Source of the DNA: a virus
Taxonomy: Duplodnaviria > Caudoviricetes
Length of the DNA stretch: 50,437 bases
Virus record (IMG/VR): IMGVR_UViG_3300032112_000026
Coordinates: 1-50,437 of that record
Direction: 5' to 3' (one strand)
A program made the translations under genes and the position numbers. A model generated the notes under the pieces. The model worked only from the letters and a program-made list of their open reading frames with translations, made no database searches and had not been told where the DNA came from. Positions 1-50,437 of this stretch are shown piece by piece (the first letter of the stretch is position 1; the number at the start of each line of letters is the position of its first letter).

Positions 1-87
1 TTCTGTGTTATAAAGAGTTAGTAATTTTAGGTGCTTTCACTTGCCGATTTCAGGTTAAAAAACAATTTTAAAGGAATTAAATTTATT

Positions 88-663
88 ATGACTAATCAAG
101 AGATTATAGAAGAAGCTAAATATTTATTAGAGGCAGAGATAGATGGTATTCCAGATCCTACATGGACTATAAATATGTTTGAAAGATGGTTAAAAGATGC
201 TCAAAAAGATTTACTTTTAAAAGTAAAAGATAGTTTATGTGAACAATTATATAAAACATCTACAACAATTACAAAAGCTCTTATAGTAGGGAATTTATTA
301 GATAGTGATTTTATTAGATTAATTATAGTATTAAGAAATAATAAACCTGCCTTTATAACGACACTTAAAAAATATCAATTAAATCTATTATATGCTCCTT
401 CTATAGAACATCCTATTTGTTATATTGAAGGGAAGCAATTATTTATTCTCCCTGCTGATGATACTGTTCCAGTAATAGTAAAGTATATTGCGAATCCACC
501 TATTAATTTAGCTACAGAATCTAATTTACCTATTCTATGGCAACATTTATTACCTTCATATATTTGTATGAAGGCATTAGAAAGGGATAAACAAGGAGAT
601 AGAGTATTATATTATAAACAACAATTTGATGATAAGATTGCATTAATTAATGCTAAAGGTTAA
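88..663 (+). CDS. Head-tail adaptor / tail tubular-type protein
   Basis: Follows the capsid genes across the junction. ~190 aa with a P.CYIEG..L.I.P motif and a C-terminal helix (HLLPSYICMKAL) typical of podovirus adaptors. ATG at 88 is preferred over GTG 31, which lies in a stem. Confidence 0.6.
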   Translation: MTNQEIIEEAKYLLEAEIDGIPDPTWTINMFERWLKDAQKDLLLKVKDSLCEQLYKTSTTITKALIVGNLLDSDFIRLIIVLRNNKPAFITTLKKYQLNLLYAPSIEHPICYIEGKQLFILPADDTVPVIVKYIANPPINLATESNLPILWQHLLPSYICMKALERDKQGDRVLYYKQQFDDKIALINAKG

Positions 664-665
664 TT

Positions 666-1280
666 ATGACAACAATAAAAGAGTTAATAAATCAAGCTAC
701 TTTTGAGATAGGAGATAATGGAATACAAATACCTCCTAATTTTTATATAAAAATATCTAATCAAGTAATACAAAATATTTTCAATTGGTTACTTACAAAA
801 AATATTTATTATAAAACTGAAAAAGAAGATATTATTTTATTACCTAATATTCAGCAATATATAATAAAAGTAGGAAAAACAATTAAAATTTATAAAGATA
901 ATATTCTATTGGATAAAAAACCTTATGAATTCTCATTTGAATTTAATTTTACAGCTGAACCAGAGTATTATTTTGAGACACTTACAACAATAGGTTTTAT
1001 TCCTATTCCTAATGCAACTAAAACAATTCAGCGATATTATATATCTATACCTAATGAAATAATAGATATTAATAATTCATTTTCATATCCTTCTCTTTTT
1101 GAACGATTATTTATTGTAATGTTTTGTTTACAATCTCTTATAATATCTGAGGATATAGATTGGTTAAAATTAAAAGCAGAATTAGTTCCTAAGTGGCAAA
1201 AAGAGCAAGAAGATTTACAAAATAATTTATTACAAATATATAAACCTATTTCTATAAAATCTAAAAATTTATTTGATTAA
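666..1280 (+). CDS. Second adaptor-like virion protein
   Basis: Similar size and motif pattern (EPEYYF...IGFIPIPN...YY) to the preceding gene; structural position. Confidence 0.5.
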   Translation: MTTIKELINQATFEIGDNGIQIPPNFYIKISNQVIQNIFNWLLTKNIYYKTEKEDIILLPNIQQYIIKVGKTIKIYKDNILLDKKPYEFSFEFNFTAEPEYYFETLTTIGFIPIPNATKTIQRYYISIPNEIIDINNSFSYPSLFERLFIVMFCLQSLIISEDIDWLKLKAELVPKWQKEQEDLQNNLLQIYKPISIKSKNLFD

Positions 1281-1290
1281 ATATTTAAAA

Positions 1291-1941
1291 ATGAAAAGAT
1301 TATTTTTATTAACATTATTTCTTTTTTCTTTTAGGACTTCTATATTTGCAGGAGATTTATCAAATTATAGTATCCCTCTTGATAGTAATTGGAAGCCTTA
1401 CTCTGCTATAGTAGGACAGGATAATACAGGAAATTGGCAGATATTAAATTTGAAAGAAATTAGTCCTAATATTTGGGGATTTAATCTTGGAACATTAAGC
1501 ACTACTATTATAGGAGGGAATATAGGAACTATAACAACAATAAAGCAACCAGTTTGGGAAGCTCAACCTCTTTATTTATCTAATATAACTTTGAATATTA
1601 TACTTCCTTTTGGTGATTCTTATACTTATGCTCAAACTTGGACAACTACATCTATGTTTGCAATAGTAGGTTATCAATATTATCTTGAATATATTACAAT
1701 AGTTAGAACAGAAGATAAAAATATAGATTGTTTAGGTTTAGAGTTTCATTCTCGACAAACAGATTATTTAATGTTAGCATCAGAAATATCTCCAACTTCT
1801 TTACAAACAATTATTAAGCCACCTATCCCTATTCCTATAAATGCTGGAATAGAAAATGGGTATCGTTTAATTGTAACAAATAAAGGATTAACAACACAAA
1901 AGTTAAAAATAGGATTAATTTTCTCTTATAGAAAAGAATAA
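1291..1941 (+). CDS. Secreted beta-rich protein (signal peptide)
   Basis: From ATG 1291: MKRLFLLTLFLFSFRTSIFA-G, a Sec-type signal peptide, followed by a Thr/Ile-rich beta body. Confidence 0.6.
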   Translation: MKRLFLLTLFLFSFRTSIFAGDLSNYSIPLDSNWKPYSAIVGQDNTGNWQILNLKEISPNIWGFNLGTLSTTIIGGNIGTITTIKQPVWEAQPLYLSNITLNIILPFGDSYTYAQTWTTTSMFAIVGYQYYLEYITIVRTEDKNIDCLGLEFHSRQTDYLMLASEISPTSLQTIIKPPIPIPINAGIENGYRLIVTNKGLTTQKLKIGLIFSYRKE

Positions 1942-2006
1942 AATTAATAAAATTAGTAGTTAATTTTATTTAAGAATATTTTTTTAAAAAAAGGAGGTGA
2001 GAAGGA

Positions 2007-2870
2007 TTGAAAAAGATATTAAGTTTAGGATTAAGCTTAGTAGTTATGACAATAGCGGGAATAGTGGAAGCAAGTTCAAGTGCATCTTTACCGACAGCAG
2101 TAAGATTAGTTAGTCCACTTGGGCAATGGACAGGAACACAGGATAATCCTATCTATAATCAGCAAGTAGGAGTGATAACTATTGCTACTTTAACAACCGG
2201 GCATCAGATAACAGTTGTTCAACCAACTGGAAGTAATCTCCATGCAGTAATTGATAGTGGAGTAGTTAATACAGTTGAAAAAATACTTACAGGGACACTA
2301 AGCACAATTATCAATGATGTGGGAATTAAGGATAATGGTAATAGTATTACAGTAGATACTCCTCAGTTACCATCAGCTTTAGATGCGAATGGCAATTTGA
2401 AAGTGCATGAGCAGGGAACTGCAAATGTTAAATTGGATACTAATATTGATGTTAATTTAGGGCGAGTAAAAGTAACAGATGGAACGGATATTTTGGCAGT
2501 TAATACTGATGGTTCTCTTCCTGTTCAAATAGTATCAAATACTACAGGAGGAAGTCAAATAAGTGGCTATTATGCTGTATCAGTAGGAGCAGGTGCAACA
2601 GTAGAGATTGGTTCTTACACTGTTACAGCAGGTAAAACATTGTATCTTGAAAGTTTTTGTTTAACTTTCAAAGGTGATTCTCTATGTCATTTAAAAGTTG
2701 GTGGAGTAAATAAAAATACAATAGGAACTACTCCTATTGTAAATACAACTAATAGGTATTTAGGTAATAATTATGCTATTCCTGCAGGAACAGTGATGGC
2801 GGCAGTGGTAACAAATAATGAAGCAGCAGCAATTACAGCTTACTTCAGTTATCATGGCACAGAGAAGTAA
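2007..2870 (+). CDS. Secreted fibre/spike-like protein, likely abundant
   Basis: Strong RBS AAGGAGGTG; signal peptide MKKILSLGLSLVVMTIAGIVEA; G/T/V-rich beta repeats (DANGNLKV, NTDGSLPV); own downstream hairpin. Confidence 0.65.
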   Translation: MKKILSLGLSLVVMTIAGIVEASSSASLPTAVRLVSPLGQWTGTQDNPIYNQQVGVITIATLTTGHQITVVQPTGSNLHAVIDSGVVNTVEKILTGTLSTIINDVGIKDNGNSITVDTPQLPSALDANGNLKVHEQGTANVKLDTNIDVNLGRVKVTDGTDILAVNTDGSLPVQIVSNTTGGSQISGYYAVSVGAGATVEIGSYTVTAGKTLYLESFCLTFKGDSLCHLKVGGVNKNTIGTTPIVNTTNRYLGNNYAIPAGTVMAAVVTNNEAAAITAYFSYHGTEK

Positions 2871-2883
2871 TTTTTCGCAATTT

Positions 2884-2916
2884 AGCAAAGGAGAGAATAT
2901 TTTTCTCTCCTTTGCT
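2884..2916 (+). terminator. Hairpin (terminator or RNA-processing/stabilising stem)
   Basis: 14-bp perfect stem AGCAAAGGAGAGAA / TTCTCTCCTTTGCT right after the stop. Confidence 0.7.
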
Positions 2917-2945
2917 TATAATTATATAAAATATGGAGATAATAT

Positions 2946-3803
2946 ATGTTAAAATGGATAATAACAATTTATTTGGTGATAATATCTTCTATTTTTGTTT
3001 TTGCAGAAGATATAGCGACACCAATAAAACAAGATAATCCTAATAAACTAAAGATGGTAGTAACAGGTTCTTCATCGACAACATATAAAGAATTACAAAT
3101 GACAGAAGAAGGCTATGCGAAAGTATATAATATGTCAGGTAGTAGTGGAGGAACTACTACATCTAATATCTTTGGATATGATAATAATAGTTGGTATCCT
3201 GTTCAAATAGCAACAACTACTATAGGTATTGAAAATCAAGAGAAAGTAAATGGTATAGTAACCCATTCTGCATTGTATGGATGGCATGGAGACTATTGGA
3301 CAAAATTATCTATGAAGTCAACAACTGGAATAGGAAATTGGCTATCAGTAGGATTAAATGATAATCCTGCGAATAATGGAGTAGGGAATTATGTTTATAG
3401 TCTTGGTTGGGTTAAATTGAAAGGTGATGATTCTGGATATGCATATACAAAAGATACAATAATTTCACCTGCACCAGTAATTAATATGTTACCTGCACAT
3501 CCATACTTAGGATGTAAGATAGTAACTTTTTATGATACAGTTGCTACTACTACTGCAACTGTAATTTCAGGTATTGTAGGGAAAAAGATTTATATTTTAG
3601 GTATAGATTATTACAATAAAGCTGCGACAAGTGGTGATGTGACATTTTTTGATGGAAGTAATGTTATTTATCGAGCAGTAATTACAGGAAGTATTGGAGC
3701 AGGTTTTCTTCCTTTAACCTATTTAGAACTTTCAAGTGATAATAGTTTTAAGGTTACTACACCAGCAGGATGTAGTATTAATATATATTATAAGCAACTA
3801 TAG
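2946..3803 (+). CDS. Secreted beta-rich protein
   Basis: Signal peptide MLKWIITIYLVIISSIFVFA-E; C-terminal beta domain (TATVISGIVGKKIYILG). Confidence 0.6.
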   Translation: MLKWIITIYLVIISSIFVFAEDIATPIKQDNPNKLKMVVTGSSSTTYKELQMTEEGYAKVYNMSGSSGGTTTSNIFGYDNNSWYPVQIATTTIGIENQEKVNGIVTHSALYGWHGDYWTKLSMKSTTGIGNWLSVGLNDNPANNGVGNYVYSLGWVKLKGDDSGYAYTKDTIISPAPVINMLPAHPYLGCKIVTFYDTVATTTATVISGIVGKKIYILGIDYYNKAATSGDVTFFDGSNVIYRAVITGSIGAGFLPLTYLELSSDNSFKVTTPAGCSINIYYKQL

Positions 3804-3814
3804 GAGATATAAAA

Positions 3815-4813
3815 ATGAAGATATTAGAAGAATTATTTTTTATATTAATCTTTATTCTTTTTTTCCACATAAGTTTTGCTACTGAAACTATCACCTCTGG
3901 AACATCTACTTTTGGGACATCTACACAAATTGTAATAGAAGAACCATATATATCAGAAATTAAAATAATTCCTAATAAGACAGAAATTATAGCTGGAGAG
4001 AGTGTTTCTTTTTTTGTTGATATTATTTGGTCAGATGGAATAAAAAGAGAAACACCTTATAATATTCAATATAACAATGGAGTAATGACAGAAAAAGGTT
4101 GGATAGGAACACAAGCAGGAATTTCAGTTATTACTGTTTTTGCTGAAAATAAAGAAGCAAAAGTAGAAATAAAAGTTAAGCCAGCTCAATTAGAAAAAAT
4201 AAAATTTATGATGACAGAACCAGTAATATTATATGGTAAAAAATATTCTACTGATATTTTTAAATTTGAAGGAATGGATAAATTTCAAAATATGATTATA
4301 TTGAATAAGATAGAGTATAAAGTGCGAAAAAAGACCATAAGTCATTTAGCTCAATGGACAGGTAATGCAAATCCATTATCTGTTCTAAATGAGATAATTA
4401 AGACAGGAGCAATATGTAATTCAAAAGAGATATTATTTTTTGATACAGGTGAATATGAATTATTGGTAATAGTGGATGGAACTTTACAATCTACTTTCTC
4501 ATTTGAAGTTAAATTTGATAGATTTTCTGATGTAATAAGCTGGCAAGATTATAGAGTAGTAGATATTGATGTGGATAAGGGAAGCTTTATTGTAGAATAT
4601 ATCTTTCCTAGTTTTTCTGCAATTCAAAGCCATCTTACAGTTTTACCAGAATGGCTAAAAATATTTAAAGAAGGAACAATAATAGATAGAATACAAATAT
4701 TATGTTGGTGTCATTATAAAATATTAGAAGAAAGAGAAAGACTATTAAAAGATTTAGAATTTCAGGCATTAAAAAATCTATTATTAAAGCCACTTAAAGA
4801 ACAATTAAAATGA
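3815..4813 (+). CDS. Secreted Ig-like domain protein
   Basis: Signal peptide ending SFA-TE; Ig-like segment IKIIPNKTEIIAGESVSF...GISVITV...KVEIKVKP. Confidence 0.6.
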   Translation: MKILEELFFILIFILFFHISFATETITSGTSTFGTSTQIVIEEPYISEIKIIPNKTEIIAGESVSFFVDIIWSDGIKRETPYNIQYNNGVMTEKGWIGTQAGISVITVFAENKEAKVEIKVKPAQLEKIKFMMTEPVILYGKKYSTDIFKFEGMDKFQNMIILNKIEYKVRKKTISHLAQWTGNANPLSVLNEIIKTGAICNSKEILFFDTGEYELLVIVDGTLQSTFSFEVKFDRFSDVISWQDYRVVDIDVDKGSFIVEYIFPSFSAIQSHLTVLPEWLKIFKEGTIIDRIQILCWCHYKILEERERLLKDLEFQALKNLLLKPLKEQLK

Positions 4814-6012
4814 TAAGATTTATTAGTAAAGTAGTAATAATAGTAAGTATAACAATTTTACCTTCTATTTGTTTTTCAGCTGGAGGACAGATTTTAAATG
4901 TCACTAATATTATACAAGGTGGAAGTGCTACAGTTAGAGAAGATGGTTTTGATATAGCTTTTGGTAATGATATTGTTGGTTATAATTCTTTTAGAGCAAC
5001 TTGGACAACATCAGGCACAGCAACTATTTGGACTACAGTTCCTACATTAGGAACTGGAACTACAACTCATTATTTATATTATAATAATCCTACATCTATT
5101 GATAATAGTAGTTTTAGTGTAACATTTACAAAAGATTACCAAGAAATAGGATTGGTAGGAGTATGGCATTTTGATGAAGGAATAGGAACAACTGTAAATG
5201 ATAGTTCTGGTAATGGAAATACTGGAACATTATTTCCAGCGGATAATCCCCCTACTTGGCAAATTAATGATGGGGGACATTGGGATGGACAAACTAATAT
5301 TAGGTTTAACTCAGGATCTGCTTTAAGTTTAAATGGAACAAGTAGTTATATTAGAGTTACTAATTCAGCAAGTTTAAATCCTAATCTTATTTCAATGTCT
5401 GCCTGGATAAAGCCACAAACAGGAGTTGTTAATACAAGTAAAATAATTTCACGAGATTATAGAGGTGATGGAACTTGGAATAGTCCCTGGATTATTTATA
5501 CATTAGAGTATGGTTATGTAGAAATAACTACAGGAGGAGTAATAACTTCTTTAAATTTTTCTGGAGCTTCTTTAAATAATTGGCATTATTATGTTGGAAC
5601 TTATGATGGTGGAAATATTCGAATATATATTGATGGAGTAGAAGTAGCATCTACAGCAAAGACAGGAAATCTTGATTATTCAGTAACAACTTCAAATCTT
5701 GCAATTGGACAAAGGAGTCCACATTCATTAGGTGAATTTTTTCCTGGTGTTATTGATGAAGTTCGTATTTATAACCGAGCTTTATCACTAGCAGAAATAC
5801 AAGCATATTATGAAAGACGAAAATATGCAGGAGATGGAGTTACAATTACAGTAAGTTATGGAGCAGAGGAGAATAATCCAGGTAATATTTATCCAAATTT
5901 CCTTAAAAGGCGACCTATAATAATTACTAATTCAGGAAATATAATATTAACTAATTTTCAAGTTAGAATACTACTAAGAGTTGGTGCTAGTGGAATATTT
6001 ATATTAGATTAA
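4810..6012 (+). CDS. Secreted LamG/ConA-like lectin protein with DUF2341-like segments
   Basis: GLVGVWHFDEG.G..V.DSSGNGN, MSAWIKP, WHYYVGTYDG...IYIDG, IDEVRIYNRALS..EI are canonical LamG_3 motifs; signal peptide ending CFSA. Confidence 0.85.
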   Translation: MIRFISKVVIIVSITILPSICFSAGGQILNVTNIIQGGSATVREDGFDIAFGNDIVGYNSFRATWTTSGTATIWTTVPTLGTGTTTHYLYYNNPTSIDNSSFSVTFTKDYQEIGLVGVWHFDEGIGTTVNDSSGNGNTGTLFPADNPPTWQINDGGHWDGQTNIRFNSGSALSLNGTSSYIRVTNSASLNPNLISMSAWIKPQTGVVNTSKIISRDYRGDGTWNSPWIIYTLEYGYVEITTGGVITSLNFSGASLNNWHYYVGTYDGGNIRIYIDGVEVASTAKTGNLDYSVTTSNLAIGQRSPHSLGEFFPGVIDEVRIYNRALSLAEIQAYYERRKYAGDGVTITVSYGAEENNPGNIYPNFLKRRPIIITNSGNIILTNFQVRILLRVGASGIFILD

Positions 6013-6026
6013 GGAGGTAAAATAAA

Positions 6027-6710
6027 GTGTTAAAAAAACTAATATTAGGAACTATAATAATATTAATGAATTGTGGATTTATTTTTGCAGGAGAATTACA
6101 AAGACAAACAAATTTTGGTATTTGTTTTTGGGAAGGAAATACAGAAAGAATGATTTTATCGCAAGGATTAGAGGTAAATTATAATGAAGATAATATAAGA
6201 ATTTTATTTAAAGAAATGTATAATTATGGAAGAAGTCAAGGTAAGAAAGACCAAAATAGATTAGTTCTATCTACTAATTATAGCAAAAAATATAACAAAA
6301 AAGTTGATATATTTGGAGATATAAAGATAGATAATGATAAGATAAAAGATAAAGAAAGGGCACAAATAGGAGTAGGAATAGATTATAACTTTTTAGTTAC
6401 TTCTATTTTGAAAGAAGGGATAAGTGGAGCTATTATTTATGAATTAGTAAATGATGATACTCTTATGCGATTATCAATTAGAAAAAAAATAATACTTTCA
6501 TTTAGTCAAAATGAGTTAAAGACATATTTATTTTATCAGCCAAAGTTAATAGATTTAGATGATTATTTGATAATAGCAGATATTAACTTTGAATATCAAA
6601 TAACAAAGATATTTAATATTTTTATAAATGTTAGAGATGATTATGATAGTCAAAGTAAAAAGAAAAGGAATGATTTAGTAATTACAAATGGTGTTTCGAT
6701 AAAATGGTAA
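6027..6710 (+). CDS. Outer-membrane beta-barrel, DUF481/YdiY-like
   Basis: Signal peptide; GNTE near the N-terminus; amphipathic strands; D.YDS....K.ND.....GVS.KW ending in an aromatic residue (BAM-type signal). Confidence 0.7.
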   Translation: MLKKLILGTIIILMNCGFIFAGELQRQTNFGICFWEGNTERMILSQGLEVNYNEDNIRILFKEMYNYGRSQGKKDQNRLVLSTNYSKKYNKKVDIFGDIKIDNDKIKDKERAQIGVGIDYNFLVTSILKEGISGAIIYELVNDDTLMRLSIRKKIILSFSQNELKTYLFYQPKLIDLDDYLIIADINFEYQITKIFNIFINVRDDYDSQSKKKRNDLVITNGVSIKW

Positions 6711-7123
6711 AGAAATTAATTTTAGGATTATTAATAATTATAGGTAGTTATAATTTTGCTTGGGCAGAAGGAACAGAAACATTAACACATTTTGGAGTTA
6801 GTGTGATGAAAACACTTAATAAGTCATTAGTATATTCAGCACAAGTAAATGGTTCATTATTGCCATCTATTGAACGAGAAATAATACCTTATCCTGCTGT
6901 TTGGCAGAGATTATATGGTTTTATAGGGATTAATAGTGATGCTAATTATAATTTAGGATTAGGATATTATGTTGGACGAATAGGAATGACAGGATTACAA
7001 ATAGGATTACAGAATATTAAAGAATTAAAGGAAGATGAATTTATTTATGGTCTATACTTTGATGGAAATGTATTTAAGACAATGTTGAAGAATTTAGGAG
7101 GAATGACAAATTGGGTTAAATAA
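6704..7123 (+). CDS. Secreted/membrane protein of unknown function
   Basis: Signal peptide nearly the same as the previous gene's (MVKKLILGLLIII...AWA-E); Gly/aromatic beta strands. Confidence 0.55.
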   Translation: MVKKLILGLLIIIGSYNFAWAEGTETLTHFGVSVMKTLNKSLVYSAQVNGSLLPSIEREIIPYPAVWQRLYGFIGINSDANYNLGLGYYVGRIGMTGLQIGLQNIKELKEDEFIYGLYFDGNVFKTMLKNLGGMTNWVK

Positions 7124-7152
7124 ATAATAATTAAAAGAAGGAGGAAGAGAAA

Positions 7153-7713
7153 ATGCAAGAGATACCCTTACAAAGTTGGGAAGGAGTAAAACTTGCTTTA
7201 TGGACTATTGGAGGTATAGGATTTTTTTCTTTAATTCTTCTTTTCCTTATTGCAGTAATTTTGAAGACATTAAAATTTAAGGAAGAAGCTGTTAAGATAG
7301 GATTCAAAATTTTTGGTAAAGAACTTGGAAATATAGAAATTGGTGCAAAACAAGAGAAATGGAATAATACTAATGAAATTGATAAAACAAAAGAGATTAT
7401 TTTAAAAGAAGTTAAAGAGATAATAGAAAAAAAAGATAAGGAAATTAAAGATACAATAAAGACAGGAAAACAGCAAAATGATAAAATAATAATTTCAAAA
7501 GATATTAATGAGTTAAAAGCATTAATAAAAGAGATAGTAGTAAATGAAAAAAAAGATATAGAAAAGATATATGAGCAAGTAGGTAATATTAATCAAATAT
7601 TAGGAGTAAAAGATATTTTAGTTAAAAAAAATAGGAGTGTTGATATTATTTTATGGATTTTTATTTGTATTTTAGTAATAGGAATAATAATAACTATTTT
7701 AATTTTTAAGTAG
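7153..7713 (+). CDS. Membrane protein with N- and C-terminal TM helices and a central coiled coil (lysis-associated?)
   Basis: RBS AAGGAGG; hydrophobic stretches at both ends; K/E-rich middle. Confidence 0.6.
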   Translation: MQEIPLQSWEGVKLALWTIGGIGFFSLILLFLIAVILKTLKFKEEAVKIGFKIFGKELGNIEIGAKQEKWNNTNEIDKTKEIILKEVKEIIEKKDKEIKDTIKTGKQQNDKIIISKDINELKALIKEIVVNEKKDIEKIYEQVGNINQILGVKDILVKKNRSVDIILWIFICILVIGIIITILIFK

Positions 7714-7724
7714 ATATAAAAGAT

Positions 7725-7825
7725 ATTGAAGCATCTAATCTATTAAAATAAGGATTGAAACAAGTATAATAATTTTATCTTCTATTAGTTTTCAGCACCT
7801 AATCCATTAAAACAAGGATTGAAAC
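7725..7825 (+). CRISPR. Minimal CRISPR-like array: two 37-nt repeats and one 27-nt spacer, no cas operon
   Basis: R1 7725-7761 ATTGAAGCATCTAATCTATTAAAATAAGGATTGAAAC; R2 7789-7825 TTTTCAGCACCTAATCCATTAAAACAAGGATTGAAAC (31/37 identical). The ATCC..AAAACAAGGATTGAAAC 3' end is typical of Cas6-processed type I-B/III repeats. Confidence 0.8.
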
Positions 7826-7847
7826 TATATTATAAAGAATTAATAAA

Positions 7848-8093
7848 ATGGATGAAAAATTAATATTTCAAAAATTAGAATTTTTTCAAACAGATAGCTT
7901 ACCACGAATTCATCAACGAATAGATGAGGTTAGAGAGGATATAAAAAGATTGGTAGATAAAGTAATTATTATAGATAAGAATCATTCAATAACAAAGACA
8001 CAAGTAGATTTTTTAAGTAAATTTTGTTGGTTAATTATTACTATGATAATTTCTGGATTTGGTGGAATAATTTTTTGGTTAATTAAGTTATAA
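7848..8093 (+). CDS. Putative holin (coiled coil plus C-terminal TM, XhlA-like architecture)
   Basis: 81 aa, single C-terminal TM, immediately upstream of the endolysin. Confidence 0.55.
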   Translation: MDEKLIFQKLEFFQTDSLPRIHQRIDEVREDIKRLVDKVIIIDKNHSITKTQVDFLSKFCWLIITMIISGFGGIIFWLIKL

Positions 8094-8160
8094 TGAAATA
8101 TTCATATTGATAAATTGACACAAAAGAAGATAAAAATCGAAGGAAATTTTCAGGTGAAAA
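8092..8160 (+). repeat. 69-bp dispersed repeat, copy A (degenerate)
   Basis: 60/69 identical to 32164-32232. Confidence 0.9.
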
Positions 8161-9023
8161 CATATGAAATTGCAAATAAGTTATTAGAAAAGGGACTACT
8201 TATTGGTAGTGATATTCAAGCAATTCAAGTAGCAATGAAACTACTTGGATTTATGTCTAATAATTATCTTCCGCAGTGTGATGGAAAATGGGGTAAAAAT
8301 ACAAGTAAAGCAATTCGGACATTTAATTGGGAAATATTTGGACGAGAAGAAGATAATACAGTTTCATATCAAAAAATTTCGGAATTATTATTAGATAAAA
8401 ATTGGTTTAAGATTCCTTTTGTAGAAAATTCAGATGAAGAAAATAAAAAAATAGTAAAATATATTGATAATCAGAAAGAAGTAATTATTAATGAATATAA
8501 GATACCATTTGATTTTTTACGAGCAATATTATGGCAGGAAACAGGATTAAAACATTATGATCTTGATGGGTTTTTATTTGTAGGATTAGATATAGAAGAA
8601 GATTATAAAGTGAAAAGTAGAGGATGGGGATTAGGGCAATATACAATTAAAAATCATCCACCAACAATAGAACAACAAAAAAATATAATAGAGCCTTTAA
8701 AAAATCTTGAATTTGTTATTAATCATTTAAAAGAGAAATTCAAATATTTTTGTAAGACAAATAGAGTTTGTATATATCTAAAAGATGATATACAATATTT
8801 ACGAAATTGTAAATATTGTATTGAAAATAGTCTTCGAGCTACTATTAAATTACCTCAAGCAAATTATCATCCAAAGGTTCAACAAGAAGGATATAAAGAT
8901 ATTCCTATGTTTAATAGGTGTGATTGGGTATTAGCAATAGAAAGATATAATGGAAGAGGTTCTAATGCTATTGCTTATCGGTATGAAGTATTGTGTAAAA
9001 TTTTAGGTCGAGAGGTAAGATAA
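8154..9023 (+). CDS. Endolysin: peptidoglycan-binding domain plus lysozyme/SLT-like domain
   Basis: GSDIQAIQ..M..LGF...DGKWG.NT..AIR.F (PG_binding_1); RAILWQETG catalytic Glu, GWGLGQY and AIERYNG motifs. Start is GTG 8154 (RBS GAAGGA) or TTG 8115. Confidence 0.8.
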   Translation: MKTYEIANKLLEKGLLIGSDIQAIQVAMKLLGFMSNNYLPQCDGKWGKNTSKAIRTFNWEIFGREEDNTVSYQKISELLLDKNWFKIPFVENSDEENKKIVKYIDNQKEVIINEYKIPFDFLRAILWQETGLKHYDLDGFLFVGLDIEEDYKVKSRGWGLGQYTIKNHPPTIEQQKNIIEPLKNLEFVINHLKEKFKYFCKTNRVCIYLKDDIQYLRNCKYCIENSLRATIKLPQANYHPKVQQEGYKDIPMFNRCDWVLAIERYNGRGSNAIAYRYEVLCKILGREVR

Positions 9024-9026
9024 GAG

Positions 9027-9329
9027 ATGGAATATTTAGCAGGATTATTTATTGGATTGGCTTTATGGTCAGCACAAATAGAAGAAATAGAGATTATACC
9101 GAAAGTATCTACAATAGAGTTAGGGCAAGAAGTAGAATTACAGGCAAAAGGAATATATGGAAATACAAAATTAGATATATCGAATATTCAATGGCAAAGT
9201 GATAAAAGAGGAGAATGGTTTTATTTGAGTGATAATCATATTATTTTTATCCCATATGAAAAAGGAATATATCAAATAAAGTCAAGATATAAAAAGATAA
9301 ATGGTTATGCAATAGTTAAGGTAAAGTAG
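9027..9329 (+). CDS. Small secreted Ig-like protein
   Basis: N-terminal hydrophobic signal; IEIIPK.STIELGQEVELQAKG is an Ig-like (Big_2-type) pattern. Confidence 0.6.
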   Translation: MEYLAGLFIGLALWSAQIEEIEIIPKVSTIELGQEVELQAKGIYGNTKLDISNIQWQSDKRGEWFYLSDNHIIFIPYEKGIYQIKSRYKKINGYAIVKVK

Positions 9330-9330
9330 A

Positions 9331-9780
9331 ATGCGGCAGAAACAAAAATATGTTTCTTGTTATTTTGAACCTTCTAAAAGTGCTTATGAAAATATTATAG
9401 GTTTTATTCAACATTGTAAAAAATCTCTTGATATTTGTGCTTATTATCTTACAAATGATACAATAACACAGTTAATATTAGTGAAAAAAAATCAAGGAGT
9501 AAAAATAAGAATTCTTTGTGATGCTAAAAAAAGTAAAAGTGAAGGAAGTGATATTAAAAAGCTTTTAGATAATAGAATAAATGTAAAAGTAGATAATTCT
9601 GGTGTTAATTTAATGCATAATAAATTTTTAATAGGAGATAAAAAAGCGATTATGACAGGTTCTTTTAATTTCACTATGAATGCTTTAAAAAATGCTGAAA
9701 ATATTGTGATAATAAGATTATCATCTATTGTGAAAGATTATTTAAAAGAATTTAATAGATTATGGGAACAGGGTAAATAG
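9331..9780 (+). CDS. Phospholipase D superfamily protein, single HKD (Nuc/Zucchini-like)
   Basis: MHNKFLIGDKKAIMTGSFNFT..A..NAEN matches HxK(x4)D(x6)GSxN. Confidence 0.92.
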   Translation: MRQKQKYVSCYFEPSKSAYENIIGFIQHCKKSLDICAYYLTNDTITQLILVKKNQGVKIRILCDAKKSKSEGSDIKKLLDNRINVKVDNSGVNLMHNKFLIGDKKAIMTGSFNFTMNALKNAENIVIIRLSSIVKDYLKEFNRLWEQGK

Positions 9781-9802
9781 GAGTATTTTCATCTCCTTTC
9801 TT

Positions 9803-9884
9803 TGCCTGCCAATTTCTTACCTAAAAAAACTCGGTTCGTCCATTTATAAAAGAGTTTTTTCCCAACCTAAAAAATTGGCAGGCA
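9803..9884. other. Two-tier stem-loop
   Basis: Outer 13-bp stem 9803-9815/9872-9884; inner 9-bp stem 9824-9832/9852-9860. Confidence 0.6.
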
Positions 9885-9898
9885 TATAAAAAGATAAA

Positions 9899-10087
9899 AT
9901 GATTTATCTTTATATAATCTTGATATTATTATGGTTAGTTTTTAAGATAATTTGTTATTATAAAGATAGTGATATATGGGATAAAACTTTTATTTTTTTG
10001 CCTTTATTTTTTGATTTTTTCTTCATTATAATTACTATATGGATAGTTAATTTTTTAGAAAATAGAAGAAATAATTATGACATTTGA
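9899..10087 (+). CDS. Small two-TM membrane protein (holin-like?)
   Basis: 62 aa with two hydrophobic segments; overlaps the lipase start. Confidence 0.45.
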   Translation: MIYLYIILILLWLVFKIICYYKDSDIWDKTFIFLPLFFDFFFIIITIWIVNFLENRRNNYDI

Positions 10088-10826
10088 TAGAAAAATTGCA
10101 AAAGAATGTGCATTATTATGCAATATAATTTATAAAGGTTATACAGAGATAAAAGAAATTTTACCTCAAGAATATTTATTACTTGAATATTTTGATAAAC
10201 AGAATACTCAAGCAATGATAGTGCAAAATAAAGAGAAAAAGAATTTTATAGTATTTCGAGGGACAGAAAAAGGAGTAATAGGTGATTTAATTACAGATGT
10301 TAAAGTTAGAAAAGAAGAAGTAAATATAGGTGAAGTTCATAGAGGATTTTTGCAGGCTTATAATCAAATTAAAAATGAGATAGCTAAAATTAGTCATAGA
10401 TTAAATAATATATATATTACAGGACATAGTCTTGGTGGAGCATTGGCAACTCTTAGTGCATGGCATTTAACTTTTTGTGTAGGAATTATAATAGATAGTA
10501 TTTACACTTTTGGTAGTCCTCGTATAGGTAATAAAGAATTTGTTATAAACTATGATTTGAATTTAAAGAGTATAACTTTTAGGGTAGTAAATAATTGTGA
10601 TATAGTTACAAGAGTTCCTACACGATTAACTGGATATAATCATGTAGGGCAATTAATATATATTGATAGGGAGGGTAGATTTCATTTAGAATTAGAAGGA
10701 GATAGTCTTACTTGGTGGGCAACTTTTTGGGATAGAGTAAAGGGTAGATTAGAAGATTTTGCACATCAAAAGTTATTTGGTGGAATAAGTGACCATGCGA
10801 TAGAGAATTATTATAACTTATGTTAA
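10077..10826 (+). CDS. Class 3 lipase (alpha/beta hydrolase)
   Basis: IVFRGTE, VHRGF, ITGHSLGGALATL, YTFGSPRIGN, NNCDIVTRVP and DHAI give an intact Ser-Asp-His triad. Confidence 0.95.
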   Translation: MTFDRKIAKECALLCNIIYKGYTEIKEILPQEYLLLEYFDKQNTQAMIVQNKEKKNFIVFRGTEKGVIGDLITDVKVRKEEVNIGEVHRGFLQAYNQIKNEIAKISHRLNNIYITGHSLGGALATLSAWHLTFCVGIIIDSIYTFGSPRIGNKEFVINYDLNLKSITFRVVNNCDIVTRVPTRLTGYNHVGQLIYIDREGRFHLELEGDSLTWWATFWDRVKGRLEDFAHQKLFGGISDHAIENYYNLC

Positions 10827-10834
10827 AATAAAAA

Positions 10835-11197
10835 ATGCCAATAACAAATATTAATTTAAGTCCTAATCTAACTAAGTCATTAAATACAGATTATTGGATT
10901 GTTCAATATCCATTTGGAATAGAAGCAAAATCTTTTGCTTCTATTTATGTTTTTAGGAAGATTAAGATTCGGCAAATAATAGCGACAGTAATAAATTTTT
11001 CAACAACATTAACTTCTTTTTCTATAGTTTTACCATCAGAAACTATTAAGGTAGAAATAATAGCAGGTAATAATAATAGTAATATTTGGAGAGGAGAGAA
11101 AATTATAGAAAAAGGACAGAATATAATTTTTAAGATAAATACAGATGGAACTGGAAGTTTTTTAACAATGATAATAGAAATAGAATATTTAGATTAA
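10835..11197 (+). CDS. Beta-rich virion-associated protein, unknown function
   Basis: ORF in the structural operon upstream of the nozzle gene. Confidence 0.45.
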   Translation: MPITNINLSPNLTKSLNTDYWIVQYPFGIEAKSFASIYVFRKIKIRQIIATVINFSTTLTSFSIVLPSETIKVEIIAGNNNSNIWRGEKIIEKGQNIIFKINTDGTGSFLTMIIEIEYLD

Positions 11198-11212
11198 AGA
11201 GGAATTGATAAG

Positions 11213-13903
11213 ATGGAGACTTTAACATTAACTAATTTTGCCGGACTAAATACTAAATTACCTATTGAAGAATTATCTATAAATCCTGTAGAATCACCAA
11301 ATATTATTAATATGATAATGGAAGAAGGGACTATTTTCTCACGGGCAGGACAGAATACTTTTTATAATTTTAATACTCTTGATAAAATTAATTCTTTATA
11401 TTTAGGGAAATTAGGTAATAATGATGTAAATATTGCACAAGTAGGAACTACTATTAAAAAGCAAGGAGGTGGTAGTAATATTGATTTTAAATGGTGGAAT
11501 GATAAATGGAAATATTGTCGTAAAATAACTATAGTTAATTCTACTATGACAGAATATTTTGGTTTATTACTTAATTTACACTTACCAGCAGGATTTGATT
11601 ATACTAATTTTAGAGATAATGGAGAGGATATACGATTTATTCCTTATATCGGAGCTGAATTTGATGTATCGAATTATCCTAATGGATTAGATTATGAAAT
11701 TAGATTATGGGGTAAAAGTGCTACTCAAACAGCTTTAAGTGCAGATATTAATGCAACTACTACTACTATTCCTGTTATTTCTACTACAGGTTATTCTAAT
11801 GAAGGAGTAATTGTAATTGAAAATGAAAGGATTAATTATGGAGGTATTACTACTACTTCATTTACAAATTGTATTAGAGGTTATGAAGGAACATCAGCAA
11901 CTACACATCCAAATGGAACAATAGTAAGATTTGAAGGATGTATTTATGTTAAGATACCTGAAATAAAGGCACAAAGTAGTTATTTAGTTTATATGTATTA
12001 TGGATATACTGGAGTTCTTACTAATGAACAACTTAGAAAAAGTGATCAAAAAGGTGTTGCTACAATCTGGAAAATATTTGATAATAATAATGAATTGAAT
12101 GATATTAGATATTTTGATTATGATGCAAATACTCATATAGGATATATACAAGATGGAAAACTTTTTATAAGAGAAGTTTCTAAGCATAGTGGTTCAACTG
12201 GTTACTTTGCAGCATATATTTATAAGCCAATAAATAATATTCCAGTAGAATTTGAATCGAAAGTAGATGCTATTGAAGGTGGACATAATCATGGAATAGG
12301 TTTTTACTTTGAAAAAGGAAGTGGGAGCAGTTATGAGTATGGTTATATAAGATTAAAATGGACTTATGTTCCTACCCGTTTAATTTTAGAAGGACATCAT
12401 TATCCTCCTTCTTTTGGTGAATATCAAGAACAAGTTAGTGATGCTTATATATCAGAAGAATTAATTTATTCTCTATATTATAATCCAAGTTCAAGATTAG
12501 TTCGGGGAAAAGTAAAAAGATTAAATGGGCAGGTAATATTTAATAAATCTTTTATTTTTTCACAATCAATTTTAAATAATTATGATCGTTTATCTTGGTT
12601 AGGTTTTACTAGTTATATAAATGGATTAGAGATTACTGTTGATGATGTAAAGGCATTTGAATTTTTACCTAATAGTGTTTCATCTTCTTTGGGAACAGAG
12701 ATAACAAAGCCAAGTGGTAGTGATATAGTAGATTGGATAGATTTATATCCTAATGTAGATTATACATCTGTATCAACAAAACCTCATCAGATAATAGCAT
12801 TTTTGAAGAATTATATTTTTGTTAATGAAGATATTGAAGCTATAATGTGGGATGGGACGACGACAAAGAAAGTAGGTGGAGGTGGAAAAAGAGCTAAACT
12901 TGGATTAATGCATAAGAATAGGTTATGGTTATTTAACTTTCCTGGAATTAATCAACCGACGATGGTATGGTATTCTAATATAAATAAGATAGAATTAAAT
13001 ACAGATTGGCAAACATTAGGAATAAATAATGTAGAATTTATTAATGCTGATGATGGATTTGAAATAACCGCAGTAGGATTGATGTCAGATAGTATAACTA
13101 TTCATAAAGGGAATGGAGTATGGTTATGGTATGGAGATATACCAAATCATGCAATTAAGAAATTAAATATTGATGTAGGTTGTATTGCACAAAAAACTAT
13201 AGCTGAATGGGAGAATGGGCAATTTTTTATATCAAAGAAAGGAATACATTTTTTACGAGGTTCAGTAGCAGAAACTCCTATTATATTTACAGTAGATAAT
13301 ATACAATCAGATAATTTAGCAGAGAAGATAATGCCTTTATTTATGGAGATTAATCATAATTACATAAAAGATGCTATAGGAGTAGTATGGAATGATAGAT
13401 ATTTTGTAGCCTTACCATATCAATCTTCAGAAGTTAATAATATATTATTAATATTAGATTATCGGCGAGGGTGGATAAGCAAATGGATACCACCTGAACC
13501 TATAACTTCAATGTTTATATATCCTGTAACTAATGATTTATATATAGGAACAGCAAAAGGTAAGATTAGGTTACAGGGGAAGAGAAGTTATACTTATGAT
13601 GATATTTTGAAAGATGATGATATAATAATACAGAATAGATATGATACAGGTAAAATGGATTTAGGAATACCAAATATTCGGAAGAGATTACGATTTATTG
13701 AGCCTTTATTTAGTGGACAAATATCATTAGATTTAGATGTAGATGGACAAATAATATCATTAGGGACATTTACAAATGGGCTAAAATTAAGTAAGAAAAA
13801 GATACCTTTATTAAAAGTAGGGCAATTTTTTCAATTAGGAATAAGTAATTTAACTAAGCAGTTACATAGTATAACATTATATTATAATTATTTAAGAACT
13901 TAA
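11213..13903 (+). CDS. Tail nozzle/stabilisation protein (P22 gp10-like beta-propeller) with inserted DUF2341-like region
   Basis: N-terminal NFAGLNT motif; C-terminal HKNRLW, VWYSN, VGCIAQKTI, FFISKKGI and YDTG..DLG.P..RKR; central WWNDKWKYCRKITI...NGEDIRF...YVKIPEI...YMYYG. Confidence 0.75.
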   Translation: METLTLTNFAGLNTKLPIEELSINPVESPNIINMIMEEGTIFSRAGQNTFYNFNTLDKINSLYLGKLGNNDVNIAQVGTTIKKQGGGSNIDFKWWNDKWKYCRKITIVNSTMTEYFGLLLNLHLPAGFDYTNFRDNGEDIRFIPYIGAEFDVSNYPNGLDYEIRLWGKSATQTALSADINATTTTIPVISTTGYSNEGVIVIENERINYGGITTTSFTNCIRGYEGTSATTHPNGTIVRFEGCIYVKIPEIKAQSSYLVYMYYGYTGVLTNEQLRKSDQKGVATIWKIFDNNNELNDIRYFDYDANTHIGYIQDGKLFIREVSKHSGSTGYFAAYIYKPINNIPVEFESKVDAIEGGHNHGIGFYFEKGSGSSYEYGYIRLKWTYVPTRLILEGHHYPPSFGEYQEQVSDAYISEELIYSLYYNPSSRLVRGKVKRLNGQVIFNKSFIFSQSILNNYDRLSWLGFTSYINGLEITVDDVKAFEFLPNSVSSSLGTEITKPSGSDIVDWIDLYPNVDYTSVSTKPHQIIAFLKNYIFVNEDIEAIMWDGTTTKKVGGGGKRAKLGLMHKNRLWLFNFPGINQPTMVWYSNINKIELNTDWQTLGINNVEFINADDGFEITAVGLMSDSITIHKGNGVWLWYGDIPNHAIKKLNIDVGCIAQKTIAEWENGQFFISKKGIHFLRGSVAETPIIFTVDNIQSDNLAEKIMPLFMEINHNYIKDAIGVVWNDRYFVALPYQSSEVNNILLILDYRRGWISKWIPPEPITSMFIYPVTNDLYIGTAKGKIRLQGKRSYTYDDILKDDDIIIQNRYDTGKMDLGIPNIRKRLRFIEPLFSGQISLDLDVDGQIISLGTFTNGLKLSKKKIPLLKVGQFFQLGISNLTKQLHSITLYYNYLRT

Positions 13904-13929
13904 TAGTGTCTAATAATTAGACACTATTA
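13901..13929 (+). terminator. Perfect hairpin after the nozzle gene
   Basis: TAATAGTGTCTAAT-A-ATTAGACACTATTA. Confidence 0.55.
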
Positions 13930-13943
13930 AGAAGGAATAAATT

Positions 13944-14126
13944 ATGCCATTTAAAAGTCAGGCGCAATGGAAACGATTTTTTGCTATGGAGCAAAGAGGA
14001 AAATTACCTAAAGGAACAGCGGAGAGATGGGCAAAAAAAACTAAAATTCCATTTAGGCAATTACCTAAACGATTAGCTAAACGGACAAAAATAACTTATA
14101 GAGAGATTAAAAGTCGGAGAAGATAA
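13944..14126 (+). CDS. Small basic phage protein (MPFKSxAQ family)
   Basis: 60 aa, K/R-rich, RBS GAAGGA. Confidence 0.65.
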   Translation: MPFKSQAQWKRFFAMEQRGKLPKGTAERWAKKTKIPFRQLPKRLAKRTKITYREIKSRRR

Positions 14127-14174
14127 TTTAAAAATCAATATTTAGAGATTTCAAAAAAAGGGGGTAAATGAAAG

Positions 14175-14396
14175 ATGTCAACATTAGCACAAAGAAGAGC
14201 GGCAAGGAAGGTATATCAGAGGGTAGTTAAAACTTCAAGACTTGGAGTAGGAAAAAGATTTGCAGCATTAAAAAAGATAGCTGAATTAGGAGGAGCAAAA
14301 AATCCAGCGGCAGTGGCTGCTATAGTAGGTAGAAAAAAATATGGTAAAAGACAAATGACGAGATGGGCAATAGCAGGAAGAAAACGAAGGAGGTAA
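14175..14396 (+). CDS. Small very basic protein
   Basis: 73 aa, R/K/A-rich, GAKNPAAVAA.VGRKKYG motif; RBS GGGGT. Confidence 0.65.
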   Translation: MSTLAQRRAARKVYQRVVKTSRLGVGKRFAALKKIAELGGAKNPAAVAAIVGRKKYGKRQMTRWAIAGRKRRR

Positions 14397-14404
14397 GTTA
14401 AAAG

Positions 14405-14857
14405 TTGAATAATTGGGATAATTGGAGTGAACAATTAAAGAAAGAAGCAATAAAGCAAAAAAGGAGAGAATTAGAAGAAGGAGTTAAGCGAGGATTAAGT
14501 CCTGAAAGTGGACTATTACAACAGAAATATCAACAGATAGATTTAGAATTAGATGATTTATTAAATAAGTTAGCAGAACGAGAGCAACAGATACAAGAAA
14601 ACTCAGAAACAGAGTATATACCAAAGCAATCTAATTATTTAGGATTAGTGCAACAATTACCACAATATATTTCTACTGCTAAGACTATATTCCCTTGGGT
14701 AGCAAAAGGTATTCCAGCTTTAGCTAGCACTCCTATTTTGCCTCTTGCATTAGCATTAGGGATAAGAAAGTTATTATCTCAACATCAAACAGGAAGGAAG
14801 ATATTGAAATATAGTGGAATGGATTTAGGGAAAAAATTATTGAAGAAAATATTTTAG
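14405..14857 (+). CDS. Putative internal virion (ejection) protein
   Basis: RBS AAGGAGGT; helical, with a hydrophobic segment; position before the large ejection protein. Confidence 0.5.
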   Translation: MNNWDNWSEQLKKEAIKQKRRELEEGVKRGLSPESGLLQQKYQQIDLELDDLLNKLAEREQQIQENSETEYIPKQSNYLGLVQQLPQYISTAKTIFPWVAKGIPALASTPILPLALALGIRKLLSQHQTGRKILKYSGMDLGKKLLKKIF

Positions 14858-14877
14858 AAAGGGAAGGTGAAGTTATA

Positions 14878-15462
14878 ATGGCAAATGGAGTAGAGGCATA
14901 TAAAAGATTTATAACACAAGAATTAGCGAGGAAGGAAGCAGAATTACCATTATATCAAGAACGAATAGCAGCAGAACTATCTAGTCGGGGAATATTAGGT
15001 GGTGGAGCGCATATTCATAAATTAGGTGAATTAGCTGCAGAACAAGAACGGTATAAATCAGATTTATTACGAAGATTGGCAGAATTAGAAGTAGCAAAGC
15101 AAGAAAGAGAAGAAATAAGAAAGCAAACAGAAAAAGAAGCAAAACAAGCAAGGTTAGCTGGTTATATTCAAACACTTATTCCCTTAATGGTTGAATATGG
15201 GGCAGAGTTTTTTAAGAAAAGAAAAGATAAAGGTAAAGAATTTCAAACTCCATATCTTTCGTTATTTGGGATTAGGTCTCTTTTAAAAAAACCACTTACA
15301 GAGATTTTACATAAAAAACCTATTACAAAAGCGTATGAGAATGTGCCTTTAGAAACTGCAATATCGGAAATTGCTAATAAGATTCAAAACTTAAGGAGAC
15401 CTAAAGGACGAATATCTTCCTTATTGCCAGAAAGTTGGCAGACAAATTTATGGAAAGGATAA
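14878..15462 (+). CDS. Putative internal virion (ejection) protein
   Basis: Coiled coil with the LSSRGILGGG motif typical of podovirus pilot/ejection proteins. Confidence 0.55.
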   Translation: MANGVEAYKRFITQELARKEAELPLYQERIAAELSSRGILGGGAHIHKLGELAAEQERYKSDLLRRLAELEVAKQEREEIRKQTEKEAKQARLAGYIQTLIPLMVEYGAEFFKKRKDKGKEFQTPYLSLFGIRSLLKKPLTEILHKKPITKAYENVPLETAISEIANKIQNLRRPKGRISSLLPESWQTNLWKG

Positions 15463-15467
15463 AAATA

Positions 15468-16214
15468 ATGGCAATTAATACAGATAATACAAATATTTGG
15501 CAAGGAGCAACAACAAAAGATTATTTAACATTAGGTTTAATATCAGGATTACAAACTTTATCTACATTAAAAGAAAAGAAAAAAGAGAAAGAAAAAGAAG
15601 AAAGAGAAAGAATATTAAAACAAAAAGAAAAAGAGAAAGAAGCGATATTAGAGTTAATGGGTAAAGGAGCTACTATACCAGAAGAACTTTTATCTAAATA
15701 TGATATTACTGCATTAAAAAATATTATAGTTCCTTCTTTTTCTAATATAATAGATATACCTAAAATAGGATTATTAAGTCGTTGGCAAAGAGGAGAAGAA
15801 TTAACTCCTGAGGAGAAAAAATTTTTAGGAATATATATAGATGAATTACCTATTGAAAAAGAGAGACGAACAGAAGAACAAAAAATTAGAGCAGAAGAAA
15901 GAGAGATATTAAAAGAGCAAACAAAAGAACTTGAAACATTAAAAAAGAGACGGAATATATTAGAAGATTGGTATAGAATAGCATTACCTATGGCAAAAAA
16001 ACAAGATATAAGTATAGAAGAATATGCAATAAATACAGGAAATACTTTAAATTTAGCCGATTTACGACGGTTATGGAAAACTCCTAAAATAGGTATAACT
16101 CCATCTATGAAAGAGTGGTTAAAAGCAAATGGAATATTAGTAGAGACAACTTCTCAAAAACAGAAACCGACTATTGAATCAAAGGAATCAAAATATTCTA
16201 AGATTTTTAAATAA
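15468..16214 (+). CDS. Putative internal virion protein
   Basis: Coiled coil; start probably MAINTD (ATG 15468, after AAGGA) rather than TTG 15435. Confidence 0.5.
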   Translation: MAINTDNTNIWQGATTKDYLTLGLISGLQTLSTLKEKKKEKEKEERERILKQKEKEKEAILELMGKGATIPEELLSKYDITALKNIIVPSFSNIIDIPKIGLLSRWQRGEELTPEEKKFLGIYIDELPIEKERRTEEQKIRAEEREILKEQTKELETLKKRRNILEDWYRIALPMAKKQDISIEEYAINTGNTLNLADLRRLWKTPKIGITPSMKEWLKANGILVETTSQKQKPTIESKESKYSKIFK

Positions 16215-16256
16215 AGATTAAAAGAAATAAAGAAAGATAAAAAAGGATTAGAGAAG

Positions 16257-19200
16257 ATGACAATATTTGAAACTAAATTTAAAACTAAACCAGCACAAAA
16301 ATTTTTAGAGACTTTAAAAGATATAAAAAGAATGATAGATAGCGGTCAATATTCTGATAAAGATATTGACCGTTATGTTATTCAGAGAGGATATGAGCCT
16401 AAAAGTTTTATTACTGCAGCTAAGAAATTGCATGAAGCTACAAAAAATATTTCTTCACCTATAGAGATATTAGAGGCTAATAGGCAGGCGACAGAGCGAG
16501 GATTGATAAAAGGATTAACTTTGGGGTTTTATGAACCTCCCAGAACAGAATTAGAAAAAAAGGTTTTACTTCCTGGTGAAAGTGAAGCGATAGTAAATGT
16601 GGGAGAACTATTTGGAGTTCCTGGAGGTTGGAAGGCATTAACGCATATTGGAACAATAACAGCAAGAAAAGTATTCCCTAAAGCTGTTAGTGAATTTTAT
16701 AAATTACCTATTTTACGAAAAGAATTGTTAAAAGCTCATACAATAGGGCAAACAATTGGAGGATTAGCAATTGGCGAGAAGATAAAAGAAAATATTGAAG
16801 AAAGAAAACCTATTAGTGAAGGGTTACCAGAATCTTATATTACTGGGGTAGCATTTGGTAATTTAATGGGAGCATTAGGTATTCCAGGAGCAACAAGAAG
16901 AGAAGCAAAAGAGATTATTAAAAAAAGACTTCAACAAATTAAACAATTAGAGAAAAAAGAAGAAATTAGACCAATAATATTAAAGACAATAGAGGATTTA
17001 AAAGAATTAAAAGAAAAACCAATAGTAGTAGAGACATTAGAAGATTTAAAAAAACTAGAGGAAGAACCAAAGCCACTTGAAGTAGTTGCAACAGAGAGAG
17101 AATTAATTTTACCCTCAGAAATTCTTAAAAAATTAGAAAAAATAAAAGAGATAGAAGGAAAAACAGAAAGGAAAGTTGAATTAAAAATAGGAGAACCATT
17201 ACCAAAATCTATATTAAAAGATATATCAGGAACAGAAGAATATAAATTAAAAGTAGAGAAAGAGTTATTACAAGCAAAACAGAAACAGAAGTTAGTAGAG
17301 GAGACAGAAGCTTTAAAGAAGTTAGGATTTGATGAAAGAGATATAGATTATATGACACCAAAGATACGAGCGGAAGTAATAGCAAAGCAATTACCATCTT
17401 CGGAAATAGAAATAATAGGTGATCCAGGAGGAATAAAATTCTGGCGATATAAATTTACTCCAGAAGAAAAAGTTTCAGTAGTAGAAGAACTTCCTAAAAA
17501 AGAAATGAAAGCAATAGGAGAAGATAAAAAATTAGTAGATTTAGGATATAATGAAAAAGATATACAAAGATTATCAGTTGAAGCAAAAAATCAGATTATA
17601 ACAGATAATATTTCTCGTAAAGATATATCTATTTTATCTAGTGGTGAAATTAAAATATTTCCTCCAAAAGAAATTAAACTAAAAGAAGTTCCAATAATGG
17701 AAGAAAAACCTGTGAATGTAATAGGAATAGAGCGAGAGATATTATCTAAGACGGGACTTTCAGATGAAGAGATAGTAAAATATGTGAGGCATACAAAAGT
17801 AAATGGAGAGAAATTACGAAGTTATGCAACTAATGTAATGCAAGGGAAAATGAATATAGATGAAGCAGTTAATAAAGTTAAGCAGGATTATAAAAAAATT
17901 AAGTTAGTAGAAGATAAATTAACAATTAAAACAAAACCAGAAATATCAATAGAAGATCAAGATATAGTAAATTTCTATACTAACTTAGCACAAAGAATTT
18001 CGAAAGAAGACTTTATACAAGCTGTTAATGAAGGAACAGGAATAACATATAGAATTAAAGATAAAGTATATACTCCTAAAGATTTTAAACGAGTTATAAA
18101 AGAAGATATAGAGACTTTTTATAATAAAATTAATAAGAAAAAACAAGAAAGAAAAGAATTATTAAAAAAAGTTGGGGCAAAAATAGAGAGGAAGACTTCT
18201 CGAAAGATAGAACAGAGCATAAAACGAGAGCAAGCAATATCTACTATATTTAAAGAAATAATGAAAGATTTAGGCACTATAACTCCTTTAGGTGGTTCAT
18301 TAGAGACACCCGAATTAGCGATTGCGAGGGAATTAGCAAGAAAGCGGTTAGTTAAAAATGTAGGAATATTAGTTGAGGAAGCAAAAGTAAAAGGTGAAGA
18401 TATAGAAGAATATTTAGTTAAGCAAGGTTTAACTAAAGCATATATTCAACAATTAAAAGATTTAGCAATATTACAAGAAAAAGAGGAAGGTAAATTAGAT
18501 ATAAATAAGGTAATATTACCTCCAGAAGTTGTAGAGAGATTAGAAGTTCAGAAGATTAAATCTATACAACCAACGGATAAAAGACAGTTAAATATGACAT
18601 TAAAGTTAGGAGAGAAAGTTGATACAACAATAGCAGATGACCATCGAATATTGAAAAAATTAGGATATGAAATTAATAAAATTATAGGGGAAAAACAACC
18701 TACAGTTGAAATGATTTATATTAAAGCTGATTTATTACGAAATATGAAAGGAACTCAAGAAAAAATAATTGAAAGTCAAAAACGGGATTTAATACAAAAA
18801 ATTATTAAAAATGATATTTCATTAGTAGATTTTGATGATTATCTCCGAGCAAAGCATACACCAAGTAGAAATCAAGTAATGTATGAGCGCGCGATAGAAC
18901 GAGGAGAGATAGAGCCATCAAAGCAGCTAAGTGGCTATAGTGATGAATGGGCAATAGCAAAAATAAAAGAATTACAAGCTAAATATAAAGATAAATTTGA
19001 GATTATAGAGAATGAATTATTTCCTATTATAGAGAGAATAGGACAAGAAAATTTAGAATTTGCTTATAATCCATATAAATTTGACCCTTTATTATTCTCA
19101 CCAGAAAATAAATTATTAACAGAAAATGAATATATTGCTATTAAAAATATACCTTGGACTTATTATGCACCATTTTATCGAGCGATAGAAGCGGAATTAG

Positions 19201-21065
19201 ATGGAAAGATAATAAATAGTGCTATAAATACAATAGGGCGGACATTTAAGAGAGCAAAAGGAAGTGAACTACCAGTAATATCACCGGTAAGTAATATATT
19301 TTGGCAGAAAGAAGCACTAATAATGAGAGCAATAGAAAATGAAATGCGATTAAGTGTAATAAAAGCAATGAAGGAATTTCCTAATTTATTAGAGTCATTA
19401 TTTAAAATTCAAAGACCTTCTGTAATACCTACTGGGAAAAAGATTTCTGTTGTAGAAGGTATAGAAATAATGGAGAAAAATATCTTTATGCCACAATACC
19501 GACTACGACCTAATGAATTTGGAGTGAAGATTAATGGAAAGCAATATGTAGTTGAAACTACACCAAATTTAGCGGCAACAATAAATAATAGCAATTCGTT
19601 TTGGGGAGGAGGAGCAAATGCTTTTCTTAATACAGTGCGGTTACCTCTATATGTAATGGCACAATTATATACTAAATATTCACCATTATTTATTTTCTGG
19701 CGAAATCCAGTAAGAGATATTCAGACAGCATTGATTAATGCTGGTGTAGAGCGAGTAGAATTGGGAAAGGTAGGAAAAGGATTAAGACAAGATATAGTTA
19801 AACGGATAATGCCAGTTATTGGAGATAAATTACGAAGACGAATATATAATCATTTACAAGGAAAGGAATTTGATAAGGAAGTAGATGAATTTTTACGGTT
19901 TGGTGGGAAGATACAACGATGGTGGCAGAAGGATACTTTACAAGCAGAGAAAAATTTATATCAATTAGAACGAGAAATGAAAAATATAGGTATTGAAAAA
20001 CCTTTAAATGTCATAAGAAATGCTGATAAATTTTTGGAAAATATATCAATGGCGATTGAATTAGTGCCACGATTTGCATTTTATCAAGAGTTAGTAAGTC
20101 GAGGAATGAATAAACAAGTAGCGGCGTTTAAAGCGGCAGATTTGACTTTAGCATTTCATCGGCAGGGAGTAATGTCTCCATTTTTTAAAGCATTTTATTT
20201 ATTTTTTCAGCCTGCAATAGCAGGTGTATCCAAAACAATTCGAGTATTAGCTGCACCTGGGAAAAAACATACAATACCTCCAATGATAGGTCTAATGTTT
20301 TTAGGTTATGGAATGAGACAGTTATCAAAAATTAATTCACAAGAAGGAGATAGAAACTTAAGCCGTTGGCGAAAACAAAATACATTATCAATAGCTATAT
20401 CAGAAGATAAAGGAATTACTTTATTTCCTTTATCATATGAATGGGCATGGTTATATGCTTTAGGGAGCAATATAGCAGATTTACAAGCTGGTGAAGTAAC
20501 TCAAAAACAAGCTATAGAGAATGTATTAATAAGTATAATACAAAATAATATGCCTATAGAGGAAGAATTAGGAGTATTTGCGGTCATGCCATCAGTAACA
20601 AGACCTTTTGTAGAGACAAAGTTAAATCAAGCTTGGTGGGGAGGACGAATACATCCTGATAGATTTCCTCAAGAAGTAAGAAAAAATTATGAATTATATT
20701 GGCAAAAAACTACTAGTAATCAAGCAAAATTTATGGCTCAATTGATGTATGATTTATCGGGAGGATATTTAGATGTATATCCAAATGATTTAGAATATTT
20801 ATTAGCTCAGTATGGTGGGGGACCTGGAAGTTTTCTAAAACAATTAGGGGAAGGAATAGGTGAAGTTATTGAGATAGGAAAACAAAAGAAGAAAATTACT
20901 GAATTTGATATTACAAAGATGCCTTTTATATATAGTTTTTATTATCCTATTCGAGAAAGAGAAAGAGAAAAAGTAATTAAAGAAGGAAGTAGAATGCCTT
21001 TACCACCTGAAATTTTGCAAAGGCAAAGACAAGGAAGGATACCTTTACCTCAAGAATTAAGGTAG
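16257..21065 (+). CDS. Large internal-virion/DNA ejection protein with LPD38-like C-terminal region
   Basis: 1602 aa, helical; RNPVRD, R...Y..L..G.....AA......L.F.R.G and P...P..E...N..W.G..I.P motifs; last gene of the late operon. Confidence 0.7.
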   Translation: MTIFETKFKTKPAQKFLETLKDIKRMIDSGQYSDKDIDRYVIQRGYEPKSFITAAKKLHEATKNISSPIEILEANRQATERGLIKGLTLGFYEPPRTELEKKVLLPGESEAIVNVGELFGVPGGWKALTHIGTITARKVFPKAVSEFYKLPILRKELLKAHTIGQTIGGLAIGEKIKENIEERKPISEGLPESYITGVAFGNLMGALGIPGATRREAKEIIKKRLQQIKQLEKKEEIRPIILKTIEDLKELKEKPIVVETLEDLKKLEEEPKPLEVVATERELILPSEILKKLEKIKEIEGKTERKVELKIGEPLPKSILKDISGTEEYKLKVEKELLQAKQKQKLVEETEALKKLGFDERDIDYMTPKIRAEVIAKQLPSSEIEIIGDPGGIKFWRYKFTPEEKVSVVEELPKKEMKAIGEDKKLVDLGYNEKDIQRLSVEAKNQIITDNISRKDISILSSGEIKIFPPKEIKLKEVPIMEEKPVNVIGIEREILSKTGLSDEEIVKYVRHTKVNGEKLRSYATNVMQGKMNIDEAVNKVKQDYKKIKLVEDKLTIKTKPEISIEDQDIVNFYTNLAQRISKEDFIQAVNEGTGITYRIKDKVYTPKDFKRVIKEDIETFYNKINKKKQERKELLKKVGAKIERKTSRKIEQSIKREQAISTIFKEIMKDLGTITPLGGSLETPELAIARELARKRLVKNVGILVEEAKVKGEDIEEYLVKQGLTKAYIQQLKDLAILQEKEEGKLDINKVILPPEVVERLEVQKIKSIQPTDKRQLNMTLKLGEKVDTTIADDHRILKKLGYEINKIIGEKQPTVEMIYIKADLLRNMKGTQEKIIESQKRDLIQKIIKNDISLVDFDDYLRAKHTPSRNQVMYERAIERGEIEPSKQLSGYSDEWAIAKIKELQAKYKDKFEIIENELFPIIERIGQENLEFAYNPYKFDPLLFSPENKLLTENEYIAIKNIPWTYYAPFYRAIEAELDGKIINSAINTIGRTFKRAKGSELPVISPVSNIFWQKEALIMRAIENEMRLSVIKAMKEFPNLLESLFKIQRPSVIPTGKKISVVEGIEIMEKNIFMPQYRLRPNEFGVKINGKQYVVETTPNLAATINNSNSFWGGGANAFLNTVRLPLYVMAQLYTKYSPLFIFWRNPVRDIQTALINAGVERVELGKVGKGLRQDIVKRIMPVIGDKLRRRIYNHLQGKEFDKEVDEFLRFGGKIQRWWQKDTLQAEKNLYQLEREMKNIGIEKPLNVIRNADKFLENISMAIELVPRFAFYQELVSRGMNKQVAAFKAADLTLAFHRQGVMSPFFKAFYLFFQPAIAGVSKTIRVLAAPGKKHTIPPMIGLMFLGYGMRQLSKINSQEGDRNLSRWRKQNTLSIAISEDKGITLFPLSYEWAWLYALGSNIADLQAGEVTQKQAIENVLISIIQNNMPIEEELGVFAVMPSVTRPFVETKLNQAWWGGRIHPDRFPQEVRKNYELYWQKTTSNQAKFMAQLMYDLSGGYLDVYPNDLEYLLAQYGGGPGSFLKQLGEGIGEVIEIGKQKKKITEFDITKMPFIYSFYYPIREREREKVIKEGSRMPLPPEILQRQRQGRIPLPQELR

Positions 21066-21077
21066 AAGATTAAAAGA

Positions 21078-21359
21078 TTAAAGAACATAATTTTTTTTAT
21101 CTTCTTTTATTACAAGATTATACAATGTATTTATAATTAGTTTAAAGATTTTTTGTCTAGGGATACTTTTTTTTTGTATCCATCCTCTCCAAGTGGCAGA
21201 TGGGATATTAGATGCTTCCATAATATGTTTAGCCCATCTTCCTTTATATCTTTTCTTAAAAAAAGTTACAATTACTTGGACTTTTTTAAATTGAGATTTA
21301 GAAACCCTTCTTTTAATAGAAAAGAAGGGAAATTCCTTATAGTAATACTTTACTTTCAT
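21078..21359 (-). CDS. Basic HTH-like DNA-binding protein
   Basis: HIMEASNIPSATWRGWIQKKSIP is an HTH-like pattern. Confidence 0.5.
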   Translation of the reverse strand: MKVKYYYKEFPFFSIKRRVSKSQFKKVQVIVTFFKKRYKGRWAKHIMEASNIPSATWRGWIQKKSIPRQKIFKLIINTLYNLVIKEDKKNYVL

Positions 21360-21388
21360 ATTAGTTAGTAATAATTTATAAATATTAT

Positions 21389-21613
21389 TTAAAGATAAAT
21401 AATAAAATAATCTTCAGGATTTACTATATCTTTAGAAATCACTCTAACTCCATTAATTATTTTATTTCTATTTTTTTTCCCAATACTTAAGCAGTTATGT
21501 ATCCATTTACATAACTGAGCTTTATCAACTTGAATCATTTCTGCAAATTCTTGTTGTTCAAGTTCATATTTATCTAAAAATTTCAAAAAATTTTTTTTAT
21601 TTAAAAATATCAT
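21389..21613 (-). CDS. XRE-family HTH regulator
   Basis: LEQQEFAEMIQVDKAQLCKWIH. Confidence 0.75.
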   Translation of the reverse strand: MIFLNKKNFLKFLDKYELEQQEFAEMIQVDKAQLCKWIHNCLSIGKKNRNKIINGVRVISKDIVNPEDYFIIYL

Positions 21614-21830
21614 TTTGTGCCTTCAAATCCTCCATCCTAATATTGATGAATAATGAAACTTAATTTAGTTATCCCCATAATAAAACAATTTAAGTTATTA
21701 CATCTACCAAAATTTGTTGGTATATATTCCAAAAGTCTTTCTCTTGTATTTTTTCTTTTAATTCTTTCCATCTTCTATCATATATTTTTCTTATTAATAT
21801 AGATAGTTTTTTTTGTATTTCTTTTGCCTC

Positions 21831-22370
21831 TTAAATTACTTCTAAAAAAAGAGGTAGTTCTTTTATAAAAAACCATTCCCAACTATGGGATTTTCCCTCA
21901 ATTTTTCTTATAAATTCTTGTTTTTCCTTATTAGAAATAGAAGAAGATTTGGAAAGAGAGTCAAATAGAAAAAAATGGGTTGTTTGTAAATATTTAGCAT
22001 ATGTTTGTATATATGTCTTAAATGGAGCGTCACAACTTTCTCTCCATCCTACATAAGTAATAGTGCGATATGCATTTCTGTAATACCATACATATGAGAG
22101 CACCTTTAGAAAATCACTATTAAAGTTAGGAACAAAAAGAGATAAAAATACATTTGAAGTGATTATAGAAAGAGGACTTTTAGCTTGTTGTTTTTGGATA
22201 TATTGATATAACTTTTCTATATTAAGTTCTTTTTTAGAAGAAGAATCTGAAAAATATCTTTCTATTTGATTTTTAATGGTAATTGACTCACAACAACTCC
22301 CAATTAAAAGCTCTTCCCAATCTCTCATTTTTTCCCTCCATTTCCTATTTTTAAAAAGGATTGTGGTCAA
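21831..22370 (-). CDS. Hypothetical protein overlapping the csx3-like gene
   Basis: 179-aa ORF; start uncertain. Confidence 0.5.
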   Translation of the reverse strand: MTTILFKNRKWREKMRDWEELLIGSCCESITIKNQIERYFSDSSSKKELNIEKLYQYIQKQQAKSPLSIITSNVFLSLFVPNFNSDFLKVLSYVWYYRNAYRTITYVGWRESCDAPFKTYIQTYAKYLQTTHFFLFDSLSKSSSISNKEKQEFIRKIEGKSHSWEWFFIKELPLFLEVI

Positions 22371-22593
22371 AAATTGTAATTTCTCCTATTACAGGAGAAG
22401 TGTACTTTAGACTTTTTACTTTTCCATGTATTGCATGAGCTATAACAAGATATAGCCATATAGGAGCTTGTCCTGTAAGGATTATATCATTACTAGAGCC
22501 TATAATTTTATTAACTCTTTTTATATATTGAGGAATATCGCTAATCTTAGCAGTTTCCCCATATAAAGTTTTGATATTAATTGTAATCATCAT
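22351..22593 (-). CDS. csx3: Csx3/Crn3-like protein (cyclic oligoadenylate ring nuclease family)
   Basis: IILTGQAPIWLYLVIAHAIHG...YTSP.IG.I.IFDH aligns with the Csx3 core as I recall it (VVISGRGPIWL..LAH..H...YDPRLG.VVV.SH); RBS AAGGAG. Confidence 0.75.
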   Translation of the reverse strand: MMITINIKTLYGETAKISDIPQYIKRVNKIIGSSNDIILTGQAPIWLYLVIAHAIHGKVKSLKYTSPVIGEITIFDHNPF

Positions 22594-23233
22594 TTTTCAT
22601 CTCCTTCTATATTGTAAAATTTTGTAAGGATAATTAAGGTTTTCTAACATTTTTTCCAATCTTCCCATTTTTGAGTATTATCTAAATAAAATCTTTTTCC
22701 TTCTCTTACTATACTTAAGAAAGTTAAACTTTTTGTTTTCAATTCAAATTGTTTTTGTTGGCTTTCTTTAATTGTCATTTTATTCATCTCCTTTTTTATA
22801 TTATTTTTTATTTTAATCTATCTCACCTTTTTGGGGGAAAGGATGAGAAAAAATCAATATCTTTTCTTCTTGTAGAGGAAAAGTAACTATTGGATGATCA
22901 TAAGAAATAATTTCTATCAATCCATTAGTTTTTGGGTAGATAAAAAGTTTTTCATCTACTCATAAAATAAGGGAGTAAAGATGTTGGAGTTGTCAAAATG
23001 CATGATTGAATAGTTGGATATTCCAATTATATAAAATTTTCAATTGACATCTTTTAGGAAGTTTTTTTCATTCTTCCTTAAAGAATGTTGAAGTTTTAGG
23101 TATTTCTTATAAAGTATTCATTTTATTTATCTTCTCTTAGAAAGTATGGAAAAGTATAAGATATAATTATATAGGAGTTTGTTCTGTTTTCTCTTTTTAA
23201 TTGAGTTGATAGATATTTTTTTCTATTATTACT

Positions 23234-23821
23234 TTAAAAATTAAAATAAGGATAATCTAAGTAAGATCTAATTTTATACTTCCAATTTTGATTAGAATAT
23301 ATTGTTTTTTCCTCTCTTATCCATCCATTCCCATATATAGCAATGGAATTGGAAGAAAAAATCACAACTTTCTCATCAATTAGTGTTAGAATTTCTTCTC
23401 CATATATTGTTACAAACCAAGCTAATGCTCGAGTATCTGATATTTTCCCTTTTAAAAAAGACTTTCCAGAAGATACAATAGCATTTAAGCATAATTCCTT
23501 CCATTTATTCCAAATACCATTATGGAAGATCACTTTTTCTGCCTTCCCTTCTAAATTAGTCTCGACTTGTAAATTAATAGGGAAAGGATGACATAATTCT
23601 TTTGTCACTCCTCCAGAAGTGGCTAGTCTAAAATGAATAATATAAGGGAAAGAGATTTTTTTAGTAATAGTATAAATTTCTTTTGCATTTAATCCCTTTT
23701 TCCATTTTATTTTTTCTTTTTCTCTCCATGCAATTCCTCCTCCATCCTTATTAGTTTTTTCCATTTGTTCTAACTCCTCTAATAAAGGAGCAATTTCTTG
23801 ATAAATACTTATCACACACAT
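23234..23821 (-). CDS. Class II (Ntn) glutamine amidotransferase
   Basis: N-terminal MC; N.DGGGIAW, IIHFRLATSG, CHPF and FHNG. Confidence 0.9.
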   Translation of the reverse strand: MCVISIYQEIAPLLEELEQMEKTNKDGGGIAWREKEKIKWKKGLNAKEIYTITKKISFPYIIHFRLATSGGVTKELCHPFPINLQVETNLEGKAEKVIFHNGIWNKWKELCLNAIVSSGKSFLKGKISDTRALAWFVTIYGEEILTLIDEKVVIFSSNSIAIYGNGWIREEKTIYSNQNWKYKIRSYLDYPYFNF

Positions 23822-23823
23822 TA

Positions 23824-24456
23824 TTATACTACCTCTTCAATTGTAATTTTTTCTTCTTCATTCATTTGAAGAAGAATTTTAATAGATTGTTCTTTTTTAT
23901 TATTATCTAGCCATTCCTTTACTATATCTTGAAGAAAAGAAATAGCTTCAATGGCTATATTTTTCATTTTGAACATAGGTAATAGCCGAAATTCAACCGT
24001 CCCATGTAGTGCATAACAATAATTAATATGTGTATATCGAATAGAACTTTTTTCTTTCTGATCTAACTGTTTTTCTGCTTGATAATTATCTTTACAATAT
24101 GAATTATTTCCTACTAATCGGTTCCAAAATGAAGATAATACAATCTCCTTTTCTTTTCCCCACAAATTGAATTTTTGTTTAAGAAATGTGTGGAAACGGG
24201 GAGTAATAAGTTTAGAATAAAGTAAGTTATTTTTTAAACTTATGTGGATGTGTAATCCACAAGAGTGATTAACTTCATTAGGGTAGTTTTTTTCTACCCA
24301 TTTTATTATTTTTGCATGAGTTAGAGGGGATGAATGTATTTCTCCTTCATATAGCATATTATCAATATTCGTCACTGATCCATCAGCATATAAGCCTATT
24401 GGTTTCTTTTTCCACCCTCCCTCTAACTCAACACCAATTCGATTTATATATTTCAT
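23824..24456 (-). CDS. Amidoligase (COOH-NH2 ligase, Amidoligase_2-like)
   Basis: IGVELE, DGSV, GEIHS.PL, NHSCGLHIHIS, RY..IN and TVEFR. Confidence 0.88.
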   Translation of the reverse strand: MKYINRIGVELEGGWKKKPIGLYADGSVTNIDNMLYEGEIHSSPLTHAKIIKWVEKNYPNEVNHSCGLHIHISLKNNLLYSKLITPRFHTFLKQKFNLWGKEKEIVLSSFWNRLVGNNSYCKDNYQAEKQLDQKEKSSIRYTHINYCYALHGTVEFRLLPMFKMKNIAIEAISFLQDIVKEWLDNNKKEQSIKILLQMNEEEKITIEEVV

Positions 24457-24459
24457 TTT

Positions 24460-24918
24460 TTATCCTTCCATTTCTGATATTTTTATTTCAATTTCAATGG
24501 GTTTGAGATACTTAAGAAAAAACTCTTTCAATCCTTCCTTAATCTGTTGTCCCCACTTCTGAATTTTTTCTGTTGAGAAAACTCCTGGAAATACGATTGT
24601 GATTCCTTTTCCTAATCCAACTGTTCGAAAAATAGAAAAATTAAAATTTCCTTCATAATCTGGGGTTTTATTCCCCCATAAATTTAACTTCCAATTGAAA
24701 TCCCCAAAATGCGAGCCTTCCCAATTATAAAGTCGATAGGCATTCCAATGGGAATAATGGCTTACTAGAAAATCTCCAATTTTGCTTCCAGGAATGTTCT
24801 TGAAGAGTTGTTCAATATCCTTAGATTGACAATATACTTCTAATCCCTCCTTTACCCTTTTCAATTTTACAATTACAAAAGGTTTTTTTGTAATTGTTTC
24901 AACTTGTTTTGTTTCCAT
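24460..24918 (-). CDS. Hypothetical protein co-transcribed with the amidoligase
   Basis: 152 aa; RBS GGGGGTG; 3-nt gap to the amidoligase. Confidence 0.7.
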   Translation of the reverse strand: METKQVETITKKPFVIVKLKRVKEGLEVYCQSKDIEQLFKNIPGSKIGDFLVSHYSHWNAYRLYNWEGSHFGDFNWKLNLWGNKTPDYEGNFNFSIFRTVGLGKGITIVFPGVFSTEKIQKWGQQIKEGLKEFFLKYLKPIEIEIKISEMEG

Positions 24919-24947
24919 TTTATCACCCCCTTTTTATTTTATTTCCA

Positions 24948-24980
24948 TTAGTAATTCATCAAAAATAGATGAATTACTAA
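24948..24980. terminator. 13-bp hairpin
   Basis: TTAGTAATTCATC / GATGAATTACTAA. Confidence 0.5.
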
Positions 24981-25116
24981 CCTTTTGTTTTTCAGTTTCA
25001 TCTAAAATTTGATCTAAAATATTAGACTTTCATTCTAATATTTTAACAATTTTAATGTCAATTTGCCTTATAATTTTTTTACCTTCTTTTTTATATTTTT
25101 AATTTTCTCACCCATT

Positions 25117-25443
25117 TTATTTTATCAAAATACATTCATAAAAGATTTTTTCTAAAATCTTCCATTCCTGACTATTTTGAGAAATGTTTCGATACGCCCC
25201 ATCATACCAGTCTTGATAATAATATGTAATTTGATTGAGAGTATTCTCTAAGTCTGCTTTAAACTCGATATAATCGGCAGGTCCGCCCCAAGATAGCTGA
25301 AGTTTATAAATTTTGTATTCCTCTATCCCTAAAGCATAAGAGTTTATCTGTTCTATTATATCATCTGTTTTTAGAGCTTCTTTAAAATCTTTAATTCGCT
25401 CTTTTAATTCCTTATCAATTTTTTCTTTACAAGTTTTTCTCAT
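25117..25443 (-). CDS. Phage hypothetical protein (LSWGGP motif)
   Basis: QLSWGGPADYIEF...YYYQDWYDGA motif; RBS GGGGGT. Confidence 0.75.
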   Translation of the reverse strand: MRKTCKEKIDKELKERIKDFKEALKTDDIIEQINSYALGIEEYKIYKLQLSWGGPADYIEFKADLENTLNQITYYYQDWYDGAYRNISQNSQEWKILEKIFYECILIK

Positions 25444-25613
25444 CTTTTTTACCCCCCTTTTTATATTTTTTGTTAAAACTTATAAGAGTAAATTGTTACT
25501 CTTCTATTTCTATAATAACCCATTCTCCTTTATCCTCATCATAATATATTTCTGTTACTTCCATTTTTTTCACACCCTTATCCTACCTACCCTTCCCTAT
25601 ACTATATTTTTTT

Positions 25614-25820
25614 CTACCTCTTCGTTTTTTCAACAAGTCTAATACTTTCTTTTCCATCTTTATGTTTCCAACCACATGCGAAAGGATCGTTATAAGAATA
25701 GTATCTTCCTTTGTAATACATACCTGTTTTCCATAGTTTTTCAGCTTCCAATGTGGAAATATTGGCTATTTCTACATATCGTGAATTGGGAAGATCTCCT
25801 TCCTTTTCGTATATCGTCAT
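25614..25820 (-). CDS. Small early protein
   Basis: RBS GAGGT; 68 aa. Confidence 0.6.
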   Translation of the reverse strand: MTIYEKEGDLPNSRYVEIANISTLEAEKLWKTGMYYKGRYYSYNDPFACGWKHKDGKESIRLVEKTKR

Positions 25821-25880
25821 TTTTTATTACCCTCTTTTCTTTTTTTATTTTGATTCCTATCCACTCACCCACTTAATTAA

Positions 25881-26186
25881 CTATTGAATTGTTAAATAAG
25901 CTCGAATTTGTGAATCCATATACTTTTTACACCGACAATTTTTATCGATCTCAAGCTTGCAGAACCCTATTCTTTTGATCTTCACAATATTTTTGATATT
26001 GTGAATTGTATGTAATACTTTTTCTAAATCACCCATTAATCTAAGTTGAATATCTATATCATTATTTTTGACGTTTTTTGCTTTTAAGAGAATTTCTTTT
26101 TCATATGCAGTGATATTTTGTCGTTCCGCAAACAGTGTTTTTGAACCGTTAAGTTCATTACCTTTGAAAAAATCCGATAAATTCAT
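25881..26186 (-). CDS. Small early protein
   Basis: RBS GGGGTG; 101 aa. Confidence 0.6.
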   Translation of the reverse strand: MNLSDFFKGNELNGSKTLFAERQNITAYEKEILLKAKNVKNNDIDIQLRLMGDLEKVLHTIHNIKNIVKIKRIGFCKLEIDKNCRCKKYMDSQIRAYLTIQ

Positions 26187-26302
26187 TTTTTTATCACCCC
26201 TTTCTTATTTCCTTCCCACCCACCCACCCATTATAATATATTTCTATTACTTTCATTTTTTTCATTCCCTTTTTTATATTTTTAATTCCCATCTATCTAA
26301 CT

Positions 26303-26608
26303 CTAAATTGCTCTTTTGCTAAACTGAGGACAATGATATGTCCAATTATTTATATTTTGACTCTGATTATATTGACAGTAATGAGAGTCAGGAGCATCTG
26401 TTTTATATCCACAATCACATTCCCACCATTTTTCTATATCTACCTCTTTATATATTGTTTTTGTTTTTTCAACTAATTTGCCTATTGTTTCACCTATATC
26501 GCAGTTTTCACAATAATATCCTCTTCCACCTGCATCTCCTGCGATATATTCCATTTCGTTATCGCATTGAGGACAACAATATATTAAGATTGTTGTTGCT
26601 AATTTCAT
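26303..26608 (-). CDS. Cys-rich zinc-ribbon protein, first gene of the leftward operon
   Basis: CPQC, CENC, CDCG and HYC/HCP motifs; the second Met has RBS GGGGTG. Confidence 0.65.
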   Translation of the reverse strand: MKLATTILIYCCPQCDNEMEYIAGDAGGRGYYCENCDIGETIGKLVEKTKTIYKEVDIEKWWECDCGYKTDAPDSHYCQYNQSQNINNWTYHCPQFSKRAI

Positions 26609-26640
26609 TTTTTTCACCCCCTTTCCTTTTTTCATTTTGT

Positions 26641-26669
26641 ATTATATCATAATTGTCATTTTTTGTCAA
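26641..26669 (-). promoter_or_regulatory. Consensus sigma70 promoter for the leftward early operon
   Basis: TTGACA-N17-TATAAT with extended -10 TG on the minus strand. Confidence 0.85.
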
Positions 26670-27207
26670 CTAAAATTTTTATCCTTTTTTTATTTTTTTT
26701 CTAACTTCTTATTCCTTAATATGTTATATCTTATCACTTTTTTCTTTTCTTTTCTTTTCTCGTCTATACTTTTCTTTTCTTTTCTTTATAAGATAAGAAA
26801 AATAAAGAAAAGATAATTTTTGCTTTATGTAACTTATTATTTTTCAATAATTTACGAATATTCTTTAAAGTTTATCTTTAAGGAATATAATATAAATATA
26901 GGGATATAAGGTAAAGATAAAATATATACAAATAAAATTTCATAATATGGTATATGGGTATATGGGTATATATAACATAGTAACTTATTATACTATAGCA
27001 GCTATATAGTATAGCTACTATAGTATATAGCTACTTATATATATAGCTTACTTAGGTATAGAATGATAATAAACCTATATATATAGTAATACCCAAGTTA
27101 GAAAAAACTAATTTTGCACCAACCTGATTACCGCCCTTTTTTGCCTTAAAAAATTAACTTATTACAGATAAGAATAAGAGGGGAAAGGGGAATAGGGAGG
27201 ATGGGGG

Positions 27208-27552
27208 TTAGGGGGAGAGAAGAAGGGGATCGGGAGGGAGAGAGGTAGGGGAGATATATTTAGAGAAGAGGAGTTTATGGGGAAAATTAGGAGAGCAGCG
27301 TTTAGAGAGGTATTTTTTAGGGATACGGGAGTAAGTAGTAAAGAAGTTAATGACATCGATAACAGAAGTAGAGGGGATAATACCTGAATGGACCCAATTA
27401 CGGACAGTAATATAGGAGATATTAGGGTTAACAGATTGAATAAGTTGGTGGATAGCATTAATTTTAAAGTTATCATTAAGTTGGACTTTACGTATTCGGC
27501 GAGGGAGGCGGGGGATAGGGTTTTTATTTTTAAAAGAGATAGAATTAGACAT
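27208..27552 (-). CDS. Putative HTH repressor, near-leaderless
   Basis: NISYITVRNWVHSGIIPS is HTH-like; promoter 27562-27590 lies 9 nt upstream; Pro-rich tail overlaps the G-tracts. Confidence 0.5.
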   Translation of the reverse strand: MSNSISFKNKNPIPRLPRRIRKVQLNDNFKINAIHQLIQSVNPNISYITVRNWVHSGIIPSTSVIDVINFFTTYSRIPKKYLSKRCSPNFPHKLLFSKYISPTSLPPDPLLLSP

Positions 27553-27561
27553 AATATAGGT

Positions 27562-27590
27562 ATAATAGCATAAATAAAGAAAAAAGTCAA
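27562..27590 (-). promoter_or_regulatory. Leftward promoter (PRM-like)
   Basis: TTGACT-N17-TATTAT. Confidence 0.65.
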
Positions 27591-27610
27591 GAAAAAATAT
27601 AAAAAAATAC

Positions 27611-27639
27611 TTGACAAAATATTTAAAATATAATATAAT
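27611..27639 (+). promoter_or_regulatory. Rightward consensus promoter
   Basis: TTGACA-N17-TATAAT, back-to-back with 27562-27590. Confidence 0.85.
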
Positions 27640-27680
27640 TATCTTAAAAAGATAAAAGTAAGAAGAAGGAGGTAAATAAC

Positions 27681-27881
27681 TTGGCTAAAAAAGGAAAAAT
27701 AAAAGAGAAAAAAGTAGATTTAACTTCAACAGATAATGCTCATATTTGGGCTGATGAGTGGTTAAAAGCTATTAAAAAAAATCCTACAATTCCTTATAGC
27801 AGAGATACAATGATAGGATGGTTTGCTAATAGTATTATGGTAGGCTATGATTTAGGTATGAAGCAGAAATGTAAGAAGTAA
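27681..27881 (+). CDS. Phage hypothetical protein
   Basis: RBS AAGGAGGT; DNAHIWADEW...MIGWFANSIM.GYD motif. Confidence 0.7.
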   Translation: MAKKGKIKEKKVDLTSTDNAHIWADEWLKAIKKNPTIPYSRDTMIGWFANSIMVGYDLGMKQKCKK

Positions 27882-27892
27882 CTTACTTATAA

Positions 27893-28171
27893 ATGAAGGA
27901 TAAAGAAATAGGAAAAATTTATGAAATAAGTTTTTTTTATGAGAGAACTTATATAGGGATATATTTTTGTTGGATACTTATGAATGGAAAGAAAAGCAGT
28001 CTAAGAGTATTATTATTAAATAAAATTCAACCAGATAAAGAAGATATTGAATTTGCTATCAAATGCTTCAATTATGGAAAAGAAGATTATTCAAAAGAAC
28101 CTAAACTTCCTGAGATTGAGGACTTTAAAAGAATTTTAGAGGAAATGGAAAGAAAAATAATTCAAGGATAG
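27893..28171 (+). CDS. Hypothetical protein
   Basis: 92-aa ORF in the operon. Confidence 0.45.
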   Translation: MKDKEIGKIYEISFFYERTYIGIYFCWILMNGKKSSLRVLLLNKIQPDKEDIEFAIKCFNYGKEDYSKEPKLPEIEDFKRILEEMERKIIQG

Positions 28172-28230
28172 ATGACAATAACTTTCTTGAACTAGTTTCT
28201 AATTCATTACTTAAATAGAGGATATTAAAG

Positions 28231-28443
28231 ATGAAGATATATTTACATCCAGAGTTAAGAGAAATTCTAAAAGTTTATTTTTTAACTGGAAAAGAAATAG
28301 CAGATAAGATAGGGATAACAAGGGATTATTTTTATACTCTTTGTAAAGGAGTAAGACCTATTGGAGTTAAATCTGCTAAGAAATTATGGGAGATTTTAGA
28401 AAAAAAGGGGATAGGGAAAGAAGATATTTTTAAGCTTTACTAA
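28231..28443 (+). CDS. XRE/Cro-like HTH protein (paralog 1)
   Basis: TGKEIADKIGITRDYFYTLCKG.RPIG; clearly similar to 31871-32083. Confidence 0.8.
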   Translation: MKIYLHPELREILKVYFLTGKEIADKIGITRDYFYTLCKGVRPIGVKSAKKLWEILEKKGIGKEDIFKLY

Positions 28444-28454
28444 AAATAACTTAT

Positions 28455-29798
28455 ATGATTAAGCAATGGATAAATAAAATCTGGCAAGGGAATAGTTTAG
28501 ATATTCTTAGGCAGATACCGGATAATTTTGTAGATACTATAATAACAAGTCCACCATATTGAGGATTAAGGAATTATGGAGTGGAGGCAAATACTATTTG
28601 GGGAGGAGAAGGAGATTGTGAACATCAATGGATAGATATATCTTATAAAAGGAGAAGTAGTGATACTCCTTCAAGAATAAATAGGTGGAATAAAGAAGTA
28701 TTTGAGAAATTAAGGAGAGATATACCTATAACAAATACTTTTTGTCAAAGATGTGGGGCATGGTATGGGCAGTTAGGATGTGAACCGAGTTTAGATTTAT
28801 ATTTAGTTCATCTTTGGCAAATTACTGATGAATTACACCGTATACTTAAACCAACAGGAACATTATGGTGGAATCATGGCGATAGTTATAATGATAATAA
28901 ATGTATGTTTATGCAAAACTATCGTTTTATTTTAGGATTAATAGATAATAATTATAGGATTTTAGTAGAATGGCGTGCTATAAGAAAGCCAGAAGGGCAA
29001 TTAGAATGGATGTTAAGACATCCAAGAATACAAGTTATTTTAAGAAATAGTGTAATATGGCATAAAAGTAATGGAGTTCCATCAAGTGTAAAAGATAGAC
29101 TTGCAAATAAGCATGAACCAATATTTTTATTAGTAAAAAGTCCTAAATATTACTTTAATCTTGATGCTATTCGTGTATCTCAAGAACAATCTACATTAAA
29201 GAGATTACAATATCGTGTTCAAGAATTTTGGACAGATGAAAGAAAAACAATTTTTACCAAAAGTCCTAAATTTAATTATCGGGTAAGAGATGTAATAAAA
29301 AAAGGAGAACAATGTCCACAATATAAATTAACAGAAATAGAAAGAATTGCTTTAAAGAATGGTTACAATCCAGAGGGAATATGTCCTATTTGTAATAGAA
29401 CTTGGAAAAGACATGTAAGTCCTAATGCTAAAGATAGAAAAGAAGGTTTAAAAAGAGAGTTTATACCTTGTGTTATAAATTATACCCATAGTCATAGTAG
29501 AAAAATTGAGATTACTAAAGGAACAAATCCTGGAGATGTCTTTAAACTTGCTACACAAGCTTTAAAAGAAAAACATTTTGCATCATATCCAGAAAAGCTT
29601 ATTAAACCTTTTATTTTAGCTGGTTGCCCTGAAAATGGTATAGTGCTTGACCCCTTTATGGGCTCGGGCACTACTGGAGTTGTAGCCAAAAAACTTAATA
29701 GAAATTATATTGGTATAGAAATTAACCCAGATTATATCGAAATTGCTAATAAAAGAATTACAAATACTTCAGTTCAAATTGAGTTAAATTTAGTATAA
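28455..29798 (+). pseudogene. Beta-class N4-C/N6-A DNA methyltransferase with an in-frame TGA at 28560-28562
   Basis: MIKQWINKIWQGNSLDIL...DTIITSPPY*GLRNYG continues in frame to HFASYPEKL...VLDPFMGSGTTG...YIGIEIN. The TGA replaces the usual Trp after SPPY. Confidence 0.85.
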
Positions 29799-29967
29799 AA
29801 AAGTTTATTTATAAATATTTAGTTTTTATATTAGAAAAAGTTATTAGAATAAAAATAAAGTCTCATAAATAATTAATTTCTTTAATTAATCTTTAGTTTA
29901 AAAACTTCAAATCTACAAAACTTCAAACCTTTTTAGAAATAAAAATATAAAAAATATTAAAAAATAC

Positions 29968-29996
29968 TTGACAAAATTTTTAAAATATGTTATAAT
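29968..29996 (+). promoter_or_regulatory. Consensus promoter
   Basis: TTGACA-N17-TATAAT with extended -10. Confidence 0.85.
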
Positions 29997-30047
29997 TTTA
30001 TTAACTTAATATAAGAAGTAACTTATTTATAAATAAAGGATAAAGAA

Positions 30048-31847
30048 ATGGAAAAGATTTCTTTTAAGTATGACCCTCGACAAATGACAAAAGAAGAGCT
30101 TACTCATACCTATGTTGGAAGAAATGATTTCTTTTCTAATCTTCTCACAGATCTAAGAGGGGGAATTTTAGATGGGCGACATCTCATTTTAACAGGTTCT
30201 CCAGGTATTGGCAAGACACATACCCTCTTAATGATTTACTTTGCCAGTAAGGCAGATATAGCAATTTCTATGTTTTGGATTCCTATTTGGTTTACCAATG
30301 AAGGAATTGAAATAAGAGATTTGAGAACCTTTTTTCTAAAAATATTAGAAGAACTTTATAAAGAAAATCGAGATCCTCTCCTCTTTGAATTTATAACAAA
30401 CATTAAATTAAAAGATGATTACCTCTATCTTTATAATTTTTTAAAAAATTATCTCAACCCTCCCGAAAAAATGCTAAGTATTTTAGATAATAAAGGGATT
30501 TTACTTCTAATTGATAATATTGATTTCGTCTTCTCTAAATTATCAGATTCTGAAGTGGAAAAGTTAAGGGATCTTCTCGTAGAAGATCTTCTACTACATA
30601 AACCACATATTTGTATTTGGGGAGGAATGACTAATGAAAGAGATCAACTTCTTCACTCTCTTTATTATTTATTTGAAATATTTGAGATAAGGAAAATACC
30701 TGAACTTATAGAAGAAGAAATAAAACATCTCCTCTATCTTAGGATTGAACAAGATAAGAAAAATAAAAAAGAAGATGAAGATTTAATGAAAGTTCCTGGT
30801 TACCTATTTGCATCTCTAGCTATAGCTTTTTATCGGTTTATTAGTGGCAATCCAAAATCCTTACTTACTCTATATCAACTTTGTTCTTTGATAGAATTGA
30901 AAGACTCTTTATTCTATCTAAATTATATCCTTGATAATTATTCCCAATATTTCTTAGATAAAATGAAAACTCTTACTGATTGGGATAAGAGAATAATAGA
31001 TACTCTAGCTAAATCAAATCTACCTATTACCTTGACAAAAATAGCACAAAGGACTGGAATAAGAGAGGAGATTATCATTCTACATATCTATCATCTAATA
31101 GATAAGGGATATTTAACCTCTATAGAGTTTAGCCATCCTCAAAATATAACCTATTATGAATTAAGTAATCGAATATTCCGTATTTGGTATCAGATGAGAA
31201 TAGGTGGAAGATATAAACGAAGAATTCAATCTCTAATTACTTTCCTTATAGATTGGTGTAATGAAGAAATGATAGAAAAACAAATTGATATAATAATAAG
31301 ATCAAATCCTTCAATGATTAAAACTATAAATTATAAAGCAATCCATCGTTATAAGCAAGAAATTGAAGGAATTCCTAATCAATATGAAGAATGGTATAAT
31401 ATAGGAAGTATTTATTATTATAGAGGAGATGAGTATGATTTAGCGATTGAATGTTATAAAAAGGCAGTTGAAATAAAACCTGATTATTATAAAGCATGGG
31501 AAGGAATAGGTAATGCTTATTATAGCAAGGGTGAGTATACTGAAGCAACTAAATCTTATCAAAAATATATTGAAACCAGATTATTAGATATAAATCAAGA
31601 AGATATGAAAGGATTTAGAGGAATATTAGTATGTATATTTAGAAGGCTAATTAAAGCTAAACAAGATGAAAATGCAGATAAATTATTTCAATTTTGTGAA
31701 AGACATGCACCAAAAAGTTTACTTAATATTCTCTATCCTCTTAAAATAGCTATTAAATATCTTGTTAATGGTAATAAAAGTATAATTGAGCGTCAACCAA
31801 TAGAATTTAGAAAAATTATTGAAGATATATTGAAAATTAGAAACTAA
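30048..31847 (+). CDS. STAND-like P-loop ATPase plus winged HTH plus TPR
   Basis: YVGR, Walker A GSPGIGKT, Walker B LLLIDNID, SGNP (GxP), wHTH (TLTKIAQRTG...L.DKGYL) and TPR (WYNIG...AIECYKKAVEIKPDY). Confidence 0.85.
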   Translation: MEKISFKYDPRQMTKEELTHTYVGRNDFFSNLLTDLRGGILDGRHLILTGSPGIGKTHTLLMIYFASKADIAISMFWIPIWFTNEGIEIRDLRTFFLKILEELYKENRDPLLFEFITNIKLKDDYLYLYNFLKNYLNPPEKMLSILDNKGILLLIDNIDFVFSKLSDSEVEKLRDLLVEDLLLHKPHICIWGGMTNERDQLLHSLYYLFEIFEIRKIPELIEEEIKHLLYLRIEQDKKNKKEDEDLMKVPGYLFASLAIAFYRFISGNPKSLLTLYQLCSLIELKDSLFYLNYILDNYSQYFLDKMKTLTDWDKRIIDTLAKSNLPITLTKIAQRTGIREEIIILHIYHLIDKGYLTSIEFSHPQNITYYELSNRIFRIWYQMRIGGRYKRRIQSLITFLIDWCNEEMIEKQIDIIIRSNPSMIKTINYKAIHRYKQEIEGIPNQYEEWYNIGSIYYYRGDEYDLAIECYKKAVEIKPDYYKAWEGIGNAYYSKGEYTEATKSYQKYIETRLLDINQEDMKGFRGILVCIFRRLIKAKQDENADKLFQFCERHAPKSLLNILYPLKIAIKYLVNGNKSIIERQPIEFRKIIEDILKIRN

Positions 31848-31870
31848 TTTTATTATGAAGGTATTATAAA

Positions 31871-32083
31871 GTGAAAATATATTTACAACCAAAGATTAAA
31901 GAAATTTTAAAAATTCATTTTTTAACTAGTAGAAAAATAGCAAAAGAAATAGGAATAACAGAACACTATTTTTCTACTCTCTCTAATGGACTAAAACCTA
32001 TTGGAGCTAAATCTGCTGATAAATTATGGAAAATTTTAGAGGAAAAAGGAGTAAAAAAAGAAGATATTTTTATATTCAATTAA
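31871..32083 (+). CDS. XRE/Cro-like HTH protein (paralog 2)
   Basis: Paralog of 28231-28443. Confidence 0.8.
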   Translation: MKIYLQPKIKEILKIHFLTSRKIAKEIGITEHYFSTLSNGLKPIGAKSADKLWKILEEKGVKKEDIFIFN

Positions 32084-32163
32084 AATTAGATCTGTAAGAA
32101 AGATATTATGAAAACTTACAAAAAGGATATATAAATAGCAGAGAAAATTATAGCCTATCTAAC

Positions 32164-32232
32164 AATGAAACATTCATGCCGATAAATCGGCACAAAAGAG
32201 GATGAAAATCGAAGGAGATTTTCAGGTGAAAA
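32164..32232 (+). repeat. 69-bp dispersed repeat, copy B, with palindrome TGCCGAT-AA-ATCGGCA
   Basis: 60/69 identical to 8092-8160. Confidence 0.9.
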
Positions 32233-32498
32233 ATAGAAAGATTGAATTAAAACCAAAGGTTATAAAAAGTTTAATAGAAACTTCAGGATTTGAGAAAGAA
32301 GAAATTGCTCAAAAAACTAAAATCTCTCTAAAATCTTTAGAAGAAGGTAAGATTACTATTCCCCAAATAAAGAAACTTGCAAGAGTTTTAAAAAGACCTC
32401 TTGTTGCTTTCTTCTCAGATGAAATTCCACCTTTAATGGAAATTCATCTTTTTCAATCTCGAGCTATATTATCCGAAGAAGAACCATCGAGAAAATAA
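32226..32498 (+). CDS. XRE HTH, probably the truncated N-terminus of an XRE-ImmA/IrrE protein
   Basis: EEIAQKT......LEEG..T..QIKKLARVLKRPLVAFF..E.P; no HEXXH domain follows. Confidence 0.6.
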   Translation: MKNRKIELKPKVIKSLIETSGFEKEEIAQKTKISLKSLEEGKITIPQIKKLARVLKRPLVAFFSDEIPPLMEIHLFQSRAILSEEEPSRK

Positions 32499-32565
32499 TT
32501 ATATTTTAAAATCATTTTTTGTCAAGTAGTGCTTGACAAAAATCTTAAAAAAATAAAAATTTTTC

Positions 32566-32594
32566 TTGACAAATTTTTAAAAATATGTTATCTT
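32566..32594 (+). promoter_or_regulatory. Promoter
   Basis: TTGACA-N17-TATCTT with extended TG; same spacer family as 27611, 29968 and 42401. Confidence 0.7.
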
Positions 32595-32607
32595 ATACTT
32601 ACCACCA

Positions 32608-32907
32608 ATGAAAAGACAACAAATAGGTTGGAAATTCAATAGTGAAGGATTACGACATCATCGTAAAATCAGAAATTTATCTCTCCAAAAAGTAGCCAAT
32701 ATGCTCCAGGAGAGATATAAAATTAAGATTACGAGACAAGCCTTATGCAATATTGAAAATAATAAAACTATCTATCCTTGTATTCCTGTTCTTTTAGGCT
32801 TGTCTAAAATATTCAATGAAAATTACTTACAAACGAATTCATCTGAATTTGCTTGGTTTATTGAAAATAAAAGAAAGGATGTAAAAAATGAGAAAGAAAT
32901 ATCTTAG
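32608..32907 (+). CDS. XRE-family HTH regulator
   Basis: LRHHRKIRNLSLQKVA......ITRQALCNIENNK. Confidence 0.85.
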   Translation: MKRQQIGWKFNSEGLRHHRKIRNLSLQKVANMLQERYKIKITRQALCNIENNKTIYPCIPVLLGLSKIFNENYLQTNSSEFAWFIENKRKDVKNEKEIS

Positions 32908-33151
32908 ATTATTACAAGAATTAGGTTATAGATTTACTTCTCAAAAACTAAAAGCGATGAGAGAAGCAAGAAAAGAAGATGTAAAAAAATTTTTACTTGC
33001 TTTTCGTAAAACAACAGGGTTTGTTATTCCAAAGCAAATTTATATTAATTTAGAAAATGGTGAATGTTACCCAAGTATAGAAACTTTATTTAAATTAATG
33101 AATTTCTATTATACAGATTTTAATTTTTGGTTTGAGAAAAAAGATAAATAA
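32888..33151 (+). CDS. XRE-like HTH regulator
   Basis: LKAMREAR...YINLENGECYPSIETLFKL. Confidence 0.75.
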   Translation: MRKKYLRLLQELGYRFTSQKLKAMREARKEDVKKFLLAFRKTTGFVIPKQIYINLENGECYPSIETLFKLMNFYYTDFNFWFEKKDK

Positions 33152-33274
33152 AGATATATTACAGCAAAATAAATCAATTTTAAAAGATAATAAATGAGGA
33201 ATGGAATTAAAATGAATATAATCTTTAAACAATTAAAGAAAAATGAAATTATATTATATAATGAATTTAAAAAG

Positions 33275-33313
33275 ATACCGATAGGTTGAAATGATAACCT
33301 TATCGGTATTTTT
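33275..33313 (+). terminator. Intrinsic terminator
   Basis: ATACCGATAGGTT...AACC(T)TATCGGTAT followed by a T-run. Confidence 0.75.
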
Positions 33314-33659
33314 GTTTTTAATTGAAAATATAAATGGTTTTTTCAAAATTTAACTTTTATTCTCAAAGTTAATAAGAAATAATCTAATAAATCTAAAAAA
33401 GAAGATAAAAAATGAAGACTATCAATATTACTATTAAATTAACCCCCGATATGTTGAATGGAAATTCATTTTTTTCGATTTCAAATTATATAAGTTTATT
33501 TACTATTAAGCAATGCTTAACAAAATATAAAGAAGGTAATAAAAAATGGTAACAGAAGTATATTATGATAATAGTAAATAAAAAGAAGAAAAAAATAAAT
33601 TATTTCTATAAATCCTAAACTATTAAATTTTTAGTAGGTAGAGAAAAAAAGAGGAAAAA

Positions 33660-34091
33660 ATGAAACTAATAGAAAAAATAGAAAAACAAATTAAACAAGG
33701 AAAAAAAGAATATATTATTACATGCACTAATGATGCAATAGAAGTATATGTAATAGAAGCATATATGTATGAAAATAAATTAAATAGATATGCAAATGGG
33801 AAAAAATATACAAAGGGAATAGGAACGAAATACTCTATTTATTTTCTTCCTAATAAAAGATATGCTAAAACAAATATTTGGATGCAAAACTTTAATTGGG
33901 TAAGTAGAGGACATGGAATAAATGATGGATGGATAGAAGCTGAAGGACATATTCTTCAATCAATTGCAAAGCAAAAAGTTAAGAATTGGATAAAAGAATT
34001 ACAAGAATTAGAAGATGATGAGTTGGAACTCATTGAATTATTCAATGAGATTAAAGAAATAATTTGTGAATCTTGTAAATCTTATGACTAA
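33660..34091 (+). CDS. Hypothetical protein
   Basis: 143-aa ORF with RBS GAGG. Confidence 0.6.
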   Translation: MKLIEKIEKQIKQGKKEYIITCTNDAIEVYVIEAYMYENKLNRYANGKKYTKGIGTKYSIYFLPNKRYAKTNIWMQNFNWVSRGHGINDGWIEAEGHILQSIAKQKVKNWIKELQELEDDELELIELFNEIKEIICESCKSYD

Positions 34092-34114
34092 AAGAATAAA
34101 AAGGAAAGAAAATA

Positions 34115-34489
34115 ATGAATATAACAATTAGGGACTTTACTATATTAGATAGTAAACAATTAAAAGAGATAATTACTCATTATTTAACAACTTCTTGTTT
34201 TATTCCTTCTACTCGTCAATTAACTCAAGAAGAATTAGATATCTTGTATTCTTATTCTGATGAGTTAGATAGATGGGGAAATTTTTTTAGGATAATAGAA
34301 GAAATATTGCAAGAGCGAAGAAAAATTTTAAGAAATTGCCCCAATCCAATGACTATAGGAATAAATGGGTTACCTTCAAGCAATGAAGATGTAAGGTATT
34401 TCATAAAAAATGGAGGATTAGCACAAGTTATTCTTAATGGACTTGAAAATTCAGAAAGTAATTATTATAAAGGATGGTGGAAAGAATAA
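34115..34489 (+). CDS. Hypothetical protein
   Basis: 124-aa ORF. Confidence 0.55.
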   Translation: MNITIRDFTILDSKQLKEIITHYLTTSCFIPSTRQLTQEELDILYSYSDELDRWGNFFRIIEEILQERRKILRNCPNPMTIGINGLPSSNEDVRYFIKNGGLAQVILNGLENSESNYYKGWWKE

Positions 34490-34614
34490 ATAGTAAATTT
34501 ATATCTATAATATAAATAAAATATAAATATATTTGAGATATTAAAAATAGATAAAAAAATTAAGAAATTTAAAATAAAAAGTTAGAAAAAAAGAAAAATA
34601 AAATTACTTTTAAT

Positions 34615-34711
34615 ATAGCAAAAAGCTGGCAAATTGATAGCAAAAAGCTGGCAAATTGATAGCAAAAAGCTGGCAAATTGATAGCAAAAAGCTGGCAAAT
34701 TGATAGCAAAA
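34615..34711 (+). repeat. Iteron array: four perfect tandem 22-mers ATAGCAAAAAGCTGGCAAATTG plus a partial copy
   Basis: Units at 34615, 34637, 34659 and 34681, preceded by a ~120-bp very AT-rich tract, upstream of the initiator gene. Confidence 0.9.
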
Positions 34712-34773
34712 TCTTAGCAAAAAGTTAGTAAAAAGATAAAAATGAAAAAGTCAAAAACTGAGGAGTAAAAGAA

Positions 34774-35724
34774 GTGAAAAGTTATAAAGAAGATAGTCGA
34801 CCGAGCTTTCAGTTCTACCCAGATGATTGGCTAAGTGAAGCAGGTTTATCTTTATGTTCTTTAGCTGCACAAGGATTATGGATAAAAATGTTATGTTTTA
34901 TGTGGAAATCTATTCCAAGAGGATATTTAATGGTAAATGGTAAGCAAATGAATAGCAAAGATTTAGCAAAATTATGTGGGGAAGAAGAAAAATATATTAA
35001 TGAATTATTATTAGAGCTTGAAAATAACCAAATATTCTCAAAAGATGAAAATGGTATTATTTATAGCCGAAGAATGCAACGAGAAGAAAAAATAAGAAAA
35101 ATAAGAGTTATATCTGGACGACAAGGAGGTTTTACAAAAGCAAGAAAATATCAAAAAAATAAAGATATAGCAAAAAGCTGGCAAATTGATAGCAAAACTA
35201 ATAGCAAAAGCTTAGCAAAAAATATAGCAAAAAGCTGGCAAGTTGCTGGAGAAGAAGAAGAAGAAGAAGAAGGAGTAGAAGTAGAAGAAGAAATAGAAGT
35301 AGAAAAAGAAATAGAAGTAGAAATAGAAAGTAATATAGCTAGAAATAATATAGCTAATTCTAAATTAAAAAAGAAAGAAAAAGAAAAAAAAGAAAATTGG
35401 TTTGAAAAAATTTGGGTTTTATATCCAAATAAGGTAGGGAAAAAAGAAGCTTTAAGACATTTTAAAACTTCTATAAAAACAGAAGAAGATTATAAAAATA
35501 TTAATATTGCCCTTATTAATTATCTTAAAAGTGAACGGGTAGTAAAAGGATTTGTTCAAAATGGTTCAACTTGGTTTAATAATTGGCAAGATTGGATAAA
35601 TCCTACTAAACAACAATTAGGAATAAAAGAACAAGAAAAAGATAATAATTATTTTACAAAAGGTTTTACTCAAATAGAGGAGGGAATAAAAGATGACTAT
35701 TTTACAAGAGGTTTTGAAGGATAA
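34774..35724 (+). CDS. Phage replication initiator (lambda O / replisome-organiser-like)
   Basis: RPSFQFYPDDWL......CSLAAQGLWIKMLC.MW N-domain; internal iterons; FEKIW.LYP.KVGKKEA C-domain. Confidence 0.85.
   Translation: MKSYKEDSRPSFQFYPDDWLSEAGLSLCSLAAQGLWIKMLCFMWKSIPRGYLMVNGKQMNSKDLAKLCGEEEKYINELLLELENNQIFSKDENGIIYSRRMQREEKIRKIRVISGRQGGFTKARKYQKNKDIAKSWQIDSKTNSKSLAKNIAKSWQVAGEEEEEEEGVEVEEEIEVEKEIEVEIESNIARNNIANSKLKKKEKEKKENWFEKIWVLYPNKVGKKEALRHFKTSIKTEEDYKNINIALINYLKSERVVKGFVQNGSTWFNNWQDWINPTKQQLGIKEQEKDNNYFTKGFTQIEEGIKDDYFTRGFEG
35167..35245 (+). repeat. Intragenic iterons (likely origin)
   Basis: Exact 22-mer at 35167-35188, a 1-mismatch copy at 35224-35245, and TAGCAAAA half-sites between them. 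Confidence 0.8.
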
Positions 35725-36469
35725 TAATATCTTTAAAGAAAAATTATCTAATTGTAAATATTGTAATACAGAACCAGTATTAGAATCATTTAATATTCTA
35801 AATATTAAAAAATACCGATGGTCATATCCTTGTAGATGTTGGGAGAAAGAGCTACAAAGACAAGAAGAACAAAAAAAGAAAGAACAAAAGGAAATACAAT
35901 ATCTTAAAAATGGAGTGCCATTAAGGTTTAAAGATGTATGTTTTAAAAATACAATTATATCTGAAATTAATCAAGAAATTTATCAGAAATCTTTAGATTG
36001 GACGGAATTATTTTTAGAGAAACAGACTAATGGTAAAGGACTTTTCTTTTTTGGTCCTTTTGGAATAGGTAAAACACATTTAGTATTTTGTATTACACAT
36101 AAAATACATTTTGAATCAGATTATAATTATTTCTTTAATTTTTATTCTACTCCAACACTATTAGAAAAAACTCGATGTAGTTTTAATTTTGAAAATATTG
36201 TTAATCCAATAACTACTTTAATTGAGTGTAATCCTCAATTACTCATATTAGATGATTTAGGTAAAGAAAAATCTTCTGAGTGGGTTAAGGAACAATTATA
36301 TATTTTAATTAATCATAGATATGAAAATTTACTACCTATAATTTTTACAAGTAACTGTAATGAAAAAGACTTAAGTAAAAATTTAGGAGAAGCAATTATA
36401 AGTAGAATTTATGAAATGTGTGATATCTATACCTTTAAAGGTATAGATAGAAGAAAAATAAAACTATGA
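35693..36469 (+). CDS. DnaC/IstB-like AAA+ helicase loader
   Basis: CxxC...CxC; GPFGIGKTHL; LLILDDLGKE; IFTSN; SRIYEMC; G.DRR. Confidence 0.92.
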   Translation: MTILQEVLKDNNIFKEKLSNCKYCNTEPVLESFNILNIKKYRWSYPCRCWEKELQRQEEQKKKEQKEIQYLKNGVPLRFKDVCFKNTIISEINQEIYQKSLDWTELFLEKQTNGKGLFFFGPFGIGKTHLVFCITHKIHFESDYNYFFNFYSTPTLLEKTRCSFNFENIVNPITTLIECNPQLLILDDLGKEKSSEWVKEQLYILINHRYENLLPIIFTSNCNEKDLSKNLGEAIISRIYEMCDIYTFKGIDRRKIKL

Positions 36470-36537
36470 GTGTCTTAGTTTTCCCCTTATTTTAGAGAAA
36501 AGTTTTACCCAGTCTTTTCTCGCCTAAGACACTCATA
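36465..36537. other. Two-tier stem-loop
   Basis: Outer 14-bp stem TATGAGTGTCTTAG/CTAAGACACTCATA; inner GAGAAAAG/CTTTTCTC. Confidence 0.6.
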
Positions 36538-36561
36538 AAATAAATAAAAAGGAGGAAAAAA

Positions 36562-36819
36562 ATGAGGTTTTTTTTATATATTCAAATCCCAAAAACTAAA
36601 AAGATAGGAAATGGAAACTTATTTTTAAATCGAGATAATAAATTATCTACTTTTATTACAGATAAAAAAGAATATTTTGAGATTTTTAGAACAATAATAG
36701 AATTAGTAGGAGCAGATGGAATTATGTTATCTGGAATGGAAAAAACAGGAGAAATAACTTCTAATGGAATTGAGAAATACCGTTATCAGGAGTGGTGGTT
36801 AACAAAAGAGGAAAATTAA
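36562..36819 (+). CDS. Hypothetical protein
   Basis: RBS AAGGAGG; 85 aa. Confidence 0.65.
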   Translation: MRFFLYIQIPKTKKIGNGNLFLNRDNKLSTFITDKKEYFEIFRTIIELVGADGIMLSGMEKTGEITSNGIEKYRYQEWWLTKEEN

Positions 36820-36820
36820 A

Positions 36821-37342
36821 ATGGATATTTTAGAAAAAATACAAGAAAAAGATTTAAATTTTGAAGATAAACTCTGGAAGGTAGTAGATAAGTTAAGGAA
36901 GAAAATAGGTATTTATGAATATAAACAAGTTGTGTTAGAACTTATATTTTTAAGGTATCTTTCATTTGCTTCTAAAAGAGTTGAATATATAATAGATATT
37001 CCAGAGAATGCTGACTGGGACTATATTAAAAAGAATGCCAGTCAACCAAATATTGGAGAGATAATTGATAAAGCTATTAAAATTTTAGAAAATGAATTTA
37101 GAAAAATAAAGGATGTTGTTCCTAAAATCTGTTCAAAAGTAAATCTTAATTCTTATGACTTTACATATCTTATAAATCTTTTTTCTGAGATTGAATTTGA
37201 TGATGAATATTTTAAGAGATTTCTTGGAAAATTTACTGATGTATCACAACCTTTAACAAAACTTATTGAAGGGATTTTAGGTATTACTAAACTAAAAATA
37301 TTTAATCCTATCTGGGATTGTTTTAATGTTAGAAAGATATAG
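36821..37342 (+). CDS. Stand-alone type I R-M HsdM N-terminal domain (no catalytic domain)
   Basis: FEDKLWKVVDKLR.....EYK.VVL.LIFLRYLS, IPE.A.W and IGEIIDKA...LE.E; ends at a degenerate FLGKF...IFNP where the SAM-binding domain would begin. Confidence 0.8.
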   Translation: MDILEKIQEKDLNFEDKLWKVVDKLRKKIGIYEYKQVVLELIFLRYLSFASKRVEYIIDIPENADWDYIKKNASQPNIGEIIDKAIKILENEFRKIKDVVPKICSKVNLNSYDFTYLINLFSEIEFDDEYFKRFLGKFTDVSQPLTKLIEGILGITKLKIFNPIWDCFNVRKI

Positions 37343-37704
37343 AAATAAAATAAAATAGAGAGACTTAGATTTATTAGGAAAGTAATTAAAAATATTAAAG
37401 AAGCAGATTAAAAAAATGTTATTATTAGAAATAGTATTGATAATATTTTTGTTGGAATTGATAACTATTCCTTATTGGTTTAAATGTCCTTATTGTAGTA
37501 AACGAAGCAATATTTATTATATTGGTATGGGCACTTGGATATGGCGTTGCTGTTTCAAGGAGTGATAAAAATTAAATTCCTGGCAAAAGGAATTAGCGAA
37601 ATTTTGCGAGAAAAAAAGAAAAAGGTATTTTTCTATAGCTAAGAAAAAATAATAGCCTTAAATCGCAAATTTGGGGCTTGTATAAAAAAGGAGGTAAAAA
37701 AGTA

Positions 37705-37965
37705 ATGGAAATAAAAGAAGTTGAATTATTAACCCCTAAAGATTTCACAAATGAAATTAATAAATATAAAGAGTTGATTAAAGAGAAAGAAAAAATAGAG
37801 GAGGAAATAGAACAAATTAAAAGCCAAATTTTAGATTGGTTAATTGAGAATGATAGAAAGTTTATCATTGTTGAAGATATGAGAATTGAGCAGAAAACAA
37901 GAGTAAAGATAGAACATAAAGAGGAAGAAATAAATAAGGTTAAAAACTTAGTTAAAAAATTCTAA
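37705..37965 (+). CDS. Coiled-coil hypothetical protein
   Basis: RBS AAGGAGGT before MEIKEV. Confidence 0.6.
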   Translation: MEIKEVELLTPKDFTNEINKYKELIKEKEKIEEEIEQIKSQILDWLIENDRKFIIVEDMRIEQKTRVKIEHKEEEINKVKNLVKKF

Positions 37966-37981
37966 AAGGAGGTGATAAAAG

Positions 37982-38152
37982 GTGAAAGTTACAGAGGTAT
38001 ATTATAATGGTAGATGGATTATTAAGGAAGGAGAATCTTATGATATGCTAACAAAAGAAGATTTAATCAACATTCTTATAGAAAGAGATGAATATATAGA
38101 AAACTTAGAAAGACAAATTAGTCAATATGAAAATATATTAGTGCCTTATTAA
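37982..38152 (+). CDS. Small protein (56 aa) missing from the ORF track
   Basis: RBS AAGGAGGTGA then GTG AAA GTT ... CCT TAT TAA. Confidence 0.6.
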   Translation: MKVTEVYYNGRWIIKEGESYDMLTKEDLINILIERDEYIENLERQISQYENILVPY

Positions 38153-38173
38153 AAATAAAGGAGGTAAAGTAAA

Positions 38174-38611
38174 ATAAAAGAACAACAAATATCTAATAAT
38201 AAAGTTTGTATCAAAAGAAATGAGTATGATGAAGCAATTAGATACTATAGTAAGATAGTTGAGACAAGTCCTAATCACTGTGAATATTGGTATGATCTGA
38301 GTTATGCTTATGGTGAGAAAGGTAAGTATGATGAAGCAATTAAATGCTATAATAGGGTGATTAAGATAGAGCCTAATTTGCCCGAAGCTTGGTATAATAT
38401 GGGTTATATTTATAGTGAGAAGGGTGAATATAATAAAGCAATTAAATGTTATAAAAAAGCGATTAAGATAAAACCTAATTATGCTGAAGCTTGGTATAAT
38501 ATGGGTGTTATTTATTATAATAAAGGTGAGGATAATGAGGCAATTAGATGTTATAACAAGGTAATTGAAATAAAGGAGAAAAAGAAGAAAATAAAAAAGG
38601 AGGTAAAATAA
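38174..38611 (+). CDS. Stand-alone TPR protein; apparent ATA start
   Basis: Open frame from ATA 38174, 8 nt after RBS AAGGAGGT; 3-4 TPR repeats (EAWYNMG..Y..KGEY..AI.CY.K.I.I.P). Confidence 0.75.
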   Translation: MKEQQISNNKVCIKRNEYDEAIRYYSKIVETSPNHCEYWYDLSYAYGEKGKYDEAIKCYNRVIKIEPNLPEAWYNMGYIYSEKGEYNKAIKCYKKAIKIKPNYAEAWYNMGVIYYNKGEDNEAIRCYNKVIEIKEKKKKIKKEVK

Positions 38612-38612
38612 A

Positions 38613-39728
38613 ATGAGTAATGAATTAATTATAGAAGATAACCAAACTATATTATCACAACCACAAGAAAAACAAGAAAAATTAGATTTTCAACTTCAAA
38701 TTAAAAATCTAATTTCGACTGTAGGAACTCTCCAAATTACAGAAGAACAAACAAAAATTTTATATGCATCTATTCCTGAAGAAATTATCGAAATTCGCCC
38801 AGATGGATTAATATATCTTCCCTGGATGGAATATGTAACTCGATTAAGACAAGCCTTTGGTCTTGAATGGGGTATTATTCCTATAGGGTTACCACAAATT
38901 AAAGATAACCTAGTTTTTTGGGGATTTTATCTTCTGATTAAAGGAAAGCTAATGGGTTTTGCTTTTGGAGAGCAACAATATCAGCCTACTAATTTACAAA
39001 TGACTTGGGGAGATGCTTGTGAAGGGGCAAAAAGTAATGCTCTAATGCGGTTGTGTAAAGGATTAGGAATAGGATTAGAACTTTGGCAACCTACTTTTAT
39101 TCGACATTGGAAAGAAAAATATGCAGAAAAATATATAGATGAGAAAGGGAAAACTAAATGGCGAAAAAAAGGAATGAATGGAGTAGAAGAAGAAAAGGAA
39201 AAGGAAAATAATAATATATGTTCTTTTGGAAAATATCAAGGAAAAAGTTGGGAAGAAATTGCTAAGTCTGACCTTCAATATATTCAATGGATAGTAGAGA
39301 AATCTAATCAATCTAAAGAGTTGAAAGAAAAATTATCTACTTTTTTATTACATGAAATTCCACAAAATGATAGTGATAAACAGATAAAGACTATTCATAT
39401 TCTCTTAGGGAAATTAAAGGAAAGAGGTTATACTGATAATCAATATCGAGATTATTTATTAGAAAAATGGGATAAAAAAAGTTCAAAAGAATTAAATAAT
39501 AATCAAAAAGAAGAGTTAATTGCTTATCTTTCAAAAAAGTTAAATGAATATCTTCATTTAACTTTTGCTCAAAGACAAATAAATGATCTTCCAGAAGAAT
39601 TCTTAAATCCTGCATTAAAAAGTCTAAATATAAAAAAGGCAATAAATGAATTATCAGATGAAGAATGTAAACAAATAAAGAAAAAAGCAGATGAAATAGC
39701 AGATGAAAAGGGGATGGTAAGATATTGA
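38613..39728 (+). CDS. Rad52/Mgm101-like single-strand annealing protein with an FGKY-type small domain
   Basis: EIRPDGLIYLP..EY..RL..AFG..W, EGAKSNALMRLCK.LGIG.ELW.P.F; FGKYQGK.WEEI...D.QY..W. Confidence 0.85.
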   Translation: MSNELIIEDNQTILSQPQEKQEKLDFQLQIKNLISTVGTLQITEEQTKILYASIPEEIIEIRPDGLIYLPWMEYVTRLRQAFGLEWGIIPIGLPQIKDNLVFWGFYLLIKGKLMGFAFGEQQYQPTNLQMTWGDACEGAKSNALMRLCKGLGIGLELWQPTFIRHWKEKYAEKYIDEKGKTKWRKKGMNGVEEEKEKENNNICSFGKYQGKSWEEIAKSDLQYIQWIVEKSNQSKELKEKLSTFLLHEIPQNDSDKQIKTIHILLGKLKERGYTDNQYRDYLLEKWDKKSSKELNNNQKEELIAYLSKKLNEYLHLTFAQRQINDLPEEFLNPALKSLNIKKAINELSDEECKQIKKKADEIADEKGMVRY

Positions 39729-39772
39729 TAAAATATGACAAGTTTATAAAATAACAAATAGGGAAAAATAGT

Positions 39773-39955
39773 ATGGAAGATAATATAAAGGAAAGAGTAA
39801 AATTGATACCTGCAGTAGCACAAGTATTAGTAGAATATGAACAATGGTATAGAAAAGAAAAGGCAAGAGAGATGTTTGATATTTTAGTAGAACAAATTCA
39901 GAATTTTTATGAAAATGAATATTTGAGAAATGGAATATTTAGATTAATAGGATGA
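39773..39955 (+). CDS. Hypothetical protein
   Basis: 60 aa; ATGA overlap with the next gene. Confidence 0.5.
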   Translation: MEDNIKERVKLIPAVAQVLVEYEQWYRKEKAREMFDILVEQIQNFYENEYLRNGIFRLIG

Positions 39956-40269
39956 AAAAAATAATTTATTTTGACCCCAAAAGAATAAAGAAAATAAGAT
40001 TAACAGAACATGATATTAAAAATCAAATAAAGGAATATTTATCCTTAAAAAATTGGTTTCATTTTCCTTTATTAGCTGGTTTAGGAGCATATAAAGGTTG
40101 TCCAGATATGATAGCTTTGAAAGATGGTATAGTTTTATTTATTGAAATAAAAGTTGAAAAAGGACGACAAAGTCAATACCAACAAGAGTTTCAAAAGAAT
40201 ATAGAAAAGTATGGAGGAAAATATCTAATTATAAGGGGAATTGAGGATTTACAAAAAGAAGGAATTTAG
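39952..40269 (+). CDS. VRR-NUC family nuclease (PD-(D/E)xK)
   Basis: EHDI...I..YL; G.PDM; FIEIK..KGRQS..Q..F. Confidence 0.9.
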   Translation: MKKIIYFDPKRIKKIRLTEHDIKNQIKEYLSLKNWFHFPLLAGLGAYKGCPDMIALKDGIVLFIEIKVEKGRQSQYQQEFQKNIEKYGGKYLIIRGIEDLQKEGI

Positions 40270-40287
40270 CAAAAGGAGAGAAATAAA

Positions 40288-40629
40288 TTGTTAGTAAGAG
40301 ATAAAAGATATAAAAAAACAGATTATAAAGGACACGAAATTAGAGGAGGAGGAGGAGGTTTAGATTGTCCTTGTCTTCCTTGTTATAATTGCCACGATTG
40401 TGGATATTGGAAGTCTAATGGTATTAACCAATATTGGGTTGTAAGTTTTGATTGTGCTACCCGTTATAATAAAGGATGTCCTGACTATTTACGTAGGCCT
40501 CATCATTTGTTTAAATTTACTAAACGCTTTTCTAATAGGAAAATAGGAGATATATTTAGATGTGTTCGATGTGGGCAAAAAGTTAAGATTGGTGAATGTA
40601 AGTTTGATTTTAGTGTGATAAAAAAATAA
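40288..40629 (+). CDS. Cys/His-rich zinc-binding protein
   Basis: CPCLPCYNCHDCG, CATR..GCP, HHLF and CVRCG; RBS AAGGAG. Confidence 0.65.
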   Translation: MLVRDKRYKKTDYKGHEIRGGGGGLDCPCLPCYNCHDCGYWKSNGINQYWVVSFDCATRYNKGCPDYLRRPHHLFKFTKRFSNRKIGDIFRCVRCGQKVKIGECKFDFSVIKK

Positions 40630-40747
40630 ATTTATACAATTATAACTATTATTTTTTGAGGAATGAAAACTATAATTGAAATGTAAAAAACTGGGAGGAG
40701 AAAATGTATCTATTTAATAAAACTTGGGATGAATTATTAAAAAAGAA

Positions 40748-40924
40748 ATAAAGATAAATATTTTTAAATAAATTAATAGTAATGCAGCTGTTTCATTAAA
40801 AGATGGAAAATTATTATTTGAGAGTATTTTAAAAAGTATAGAGAATGAGGTAAGGGTAATACTTGATTTTAACAATATTGAGTTTATTATTGTAACCTTT
40901 CTAAATGTAGTAAGAAGTTATTAA
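40748..40924 (+). pseudogene. STAS-like (DUF4325-type) gene remnant
   Basis: (ATA)KINIFK*INSNAAVSLKDGKLLFESILKSIENEVRVILDFNNIEFIIVTFLNVVRSY*; the V.LDF..I....FLN motif; internal TAA at 40769. Confidence 0.6.
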
Positions 40925-40986
40925 AAGAGTAAAAGAATATTTTAAAAATAAAAAAAGTATAAAAAATTTATAAAGGGGAAAATTTA

Positions 40987-41271
40987 ATGATTACTAAAGA
41001 AGAATTATCAAAAATAGAATATTGGGATAAAAATAACCAAGAAAAATTAATTTATTATCTTTGTAACTTATGGAGAGGAAATAAAAAAAGCTATGATTTA
41101 AAAGGAACTAATGTATTATACTTTTCACTTCATACAAGAGATTTAGATGACAATAATGAGATAATTGCAACATTAAAAAAAACTAATTTTTGGTTTCATT
41201 ACTGGCAAAAATCTATACGAGGAGGACATCACTATTTTAAATTTCCATTAAAAGTAAAGAAAAAATTCTAA
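40987..41271 (+). CDS. Phage hypothetical protein
   Basis: LHT....NNEII..L....FW...W..S.RGGHHYF motif; RBS AAGGGG. Confidence 0.7.
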   Translation: MITKEELSKIEYWDKNNQEKLIYYLCNLWRGNKKSYDLKGTNVLYFSLHTRDLDDNNEIIATLKKTNFWFHYWQKSIRGGHHYFKFPLKVKKKF

Positions 41272-41463
41272 AATTTTAAAAAACTGGGAGGGGAGAATAA
41301 TGTATCTTTTTTCTAAAATTATAGATAAAAGATTAATGACTTTATGCTATATAATAATAGGAATAGCAATAATTTATATAGTATTAATGCTACTTCGATA
41401 TGGGTATGAGTAAAATAATATTTTATTAGGAAAAATTTGAATATCAAAAAAGGAGTAAAAAAG

Positions 41464-42078
41464 ATGTCTAATCAAATAGATATTAGTAATAGTAATTTTT
41501 CTAGTGATGAAGCTCAAATAAATCATCAAGCAATTATAGAATTAAAAGAGATGTTGACAGAAGGATTTCTCTTATTAGCAGAGAAGTTATATTTTTGTCA
41601 GCAAAAAGAATTATATAAAGAATTAGGTTATGAGACATTTGAAGAATATATTGCTATACCTGAGTTAGGATTTAAGCGAGCTTGGGTATATGAATTATTA
41701 AGAATATATCGAGTATATATTGAGAAATACAATATAGATAAAGATATATTGAAAAAGATTGGAGTAACTAAATTAGCATTATTAACATCAGTTGTTGATG
41801 ATAATAATTATGATGATTGGTTATCTAAAGCAAATACTTTAAGTGTCTCTGATTTATTAAAAGAGCGTTTAGAATATCGTCAAAAGATAGGAAAAGGTGT
41901 AGTAGAAGAAATAATTTTACAGTTATCTTCAAAGCAGATAGTAAGTCTTTTCTTTTCTTTAGTAGGAGAGGATTTATCTAAATATGATAAATTATATAAA
42001 AAGATACTAAAATATAAAGAGTTTCAATTAATAAGAGATATAGTTGCAGGTGAAATTTGGAAAGGAATAGAATTTTAA
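41464..42078 (+). CDS. Hypothetical DNA-binding protein
   Basis: LAEKLY.....LYKELGYETFEEY...LG; RBS AAGGAG before MSNQID. Confidence 0.65.
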   Translation: MSNQIDISNSNFSSDEAQINHQAIIELKEMLTEGFLLLAEKLYFCQQKELYKELGYETFEEYIAIPELGFKRAWVYELLRIYRVYIEKYNIDKDILKKIGVTKLALLTSVVDDNNYDDWLSKANTLSVSDLLKERLEYRQKIGKGVVEEIILQLSSKQIVSLFFSLVGEDLSKYDKLYKKILKYKEFQLIRDIVAGEIWKGIEF

Positions 42079-42079
42079 A

Positions 42080-42352
42080 ATGACTAAAAATGATATTATT
42101 AATGAAATTTATATTAATTTAAAAACAGTTAAAAAGAAAGATATTATTATAATAATAAGGGAAGCTGTTAAAATAATATCTACTTTTCTACTAAAAGGAA
42201 ATAATGTCTATTTAAGAGGAGTAGGAACTTTTAAAATAAGATTACATAAAGAATATAAAAAAATAAATCCTCAAAATAAACAACCTATAATAATTCCTCC
42301 TCAAAAAGTAATTAAATTTATCCCTTCAAAAAAGCTTAAAAATATTTTATAA
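42080..42352 (+). CDS. HU/IHF-family DNA-binding protein
   Basis: MTKNDII; V.LRGVGTFK; INPQ....I.IP..KV.KF.PSK.LK. Confidence 0.92.
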   Translation: MTKNDIINEIYINLKTVKKKDIIIIIREAVKIISTFLLKGNNVYLRGVGTFKIRLHKEYKKINPQNKQPIIIPPQKVIKFIPSKKLKNIL

Positions 42353-42400
42353 CTTTATTTCTTTTCTTTAGTTATTCTCTCTTTTTTCTTCTTTATATTC

Positions 42401-42429
42401 TTGACAAAATTATTAAAATATGTTATATA
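42401..42429 (+). promoter_or_regulatory. Promoter upstream of the packaging/late operon
   Basis: TTGACA-N17-TATATA with extended TG. Confidence 0.7.
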
Positions 42430-42440
42430 AAAAATAGATA

Positions 42441-42605
42441 ATGAATGAAGATATATTTAAGAAGACTTTAGAATATATTAGGCGATTAAGTAATGAAATT
42501 GATTTTGGACAAATTACATTGATATTTTCAAAACATCAAGGGAAAATTAGAAATATTGAGGTTCAAACACGGCGTTTACAAAGGATTAATATTGAAAAAA
42601 AATAA
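42441..42605 (+). CDS. 54-aa YezD/DUF2292-like protein (missing from the ORF track)
   Basis: MNEDIFKKTLEYIRRLSNEIDFGQITLIFSKHQGKIRNIEVQTRRLQRINIEKK; I.FG.IT....HQG.I..IE pattern. Confidence 0.6.
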   Translation: MNEDIFKKTLEYIRRLSNEIDFGQITLIFSKHQGKIRNIEVQTRRLQRINIEKK

Positions 42606-42633
42606 ATAATCTTTTCTGAGCCTGAGGAAGAAC

Positions 42634-42708
42634 CAAAAAAAGGCAAGAAGGAAAAAAATAATTTTTTAGAAGAAATTATTTTTATTTTTCTTGCCTTTTT
42701 TGTTTTTT
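42634..42708 (+). terminator. Long hairpin plus T-run between the late promoter and terS
   Basis: CAAAAAAAGGCAAGAA...AAAAATAATTT / AAATTATTTTT...TTCTTGCCTTTTTTG followed by TTTTTT. Confidence 0.65.
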
Positions 42709-42722
42709 AGGGAAATAAAAAA

Positions 42723-43154
42723 ATGATTAGAGAAAGACCAGTTAGACAACAAATAGAAGAAATAGAATCAGAATATGGTCAAATAGTAACAAAAACATTA
42801 GATTTTCCAAATATTAGTCAACAAGTAATTAGATCTGCAATTATTGATACTTTTGAATTAAAAGAAGTTAATCTCACCATTAAAAATCTTGCTTATAGAA
42901 TTTTAAGTCAATTAGAAAAATTAGAAGAAATCCAAAAAAAAGCATTAATAGAATATCAAAAAGATAAAAGCCTCAAACATTCTTTACCAATTGTAATATC
43001 TGCCTCAAAAGTATATTTGAATTGGATGGAATTAATATATAAATTACGAGGAGCAACTTTTGAAATTCAAAATATTGTGCAACAACAATTTACTACTATC
43101 TCAAAAGATAAAACAATAGAAGATTATGTTTTAAATTTTCAGTCTGAATATTAA
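42723..43154 (+). CDS. Putative terminase small subunit
   Basis: Size, helical content and position directly upstream of terL. Confidence 0.5.
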   Translation: MIRERPVRQQIEEIESEYGQIVTKTLDFPNISQQVIRSAIIDTFELKEVNLTIKNLAYRILSQLEKLEEIQKKALIEYQKDKSLKHSLPIVISASKVYLNWMELIYKLRGATFEIQNIVQQQFTTISKDKTIEDYVLNFQSEY

Positions 43155-43164
43155 ATTTTTATTT

Positions 43165-44931
43165 ATGGAATTAGAAAAATTTTTTAAACTAAATATAGAA
43201 GAACCTAAAAAATTTATTGAACATTTTTTACATATAGAAACTACTGCAGAGAGAGTAAGAACATTAGCAGGAGAAAATATCTCTCCAATTCGTGGGGAAG
43301 TATATCCTTTTCAATTTAGTGAAGAACAAAATATATTTTATAATGTTTTTCAAAGACAACGAAAAGAAAAAAAGCCAGTTCGGATTATCATATTAAAGAG
43401 TAGGCAAACTTGTTGTAGCACTTTATGGTTATCTTTATGTTTTACTCAAGCATTATTTCGTCCGAACACAAAAGCATTAATTGTTACTAATTTAGATGAT
43501 ATTAAATTAACTTTTTATAAAAAAATAGAATTATTTTTAAGAGATTTACCTGAAGAAATTAAACCTGAAATAACTCAAAGTGTTTTAAAAGGATTTCATA
43601 TTAAAGGTTTTCCTATAGGAAACCGCATTATTCCTATTCAGAGTGAACTTCGATTTGGAGTTTCAGCAAATAAAGATATTGGAGCAGGAGCATCTCGAAA
43701 CTGGTTTTTAGGGAGTGAGGTAGCACGATGGTTTTTTCCAGAAGAAATTATGCTATCTATTATGCCAAGTATTCCTAATGAAAAGAAAACAGTAGTAGTA
43801 TTAGAATCTACTGCTCGTGGATGTGGTAATTATTTTCATCGGTTATGGCTACAAGCGAAAGAAAAGAAAATAGAATTTGAGCCTATTTTTATTCCTTGGT
43901 TTGAGCATAAATATTATCAAAAAGAGTTAGATGAGAATTGGTATGATATTCCATTAGATAGTGTTGAAGAATATCGACCTGAAAAAGAGTTAAAAAAGAA
44001 ATATAATCTCTCAGATAAACAATTATACTGGAGACGATATGCGATAGATAATATTTGTGGTGGAGATTCACTTAAATTTGCTCAAGAATATCCATCTAAT
44101 GACACAGAATGTTTTATTTCTGATGATTTAAATGTTTTTAATATAAGAAAGCTACAAGAATTACGGCTTTTATGTGAGAAAGGAGAAAAAGGAGATATAA
44201 GAGAAAATAGATTTATTTCTACTTATGATGGATATTGGACTATTTGGGAAAAACCACAAATAGGAGTAAATTATATTTTTGGAATAGACTCAGGAACAGG
44301 AATAATTGATGGAAATCCAAATGCAATTATAGTGTTAAGAGCAGATACACTTGACCAAGTAGCTGAATTTAATAGTCATACTGATGCAACACAATATGTT
44401 TTAGATATTATTGCTGGAGCAGAATATTATAATAATGCTTTTTTAGTTCCTGAATTAACAGGTGAATCAGGAGGAGCAGTATTAGAAAGATTAAAAGAAA
44501 AATATCATAATATATATTTATGGGAAAAGATAGATGAATTTGGAAAGGTAATAACAAATAAATTAGGTTTTGTAACAAATCATTTTACTAAAAACTTATT
44601 GATTAATGATATTAGAGATTATATTAATTTAGATTTAGGTAGAATACGAAGTGAGAATTTGATTAATGAATTAATGACTTATATAGAGTTAGAATCAGGA
44701 CGAATGACAGGATTAAGAGGATGTAATGATGATAGAGTAATGGCATTAGGATTAGCATTAAGAGGTTATCGCTCACATCAAAGACGCTGGGAAAATATAA
44801 TAAAAATGCCTACAAAAAAAATTGAAGAATATAATTATAATGTTGAAAAGCAATTATTAGAAATTCCTTATAAACGAAATTATTATAATAAGTTAGAAGA
44901 AGAAAATTTTACTCCTTATGGAGTGTATTAA
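43165..44931 (+). CDS. terL: Terminase large subunit
   Basis: RIIILKSRQ...ST, SEVA.W, LESTARG..NYF, FIPWF, F.QEYP, FGIDSG.G and DDRVMA. Confidence 0.95.
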   Translation: MELEKFFKLNIEEPKKFIEHFLHIETTAERVRTLAGENISPIRGEVYPFQFSEEQNIFYNVFQRQRKEKKPVRIIILKSRQTCCSTLWLSLCFTQALFRPNTKALIVTNLDDIKLTFYKKIELFLRDLPEEIKPEITQSVLKGFHIKGFPIGNRIIPIQSELRFGVSANKDIGAGASRNWFLGSEVARWFFPEEIMLSIMPSIPNEKKTVVVLESTARGCGNYFHRLWLQAKEKKIEFEPIFIPWFEHKYYQKELDENWYDIPLDSVEEYRPEKELKKKYNLSDKQLYWRRYAIDNICGGDSLKFAQEYPSNDTECFISDDLNVFNIRKLQELRLLCEKGEKGDIRENRFISTYDGYWTIWEKPQIGVNYIFGIDSGTGIIDGNPNAIIVLRADTLDQVAEFNSHTDATQYVLDIIAGAEYYNNAFLVPELTGESGGAVLERLKEKYHNIYLWEKIDEFGKVITNKLGFVTNHFTKNLLINDIRDYINLDLGRIRSENLINELMTYIELESGRMTGLRGCNDDRVMALGLALRGYRSHQRRWENIIKMPTKKIEEYNYNVEKQLLEIPYKRNYYNKLEEENFTPYGVY

Positions 44932-44935
44932 GATA

Positions 44936-46633
44936 ATGGCTGTTATTCTTGAAGATATAAAAAATGAAGAAAGAAAATTAGTATTAGATGTAATTGAAAA
45001 ATTTAATTTAGCTAAACAAGCTAAACAAAATGCGTTTAAAGTTACTCCAAGTGAGTTATTAGATTTTTATCTAGGACGACAAATAGGGAAAGAGAAACCA
45101 GAGGAAATAGATGTTATTAGTAATTGTATTACTGAAGTTATTGATGCAGGGATTAGTTTAATTTTACAAACACCTTTTACTATAGAGTTAATTCCTAATC
45201 GGCAAGAGGATATATCTAAAATACAACAATTACAACAAGTACTCCAATATTATTGGGAGCAAGTTTTAGATATGAAAAAGAAGCTGAAGGAATTATTAGG
45301 ATTTCTTAAAATTTATGGAACGGCTTTTTTATATCCACATTATATTATAGAAAATAATAATTTAAAAATTAAAGTAGATGTTTTATCCTCAGAAGATATA
45401 TACCCTGATCCTTCAGCTAAAAAGAATGAAGATTTAGAATTTATTTTTTATGCAATGCCAATACCATTAGCAAAAATAAGAAGATGGTATCCAACAAGAG
45501 GATATCTTGTTAAAGAAGAAACTATAGTTTCTTCTTCAGTAGGAAATAAAAGTAGAAGTAGTTATGCTGAAATTATTCATGAGCAAGGTAAAATAATAAG
45601 ACCAATTTTAGGAAAATCAGAAGGAGGACGAGTTACTTTACCTTCAGCTACTTTAATTTTTGGATTTTTGAAAGATGATACTCAAGGAGAACTTATAAAT
45701 TATAAATGTTATTGTAAAAATTGTAAAATATTTTTTAGACAAGAAAGTTTTTCTAAAGAAAATCTTAGATGTAATAATTGTAAAAATTATATACCAGCTA
45801 AGCATTTTATCTCCTTAAAAGAAAAGCAGATTTTACCTCTCTATCCACAAGGTAGAATGGTAGTAATTGCTAATAATATTCTACTTGATGATAGAGAAAA
45901 TCCATATTATGACTTTCCATTCTTGAGATTTATAAATCGGATGACTACAACATATTGGGGATTAGGTGATGTTGAGTATTTAATGGGTGAACAAATTGGA
46001 ATAAATAAATATATTAGATATGCAACAGAAATTATTAAAAAAATAGTAAAAAGACCAATATTTGCTGATAAGGGTGCGATAGAAGAAGAAATAAGAACTA
46101 CAAGTTTTGGTGATCTTATTGAGAAACAGCCAGGTAAGGCAATTAATTGGATGGATATGCCAACTGTTCCTTATGATATTTTTAGAATGATCGATTTATT
46201 TCGAGGACAAATTGATAATAAAGCAGGATTAAGGGATAGAATAGGTGCTAAGACAGCTACTGAGGTAGGACTTCTTGAAGAGGAAGAACAACGAAGACAA
46301 ACCTCATTGCTTGGAGATATAGAATATGATTTAAAAAAAGTTATTTTACATATTTTACATATTTTAATAAATTATCATACCTATACAGAACAGTTAGCTT
46401 TAGATTATAAAAAAGGTGAATATATATTATTTCAAGGGATTGATTATAAAAATTTATTATTTGATGTTAAGGTGAAATTTCAAATAGAAATAGTATTATC
46501 GAAGATGGTGCGACATCAACAAGCATTGCAAACATTAACTACAATAATGACATTATTACAATCTCAACTAATTAGTTTTGAAAAGGCACAAAATATAGTT
46601 AATAAGTTAATGGCTGATTTAAATCTGAGTTAA
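44936..46633 (+). CDS. Portal protein (P22/podovirus-like) with a Cys4 insertion
   Basis: Follows terL; DFYLG.Q, IYPDP.A, YPQGR, WGLG.VE...Q..IN and TATEV. Start at MAVIL (44936) or 44918. Confidence 0.88.
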   Translation: MAVILEDIKNEERKLVLDVIEKFNLAKQAKQNAFKVTPSELLDFYLGRQIGKEKPEEIDVISNCITEVIDAGISLILQTPFTIELIPNRQEDISKIQQLQQVLQYYWEQVLDMKKKLKELLGFLKIYGTAFLYPHYIIENNNLKIKVDVLSSEDIYPDPSAKKNEDLEFIFYAMPIPLAKIRRWYPTRGYLVKEETIVSSSVGNKSRSSYAEIIHEQGKIIRPILGKSEGGRVTLPSATLIFGFLKDDTQGELINYKCYCKNCKIFFRQESFSKENLRCNNCKNYIPAKHFISLKEKQILPLYPQGRMVVIANNILLDDRENPYYDFPFLRFINRMTTTYWGLGDVEYLMGEQIGINKYIRYATEIIKKIVKRPIFADKGAIEEEIRTTSFGDLIEKQPGKAINWMDMPTVPYDIFRMIDLFRGQIDNKAGLRDRIGAKTATEVGLLEEEEQRRQTSLLGDIEYDLKKVILHILHILINYHTYTEQLALDYKKGEYILFQGIDYKNLLFDVKVKFQIEIVLSKMVRHQQALQTLTTIMTLLQSQLISFEKAQNIVNKLMADLNLS

Positions 46634-46637
46634 AGAT

Positions 46638-46886
46638 ATGATAATAATAGTTTCAATTTTAATAGGTTTTATATGTGGAAGTATTTATACATGGTATATA
46701 ATACGAAAATTTAATAAATCAATATTTATTGATGATATCAAACAATTTATTGAAGAGAATAAGCAAAAGATAATTAATGTAATTTTAGATATGAAAGAAT
46801 ATTTTCCAGAAATATTTGATAAAAAATCAAAAGAAAGTAATATAAGTAATTCTTTTGAAAGAATTACTCCCTATGGAACATATTAA
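46638..46886 (+). CDS. Small membrane-anchored protein
   Basis: N-terminal TM; C-terminus TPYGTY. Confidence 0.6.
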   Translation: MIIIVSILIGFICGSIYTWYIIRKFNKSIFIDDIKQFIEENKQKIINVILDMKEYFPEIFDKKSKESNISNSFERITPYGTY

Positions 46887-46902
46887 AAAGGAGGTAATAA
46901 TA

Positions 46903-47055
46903 ATGGCAAAAAACATTAATTCACCAGTAATAGGAAAAGAACCAGAAATACAGGGATTAGAACCTTTGAAGAGAGAAGTGAAAGGAAACATTAATTCACC
47001 AGTAATAGGAAAAGAACCAGAAATACAGGGATTAGAACCTTTGAAGAAGGAGTAA
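46903..47055 (+). CDS. 50-aa peptide built from an exact internal duplication
   Basis: RBS AAGGAGGT; NINSPVIGKEPEIQGLEPLK occurs twice. Confidence 0.65.
   Translation: MAKNINSPVIGKEPEIQGLEPLKREVKGNINSPVIGKEPEIQGLEPLKKE
46911..47047 (+). repeat. 62-bp perfect direct repeat, 75-bp period
   Basis: 46911-46972 equals 46986-47047. Confidence 0.95.
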
Positions 47056-47059
47056 AAAA

Positions 47060-47233
47060 ATGGCAGATATTATAAATCCAATGACAGGAAGAAAAAGGAA
47101 ACCTTTTAATAAAGATGATGAGACTATAAGAGAAATGATTGCAAGACAAACAACTATTGTTGCTCCTACTCCTGTTGAGATAAATAAAAGAAAAATACAA
47201 AGAAAAATAGAAAGACCTTTATTTGGTCGATAA
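47060..47233 (+). CDS. 57-aa basic protein (missing from the ORF track)
   Basis: RBS AAGGAG; MADIINPMTGRKRKPF...RPLFGR. Confidence 0.6.
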   Translation: MADIINPMTGRKRKPFNKDDETIREMIARQTTIVAPTPVEINKRKIQRKIERPLFGR

Positions 47234-47247
47234 AAGGGGAGATAACT

Positions 47248-47670
47248 ATGGCATTAACAACATTAGAAAGAAAAGCAATAGATGATTTAAAAACTATGTT
47301 ACCTAAAAAAACTTTTGAGGAAAAAGAACAAATTCCAATTCAAGAACCATTTTCTAATAAAGTAGAAACAGATGAAGATAAAATGATTATTTTAAGAGAT
47401 TTAGTTGAAGAAATAAATATATTATTAGATACACTTTTAAAGTCTCCAGAACTACAAGAAGATATAATATTATTTTTGACTACAATGAAAGGAACAGTTT
47501 TATCTTGGATAAAAGGATTAAATATGATAATGGAAGGGCGAGAAATACCAAAAGAAGTAGAGAAAGAGCTAATAAAAAGTGGTGAATCTCGAATAACTCC
47601 TCAAAAGTTTGAAGGAGAAAGTTTAGTTTCAGAAATGCCACCGATGCCAGGAGCATCAATGATAAAATAA
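47248..47670 (+). CDS. Head-module hypothetical protein
   Basis: RBS AAGGGGAG; acidic and helical. Confidence 0.6.
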   Translation: MALTTLERKAIDDLKTMLPKKTFEEKEQIPIQEPFSNKVETDEDKMIILRDLVEEINILLDTLLKSPELQEDIILFLTTMKGTVLSWIKGLNMIMEGREIPKEVEKELIKSGESRITPQKFEGESLVSEMPPMPGASMIK

Positions 47671-47714
47671 CTCTTTTAATAAAGAGGTAAAAATTATTAG
47701 GGAGGTAAAATATA

Positions 47715-48455
47715 ATGGAAGAGCAATCTACTACAACTCCAGTAGAGAAAACTCCTATTGATATTAAGGAGGTAAAAGATACAATATCAGATAAAGAACA
47801 AATAGAAGAAGATAGTAAAAGTCAAATAGATAAAAAAATTCCTTCTTCTATCCCTTATAATCGATTTGTTGAAGTAAATCAAAAATATAGAAATGCATTA
47901 AGTCAAATTGATGAGTTACAAAAGCAAATAGGAGAGATACAATCTATAAAAGAAGATATGGAACATTGGCAACGATTTTCTGAAGAAAATCCAGAGTTTA
48001 TAGAAAAAATACAAGATTTATATCAACAACAATTTATTCCTAAGGAAGAAGTAGTAGAAAATGTAGATAAATTAAGTCAATTAGAAACAGAGTTTAGAAA
48101 ATTTAGGGAACAAATAGAAATAGATAAAATTAAGAGGGATATTTCAACTAAATTAGATGAAGTTCAAAAAGTATTAGATAAAGAGAATTTACCTTATACA
48201 AAGACAGATATTCTTCAAATAATGGATAAAGAGAATATAGCAAGTCCTGAACTTGCATTAACTATACTTATAGGAAGGAATATAGATAAGTTAAAAGAAA
48301 AGTGGAATATCTCACAACAACAAACACATGCTACTATTCCACCAGGAACTCCATCATTAGAAGGGATAAAAGGGATTTTACAATCTAAAAGGCCTTCTTC
48401 TTTTGATGAAGCAGTTGAGATGGCTTTAAAATCAGGAATGACTTTAATAAAATAA
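47715..48455 (+). CDS. Capsid scaffolding protein
   Basis: IPYNRFVEVN motif; acidic coiled coil; directly upstream of the capsid gene. Confidence 0.8.
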   Translation: MEEQSTTTPVEKTPIDIKEVKDTISDKEQIEEDSKSQIDKKIPSSIPYNRFVEVNQKYRNALSQIDELQKQIGEIQSIKEDMEHWQRFSEENPEFIEKIQDLYQQQFIPKEEVVENVDKLSQLETEFRKFREQIEIDKIKRDISTKLDEVQKVLDKENLPYTKTDILQIMDKENIASPELALTILIGRNIDKLKEKWNISQQQTHATIPPGTPSLEGIKGILQSKRPSSFDEAVEMALKSGMTLIK

Positions 48456-48473
48456 AAAAGGAGGTAATAAAAA

Positions 48474-49433
48474 ATGGCATTTGAGATTAACGATATAAAT
48501 GCATCAGTAAAAAAGTATATATTTCCTGTAGCAATAGATGTTATTTTTCAAAAAGTTTTACTTTTTCATCTATTGCAAAAACGGGATAAAGTTAAAATGA
48601 AGGGAGTGGGACCTGATGGTTATGTTCATCAACCTATTATTGTGGGGAAGTATCCTATTTATCCTCATGATAATAAATTTGGGAAATTACAAGTTTCAGC
48701 AACAGAAATATTAGGTGTAGCGAAATATAAATTGGCTACTTTTTATGGAGGTATTCCTTTAACAAGAGAAGATGAAATAAGATTAAAATCAACAGAAGCA
48801 GTGTTAGATGTATTAAAAGTGCGATCTGAAGCATTAACTACTTCATTAATAGAAGAAATAGAAACAAGATTATTTCAACAAATTGCTGTTTCTGAAGGTG
48901 AACCTTTAATGAGTCTCCAACAAGCAGTAGATGATGGAACAGTATATACTGAATATGCAGGAGTCCCACGAGCAACAGTAAATGGATTTAAGTCTTATGT
49001 GAAAGATTTAGCTGGAGGTTCATTAAGTTATCCTCATCTTTTAGAGACTTATAATCAAGCTTGTATGGGAGCTCAGCATCCTACAATTGCTTTTGCTCAT
49101 CCTAATATTTGGAATAAAGTTAATCAATTAATATATGACAAGCAACAACAAATGGTATATAAAGATGATTACTTATATCAACTTGGAATAAATAATTTTA
49201 AAATACTCCAAGCTCCTTGTGTTTCATCAAACTTTGTTCCACCAGGACAGTTAATTTTCCTTAATGAGGAATATATGACATTAGCATTAAAAGCAGATTC
49301 TGATGAAAAAGGATTTACTTTTGAAGGCTATCAGCGGGTAAGTTTAGCAACAGTGCAATATGCTAACTTATTTTTTGATGGACAGTTATTTGTAATTCCT
49401 CGTTATCAAAGCAAAATAATTAATGCAACCTAA
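48474..49433 (+). CDS. Major capsid protein (HK97 fold)
   Basis: 319 aa with strong RBS; D.IF....LF..L, YAG..R, G...PT and FLNE.Y motifs; position after the scaffold. Confidence 0.88.
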   Translation: MAFEINDINASVKKYIFPVAIDVIFQKVLLFHLLQKRDKVKMKGVGPDGYVHQPIIVGKYPIYPHDNKFGKLQVSATEILGVAKYKLATFYGGIPLTREDEIRLKSTEAVLDVLKVRSEALTTSLIEEIETRLFQQIAVSEGEPLMSLQQAVDDGTVYTEYAGVPRATVNGFKSYVKDLAGGSLSYPHLLETYNQACMGAQHPTIAFAHPNIWNKVNQLIYDKQQQMVYKDDYLYQLGINNFKILQAPCVSSNFVPPGQLIFLNEEYMTLALKADSDEKGFTFEGYQRVSLATVQYANLFFDGQLFVIPRYQSKIINAT

Positions 49434-49448
49434 AAAATAATGAAAAAT

Positions 49449-49488
49449 ATAGGTGCTGAGAATTTCAATTATTTTTCTCAGCACCTAT
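49449..49488 (+). terminator. Hairpin after the capsid gene
   Basis: 14-bp stem ATAGGTGCTGAGAA / TTCTCAGCACCTAT. Confidence 0.7.
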
Positions 49489-49516
49489 GATGTAATGTAA
49501 AAAGGAGGAAAAAAAC

Positions 49517-49915
49517 ATGATACATAAAGATATTGTAGATTTAATGGATTATGACCAATTATGTCAAAACTATAAAAATAGTGGGGTAACTACTATAAAA
49601 GCTGGTGATGTAGTGGTAATAGATCCATCAAATTTAATAGCAAGATGTATTAAACATTCAACTACTATAGATGATCCTTTAGTGCGGGGAATTGCAATAG
49701 ATAATATTGCTCCTACAGTAGAAGGAAGAATTGTTATAAAAGGGCGAGTAAAGGCTAATATAAAAACAGGAACAACAGCAATTGCTATAGGGAATAAATT
49801 AGGGACATCAGCTACTGCAGGAAAATTAGATTTAGTAACTAATAATCCTATTTGTATTGCTTTAGAAAGTGTTCCTGCCTCAACAGAAAAAACTATTATA
49901 ATAGAGGTTAAATAA
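49517..49915 (+). CDS. Capsid decoration/cement protein (DUF2190-like)
   Basis: TIKAGDVV, GIA...IA....G.I...G and AIAIG..L..SATAG...IALE. Confidence 0.75.
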   Translation: MIHKDIVDLMDYDQLCQNYKNSGVTTIKAGDVVVIDPSNLIARCIKHSTTIDDPLVRGIAIDNIAPTVEGRIVIKGRVKANIKTGTTAIAIGNKLGTSATAGKLDLVTNNPICIALESVPASTEKTIIIEVK

Positions 49916-49988
49916 AGATATTTCTTTTATTTATTTAATCAATAAAAGAAAATATTTTATAAAAAATTTTTAAAAGGAGAAAAGAAAG

Positions 49989-50321
49989 ATGAACATTTGG
50001 GAAGGAATTTATATAAATTCAGAAAAAGGAGCATTAAAAGAAGTAATTGTAACAATTGCAGAGAAAGATTATGTTTTTCCTCTAAATGTTAAAGTTCCTA
50101 TTGCAGAAGATACTTTAAAGTTAATTATAGGTAATTGGGAGGATAAATCTATAGATAGAGAAAAGGATTTGATTATGGCAAGGGTAACAATAAAATGTCC
50201 TCGAAATAAAATTTATCGTATTGTAAATGATAAAGCTATCAATTTATTTGAAATAATAGATTTACCTCAATCTGATTTAACAGAAGATATTTCTCAAAAA
50301 GAAAAAACAAAAAAAGGTTAG
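49989..50321 (+). CDS. Head-associated hypothetical protein
   Basis: RBS AAGGAG; 110 aa. Confidence 0.6.
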   Translation: MNIWEGIYINSEKGALKEVIVTIAEKDYVFPLNVKVPIAEDTLKLIIGNWEDKSIDREKDLIMARVTIKCPRNKIYRIVNDKAINLFEIIDLPQSDLTEDISQKEKTKKG

Positions 50322-50329
50322 AATCTAAT

Positions 50330-50437
50330 CCTGAAATCGGCAAGTAAAGGCGACTATTAACTGTAACTTTTATCACCTCAACAGGTTAATGTTCATACAT
50401 TTTGATAAAAAATCTGCATTTTTGGAATACACATAAC
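50330..50437 (+). ncRNA. Candidate structured RNA spanning the window junction (50330 to end, then 1-54)
   Basis: CCTGAAATCGGCAAGT (50330-50345) is the perfect reverse complement of 39-54; internal stem and possible pseudoknot. Confidence 0.45.

Follow-up and report, generated by a model that had tools for sequence, protein, structure and literature searches.

The window, by which we mean the whole 50,437-nt stretch of DNA that was analysed, is one virus record with portal, terminase, capsid and tail-type genes. In its late region, on the strand of all the late genes, a pair of CRISPR-type repeats (R1 and R2) lies between an upstream late gene and the lysis genes. The features to which we refer, with the guide and repeat boundaries that are argued for below, are these:

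4810 to 6012, + strand: gene for a LamG/DUF2341 virion-type protein (Pfam Laminin_G_3, E 5e-28; PHROG virion structural protein, E 1e-16)
4845 to 4880, + strand: the phage's own protospacer-like site, 36 nt, in mRNA sense, 35 nt into the LamG gene, with 5' flank AGT
7153 to 7713, + strand: upstream late gene with two hydrophobic stretches by eye and no family match; its stop is 11 nt before R1
7725 to 7761, + strand: R1, a full-length degenerate CRISPR-DR7-type repeat, 37 nt, with a weakened stem; it would supply the 8-nt 5' handle (7754-7761)
7762 to 7796, + strand: guide, 35 nt, spanning the apparent spacer (27 nt) and the 8 nt with which the apparent R2 begins, as marked out by the own-gene match
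7797 to 7825, + strand: remainder of R2, 29 nt, with hairpin and handle intact (identity to the Desantisbacteria repeat, Rfam, folding)
7848 to 8093, + strand: small membrane protein, putatively holin-like (phrog_1193 'hemolysin', E 4e-8)
8115 to 9023, + strand: probable endolysin, peptidoglycan-binding and SLT/muramidase-like (ESM Atlas feature matches of 0.94-0.97 to PG_binding_1, SLT and muramidase clusters; no Pfam or PHROG match)
22351 to 22593, - strand: Csx3/Crn3-fold protein, candidate cA4 ring nuclease (Pfam Cas_csx3, above cut-off)

The end of R2 is 22 nt from the ATG of the holin-like gene. The late region also contains a phospholipase-D-like gene (9331-9780) and a class 3 lipase gene (10077-10826), the latter found as well in the phage contigs of a genome (G011) described below.

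The two repeats, R1 at 7725-7761 and the apparent R2 at 7789-7825, are identical at 31 of 37 positions, leave 27 nt between them (7762-7788), and share the 3' end ATTGAAAC. A pair as good as this at a spacing of 55-85 nt occurred in none of 50 block-shuffled windows, while the octamer ATTGAAAC by itself is not enriched (5 found, 3.67 expected). R2 passes the Rfam model CRISPR-DR7 (RF01320) with 45.9 bits against a gathering cut-off of 37, and R1 was not reported at that cut-off. Both repeats form the same stem, but that of R1 contains a U-G wobble and is weaker (-2.0 vs. -4.2 kcal/mol), which confirms what the earlier note had said of the repeat pair and of a hairpin degenerate in R1. A contig from sequencing run X1 covers 7353-7827 with 0 differences to the window, and this run may be the window's own source. 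We found no cas operon among the 70 ORFs scanned, only the one Csx3-like gene. The 11 nt between the upstream stop and R1 leave no room for a leader, and the absence of a promoter-bearing leader of the SPV type fits the leaderless phage type of mini-array. The locus is a real two-repeat CRISPR array, above chance, that lacks a Cas operon, and the Rfam match, the ORF scan and the gene neighbours bear out the proposal of a host-type CRISPR mini-array in the late/lysis region.

The apparent spacer matches the LamG gene of the phage itself at 24 of 27 positions (4845-4871), and among 1500 shuffled spacers a single one matched as well. If one gap is allowed, the alignment continues through the first 8 nt of R2 and reaches 32 identities over 36 target bases (4845-4880), with 3 substitutions. 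The 35-nt guide scored 27 against this site, compared to 21 for the best of 150 shuffles, and a continuation of the match over 8 nt arose by chance in 156 of 200,000 trials. The site is upstream of the array, at a distance of 2917 nt; it lies within the stretch for the hydrophobic N-terminus of the LamG protein, which resembles a signal peptide by eye, and the first 8 guide positions match it. We regard it as close to certain that the guide derives from a gene of the phage's own lineage. Duplication of random phage DNA into a neo-CRISPR was rejected because the repeat is of host type. Self-matching as a trait of the repeat family was likewise ruled out, as none of 23 viral loci with this CRISPR-DR7-type repeat reached a match of at least 21/27 within its own flanks.

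Because the target match carries on through the opening 8 nt of the apparent R2, the unit is better read as a repeat (37 nt), a guide (35 nt) and a repeat probably truncated at its 5' end (29 nt). Likely, R2 lost about 8 nt of its 5' end by a deletion between two copies of a 3-nt motif (microhomology); indeed, the start of R1 resembles that of the commonest host repeat and the start of R2 does not. The RNA from cut to cut is predicted to be 64 nt instead of 73, or 9 nt shorter. In arrays that share the repeat core, 410 of 414 spacers (299 distinct) are 34-41 nt long, with a mode of 36 and none below 34, and the remaining four are 51-53 nt. Thus, since the own-gene match runs 8 nt into R2, the guide has a length (about 35 nt) that is normal for a CRISPR-DR7-type repeat, and it appears to be a normal-length spacer that lost one T. 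The spacer had been described as shorter than usual, which does not hold for a guide fused into its second repeat, and the TATAAT within it, taken as a link to a promoter, is produced by a single C/T difference to the LamG coding sequence. In four other loci (L066, L073, L076 and L086), degenerate arrays have inserts of 51-53 nt with inverted repeats, which are not ordinary spacers. Some other viral loci hold two-repeat arrays of this repeat family with spacers of 33-36 nt (L149/L164, L162/L166, L163 and L169), and none of these matches its own flanks.

The repeat-database search suggested in the earlier note identified R2 as a host-type CRISPR-DR7 repeat. Its last 28 nt are identical to all 20 repeats of an array (L001) in Ca. 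Desantisbacteria CG2_30_40_21, and are found exactly in two GTDB genomes, as this 20-repeat array and as one solitary copy in another MAG. The full-length phage variant was found in 0 host arrays of the metagenome contigs, and the arrays that we fetched do not have the exact 5' part of the phage repeats. In run X2, from the same sample, a contig of 103 nt contains two copies of an R1-like repeat, differing at 3 of 36 nt, on either side of an insert of 37 letters that does not match the phage. The host cannot be assigned from the repeat by itself, because 45 metagenome loci also contain its core, joined to many different 5' ends. Related repeats occur in 5 of 25 genomes of the Desantisbacteria phylum, and 1 of the 25 (G011) contains contigs syntenic with the phage (terminase 57-59%, portal 50-51%, capsid 50%) that carry a LamG ortholog (31%). 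Together, the repeat, these related phage contigs and the Csx3-like gene give the phage a likely host phylum, Ca. Desantisbacteria. A conserved position of the array in this relative was considered and rejected: the repeat is absent from the matching region of the G011 phage contigs (best 18/29), which have other lysis genes and no endolysin match.

The effectors available in this phylum are of more than one type. A close repeat variant adjoins Cas8b in genome G013, and genome G012 has type I-B; genome G001 has III-B and I-C, with no I-B Cas7 above cut-off, and one metagenome array adjoins Cas10. Types I-B and III are both possible effectors for the phage repeat. We also note that in G011 an RT-Cas1 fusion and cas2 adjoin a Csx3-like gene (L143, contig C365), and that an element of about 2 kb is joined to an array with the Desantisbacteria repeat (L062/L082). 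Several host spacers match this element, and one spacer of the L062 array itself matches it at 36/36 with a TTA flank; either the element lies inside a host array or it carries an array.

We asked whether the carrier would be exposed to its own guide. Supplementary file 2 of Vink 2021 (PMC8482600) has 18 entries whose repeats share their final 15 nt with the phage repeats; their PAMs are TTA (13), TTn (3), TTG (1) and TTTA (1), 15 of them are I-B, and none of the 18 is identical to the phage repeats. Six protospacers of Desantisbacteria-repeat spacers, ranging from imperfect to perfect, had the flanks TTA, TTG, CTG, ATA, CTC and TAC, with T at -2 in five of six, a thin sample that comes from one small element. 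The flank of the own site, AGT, lacks the PAM of this repeat family (TTA/TTN), and the guide has mRNA sense; in PMC7515739, a spacer of this sense conferred no protection in a type III system. Because the own site lacks a PAM and the guide is in mRNA sense, the carrier phage is predicted to be safe from targeting by type I-B as well as type III.

The reading frame constrains what a related gene could offer. The first guide base shares a codon with PAM positions -2 and -1, and TTA or TTG in that codon would be a stop; therefore an intact sister gene could offer only TTT or TTC, unless the spacer slipped by 1 nt. At the own site, the codon at -2 to +1 is GTA, one base from TTA.

The Csx3-like ORF, which lies in the leftward block of small genes, is above the Pfam cut-off and below that of NCBIfam (29.4 bits, cut-off 55.4). 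Its predicted fold (pLDDT 89) has Csx3 proteins as its top seven Foldseek rows (E 0.009-0.07), and superimposes on the fold of AfCsx3 with a Z score of 8.2 (VIA; rmsd 1.8, 73 aligned). The protein is 53% identical to a gene in the type III-B locus of G001 and 49-56% identical to genes of the host phylum, in which 7 of 25 genomes have matches. The catalytic residues of AfCsx3 are H57, H60, H80, D69 and R71 (PMC7371418); H53, H56 and H77 of the phage protein align with the three histidines and are invariant in 6 of 6 sequences, while D69 and R71 are unmatched in a pairwise alignment that is weak. Thus, the Archaeoglobus fulgidus Crn3/Csx3 (PMC7371418) is the best fold match and shares the aligned histidines with the phage protein, which differs in the two unmatched residues and in being phage-borne. 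For a survey of 28,114 phage genomes, PMC12409355 names AcrIII-1, Csx20 and Csx16, and Crn3 is not among the families given. The phage protein is a candidate ring nuclease of the Crn3 family, a family not found among those surveyed genomes in that account. If active, a Crn3 carried by a phage would bring one more family of ring nucleases to the means by which viruses counter type III systems.

For the array itself, we tentatively favor a leaderless single-spacer mini-array that is, or was until it began to fade, a weapon against sister phages, a reading to which we give somewhat less than an even chance. Host Cas6 would cut the guide unit out of late mRNA, if the array is co-transcribed with the late genes and processed; a host type I-B Cascade would presumably load the 35-nt guide; and the loaded guide would attack an allele with a PAM in kin of the phage, supposing that such a sister exists, with the PAM-less copy in the carrier predicted to be spared. 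We place this reading as high as we do since the layout agrees with published cases, with a single spacer, the absence of a cas operon, a host-type repeat, and an own site nearby with point changes and an indel. The same features (spacer number, host repeat, nearby target, altered own site) are given in PMC6858448, which also states that phage mini-arrays lack leaders. As for the effector, I-B systems are present in the likely host phylum, one of them immediately next to a close variant of the repeat. The normal guide length, the predicted protection of the carrier and the syntenic phage contigs of G011 also speak for this reading.

The interviral mini-arrays of SPV1 and SPV2 (Medvedeva 2019, PMC6858448) have one spacer, no cas operon and a host-type repeat; the spacer derives from a gene close by in their own virus lineage, and the own site is altered. 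The present locus shares these features, with a single spacer (such arrays have one or two), no virus cas operon, an altered own site, and the target near the array. The lack of a leader is shared with the phage mini-arrays of Faure 2019, as summarised in PMC6858448, PMC7099407 and PMC11656645, but not with the SPV arrays, which have leaders. Further differences from interviral mini-arrays are that no targeted relative was found here, that the repeats are not identical, that the second repeat is 5'-truncated and fused to the guide, and that none of the guide substitutions is synonymous and one further change is a loss that would shift the frame. Like the repeats of Rfam CRISPR-DR7 (RF01320), a type I-B/III family, R2 has the hairpin and 3' handle; the exact 5' part of the phage repeats is in none of the fetched arrays.

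We looked for the targeted sister in several ways. The repeat pattern, the spacer and protospacer patterns, the capsid and LamG proteins and their alignments revealed no sister phage in IMG/VR, and no short fragment was found, with tools that may omit records very near the window. The nearest LamG relatives are 38-46% identical with unlike N-termini, and the capsid relatives 50-51% identical. Annotated phages and plasmids gave chance-level matches only (E 0.04-0.6), and the best of 414 host spacers matched the phage at 27/35. The collections searched returned no sister and no better-matching target, and the defining target is therefore unseen.

Moreover, the array looks worn, with a weak R1 hairpin and a frameshifting loss in its spacer. 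R1 differs from the Desantisbacteria repeat at six positions, four of which (one G/A, three C/T) are not shared by the intact part of R2. The guide substitutions relative to the own gene are T/I, P/S and C/S, of which none is synonymous and two are C/T, and the 1-nt loss, which would frameshift the LamG gene, cannot stem from an intact gene. Altogether, the changes look like drift of the array and not an allele difference (the frameshifting loss, 0/3 synonymous, 2/3 C/T as in R1), although the non-synonymous point is weak by itself in a stretch that is signal-peptide-like. The third-position share in distant orthologs (457/1040) is so saturated that it cannot be used as a prior. In context, the R1 hairpin has a predicted probability of 0.00-0.08, as low as that of only 2/187, 4/181 and 26/189 host repeats at three flank sizes; the R2 hairpin, at about 0.8, is ordinary among host repeats. 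With a stem predicted to form less well than in almost any host repeat, R1 might fail to release the guide, but Cas6 may refold a weak R1 stem. Further points count against a I-B weapon directed at sister phages: the reading frame limits the PAMs open to an intact sister gene, G001 shows III-B and I-C but no I-B Cas7 above cut-off, the Csx3-like gene points to type III, for which the guide strand is wrong, and a position in the late operon would be poor timing for superinfection exclusion.

An alternative is that the working part of the locus is R2, once a solitary repeat of the Racr kind, to which a self spacer was added by host Cas1-Cas2 or by recombination and survived only because it is PAM-less and sense-oriented, as expected of a harmless self-spacer. 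Cas6 would cut R2 in abundant late mRNA, and the resulting non-targeting, crRNA-like RNAs would sequester Cas6 and subunits of the effector, alongside the Csx3-like protein. We consider such a decoy somewhat unlikely. The 29 nt of R2 have 0 changes compared to 8 of 73 nt in R1 and spacer, and R2 folds like an ordinary repeat, but the difference is not significant (Fisher P 0.06, with ancestral state presumed). In this repeat family, 16 of 23 viral loci have one repeat only, some of them cut off by contig ends, and 7 have two, but here R1, 84% identical and 27 nt away, breaks the rule of SRUFinder that a solitary repeat has no partial repeat above 70% within 100 nt (PMC10651486). The phage has a Csx3-fold gene, but this gene is 14.5 kb from the array, among whose neighbours are late and lysis genes; moreover, insertion of a spacer without a leader has to be assumed. 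Promoter-like sites are not above chance (12 against 9.6; 61 against 56.9), with the strong consensus promoters of the phage located elsewhere, and an internal promoter made up of R1 and the TATAAT of the spacer was rejected, as it amounts to one 10/12 site in a region at chance level. The Racr units of Camara-Wilpert 2023 (PMC10651486) are similar in having an intergenic host-type repeat, comparable to R2 with its intact hairpin and handle, and in that the phage also has a candidate anti-CRISPR enzyme; they differ from the present locus, which has two repeats and a real spacer, no clear promoter of its own, and a candidate enzyme that is not adjacent. A phage with RecT, SSB, amidase and tail endopeptidase genes and one solitary DR7-type repeat (L053/L057/L158) is itself a Racr candidate.

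The same wear would be expected of a neutral scar, a captured or once-useful array fragment with no present role that is being lost, which we judge unlikely. The changes in R1 are of the kinds seen most often when host repeats decay (C>T and G>A, which make up 13 of 35 changes among 18 variants), the 5' end of R2 is deleted, and the related G011 contigs do without the repeat, but neither handle nor the hairpin of R2 is damaged, the guide came out of the deletion with 35 nt, and its first 8 positions still match the own gene. We think it very unlikely that the unit controls the phage's own late genes, whether through a Cas6 cut in late mRNA 30 nt ahead of the holin-like start, which would alter the expression of lysis genes in hosts with CRISPR, or through Cascade parking on the partly matched LamG site. 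Although the seed matches the own gene, the PAM-less own site argues against Cascade binding. The short distance from R2 to the first ATG of the lysis module has parallels in 5 of 23 viral loci (4 distinct), where a repeat lies 10-27 nt before a same-strand start, and in L002, L039 and L054/L055, but intergenic gaps are short anyway, and the genes behind those other repeats are unrelated or of unassigned function. On both cellular and viral contigs, there are DR7-type repeats, solitary or the last of an array, that lie 0-27 nt ahead of a start codon on their own strand (L002:5936-5972, L039, L054/L055, L148, L153, L155/L160 and L157), the L002 repeat being placed before an EcoRI-type methylase.

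The proposal that the spacer guides the host effector to a cas promoter, in the manner of Cracr or CreR, is not supported, and we give it hardly any weight. A degenerate R1, a cut-to-cut RNA of 64 instead of 73 nt and the existence of I-B Cracr candidates (bioRxiv 10.1101/2024.10.29.618823) speak for it, but the best match of the spacer is the phage's own coding sequence, which explains 32 of 36 nt. In 20 cas-bearing loci (195 kb) from the likely host phylum and from related arrays, which stand in for the true host, no PAM-flanked intergenic seed was longer than 8 nt, a length reached or exceeded in 203 of 300 shuffles, so the search of these loci gave no seed above chance. None of the 25 phylum genomes contained the spacer within 3 mismatches, and the best match in 173 fetched loci was 21/27. 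The phage unit shares a degenerate first repeat and a shorter processed unit with Cracr, CreR and CreA (bioRxiv 10.1101/2024.10.29.618823; Shmakov 2023, bioRxiv 10.1101/2023.03.03.530964), but nearly the full length of its guide corresponds to phage coding DNA, in place of a short PAM-flanked promoter seed, and no matching host mini-array was seen for it.

A more speculative combination, which we think quite unlikely, is that R2 acts as a Cas6 cutting site at the head of the lysis genes, coupling lysis timing to immune decoying, with a captured Crn3 ring nuclease as back-up. In CRISPR-armed hosts, the handle-bearing lysis transcript would be loaded on or masked by Cas proteins, and the solitary DR7-type repeats just before starts in other viruses would be the same switch. 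A search of one literature collection for self-matching phage mini-arrays, Desantisbacteria viruses, slipped spacers and Cas6 processing of phage mRNA turned up no report of the locus or of this idea, and no RNA runs holding the array region are listed.

If the anti-sister mini-array is the correct reading, phage-versus-phage mini-arrays extend to an uncultured bacterial phylum, with one of them caught in decay. Its fusion of spacer and repeat, through which a guide of normal length passes for a short regulatory one, would be a practical warning for surveys that call Cracr or CreR by spacer length.

Other repeated elements were noted in the window. A palindromic intergenic motif of 40-70 nt, REP- or MITE-like, recurs at 8092-8160 and 32164-32232 and at 13-54 and 50330-50371; contig depth is high at 8119-8159, and the copy at 32150-32245 matches 8 of 25 host-phylum genomes, at up to 9 places in each. 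An exact 62-nt direct repeat at a spacing of 75 nt (46911-47047) is partly present in the G011 relative. Tandem repeats of 22 nt lie before and inside the replication initiator gene (34571-34746 and 35145-35265) and resemble the iterons of an origin.
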